A DNA stretch of 25,324 nucleotides from Chiloscyllium plagiosum (lineage: Eukaryota): NCBI RefSeq assembly GCF_004010195.1, contig NC_057718.1, forward strand, positions 102,130,059-102,155,382. The letters run 5' to 3'. Below are positions 1 to 25,324 of the stretch, piece by piece (within the stretch, counting starts at the first letter, position 1; each line of letters starts with the position of its first letter). Position numbers and translations under genes: made by a program. Below the pieces are notes generated by a model. It was given only the letters and a program-made list of their open reading frames with translations. It had not been told where the DNA came from and made no database searches.

Positions 1-160
1 TGCCAGTAGCAGTGGTGGACTCTCCCTCATTATGGGCATTTAAATGGGCATTGGATAGGCATATGGAGGATAGTGAGCTAGTGTAGGTTAGGTGGGCTTG
101 GATCGGCGCAACATCGAGGGCCGAAGGGCCTGTACTGCGCTGTATTTTTCTATGTTCTAT
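1..160 (+). mobile_element. CR1-clade LINE 3' end
   Basis: Ends in GGGCCGAAGGGCCTGT...TTCTATGTTCTATG, a tail that recurs in many copies in this window. Confidence 0.75.
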
Positions 161-435
161 GAATTGGGACGGTCACATGGTGCAGTGAGCTGGGAAGGTC
201 ACCTGGTGCAATGAGCTGGGGTGGTCACATGGTGCAGTGAGCTGGGGTGGTCACATGGTGCAGTGAGCTGGGGTGGTCACATGGCAGGTGAGCTGGGATG
301 GCCACATGGTGCAGTGAGCTGGGGTGGTCACATGGTGCAGTGAGCTGGGGTGGTCACATGGCAGGTGAGCTGGGGCGGTCACATGGTGCAGTGAGCTGGG
401 ATGGTCACATGGTAAAGTGAGCTCGAATGGCCATA
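161..435. repeat. Minisatellite, 26-bp unit GAGCTGGGGTGGTCACATGGTGCAGT, about 10.5 copies
   Basis: Direct tandem periodicity, with two 25-bp variants ending GGCAGGT. Confidence 0.95.
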
Positions 436-585
436 ATTACACCATTTAAAAGGCATCTGGACGAGTATATGATTGGAAGGGTTTATAGGGACATGGGCCA
501 AATGCTGGCAAATGGGACTAGACTAATTTAGGACATCTAGTTGGACCGAAGGGTCTGTGCTGTACATCTCTATGACTCTATGACA
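436..585 (+). mobile_element. CR1-clade LINE 3' end
   Basis: TTTAAAAGGCATCTGGA...GGACCGAAGGGTCTG followed by (TCTATGAC)n tail. Confidence 0.75.
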
Positions 586-1089
586 TATTCCTGTTACTTG
601 CCACGTGCATGGCCAAGAATTTGGCAAATCCGAGGCGGGCATGTGGAGGGATCCTCAGTCTTACCTTCCAGGGTCGAAAGTCCTGCCTCCATACTTAAAG
701 GGAACCCAGCAAGACATCCGTTCTCAGCAACTCAGCAACACCACTCAACATCTCTGAATGGCTGCCTAAAGCAAAACATCATGCCCCCCCGCTCCCCACC
801 CCTTTCATCTTTCCTTAGATGGATTTGCCCCCTTGGCCAGACAGAGAGTCACACTTGGCCAATCTCCTTGACCAGTTCACGGCCCCCACTATCCCTTAGA
901 CATCCTCCATGTCCACTGGTACTCTTGACTTTTATTCCTACCTTCCCTGTATACACTGGATATTAATAACCCAAGGCATTTCTAACAATGTGATTTTAAC
1001 AATGCTATTTTATTAAACCAAAGTACACGATAAAATTCTGTAAAAACTTTACCCGAACAGTGGGGGTACAATCACAAGTGAACCTGGCT

Positions 1090-1790
1090 TATATGGACGT
1101 GACCACGGATCAGATGTTGGTGATTGGCCCATACGGTCTCAACATGCAGATGACCTTCTGCATGAACTAACCAGGCTCTGAGGCAGGCTTTCTTATACCT
1201 TTACTCTATACAGACAAGGCTGAATGTTCACGCCTTGACATCGTCCATTCTCCAGCACATGATCAGTCTGACCACTAGCGAACGTCGCAAATCCATCATG
1301 CACCTTGGCTACTTTAATTGCTCAGGAGAAAGCGAGGACTGCAGATCCTGGAGAGTCAGAGTCGAAAAACGTCGCACTGGAAAAGCACAGCAGATCAGGC
1401 AGCATCCAAGGAACGGGAGAGTCGATGTTTCGGGCATAAGGAATCCCGATGAAGAGCTTACGCCCAAAACGCCGACTCTCCTGCTCCTCGGATGCTGCCT
1501 GACCTGCCGTGTTTTTCCAGCACCACACTTTTCGACTTAGTTTGATTGCTCATCAAGGCTTGCCTGTTTGTCCTTGGAAAGAGGTTTATCTCTCGGTTTT
1601 AATGGATTTTGATTTCAGCTTTGCCTTGCTCAGCTCTCTCCACCTTTATGCCAGCCCATATGCGATTTACACAAGCGCTCTCTGTTGAGCTGATAAATAG
1701 TCCACATTATCACGTCTCATGCACTTTGTCTGCTTCAGAACAAGACTCCAGTCTTTCAGAGTGACTTTGACAGCTCAGTCCATTACTATG
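1090..1790 (-). mobile_element. Highly degraded RTE-like LINE remnant, interrupted by the element at 1325-1537
   Basis: Frameshifted patches on the minus strand resemble RTE C-terminal motifs (..QDK, GHVxRMDD). Confidence 0.3.
1325..1537. mobile_element. Penelope-type palindromic element (family A) with decayed hammerhead core
   Basis: Inverted arms; core GAATC CCGATGA AGAGC TTAC GCCC AAAACGCC GACTC; TSD 1310-1324 / 1538-1552 with 2 mismatches. Confidence 0.75.
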
Positions 1791-2454
1791 GAGTTACAGC
1801 ACTTAATTAAACAGATACACTTGCCTTCAGGAACACATTAAAACCAGTGACTTTTCAAATCATTGGGTCACTGACTAGCTAATACTTTTTCAATAAGGTA
1901 AACTTTATGTTTTTTTTTTGTTCATTTCGTTTTGGCTAACTCAGCACATTTTAGGCTGATATCTGCATCACTCATTCTCAAACCCTGGTCTGGCACTGAC
2001 AAACATCCCCATCTTGGACAAAACAGTGGCTACCCAATCTAAAGTCCAGCAAATTCAACACCTCCCCTGCCTTGGCTGGTGATTAGGGGGTGCGGAAAGT
2101 GCTCTTTCGCAGAGAACTTAATTGGAAAGGGGAACTCAATTCTGGCAAACTAGCCTTTTAATGAGCATTTCATAAGATGCCAATGCCTGTATAAGGGCTT
2201 CCTGAAACCTTTACCGCTCTGAGAACTTAACTGTCACCCCATCGTCAGGATTCTGAACTTTGGCCTTCCCCTGCTCACCTCTCTTCCCACTCCCAGGAGG
2301 TTCTACACATTAACTCTGTTTCTCGCATCCGCAGCTGCTGCCTGACCAGCTGATTATTTCCAGCATTGACAGTATACTGCCTGTACCCATTGCATTCTGA
2401 GTTTGCTGAGAGAGAGGGGTTTGAAGAGATGACAAGTCACAGAGTTAAGAAGCC

Positions 2455-2520
2455 TTAAGACCAGAAGAACTAGGAACAGGAGTAGGCCATTCGGCCCCTT
2501 AAGCCTGCTCTGCCGTTTGA
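2455..2520 (-). mobile_element. CR1-like 3' tail fragment
   Basis: AGGAGTAGGCCATTCGGCCC is the reverse complement of the tails near 16000 and 20850. Confidence 0.55.
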
Positions 2521-2990
2521 TTGGCCCATGAGATTATCTCGGTTCTTGAGGAATGCTGTGTTCTATCTCACAGTCAGTATGTCAGCACACACACTGTGCT
2601 AATTTATCTTTAAGGGACAATTTAAAGGGACAACAAGTGGTCTCAGAGTATAAAAGTTTCAGGTTACTTGAAGGCTGACACATTACTAGTAACATGCTCC
2701 ACTGCTGTAACTGAAAACCCTAATACTAACCCAGACACAGGTGTGCCTGTGAATGTAATATTTGTAATTAATGTGTGTTGAACCCTTCAATACCATGTTA
2801 CCCATGCCTAGTTTCTTATGCTTTGAGGGGTGACAATCATTGCTACTTCGGACAAAATACATTTCTAAAATTGCCCCAATTAAAAATCAGAAGCTACAGC
2901 CTATTTCTGAGCTGAGAGATAGTGCTATAAACTGTAGGTAGCTGAAAGCTGGAACACTCTGTGTCAAACACTTTCCACATGGTTACAGTA

Positions 2991-3206
2991 CAGGTCGATC
3001 TGTTACAACGCGCATTGCATAAATGCGAATTTGCTGTAATGGATTGATGAATTGGGTACACAGCTTCCAAAGCACAAACTTTTAAAACACGTGTTGGCTG
3101 TAATGTGATTACATCACCAACACTTTAAGCTGCTTTGAAAGCACAATTTTTCTATAACGCGGGGTTGCATAAGAACGCAGTCATCAAATTATAGAAGAAC
3201 TACCTG
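2991..3206. mobile_element. Tc1/mariner-pogo-type MITE
   Basis: Imperfect TIRs CAGGTCGATCTGTTACAA / TTATAGAAGAACTACCTG with TA on both sides; a related copy lies at 14424-14642. Confidence 0.7.
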
Positions 3207-3420
3207 TATTCTAAGAGCATCTGTAATGTCTGTGTTAGTCAGGGATCAGCAGATATAAAAGGACAGCAGACAGTGAAACAGCAGTTTTAATTCACATTGA
3301 CACAAAGTCAGGGGCATTTGACTTAAAGGTACACTTCAATATTATTATCATGGATTGCAGAAATGTAACTATGAACTGGGCATCCAGTGACTCCTTGACT
3401 GAATTACACCCATGTATGAA

Positions 3421-3550
3421 CCTGGCAGGTCTGGCAGCATTTGTGGAGGGCGAAACAGAGCTAATGTGGAAATCATGTTGGACCCAAAAGATTAACACTG
3501 TTTTTCTCTCCACAGACCTGCTAGGTTTCTCAGACATTTTCTGTGTTTGT
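3421..3550. mobile_element. Decayed palindromic element (family C)
   Basis: GCAGGTCTGGCAGCATTTGTGGAG...CTCCACAGACCTGC resembles the copies at 13087 and 14207. Confidence 0.55.
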
Positions 3551-4214
3551 TGCGTGTGCACTCTAGTTAAAGTTGAGGCACAACTTAGAACAAGAAAGCA
3601 TTAAACTGCATGAACTTTTTGTCTATCCCAGTGGCAATCTTGACTGATTAATCTTGACTGGATATGTTGATTTCAGTTGCTGCTTTAACATTTGGTCCAT
3701 TCTTGCCTCATCGAGTTTCTGTGCACTTGCCTGGCAGAGTCTGTTAGCTTTCATAATCACACCATACTCAAGGTAGACTGAAGTGCCGTCGAGTAAAATA
3801 AATTGGGCACAATCCCAATGTATTGTGATAGTTAGAGAATTTACAACCAGCGACAAATGGACATAAAAGTTAATCACAATTTTTTTACAGCTACTCAACT
3901 TTTACAATCAGAAATGGATGATGAAACTTGCTCTAGAATAGATCTGAAAACTCATCTAAGGGTCACTAATGCAAAATAAAATGTTAGCATCGATCCCGTC
4001 GGTTCCTAGTCATCTCCACCAACATCAGAATGAAGAGAAAATCAATGGGAAAGAACTAATGTAGCAGCAGCAAGAGAGACAACTGCTGTTGTTAAGTCAT
4101 TAAGATAGCAGCAGTATTCCTACGCAGAGTTAAGTCAGTGTTTCTGCACCTGGATAATATCATTAGAGATACCGGATGAACATTTAACACTTTTGTATTT
4201 CCCTCGTTCTTATT

Positions 4215-4770
4215 TATTTGTTTTGTGATATTTGGGCATTGCTGGTTGGCCAGCATTTATTGCCTGTCCCTAGTTGCCCTCTTGAGAAGGTGGAGGTGAG
4301 CTGCCTTCTTGAACTGCTGCAGTCCATGTGCTGTGGGTTGACCCACAATGTCCTTAGGGAGGGAATTCCAGGATTTAGACCCAGCAATAATAAAGTAACG
4401 GTGATATATTTCTAAGTCAGGACAGGGAGTGGCTTGGAGGGGAACATGAAAGGGTTGGCGTTCCCATATATCTGCTGATGGAAATGTGTTGCTGGAGAAG
4501 CACAGCAGGTCAGGCAGCATCTAGGGAACAGGAGAATCGACGTTTCGGGCATTAGCCCTTCTTCATTCCTGAAGAAGGGCTAATGCCCGAAACGTCGATT
4601 CTCCTGTTCCCTAGATGCTGCCTGACCTGCTGCGCTTCTCCAGCAACACATTTCCATCTCTGATCTCCAGCATCTGCAGACCTCATTTTCTCTCCATATA
4701 TCTGCTGCACTTGTCCTTGTAGGTGGAAGTTTTCGTGGGCTTAGAAGATGCTGTCTGAGGATCTTTGGTT
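4215..4770 (-). mobile_element. CR1/L2-like LINE 3' fragment, split by the palindromic insertion
   Basis: Minus-strand translation GSKSWNSLPKDIVG..GLQQFKKAAHLHLL; same family as 9330-9745 and 22300-22460. Confidence 0.7.
4477..4695 (+). mobile_element. Penelope-type palindromic element (family A), young copy
   Basis: 89-bp inverted arms 4477-4565 / 4570-4658 with 1 mismatch; core CTGAAGA AGGGC TAAT GCCC GAAACGTC; perfect 14-bp TSD CCATATATCTGCTG at 4464-4477 / 4694-4707. Confidence 0.85.
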
Positions 4771-5143
4771 TTTCGCTGCCTTAATAAAAACCACAGACTG
4801 TACATTTGAACTATTTCATTGTGGTGGTGATGATCTGCCTGAAGGCAGCTCCTCTGTCCACTTCTCCATGCCTTGCTCCACATACAAAGCTGCTCCCATT
4901 TTCAGTCTCAATGTGCACTATGTGCAAGCAAAGGACAATGCCACGTTTGGCTTGTACCTAAAGGAAGTTCAAGTCCTCTCCCCTGAAACAATCTCCGTCT
5001 GTAGGCTCCTCAGTCATGCTCACTAGACAATCGCTGGTTCCCATCCTCGGAGCCCTGAGCATGTCTGCCCTTTTCCTGGGCTTGAAGTCACTCTAAAAAG
5101 GACAAACCCCTCCTCCCATGACCTCAGGCTCCATAAACCCTGT

Positions 5144-5249
5144 TTACTGGGGCATGGAGGGATATGGTACACGCCCATGGAGCATTCCAAGCCGAATCCC
5201 TGCTGGCAGTTCCTCTGGAAAGGCAAGTCTAAAGGCAAACTCTTTCCTG
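5144..5249 (-). CDS. Putative terminal coding exon (R)KEFAFRLAFPEELPAGIRLGMLHGRVPYPSMPQ* of an unidentified gene
   Basis: Pyrimidine-rich tract then a CAGCAG tandem acceptor (exon starts 5249 or 5246); open frame to TAA at 5146-5144; non-repetitive sequence. Confidence 0.5.
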
Positions 5250-5539
5250 CTGGTAAGAGGCCGTTTGAGAGGAGCAGAGCACAGAAAACAATTTCACATC
5301 GCACAAGAGCATTACAAACCTGACCTCTCAGAGGAAGAACAGCCTTCACATCAATTCTCAAATGTTTAGACTCAGACATCAAAATGCAAGATTTACACAT
5401 GACTTTGGTTACACAGCCTTTGCTCATAACCGAAGGTTGGGCCAAGGATTCCCATTGAATTGGCTCACACTTCCAGATGATGCTGTGCAGTGTTTCATTT
5501 TCTTACTTTACTCTACTTCACTTCTGTGGAGACCGAGTT

Positions 5540-6455
5540 GGGTCGTGCGGACGAGATCGTGAGGAGGAGAGCAAGCCACCACAGAGAGAGTGAACCCAAC
5601 GTGTGGGAGATTGAGACATCACAAAGAGAGCAAACCCAACGTGTGGGAGATTGAGACATCATGAAGAAAGTGAACCCAACGTGTGGGAGATCGAGACATC
5701 ACGGAGGAAGTGAACCCAACATGTGGGAGATGAAGACATCACAAAGAAAGCAAACCCAACGTGTGGGAGATCGAGTCATCATGGGGAGAGTGAATGCAAC
5801 ATGGCGGTGAAAGAAATCTCCCAGCCTTTGCGGTGGTGTTGAGAGAAGGCAGCCCCAGGGTCTCTTGCCATCTGTGGAAGCAGCAGTGCGTATGGGGAGA
5901 TCAAACCCATGGAGAGAATTTGGGTCATGAAGCCAGCAGGTGGTGATGGCATCGTGGCTTGGTCAGGTCTGGAACCTTGGCAGCGGGTTGGGGCTCGGAT
6001 TGGGACTTTGACAGTTGAAGATCGAGCCTGTTGTGGGAAGAGCGAGCCTTACACAGCGTGAGAAAGGTCTCTGGTATCTGCGCTGATGATGGGAGCAGGC
6101 GGCCTGAGGTTTCCCAGAGAGCAGGTCATTGCAGAGGAGATCGAGCCCTTGTAGGGAGTGTGAACTCAGCATGGCTCAGCAGTTCAAAAAGACTGCTGAA
6201 CTTTTAATATACATTATTTTTATTTTTCTATTTAACACTAAGAAGGACTGAAGTGTTTAATGTTTCGCTTTAAGTTCTTTTATTTTTCTACTTTGTACTA
6301 AGAACTGAAATGTTTAGCTGTTAACTTCTTTCTTTATTTCTCTATTTTGTTCGTAAGAACCTTTGTACCTAAGATGGTGCTGGGAATGATGACAATGTGT
6401 ACACTTTTCACTGTACTCATATACTTCTGTACATGTGACAATAAATTCTAATTCT
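5540..6455 (+). mobile_element. Non-autonomous element with internal minisatellite and Rex1-like 3' tail
   Basis: Tail TCACTGTACTC...GTACATGTGACAATAAA matches the tail of the Rex-like LINE at 11494-11540 (minus). Confidence 0.45.
5581..5810. repeat. Minisatellite, 40-bp unit (...AACCCAACGTGTGGGAGATYGAGACATC), about 5.5 copies
   Basis: Exact 40-bp periodicity; degenerate GGAGATCGAG echoes continue to about 6150. Confidence 0.92.
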
Positions 6456-6508
6456 ATTTTCTCCCCCCAGGGTCACTGAGCCAGGACTCTCTCCTACTAT
6501 GACCAGTT

Positions 6509-6691
6509 GGAGAAAGTGAGGTCTGCAGATGCTAGAGATCAGAGCTGAAAATGTGTTGCTGGAACAGCGCAGCAGGTCAGGCAGCATCCAGGGAACAGGA
6601 GAATCGACTTATGCTTATGCCCGAAACGTCGATTCTCCTGTTCCCTGGATGCTGCCTGACCTGCTGCGCTGTTCCAGCAACACATTTTCAG
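6509..6691 (-). mobile_element. Penelope-type palindromic element (family A), centre deleted
   Basis: Inverted arms; 13-bp TSD CTACTATGACCAG at 6494-6506 / 6692-6704. Confidence 0.8.
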
Positions 6692-7004
6692 CTACTATGA
6701 CCAGCTTCCAATCAGATGATTCATCATGATAAACTTGACCACATTACAAACAAGTCTCTCACAGCCAACGAGTCCTGGTATGGGATTTGAACCCAGAACC
6801 TGTCGCCTAGAGAGGAGCACACTACCCACTGCACCATAAGACCTGTTACAACTAAAGTACCATGTGTGGTTTTCTTTATCTTATTATAGGAAGGATGTTA
6901 AAGTGATAGAATGTCTAGAGTTTATCACCAGAATTATACAAAGGATGGGAAATTCATATCGAGAGATTTGATATGATAACTGATTTTATGATGAATGCTT
7001 TCAT

Positions 7005-7503
7005 TAACACATGCATTTTGCAGTGGTAAATACAGTAAATTACAGTGAAAATCTTCCACTGTCACCATGATCTAGCACTGTTTTGAACAGTTTGAGAATA
7101 ATTTTAAAAAAGATTTAGCTTAAAGAGAGTCCATAACCATTCCAGCACCATTTCACTGCTGCCAGCGCCGGACCCAAACACTGTTAAAGCCACTGCTCCT
7201 CGGGTGCTATTTTTTGCCCCGGGCCTACCTCTCCAACATAACAGCCAATACCAGATCCCGCTCTGGGCTCACCAGTCACCACCAAGTTCCAGACCCTGAC
7301 GAATTCCCCCTCTCCTCCTGCCTTCCTCCATCCCCACCAATATCGCCACAACCCACCTCTTCCCAGAAGTTAAGTTGAAGCACAAACTAAATAGAAGAAA
7401 AAAAGTGAGAAAAGAAGAAAGGAGGAACAAAGGAAAGTGGACTGAGTGGACGGGTACCGGGCTGAGGAGCCTGGCCACAGCCTGTTCAACTGCCGCCATC
7501 TTG
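7005..7503 (-). mobile_element. Short element with a CAAGATGGCGGC LINE-type 5' head and a Rex-like tail
   Basis: Minus strand starts CAAGATGGCGGC and ends TTTTCACTGTA...CATGTGTTAAT; no coding core. Confidence 0.4.
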
Positions 7504-7769
7504 ATATGGTGGTCAAGGTCAATCATTTGACACATTAGGGCTACTTGCACTAATCAGAAAAAGGCAAAGAGAATTGCTGGTGGTTTCCCCAAATCCTTTT
7601 TAGTGAGTGAAGAGGGAAACATTATTTCCCTGGAGAGAGATTCAGTGATGATCGTAGAGATTAAAACAAGGTCAGCCAGGTGGACCTCCTGGAATATGAG
7701 TTCCCTGGTTGGGGCTGTTAACCTGGTCCAATCAGGGAGCCCTGGCTGACAGATATAAACAGAAGTGTC

Positions 7770-8964
7770 CTGGCCAAACTGGCCATAAGCAGGTCCAGGC
7801 AGCAGGCCATGGAGGGGGTCGTTAGGGCCGACTGCCTGCCCCTCTTCCGCGGTTACGTTAGAGCCCGGGTGTCCTTGGAGAAGGAGCACGTGGTATCGAC
7901 CAACACCCTGGAGTTGTTCAGGGAGAGGTGGGCGCCGCAGGGAGTGGAGTGCACCATTTCTCCCTCCAANNNNNNNNNNNNNNNNNNNNNNNNNNNNNNN
8001 NNNNNNNNNNNNNNNNNNNNNNNNNNNNNNNNNNNNNNNNNNNNNNNNNNNNNNNNNNNNNNNNNNNNNNNNNNNNNNNNNNNNNNNNNNNNNNNNNNNN
8101 NNNNNNNNNNNNNNNNNNNNNNNNNNNNNNNNNNNNNNNNNNNNNNNNNNNNNNNNNNNNNNNNNNNNNNNNNNNNNNNNNNNNNNNNNNNNNNNNNNTG
8201 TTCAGGGAGAGGTGGGCGCCGCAGGGAGTGGAGTGCATTATTTCCCCCCCAACTCTATTTTGATTTAGTCCCTACCCTCCCCTTCACTGTTTTGATCACA
8301 CAGCACTGCCCTTTGATGTGAAGGCGTCACTGCTTGTCACTGCCCACCCGGGTATTTTCCTATCTTCCTGGTGGTGGAAATTGAATAAAAGATTGGTGCA
8401 CTTTGTGTCTCTCACTGCGTTTCACACCTGCACACACGCACCATGAAAAAGAAAAAAAAATAAACAGAAGTGTCCTGGCCAAACTGGCCATAAACAGGTC
8501 GAGGCAGCGGGCCGTGGAGGGGGTCGAGCACGCGGTGTCAACCAACACCCTGGAGCTGTTCAGGGAGAGGTGGGCACCGCAGGGAGTGGAGTGCATCATT
8601 TCCCCCTCCAACTCTATTTTGATTTAATCCCTACCCTCCCCTTCACTGTTTGATCACACAGCATCGCCTTTTGATGTGAAGGGCACTGCTTGTCACTGGC
8701 CACTCGGGTGTTTTCCTAACTTCCTGGTGGTGGAAATTTGAATAAAGATTCATGTACCTTGTATCTCTCACTGTGTCTCACACCTGCACACACACAACAT
8801 GGGTGCAGGGGAAAAATAAGCACTTGTGCAGTTAGGCAGTAGTGTGGGGTTAATACAAAAAAATGAAAAAGAAAATAAATAAACAGAAGTGTCTACTGGG
8901 GAAAAATAAGCACTACCACCTAACAGTGATTGTGTGGGGGGGAAACAAAATAAAAAAAGGAAAA
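7770..8964 (+). mobile_element. Array of at least four 5'-truncated Tx1-clade (L1 group) retrotransposon 3' ends
   Basis: Peptide LAKLAI.RSRQ..EGVVRADCLPLFRGYVRARVSLEKEH..STNTLELFRERWAPQGVEC resembles the Tx1 ORF2 C-terminus; A-rich tails; 15-mer at 7755, 8460, 8879 and 8965. Confidence 0.8.
7970..8198. other. Assembly gap (229 N)
   Basis: Run of N. Confidence 1.
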
Positions 8965-9329
8965 ATAAACAGAAGTGTCAGAGGTTCTGTTCGCTCTGAG
9001 AGCTGGCTCTGAGGGAGCTGGGTCAGTGTCAAGGACTCTCCACATGTAAGTACAGGGTGATGGGATACCAGCCTTTTGGTTCAATGATGAATAAAGGAAA
9101 GCAGCTCAGAGAGTTTACTTTAAATCGAAAGCTGAGGTAGAGGTGATTGCAATCCTTAAGAACAAGATGAATAACAATATGAAGCTCAGGAGGATACAAA
9201 GATATGAAGAGAGGGAAGGCATTGAGATTAATTTGGGATTTCGGTAGCAATGTGCTGGATCAGATCCTATAGGCCAGTTATTCTTTATTATTTCAGGATG
9301 GAACAGTAAGGGGTTCAAAAACTGAAGTC

Positions 9330-9745
9330 CACCCACCTCTGGAGTTTCCATCAATACTTCCCAGGGGATTCACAAAATAATACTTCGTAAACCTGAGACC
9401 ATCCAGGACATAATAGTCCCCTTGACCAACTAACACCTTCAATATGCATTCCTTTCACCACAGCGTGGACCACCGAAAAGACACGCTGCAAGGCTTGTTT
9501 GACAGCACTGCCCAACCCATGTCTTCTAACCCTCAAAGGACAAGGGCAGCAGATACATGGGAACACCACTCCTGCTGGGTCCCTTCCATGCTCCACACCA
9601 TCCCGACTTAGGACGATATCGTCACTCTTCAGTGTTGCTGAGTTAAAAATGGATTTCCCTTCTTAAAAAAACTCGGAGGGTACAAAGTGATTTGAGATGG
9701 CAGCTAACCGCCACTTTCTTAAGAGCAATAAGGACACGCAGCACT
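9330..9745 (+). mobile_element. Degraded CR1/L2-like LINE 3' fragment
   Basis: CAAGGGCAGCAGATACATGGGAAC is complementary to the 4440-4720 host element. Confidence 0.6.
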
Positions 9746-10622
9746 GAAATGCTCACGCAAAAAAAAAGCTTTAAAAAGCTTCAGCACTAATGTAACATGT
9801 GGGGCAGTGGTAATGTCCCTACCCCAGGAACTGGAGGCCTGGGATCAACGCTCAACAGACATGTGTAAGAAGATGTCTGAACATGTTAATTAGAAAAATA
9901 TGCTTAAATGAAAAAATCGTCTTGCACATTTCAACAAAAATCCTATCACAGTGTCACTTTGTAGTAACAATAGCAATGCTGTGACCTTACATCACATTAA
10001 TTTTCTGACACGTTAACACTGGGAGATTATCACATAAAATGCTGTGGTATTAGTTCTTGTATCTCATTGCCTTGATTATCTGTTGATGCCTTTTGATTGC
10101 ACATGAATACACCATGGTTACCAAAGACTTTTAAAATGGAAATAACAAGCTTATTGCTCATGATACAAAGGCAGCAGAATGAAAAACAAGACTGAGATGA
10201 AGTTTCTGTGATCCTTCCAGGCCCCACAATGTCCCTGTCATCAAGCGTTCCTTCGAAAAGGAGTGGATGCAATATAATGAACTTTAACCAACTCTGAAAG
10301 GGTTTCTGAGGTTTGTATTTAATTAAACAACCCAGATAACTTGGGTTAATGTTAATGTTAATCGAGTTAATGGTTGCTTCTTCAGGATTGATAGCAGCGA
10401 GGAAGAAGTGGTATATATGCTGAACAAGAAGAAAGATTAAAATGGATATCCTGTCAGAGCGAGGGGAAGGACTCTTCAAGGCAGACTTACCTGGAAGACA
10501 TGATGTAAAGGGGCCGGTGTTGGACTGGGGTGGACAAAGTTAAGTTTACTTTTACCTGTAAGAGATGTAGTGGTGAGTTAAACACTAAAAAATAACAAAG
10601 AACTGTGATGCAGATGTAAATC

Positions 10623-11060
10623 GTAGAACAGAATCCCTTGAGCATGGAAACAGGCCATTCAGCCCATCAACTCCACACTGACCCTCTGAAGAGCAACCCA
10701 CCTCATTACCCTATGCCTGTAACCCTGTACTTCCCATGGTCCTCAGGTTATGATCCCCTCGTCTGTTTGGTAGCAAAAAAAAGTTCAGGATGCAAAGTTT
10801 CAGCTGGCCAATGTAAATGAGCAGCAGAATTTCCTCTTGTCGACACTGGTTCAATAATTGCACCCTTTCCTCTAAGACAAAAAAAAATACATTCAGAACC
10901 TTATGAGCAATTTCCCAGGGCCAAGCTACCTAACATGCACATCATCAGACTGAGGGAGGAAACCCATACAGATGTGGGGAGAATGTGCAAACTCCACACA
11001 ATCACCCAAGGGTGGAATTGAACCCTTGGGTGAGACAGCAGTTAACCACTGAGCCAGCGT
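10623..11060 (-). mobile_element. HE1-type V-SINE, split by about 165 bp of unrelated sequence
   Basis: Minus-strand head GCTCAGTGGTTA...GGTTCAATTCC and V-domain TGTGTGGAGTTTGCACATTCTCCCC; tail piece at 10623-10740. Confidence 0.75.
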
Positions 11061-11439
11061 GCTTATTATCCACAAATAGCCTCTGAATGTACAAGGTACT
11101 ATCACAACTCTACAGTTATGTGTTCGCAATTTTGAGAAAAACAGTTTTGAATGTTACCGATTCTATTTACAAAACAGAGAATTATAGATTTCAGCCTGGG
11201 TCTCTACATCAGCGATGATTGAAAACAATCTTTCATTTAATTATGTTTCGCTGTGGTCCCTTGGAGGGGATAACAATCTTGTATTAATGACTCATTGCGA
11301 GAATGTAAATTGGACAGCGACCAGAACAAAAGTGAAGAACTACAGGTGGGAGAATGAGCGCGTTTGAAGTGTCAGGGTCTTAATTGGAACATGGCTTAGC
11401 TTTTCTACATAAGTCACGGGGGAACAGCATACATCTTAC

Positions 11440-11447
11440 CTTGACAA
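11440..11447 (-). CDS. Candidate 8-nt micro-exon TTGTCAAG
   Basis: TTGCCTTTTGTATGGTTTTAG|TTGTCAAG|GTAAGA; restores frame between the two larger exons. Confidence 0.25.
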
Positions 11448-11493
11448 CTAAAACCATACAAAAGGCAAGCATGCTGCTGACAGAGATTCCACC

Positions 11494-12560
11494 TTGATTG
11501 ACTGATTGATTGTCACGTGTACCAAAGTACAGTGAGAAACTTTGTTTATGAGCAGTACAGGCAGATCCTAGTAAGCAAGGATGTACAGATCAGAGAGACT
11601 TAGACAGAGGCATACAGGTTACATGTGCACTAGGGGAGATCAGCATTAGTAAGATCAGCATTATTTGAAATTAGAAAGTCCATCCATCAGTCTAATAACA
11701 GCAGGGAAGAAGCTGTTCCTGCCCCTGTTGGTGCGTGTTCGCAATATTCTGTATCTTCTGCCTGACAGATGAGGGTGTAGGAGATCATTACCGGGGTGGG
11801 AGGGGTCTTGATGTTGGTAGCCTGTCCACGGCAGCGAGCTGCGTAAATGGAGGCCGTGGATGGGAGGTTGGCTTCCGTGATGGTCTGGGCTGTGCACATC
11901 ACTTTCTGTAGACTACTACAGTCCTGAGCAGAGCAGTTGCCGTACCAGGCCATTATGCACCCAGACAGTATGCTTTCTATGGTGCGTCTGTAGAGGTTGG
12001 TGAGGATCCTTATGGACATGCTGAATTTCCTGAGCCAGCTGAGGAAGGAGAGGTGTTGTTGTGCCTTCCTGACTGTCGTGTCTACATGGGAAGGCCAGGA
12101 CAGATTGTCAGTTATCGTCACTCTGAGGAACTTGATGCTGGGCTGTGCATATCACTTTCTGTAGACTATTACAGTCCTGAGCAGAGCAGTTGCCGTACCA
12201 GGCCATTATGCACCCAGACAGTATGCTTTCTATGGTGCGTCTGTAGAGGTTGGTGAGGATCCTTATGGACATGCTGAATTTCCTGAACCAGCTGAGGAAG
12301 GAGAGGTGTTGTTGTGCCTTCCTGATTGTCGCATCTACATGGGAAGGCCAGGACAGATTGTCAGTTATCATCACTCTGAGGAACTTGATGCTGTCCACCC
12401 TCTCAACCTCAGCTCCGTTGATGTAAATGGGACTGTGTTCTCTTCCTTTCTTTCTGAAGTCAATGACCAGTTTTGCCAACATTGAGAGAGAGGTTGTTCT
12501 CATTGCACCACATCATCACAAGTCCTCTGTCTCCCTTCTGTACTTTGACTCGTCGTTGCT
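11494..12560 (-). mobile_element. Rex1/Babar-like LINE 3' part with internal 253-bp tandem duplication
   Basis: LVIDFRK..INGAEVERVDSIKFL..LSW..KAQQ.L.FL..YRRTIESILSGCI.AWYGNC..KDPSHP motifs; (TCAA)n tail. Confidence 0.85.
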
Positions 12561-12679
12561 AGAGCTACTTAGAAGAAAGCTCTCTCTAGAGACAGGGGGA
12601 GATACTTTGAAGAAGCCATTGTACAGAAACTAGGCAACTACAATCGCCACATCTGCCAAACCAGAAGCCAGCAATCCTT

Positions 12680-12888
12680 CATAGGAGCAGATTATTGCAG
12701 ATGCTGGAATCTGAACTGAAAACAAAAATTGCTGGAGATCACAGCGGGTCAGGCAACATCCATGGAGAGACAGCAAGCTCATGTTTTGAGTCTGGGTGAC
12801 TCTAATGAAGAATTATCTCGATTCAAAACATGAGCTTGCTCTCTCTTCATGGATGCTACCTGACCTGTTATGATTGCCAGCAATCCTT
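12680..12888 (-). mobile_element. Penelope-type palindromic element (family B) with decayed core
   Basis: Inverted arms; core CTAATGA AGAAT..ATTC AAAAC; TSD GCCAGCAATCCTT at 12667-12679 / 12876-12888. Confidence 0.7.
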
Positions 12889-13086
12889 ATTCACTCTCTC
12901 TCTCAAAATCAATTGTACTGCTGAGTCTGTCTGCACAAGAAAGAAAACAACTATTCAACTATAGAAATCACTGCAGATGCTGGGCTCTCTTCCCAGTCTC
13001 CGATCACTTCGAAAAGAGAGATCTTCAGGTAATCAATGGGTCTGCAACGTTAAAGAACAGAATTCACAGTCTACTCTATGCAGAAC

Positions 13087-13124
13087 AGTTCTGAGGAAGG
13101 GTCACTGGACCTGAAACGTTAACT
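13087..13124 (+). ncRNA. Minimal type-I hammerhead ribozyme motif heading a family C arm (arm continues to about 13225)
   Basis: AGTT CTGAGGA AGGGTC ACTG GACCT GAAACGTT AACT: stem I, catalytic core, stem II and palindromic stem III. Confidence 0.65.
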
Positions 13125-13772
13125 CTGATTTCTCGCCACAGACAATGCCAGACCTGCTGAGCTTTTCCAGCAATTTCTGTTTTTGTTTTTGATTTACAGC
13201 ATTCGAAGTTCTTTTGGCTTTTAGTTTGTTGACTTTATCTTTGTCATCTATCCATAGCTACTTTTAATCTTTATCTATATGTTAACTAACAGTTTTACTA
13301 AATAGCATTCAGATACCACTGTGTGATAAATTAACCGATGATCTTGTTAAAGTCAAAGCTTTTTTGCTATTTTTATTTTAAAATTGGAACAGCAAAAGCA
13401 AGCTGAAGTGGACTACAATGTATAAATATATCATTTCACATTTCATTGGCCACCCAGTGGACTTGCCTGGTGGTCATAACAATATCAATGGCCTTGGTGT
13501 GTTGCTGTTGTTACTCGGCGGTAGTATTTTCACTTTTTCACTAAGTCTATGGGTTTGGTTTCCATTCCAGGAAGAATTGCAACAGCATGAGCCAAAGGCA
13601 TTTTCAAAAAGGGGGGTGGGAATAGGTTAGTGTCTGCCATCCCCCATGGCCCCGTCATGCGGCCTGTCTTTCCTGTTGGAATTTTTAAGTGTGTCAGAGT
13701 TGTTTGTGTATCAATCCTATGAGCTAATTATTAATCAGACTACGCAGAGTTCTTACCTCATTACTCGGGATT

Positions 13773-14057
13773 GCGAGTTCAGAGTAAGAGGGGAAAGGTT
13801 TAGGGGAGATATGCTTGGAAAGTTTTTCACGTAGAGAATGGTGGGTGCTGGAATGCGTTGCCAGTGGAGGTGATAGAAGGGGGAACGATAACATTATTTA
13901 AGATGTATCTAGGCAGATACATGAATGGGCAGGGAGCAGAGGGATACAGATCCTTAGAAAATCGGCTGCAGATTTAAGGTGGAGGCTCGGGATCGGCGCA
14001 GGTTTGGAGGGCCAAAGGGACTGTTCCTGTACTGTAATTTTCTTTGTTCTTTGTTCA
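13773..14057 (+). mobile_element. CR1 LINE 3' end
   Basis: FRVRGERFRGD..GKFFT.R peptide followed by TTCTTTGTTCTTTG tail. Confidence 0.8.
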
Positions 14058-14206
14058 TTGAGATCTGCGCTTGTTCACTTGAAGTGGCCGAGCCCAAACA
14101 GATATGTCAAAAGGATTCATTTCAATAATAGATATTACTCTATTCCAATATACAGCACAGCTTCTTCAAGGTGTCAGTAAAACATGAAACATATCAAATT
14201 CTTGTG

Positions 14207-14397
14207 GCAAAGATAGAAGTTGCTGGAAAAGCTCCCACAGGTCTGGCAGCACCTGTGGAGAGAAATCAGAGTTAAAGTTTTGGGAAGGCTCACTCAAAAT
14301 GTTAACTCTGATTTCTGTCCACAGATGCTGCCAGACCTGCTGAGCTTTTCCAGCAATTTCTATTCAGATTTGCAGCATCCACAGTACTTTCGAGTTT
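14207..14397 (+). mobile_element. Palindromic element (family C), core deleted
   Basis: Inverted arms; TSD TCAARTTCTTGTG at 14194-14206 / 14398-14410. Confidence 0.75.
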
Positions 14398-14423
14398 TCA
14401 AGTTCTTGTGATTTTGGATATTA

Positions 14424-14642
14424 CAAGTAGTCTTGCTACTACTTGAGAGTTGCGTTCCTATGTGACCCCGCCCTATACAAAAATTCCATAATATAAATAC
14501 ACTTAAAGTGTTGGCAATGTAATCACATGAAAGCTAACACACACGATAAACGTTTGCATTTTAGAAGAAGCAGTTTGTATTCACCCAATCACGTTACAAC
14601 CAATTTGCATTAACGAAAGACACACTACAGCAGAACTGCCGG
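14424..14642. mobile_element. MITE, inverted relative of 2991-3206
   Basis: TA-flanked; internal segments are the reverse complement of the first copy (e.g. AAAGTGTTGG, GTAATCAC, ACCCCGC). Confidence 0.65.
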
Positions 14643-14771
14643 TATTTTAGTCCAGATTGTTCTGTTTTTCTATAAGATCAGGCTAGATGTTGGGTTTCTT
14701 GAAGCAATATTCGTCAGGAGTAGTAACATGAGGATATAGCGGCAGAGTTCCCTGCTCTGAGCTCCTCTGAT

Positions 14772-15063
14772 TAGAATAGAATCGCTACAGTGTGGGGACA
14801 GGCCCTTCACCCAATCAGTTACACACCGACCCTCCGAAGAGTCACCCACCCAGACCCACTTCCCTCTGGGTAATTTAGCATGGCCAGTTCACCTGACCTG
14901 CACATCTTTGGATTGTGGGAGGAAACCGGAGCATCTGGAGAAAACCCACGCAGACACGGGGAGAATGTGCGAACTCCACACGGACAGTCGCCCGAGGCTG
15001 GAATCAAACCCAGGTCCCTGGTGCTGTGAGGCAGCAGTGCTAACCACTGAGCCACTGTGCCAC
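14772..15063 (-). mobile_element. HE1-type V-SINE, near full length
   Basis: tRNA-like A/B boxes, V domain and CR1-like tail. Confidence 0.9.
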
Positions 15064-15364
15064 CCCAAAACTCACAATGTGAGGAAACCTGTGCACATAA
15101 ACCCCAAGGGATTACTAATCCATCAGTTTAACCACTCTGTCATGAGCGCATCTCATTTCAACCTTCTAGAATAGTTTCCAACACATTGTCAGTGAACTCA
15201 CAATGTATCTCTGACACCCATCTTCAAAGTCATTAAACTCTATCTCTGGTCGTATCACCTCGGAGATGGGACAGAATCATGTTAGCACCATAATTGGACA
15301 TACGGGCAATGGAGAGTGATCACCCCGTTTGTTTTTAAATGTCTATCCACTGCGAACAAAACAG

Positions 15365-16010
15365 TAAAGTTTGTCTAATGAGGAGAGATGGAGCAGCTTA
15401 AGCTTCTACTCTCCAGAGTTTAGAAGAATGAGAGGAGATCTAACTGAGGTAAATTATGTCTCTGAAAGGGTCATGAATCTATGGAATTTACTCTCAGCTC
15501 AGGAATTAGAATCCCTACAGCGCAGAAAGAGGTCACTTGGTCCATCATATCTGCTTGGACCCACCAAAGAGCATCCCACCTCGACCCAATCTGTCCTGTA
15601 ACCCTGCATTCCCCATGGCTAACCCACCTAGGCTGCACACCTCTGGACACTAACCTGCACAGCTTCATACTGTGGGAGGAAACCCAAGTAGGGGAGAACA
15701 TGCAAACTCCACACAGGTAGTTGCCTGAGGCTGGAATCAAACCTGGGTTCCTAGTATTGTGATGCAGCAGTGCTATCCACTGAACCACCATGCCACCGTG
15801 GGACATTGAGTTAATACTGGGACATTGAGCACATTTAAGGAGGAGACAGACAGATTTTTAATTAGCAACAGACTAAATGGTTAGGGAGAGGGTATGGAGA
15901 GGGCAGGAAAGTGGAGTTGAGGCTGAGATGGGATCACCTTGATTATATTGAATTAGGGAGCAGGCGTGAGGGGCTGAATGGCCTACTCCTGCTATTCGTT
16001 ATTCTGTTCC
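15365..16010 (+). mobile_element. CR1 LINE 3' fragment interrupted by an HE1 SINE
   Basis: YSPEFRRMRGDLTEV and ERVMNLWNLL peptides; tail GGCTGAATGGCCTACTCCTGCT. Confidence 0.7.
15505..15800 (-). mobile_element. HE1-type V-SINE
   Basis: Collinear with 14772-15063. Confidence 0.8.
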
Positions 16011-16154
16011 CAGGAGTTGGCTGCAAAAAGAGGGACAGCAGCAACATCAATATTACAGCTGAACATTTGGATTCAAGAACAGCCTGAAAACTTTACAGTT
16101 TACATAGCAAGGTGGGGGAGGGGGGAATGGGGTCGAACTTGGATTTAGTGTGGG

Positions 16155-16310
16155 AGTCAAAAAGTGTGGCGCTGGAAAAGCACAGCAGGTCAGGCTTATG
16201 CCCGAAACGTCGACTCTCCTGCGCCTCGGATGCTGCCTGACCTGCTGTGCTTTTCCAGTGCAGCACTTTTTCACTCTGACTCTCCAGCATCTGCAGTCCT
16301 CACTTTCTCC
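16155..16310 (+). mobile_element. Palindromic element (family A), short left arm
   Basis: GGCTTATGCCCGAAACGTCGAC half-core; TSD 16140-16154 / 16312-16326 with 2 mismatches. Confidence 0.8.
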
Positions 16311-16630
16311 CTGGATCTAGTGCGGGCTTGGTATCAGGAAGGGGCACTATGTCATCATCCATGCAGCCCCAGATTCCTGACTTTCCGAATCTTGGATCAT
16401 GCCTGTGCTGTGCCTTAACAGGAGTCAAAGGGAAGGATAATTCCATTGGGTCTGCACTATTGAATGGGGTTGGGCTTTACACCTCAGACTGTGAATATCA
16501 CAATATCAGCTCGAGTAGGATCCTCCCTCCCAACACTCCGAGGTTGCCACCTTGCTGATTAGCTGTGATCGAGTGGTAATTACATGCCAGGTAAATGGCC
16601 CCAATGTTAACACATATTTGGTCATAGAAA

Positions 16631-16975
16631 GGGAGGTAATGGCCTAATGGTTTTACTGCTGGACTGTTAACCCAGAGGCCCAGTTAATGTTCTAGGGATC
16701 TGGATTTGAATCCTACTAAAGGAAAGGTGGAATTTGAATTCAATAAAAAACTGGAATTAAGAGTTTAATGATGACCATGAATCTGTTATGGATTGTCATG
16801 AAAAACCCATCTGGTTCACTAATCCCACTCAGAGAAGGAATCTGTTATCCTTACCCAGACTGGCCTACATGTGATTCCAGACCTACAGCAATGTGGTTGA
16901 CTCTTAACTGCTCTCTGGGCAATTAGGGATGGGCAATAATGTGATGCCCACATTCTGTGAATGAATAAGTAAAAA
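16631..16975 (+). mobile_element. tRNA-derived SINE with CR1/L2-like tail
   Basis: TGGCCTAATGG and GATTTGAATCC boxes; second copy at 21930-22460. Confidence 0.7.
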
Positions 16976-17066
16976 CACAAATGTGGGGGAGCTTTTTAAT
17001 GCACCTCGTACATCAAGGTAGATACTTAACAGTCTGATGATAAAGCCAGGTTCGCAATGTGCCTAC

Positions 17067-17304
17067 CTCAAAAATCTCCTGGTGACCTGCTCTGGTACTT
17101 ATCAGCTCCTGTCTTGCTAATGTGGCCCTGAACGGGTCAGCATTTCGGCCTGCGTTCACAGCAACCGACAATTCTGGATTGTTGGACTGGCGAGTGCTGT
17201 TTGGGGGCGTCTTTGGACTGCTTAAGAAGCAAGACCGTCTTTTGCTCCTTTCCAACATGTCCCTGGTGCTTTGTCCTGGAACTCCAAAATTCCTCAGCAC
17301 CTTC
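17067..17304 (-). CDS. Putative internal coding exon (238 nt) KVLRNFGVPGQSTRDMLERSKRR...ARQELISTRAGHQEIFE
   Basis: Acceptor TTCCTGTCTGGTTTGTGTTGCAG|G and donor GAG|GTAGGC; only one minus frame is open across the exon; unique sequence. Confidence 0.6.
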
Positions 17305-17380
17305 CTGCAACACAAACCAGACAGGAATAAATTGCTTTCATTGTGTGTGATTTCTACCTTTTCAAAAAATGCCAGGATTT

Positions 17381-17698
17381 GAATCAGAGAATCCCTACAG
17401 TGTGAAAACAGGCCTTTCAGTCCAACAAGTCCACACCAACCCTCTGAAAAGTAGCCTACCAGACCCATTGCCCAATATTTACCCCAACCAATGCACCTAA
17501 CCTACATATCCCTGAACAGCATGGCCAATCCACCCTCAACGGCACATCTTTGGATTGTGGGAGGAAACCACAGCACCCAGAGGAAACCTGCACAGACACA
17601 GGAAGAGTGTGCCAACTCCACACAGACAGTCACCCAAGACTGGAATCGAACCCAGGTCCCTGGTGCTGTGAGGCAGCAGTGCTAACCACTGAGCCACC
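17381..17698 (-). mobile_element. HE1-type V-SINE
   Basis: Collinear with the other copies. Confidence 0.85.
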
Positions 17699-17744
17699 TT
17701 ACCAATTGATATTGGCATATTAATCTTTATGTATTTAACAATTG

Positions 17745-18165
17745 AAGAGCAGGCTGGAACATAGCAGACAGAGGGGTGACCTTATAGAGTTCTGTAAAAT
17801 CATTCAAGGCGTAGATAAGGTTGATAGCCAACAGCTTTTCCCCACAGTACGAGGAGTCTAAAACTAGAGGGCATAGGGTTAAGGTGAGGGGGAGAGACAC
17901 AAAAGGGTCGAGAGGGGCAATGTTTTCACACACACAGTGGTGAGTGTCTGGAACGGGCTGCCAGAGGTAGTGGTGGAGGTGAGTACAATTTCATTATTTA
18001 AGAAACAATTGGCCAGGTACAGAGATGGAATAGGGATGGAGCGATATGGACCAAACACAGGCAAATGGGACTAGATTAATTGTGAAAACTGTGCGGCATG
18101 GGAAAGTTGGGCCGAAGGGCCTGTTTCCATACGGTTCAGCTGTTATGACTCTCTACGACTCTATG
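17745..18165 (+). mobile_element. CR1 LINE 3' end
   Basis: RGDLIE, KTRGHR.KVRG and NVFTHTVVSVWNGLP peptides; (ACTCTATG)-type tail. Confidence 0.85.
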
Positions 18166-18169
18166 TAGA

Positions 18170-18530
18170 GAAGTTGAGCAGAAAGATCTGGGCTGACACT
18201 CATGGACAGCACTGAGGGAGTGCTGCTCTGATGGAGGTGTTGTCTTTCAAATGAGACATTAAGCCGAGACTCTGCCTGGCCTATCAGGTGGACATCAGAG
18301 ATACCCGAACACTATTTTGAAGAGCAGGGGAGTACTTCCATTGGCCAATAGCTGTGCCTTGAACAACATTGTCACTAAATAGAAATAATCTAATTATCAC
18401 TGGGCTGTAGGAGCTTTCAGTATACAGTGCAACCACTATGTTTCATACATTACAACAGTGAGTACAATTTGAAAGGTACTTTATTGACGCTAAGATGTTT
18501 TGAGATATTGTAAGGTCATGAAAGGCCAAA
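18170..18530 (+). mobile_element. Deu-domain SINE (SacSINE1/AmnSINE-like), degraded
   Basis: GGCTGACACT..CTGAGGGAGTGCTGC..GTCTTTC..ATGAGAC.TTAA..CAGGTGGAC..GAAGAGCAGGGGAGT..ACATTACAACAGTGA recognised by eye; tail echo at 18823-18880. Confidence 0.65.
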
Positions 18531-19279
18531 CAGCCTTTTGGGAGGAACTATCTTTCAGAAGCATGATATTTTACATTAGACAGCCAAAATTACTTGATTT
18601 TATAACTTAAATTGTGTTATCTTTGTAACAAACTTAGACAGATGTCGATAAACCCTTTTAGTGTTTATCCACATGTTCATCCACATAGGCCACTGCACAA
18701 CACAATTTCCCTGTCTGGGAGAGGGCTTTTACAAACTTCTAGGACCCCATGCCCAGTATTGTAAGCGAATGGCGTCTTGCAGGAGGTTTTATTGCCACTA
18801 TAGTTCCAAAGGTCTTGATTCGCGTGAAGCATTATGGAACATCCTGAGGATGTGACGGGTGCCAGCGAAATGCAAGTTCTGTCTTTTTTTTTGTTTCGGT
18901 TGTGTAATGCACACCTCGTGAAGCAATTCCATTTGGCGTGATGTGAGGGAGGTTAGTGCTTATTTTGTTGATGCGATCAACAGAAGCTGTGCTGCTGACG
19001 TTACTGAAGGAGATCGAAGGAGGTAGCAGCTGGCATCCACCTCTCTTACTGAATGAGAGCTTAACAACGTCATAAAAGGGAACATTGAAACATTTTCCAT
19101 CTTTAGTGACCTGTTTGTCATTCTAATGAACAGTCAGAAACAACTTCCCCTGGTTTATTTCCAGAGTGTGACAACAATGCGCTGCTAACCGTAGCTTCAA
19201 ACACTGCAACTATTAATGTCAAAGCGCTCCCATGTCACTGACATACTATGGCCCATTAAGACAATACATTGTGGACACT

Positions 19280-19745
19280 ACAAGACTGAAGGGGTTAGAC
19301 ATTGAGGTGTTTTCATATTTGCTGTAAGACAGAGACTAGGCGCCATCAACAGAAGTCAGTCACGAAAACATCCAATTAGGAATTCAGGAAACCGCACAAT
19401 ATAGGAGCACAAGTAGGCCATTCGGCCCATAGAGACTGCTCCCCCATTCAGTAAGCTCATGGCTGACCTGATAATCCTCAACTCCACTTTTCCCAGTGAC
19501 CTTGCCGATTACAAATCTGTCTCTCTCAGCCGTGAATATAATTAACAACCCAGCCTCGGCAGCCCTCAGCGGTAATGAATTTCACAAATTCACTGACTTC
19601 CTTACTCGCAGCGTGGTGGGAGTGTGGATGTTCCTTTCTCAGTGAATATGGAGGTGAATAGTGTAGATGCACTTGAAACATTACTGATCTTGTGCAGTGT
19701 GAAAGGATATTTAGAATCTGCTAAGCTAGGGGAAAACATTACTTT
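19280..19745. mobile_element. Nested degraded CR1 fragments (plus-strand host, minus-strand insert at about 19395-19600)
   Basis: Reverse CR1 tail GTAGGCCATTCGGCCC lies inside plus-strand CR1-like sequence. Confidence 0.5.
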
Positions 19746-19833
19746 ATTTAAGAACCATCCCACCATGGCTTCATTTTGCCACAAGGCTGTGAGAGAGAAA
19801 GCAAGATCGTGATGTATCAGCTCCCATGATAAT

Positions 19834-20003
19834 TTGGAGTCAATAAAATGTAGAGCTGGAAAAGCACAGCAGGTCAGACAGCATCAGAAGTCCTGATGAA
19901 GGGTCCTGACCTGAAATGTTGACTCTCCAGCTCCTCCAATGCTGTCTGACCTGCTGTGTTTTTCCAGCTCCACATTTCATCGACCCTGCTGTCCCTACTC
20001 TTC
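19834..20003. mobile_element. Palindromic element with hammerhead core at 19889-19924
   Basis: AGTC CTGATGA AGGGT CCTG ACCT GAAATGTT GACT; TSD CCCATGATAAT at 19823-19833 / 20004-20014. Confidence 0.75.
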
Positions 20004-20354
20004 CCCATGATAATGTATCCTGTGTCTCATGAACACATCACACAGCCTGATCAAATCCCTCAGACTGCCCATTTGACAGGAAGCTAGGTAAAAGCAGGAG
20101 TGAGAAAGGAACAAAGTCATGTTTTGATAAGGTTAATGAAGAACAATGCAGGGTCAGTATAAAAACCAGATCGGACTAGTTGGGCCAAATGGTCTGTTTT
20201 GAACAATAGACTGGATGTAATTCTATTTCATAAAAATACGACTTGACCCTGGCCTGGCTTAGCAACAGCAACCAGAGATTGACAGTCAGATTAACAAATT
20301 GGATTCTATCACAGCCCCCTCCATCCCCCACCCCCAAACATATCCTGAATCCAC

Positions 20355-20609
20355 AAGAATCATAGAATAGAATCTCCTCCGGTCTACACTGACCCTTCAA
20401 AGAGCATCTCACCCACCACATCCCTATAACCCTGCACTTAGGCCAATTCACCTAACCTGCACATCTTTGGACAGTGGGACGAAACCTCAGCAAACCCACG
20501 CAGACACAGGGAGGATATGGCAAACTCCACACAGACTGTCACCTGAATGTGGGATTGAACCCGGGTCCCTGGCGCTGTGGGGCAACAGTGCTAACCACTG
20601 AGTCACCGT
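20355..20609 (-). mobile_element. HE1-type V-SINE
   Basis: Collinear with the other copies. Confidence 0.85.
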
Positions 20610-20611
20610 GG

Positions 20612-20888
20612 GGTCAAGGACTGAATTGAGAAGGAGCTTCTTCACCCAGAGGGTTGTTAGTCCATGGAATTCCTTGCCCTGTGAAGTAGTTGATGCTATT
20701 TCAGTAAACGTTTTTAAAGCTAAGGTAGTTTTTTTTAAAACAGTAAAGGAATTAAGGGTTATAGTGAGCGGATGGGTAAGTGGAGCTGAGGCTATGAAAA
20801 GCTCAGCCATGATCTTATTGAATGGTGGAGCAGTCGCCAAGGGCCAGATGGTCTACTTCTGCTCCTGTTTTTTATGTTCTTATGTTCT
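20612..20888 (+). mobile_element. CR1 LINE 3' end
   Basis: RTELRRSFFTQRVVSPWNSLP peptide; TTATGTTCTTATGTTC tail. Confidence 0.85.
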
Positions 20889-21221
20889 AAGGAGGAATTT
20901 GAAGTCGCCTCAGTTGGCACAGACAAAAGTCAAGGTGGAGCTGTCCAGTTTTATGATCCTGTCACTCTGCCTGTCTGAGTTCAATGTGGTTAAGGTTTTC
21001 ACTGGACAGAACCTACCTGAAGCTTACAGGAATGTCAGAGACGGGATAAATCTTAGTCCTGTTGATCTCTGAGGGACACCTTAACTTCTGAATGAACACA
21101 TGAGACAGACAAAAAAATCTTTGTCTGGTTATCGCTTAGTTGAATTTGCCCCTGATCTAATCACTGTTAGCAAAGTTGCAATCATCATCGTCAACATCCT
21201 ATAGTCTAGTTAGGATCAGCC

Positions 21222-21352
21222 TCATTCCTGATGAAGGGCTTTTGCCCGAAATGTTGATTCTCCTGCTCCCCAGATGCTGCCTGACCTGCTGGGTTTTTCC
21301 AGCACCACACTCTTGATTCTAATCCCCAGCATCTGCAGAGCTCACTTTTGCC
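21222..21352 (+). mobile_element. Single family A arm starting at a hammerhead core
   Basis: TTC CTGATGA AGGGC TTTT GCCC GAAATGTT GA. Confidence 0.75.
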
Positions 21353-21399
21353 TCTAGTCTTGTTAAAATGAGAGGCACACAGCAAGTCCCACAGGTATG

Positions 21400-21680
21400 T
21401 GGATATCCTCACGCAATGCCTCGTACTGATGGCTGAAGAGATCAATCTGTGAGACAAGATTCTGCTGCAAATGGCTATTGGGTGTCAGTGCAGGTTCTTG
21501 TTCTGTTTGGTGTTGGTACCTGTTGTCAAACCTGGTGACGATGGCAGCACACGATGGCCCAGAGGTGATATCGCCATTTCCCTCTGTCTTCACCTAGTGT
21601 CTCCCACGTCCGGGAATCAACATCTAAGACCTTTACGTCACAGATCATGAGAGTCCTTGGCGGAGTTGATGACCTAGTGG
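21400..21680 (-). mobile_element. RTE-clade LINE C-terminal remnant
   Basis: DVKVLDVDSRTWETLGEDRGKWR and CSR..QIDLFSHQ resemble the RTE C-terminus and zinc-finger remnant. Confidence 0.6.
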
Positions 21681-21699
21681 TGTTATCACTAGACTATTG

Positions 21700-21918
21700 A
21701 TCTAGAAAGGGGTGGCACTGGAAAAGCACAGCAGGTCAGGCTGCATCCGAGGAGCAGGACAGTCAGTATTTCAGGCATATGCCCTTCATTCCTGATGAAG
21801 GGTGTCTGACCAAAATGTTGACTCTCCTGCTCCTCGGATGCCGCCTGACCTGCTCTGCTTTTCCAGCACCACACTCCTCGACTCTGACTCTCCAGCATCT
21901 GCAGTCCTCACTTTCTCC
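21700..21918 (+). mobile_element. Palindromic element (family A)
   Basis: Inverted arms around CTTCATTCCTGATGAAGGG; ends CACTTTCTCC. Confidence 0.8.
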
Positions 21919-21929
21919 GGTTAAGTTAG

Positions 21930-22460
21930 AAACTCAGTTCGTGTTGTGAGGACTTGCGTTTGAATCCTGCCACAACACATGGTGGAGTTTGAATTCAATA
22001 CAAAAAAAGAATGGAATTAAGAATGATGAAACCATTGTTGACTGTCGGGAAAAGCCCATCTTGCTCACTAACGTCCCGCAGGAAGGGAAACCTGCCATCC
22101 TTACCTGGTCTGATCTACACGTGACTCCAGACCCACACCAAGGTTGTTGACTCTCAACTGCCCTCTGAAATGGCCAAGCAAGCCACTCAGTTCTATCAAC
22201 TGCTAGAAAGTCTCAACAAAGAAATCAAACCGGACAAACCACCCGACATCAAGCCAGGCACTGGAAAAGACAATAACAGAAACAGCCCTGTAGACCCTGC
22301 AAATTCCCTCCCTAAAGGCATTGTGGGCCAACCTACAGCAAATGGGCTATAGTGATTCCAGAAGGCAACTCACCTCCAACTTCTTCAGAGCTAACTAGTG
22401 ACTGACAATAATTGCAGGCCCACCCAATGACATCCACATCCCATGTGCGAATAAAAATAA
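21930..22460 (+). mobile_element. tRNA-derived SINE with longer LINE-derived tail
   Basis: Homologous to 16631-16975; 3' part matches the 4215-4400 LINE tail. Confidence 0.7.
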
Positions 22461-22559
22461 AGTGTCGGGGTGTCCTTCCAGACATCTGGCTCTGGCCTCA
22501 TCAGCATGTAGGAAGTTCTTAGGTATGCAATGAACTTCCTGAGAAAGTGATGAATGTTG

Positions 22560-22717
22560 ACACAATTACAATGTTTAAAAGACATTTGGATTTTAATAGA
22601 TGAATAGGGAGGGATATGGGCCAGGAGCAGGCATGTGGGATGAGTTTAGTTTGGGATTATGTTCAGCATGGACCGGTTGGTGTTTCCATGCTGTGTGACT
22701 CTATGACTCCATATGAC
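22560..22717 (+). mobile_element. CR1 LINE 3' end
   Basis: Similar to 436-585. Confidence 0.7.
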
Positions 22718-23739
22718 TGCCTCAACCTACAGCTGACAATGTCTGAAGAACCCTGACCTTCCTGGGAGCTTTGCCTTTGAGAGGAGCCCCTCCCCTCCTC
22801 ACTTTGTAATGGACCATGGAAATGAGGGTCAGAGGTCAGTTTGTTAATCAGTATTCCCACACTTTACGGGCATAAACTCCACAAAAGAGCTTCTATTTAG
22901 GTAAGTTAGATTTTCTCCCCCTAATCAACTTGTTCAGAGATGTTCTGACACACCACTTGAGCAAGTGGGACTTAAACCTAGGCCTCCTAGGTCAGAAGTA
23001 GGGACACTACTACTGCTCTGTAAGGGCCCTTCCAATGTTAGATATAGCATGATCATTGGTTTAATCCTCGATTTGATTAAAAATACTTAACTGAATCGAA
23101 ACCATTGCCTTCAGAAGAACAAAGTGGCCTGTAAATAAAGATTTTAATGAGATGTGTTCCATCCTTGCAAGTTTGTCATTTGCTCTAATTGTGCAGACAG
23201 ACACCTGTTACTCTTTGAGATCAATAAAAACGACTTGTTGTGCCCGTGTGTGTCCAGCTTTATAATTTAGCTATTAAAGTCTGAGTGGCTGGCACAGTTG
23301 TTAGCCCTGTTTAATGCTACACAGCCGCTATTTTTACCTCGTGTAATAAGACCAGCTTTCAATACATCACATTGTCCAACAACACACATCAACTTAATGA
23401 TGACACGACATTGCCATTTGAGAGGTTGATGGTCCATCTGATTTCACAGTTTTCTGAATGCTTCTTTCTGTATTTACTTTGGCACGAAAATAGACTCCAG
23501 CCTCAGATGTGTTGATTGAACAGACACGTCAACGTGCAAATTACAACTCTCCTCCAATCCAGACACGACCAGCCTCTGTCTCCATCTGATAGGCTATTGA
23601 ATACAGCTTCCATAGTGAAGACTTCGTAAAGGAACTCACAAACAGTTGAACGAGAAAGGAACAAATTGCAAGGATGAAGAATTGGATGAAACCGAGGGAG
23701 AATAGGGAACCGGGCAATGTACTGCACTGTGTTAATGAC

Positions 23740-24067
23740 AAGACCTTCCACATCCCCAACCACCACCATCTAGGAAGATGAGGGCAGCAGATGGATTGGA
23801 ACACCGACTACCTATAAGTTCCTTTCTGAGTTGCAAATCTCAAGTCACTCCCCATCCTGACTTGGAAATATATCACCATTGTTTTTATTATCAATAATGT
23901 GTCAAAGCCCTGGCACTCCCTCCAGATAAGAAGGGTTTGGAGGGATATGGGCCGGGTGCTGGCAGGTGGGACTAGATTGGGTTGGGATATCTGGTCGGCA
24001 TGGACGGGTTGGACCGATGGGTCTGTTTCCATGCTGTACATCTCTATGACTCTATGACTCTATGACT
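23740..24067 (+). mobile_element. CR1/L2-like fragment (23740-23922) followed by a CR1 3' end (23925-24067)
   Basis: Similarity to 9500-9660 and to 436-585; (TCTATGAC)3 tail. Confidence 0.75.
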
Positions 24068-24199
24068 GACACCTATAGGGGTTGATAGGAAGGGTGAGGG
24101 CAGTAACAAATTAAAAATATTACATATGAATTTGACCGAAGGGTCTGTTTCCATGCTGTACATCTCTATGACTCTATGACTGACACCTATAGGGGTTGA

Positions 24200-25324
24200 T
24201 AGGAAGGGTGAGGGCAGTAACAAATTAAAAATACTACATATGAATGCACAAAGTATTAGAAATAAGATGGATGAGCTTGAGGATCTTTTGGAAATTGTCA
24301 GCTACGATATTGTGGGGATAACTGAGACGTGGCTTCAAGTGGACAGGGCCTGGGAAATGAATATTCAAGGCTATACGTGCTATCGTAAGAACAGACTGAT
24401 GGGCAGAGGGGGTGGGGTGGCCATGTTGGTAAGGGATGATATTCAGTCCCTTGCACGGGGGGACCTAAAATCAGGGAATGTAGAGTCAGTATGGATAGAG
24501 CTGAGAAATTCTAAGGGTAGAAAGACCCTCTTGGGAGTTATCTACAGGCCCCCAAATGGTAGTATGGATGTAGGGTGTAAGTTGAATAAGGAGCTGAAAT
24601 TGGCCTGTCGCAAAGATGTTACTACAGTTGTTATGGGAGATTTTGTGGAGTGCCTCCGAGATGGATTCTTAGAACAGCTGGTGCTGGAGCCGACCAGGGA
24701 GAAGGCAATTCTGGATCTGGTATTGTGCAACGAACCAGAATTGATCAGGGACCTCGAAGTGAATGAGCCATTAGGAAGTAGTGACCATAATACTATAAGC
24801 TTCAATCTGCAATTTGAAAGGGAGAGGATACAATCGGTAGTGACAATATTTCAGTTGAATAAAGGGAACTATGGAGTTATGAGGGAGGAGCTGGGCCAAA
24901 GTACAATGGTGCAATACCTTAGCAGGGATGACAGTGGAGGAACAGTGACAGATATTTCTGGGTATAATGCAGAAGTTGCAGGATCAGTTCATTCCAAAAA
25001 GGAAGAAAGATCCTAGGAGGAGGCAGGGGTGGCCGTGGCTGACGAGAGAAGTTAAGAAACATATAAAGTCAAAAGAGAAAAAGTGGAACATAGCAAAGAT
25101 AAGTGGGAAAACTGAGGACTGGGAAGCTTTTAAAGAACAACAGAGGATTACTAAGAAGGAAATACGCAGAGAAAAAATGAGGTACGAAGGTAAACTGGCC
25201 AAACATATAAAGGAGGATAGTAAAAGCTTTTTTAGGTATGTGAAAGGCAAAAAAATGGTTAAGACCAAAATTGGGCCCTTGAAGACAGAAACAGGGGATT
25301 ACGGGGAACAAAGAAATGGCAGAA
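24200..25324 (+). pseudogene. CR1 LINE ORF2 APE endonuclease region, disrupted, running off the window
   Basis: Motifs NAQSIRNK, GITETW, GGGVA, GVIYRPP, MGDF, LDLVL and SDH; apparent deletion after GDF; frameshift near 24897, continuing into PWLTREV..DSKSFFRYVK. Confidence 0.92.

Follow-up and report, generated by a model that had tools for sequence, protein, structure and literature searches.

The locus described here lies in a 25,324-nt stretch of shark DNA (the window) and raises a simple question: why is one 15-bp word repeated exactly at the borders of successive LINE fragments, all of them inside a single LTR? In our interpretation the locus is a stack of Tx1-type LINE copies, reduced to their 3' ends by truncation, at a 15-bp site, and we consider it likely that they arrived there through recognition of this site by the LINE endonuclease.

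Results

A 15-bp word separates four LINE fragments

A scan of the window for ATAAACAGAAGTGTC returned four exact matches, at 7755, 8460, 8879 and 8965, precisely as the initial annotation had reported. No further match with two or fewer mismatches was present elsewhere in the 25,324 nt. In shuffled sequence the 15-mer was found 0.04 times on average, and four copies were reached in none of 100 shuffles. The copies mark the borders between 5'-truncated, A-tailed LINE 3' ends, which are arranged head to tail (Table 1). The A-rich tails that had been described in front of copies 2-4 were also recovered, the final 15 nt upstream of these copies containing 87%, 73% and 80% A, respectively. All four 15-mers are identical while the intervening units differ by 8-10%. 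The length of the target at copy 1 becomes 14 bp if its first A is counted with the tails.

Table 1. Coordinates of the host LTR, the 15-bp target copies and the LINE units (positions in the window).
Feature	Position	Strand	Remarks
Left host TSD ATGAT, 5 bp	7648..7652	+	identical to 9084-9088; family flanks diversify here
Left LTR half, U3-like, 117 nt including target	7653..7769	+	high copy
CCAAT motif, putative function	7728..7732	+	sequence
TATA-like motif TATAAA	7754..7759	+	sequence; putative promoter role
15-bp target, TSD copy 1	7755..7769	+	exact match; empty-site joint
Unit 1	7770..7969	+	5'-truncated C-terminal fragment of a Tx1-type ORF2; open for 66 codons; interrupted by the gap
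Assembly gap, 229 N	7970..8198	.	would hold end of unit 1 and start of unit 2
Unit 2	8199..8459	+	ORF2 end, 3' UTR, A-rich tail
TSD copy 2	8460..8474	+	exact 15-bp match
Unit 3	8475..8878	+	404 nt; ORF2 stop, 3' UTR, terminal hairpin 8821-8844, A-rich tail
TSD copy 3	8879..8893	+	exact 15-bp match; spanned by single-copy contig of second species (B)
Unit 4	8894..8964	+	71 nt; divergent copy reduced to a very short 3' end
TSD copy 4	8965..8979	+	exact 15-bp match; empty-site joint
Right LTR half, R/U5-like, 104 nt, ends CA	8980..9083	+	high copy
Right host TSD ATGAT, 5 bp	9084..9088	+	identical to 7648-7652

Unit 1 starts at exactly the same position of the element as unit 3, from which it differs at 11 of 137 positions (8.0%); compared with unit 1, unit 3 has a 63-nt in-frame deletion. 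Units 2 and 3 differ at 25 of 257 positions (9.7%) and have a common tail start position. Unit 2 lacks 64 nt found in unit 3, comprising the terminal hairpin, and the missing part sits between short ATG repeats. Unit 4 has a 5' end of its own, distinct from those of the other units, and shows 14 mismatches in 66 positions (21%) to the end of unit 3. The hairpin loop of unit 4 (8911-8934) is inverted relative to that of unit 3, matching it at 16 of 24 positions when reversed and at 10 of 24 in forward orientation. This suggests a loop flip between LINE subfamilies.

The units resemble the 3' end of a Tx1-type LINE

The reading frame of unit 1 has 53 relatives among 1.84 billion representative proteins, and zf-RVT is present in two longer ones. 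The closest full-length protein reached from unit 1 was a 1308-aa alligator ORF2 in the cluster of these relatives, which carries Exo_endo_phos, RVT_1 and zf-RVT domains. Unit 1 aligns with residues 1238-1299 of this protein at 47% identity, and a 67% relative of the alligator ORF2 bears the database name 'transposon TX1 uncharacterized 149 kDa protein'. The match to the end of an ORF2 with APE-EN, RT and zf-RVT, the zf-RVT of the relatives and the TX1-named protein together point to units that are 5'-truncated 3' ends of an L1/Tx1-type LINE, in line with what had been proposed for the intervals between the 15-mers; the Tx1 clade label is based on the 62-residue match and the database name rather than on an RT tree. 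The 5' truncation, the A-rich 3' tail and a 15-bp TSD defined by the empty site (see below) make up the signature of TPRT.

Pfam returned no match for the unit 1 fragment, which covers the last ~65 codons of ORF2, and Rfam no RNA family in the whole window. A pattern scan of metagenome contigs with the LINE 3'-end motif was likewise without a match. The LINE family is very abundant, and many copies may lie away from the LTR. Tx1 L1-like repeats are reported for whale shark and Callorhinchus (PMC8455134).

Shark gene models named pentraxin-like and CutA in the databases contain the ORF2 end of this LINE, and a full ORF2 carries the name rhombotin-1 in alligator. These names are probably annotation errors, the alternative being exonisation. 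The named protein matches of the window are mis-predicted proteins of Hemiscyllium and Chiloscyllium; two of the ten protein matches looked up were whale-shark predictions.

The host element is a high-copy solo LTR

The stack is located in a high-copy solo LTR of about 221 nt, whose two halves span 7653-9083. This assignment is based on the start of the repeat at 7653, outside which the family flanks become diverse, the CA at 9083 and the matching 5-bp flanks, and general LTR features (PMC3601003), such as TG...CA-type ends and a TSD of 4-6 bp, were used to recognise the solo LTR and the TATA position. Depth summed over public sequencing runs rose from 6-38 in the flanks to more than 150,000 at 7656-7783, and a second very-high-copy stretch covers 8936-9063. 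Loose ends before 7665/7669 were observed in 228-411 contigs. In the copy at 7653-9083 the 5' terminal dinucleotide of the LTR and the poly(A)-signal region are decayed. Pattern scans of metagenome, viral and prokaryote contigs with the LTR motif gave no match.

TATAAA at 7754 is the sole occurrence of this motif in 7600-9100, and the duplicated target begins at its first base or just past it. The proposal that the target is the core promoter of an LTR-like element thus agrees with the position on a TATA-like motif of an LTR, the promoter function being putative; 'TATA box' is used here on the basis of motif and position rather than of a mapped start site.

Unfilled LTR copies carry a single 15-mer

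Four public runs were aligned to 7400-9300 at 82% likeness: three DNA runs, two of them from species A (from two studies) and one from species B, and one RNA run of species A. The best-matching run may itself be the source of the window. A joint from 7754 to 8965, with exactly 15 shared letters and skipping 1210 nt, represents the empty site. It was supported by 14, 20 and 13 contigs in the three DNA runs and by 4 RNA reads. Furthermore, the left LTR half runs directly into the right half (7769 to 8980) in 487, 330 and 481 contigs. Unfilled copies of the host LTR hence hold one 15-mer and no LINE, which identifies the 15-mer as the TSD. A comparison of empty and filled LTRs had been suggested by the initial annotation as a check of its view that the 15-mer is a regenerated target, and the outcome bears this view out.

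Other LTR copies are entered at the same target

All five joints from the left LTR half to the LINE among the rows listed (the best 15 of 2057, and the best 12 of 607 for those with letters, chosen by support) leave the LTR at 7759-7762, inside the target. Four of them, 7759 to 7941, 7761 to 8344, 7761 to 8351 and 7762 to 8639, occurred in one run only (X5), and the fifth, 7762 to 8679, was present in 1, 5 and 2 contigs across the three DNA runs. Their entry points into the LINE (7941, 8344, 8351, 8639 and 8679) are all different. In the four of these joints for which letters were available, a variant 15-mer appears, on our reading, to be completed before the LINE starts. We read the five joints as other LTR copies that would share the same top-strand cut and have different truncations. 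Since the truncation points differ, they argue for separate insertions even if filled LTRs were amplified later. Such amplification could explain why the joints have depths of 128-260 compared to 6-16 in the single-copy flanks.

Among the rows listed there was neither a joint from LTR to LINE that left the LTR outside the target nor a tail-to-flank joint from another locus. Under uniform insertion the chance of five joints at the target is ~2e-6, a rough value that is overstated because the rows were picked by support. Taken together, independent and differently truncated copies at one target comprise the five joints, unit 4 and units 1/3. Targeting of LINE insertion to the 15-bp LTR site is therefore well supported and, in our judgement, highly probable, as far as the listed joints go.

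The stack is old and probably contains four units

The edges of the assembly gap overlap by 55 nt, with three substitutions and one indel (4/55). Between individuals the flanks differ by 0.2-1.3%, and the excess at the gap edges has a P of about 0.006 at the higher of these rates. Units 1 and 2 were considered as two alleles of one unit, a reading that was rejected on this comparison. As the difference of the edges exceeds the rate between individuals, separate units 1 and 2, and hence four units in total, are the likelier count, with errors at the contig ends possible. The initial annotation had deduced at least four units from the differing edges, and its count is retained with this reservation. 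The gap probably contains a fifth 15-mer. To close the gap, a minimum of 222 nt is required when unit 1 is given the end of unit 2, and 282 nt when it is given that of unit 3.

The right end of the stack was also found in the sister species B. A single-copy contig of depth 10 covers 8828-8990, from which it departs by 9 substitutions and 2 gaps, and crosses the end of unit 3, a TSD, unit 4, the next TSD and the LTR. The flanks of species A and B differ at 25 of 591 positions (4.2%). The unit 3 end, unit 4 and both TSDs were thus in place before A and B separated, and the right end of the stack is old rather than misassembled. The stack is an old non-coding fossil.

At least two insertions probably built the stack

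We regard at least two independent insertions as very probable. At a minimum, one event would have given rise to unit 4 and another to the common ancestor of units 1-3. The independence of unit 4 is derived from its own 5' end, its 14 mismatches in 66 positions and its inverted hairpin loop. The possibility that unit 4 is a duplicate of unit 3 that has since decayed was rejected.

For units 1 and 3 the situation is different. The initial annotation had every unit as an independent reinsertion, a claim that cannot be upheld in this form because these two units share their exact 5' end. With 5' ends spread over 300-500 nt, such a match has a chance of about 0.6-1%. At the 5' junction of units 1 and 3 the related proteins have Gly-Leu, which leaves about 1-3 nt of microhomology, and microhomology of this length was rejected as too little to cause the shared end. 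Positions were further compared with the family majority. Of 19 rows checked, from the best 40 of 479, 17 had a partner position; rows 8306 and 8395 were left out because the majority letter varied between runs, and rows of the flanks and the LTR were not used. Fifteen of the 17 testable positions showed a change in one unit only, and two were alignment-ambiguous. A shared 5' end combined with 8-10% divergence and changes confined to one unit fits early duplication, or reuse of a pre-truncated template, better than late duplication. Part of the stack probably grew in one of these two ways, either through an early duplication in place of one unit with its bordering TSDs or through repeated insertion from a common template that was already truncated.

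Alternatively, all four units could be fully independent insertions, in which case units 1 and 3 would have the same 5' end by chance or because of a truncation hotspot. Several observations are in favor of this. There is no clear shared private change at the 15 informative positions, and the differences of 8.0% and 9.7% between units are about twice the 4.2% between the flanks of A and B. Four identical TSDs have a probability of 0.05-0.12 if each copy drifted by 3.5-5%. In addition, Kojima 2015, in its account of SINEU-3, interprets tandem copies around a TSD as sequential insertions (PMC4494074). However, independence has to accommodate the improbable exact match of the 5' ends with its 1-3 nt of microhomology, and also the common tail start of units 2 and 3. 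We therefore consider four fully independent insertions possible but doubtful.

A model for repeated insertion and a putative promoter capture

Our preferred reading is targeted insertion, with at least two events. The LINE endonuclease would recognise the 15-bp site and every insertion would duplicate the target. By TPRT, reverse transcription would be primed on the A-rich tail from a bottom-strand nick inside TATAAA, and a top-strand cut would follow about 15 nt downstream of that nick. As the TSD restores the target, a filled site would stay open to another hit. We infer, rather than observe, the specificity of the endonuclease, the order and number of the events and the function of the promoter.

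The insertions have altered the surroundings of the TATA-like motif. TATAAA is retained at the leftmost copy only, and the right LTR half is now 1226 nt away. Tail and TSD together create AATAAA at 8459, 8878 and 8964. If the motif is functional, its separation from the right half means that the R-U5 part of the LTR has lost its promoter. A start site predicted 25-30 nt past the TATA would lie within unit 1, at 7779-7784.

It is conceivable, though in our view unlikely, that the LINE aims at this site to take over the LTR promoter. CCAAT and TATA would then stay upstream in sense orientation, and transcription would start 10-15 nt inside the insert. A full-length LINE copy could do without its own promoter and would at the same time silence the LTR element. 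Transcripts reading through from filled LTRs would have the 15-mer on their 5' side, where it could prime a precise joining of the second strand and spread truncated units of fixed length such as units 1 and 3. If so, the LINE would parasitise and cap the LTR retrotransposon family. Transcription from a flanking host element is discussed as possible in PMC4494074. In the RNA run, of which about 2% was read, 61 of 2423 aligned reads matched at 99% or more, and family-level reads of both elements were obtained. In most of them the first mate mapped to the minus strand, as is the case for sense RNA in most stranded libraries. No RNA reads were found on three LTR-to-LINE joints (among the best 15 of 2057 rows) in this run, whose sampling is too thin to weigh on promoter capture either way. 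At the locus itself, where non-coding fragments sit in a solo LTR, nothing functional is seen to be disabled or driven.

Improbable alternatives: loose preference and assembly artefact

A loose preference for AT-rich DNA would explain the stack by one chance hit followed by local tandem duplication, with the other filled LTRs as hitchhikers. Units 1 and 3 share a 5' end, and other local duplications in the window (253 nt, 246/253 identical; ~120 nt near 24009-24244) indicate that a duplication route is possible for units 1-3. The nick context also resembles the T-rich/A junction cut by the L1 endonuclease, as described in PMC1950540. On the other hand, five more truncation points occur at one position of the LTR, in different LTR variants, and unit 4 is no duplicate of unit 3. 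This makes a single chance hit improbable. It is very improbable that the stack arose from misassembly around the gap, since, despite the 229-N gap with its overlapping edges and although no listed contig covers the entire stretch, a single-copy contig of species B crosses the right end, both flanks are single-copy and run into the LTR in the DNA runs, and the units differ by 7-10%, far beyond the allele level, so that only the unit count across the gap is affected.

Further repeats in the window

Apart from the stack, the window contains a variety of other repeats. The 253-nt duplication is arranged head to tail at 11885-12390, inside a LINE-like fragment, and either arose recently on the spot or was doubled in the assembly. 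The tandem duplication of about 120 nt at 24009-24244 takes in a CR1-like tail with CTCTATGA repeats and the beginning of the following element. Palindromic elements with long arms are found at 4477-4658, 6528-6708, 1360-1537, 12721-12891 and 21712-21872. Their arms are 78-89 nt long and up to 99% complementary, and with at least 5 copies in 25 kb they form a MITE-like family. A 26-nt minisatellite of about 10 copies at 171-423 is flanked by two LINE tails. At 5566-6175 a 40-nt tandem repeat is present in 5.4 copies and one outlying copy at 6136; an AT-rich tract comes next, at ~6200-6450. This region is perhaps part of a degraded retroelement.

Discussion

The data make an aimed insertion likely and add a new shark example of a habit described in frogs and crocodilians. 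No paper on a shark Tx1 family that targets an LTR TATA box came up in full-text searches; Repbase and subscription papers, which lay outside them, may describe one. Sequence-specific Tx1 LINEs thereby gain a shark case whose 15-bp target is defined, and the shark endonuclease could be set beside that of Tx1L with respect to how APE enzymes read DNA. Stacks of this kind also date the activity of LINE and LTR relative to each other. If the TATA position was selected for promoter capture, the shark LINE would clearly illustrate how one retroelement can exploit another and disable it.

How does the shark LINE compare with known systems? The criterion of Kojima 2015 for a target-specific family is that more than 20% of flanks come from one repeat type (PMC4494074). 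Among the families treated there, Tx1-8_Crp and Tx1-4_AMi of the crocodilian Tx1-Mar group prefer LTR retrotransposons (PMC4494074). The shark LINE likewise inserts in an LTR retroelement, and differs from these two, as they are described in that source, in having a single word of 15 bp, on a TATA-like motif, as its site. SINEU-3, listed together with Tx1-Mar, forms tandem insertions around a 16-bp TSD in Mariner-N4_AMi, which are read as sequential (PMC4494074). The shark units are similarly tandem around a TSD inside another transposon. In the SINEU-3 case as portrayed there, however, the host is a DNA transposon and the units are U2-derived SINEs, whereas in the shark they are LINE 3' ends in a solo LTR.

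Tx1L of Xenopus laevis inserts in Tx1D, a non-autonomous DNA transposon of the piggyBac type (PMC4494074), and its endonuclease is reported to nick its own target (PMC1950540). Tx1L is an APE-type LINE, and the shark LINE, probably of this type, resembles it in hitting one sequence in a mobile element, a likeness drawn from description. According to these accounts the target is the DNA transposon Tx1D in the frog and an LTR in the shark. Keno, Kibi and Koshi are sequence-specific LINEs of the Tx1 clade that use multicopy safe targets (PMC4494074). Unlike that of the shark LINE, their targets are, as given in this source, U2 snRNA genes and microsatellites.
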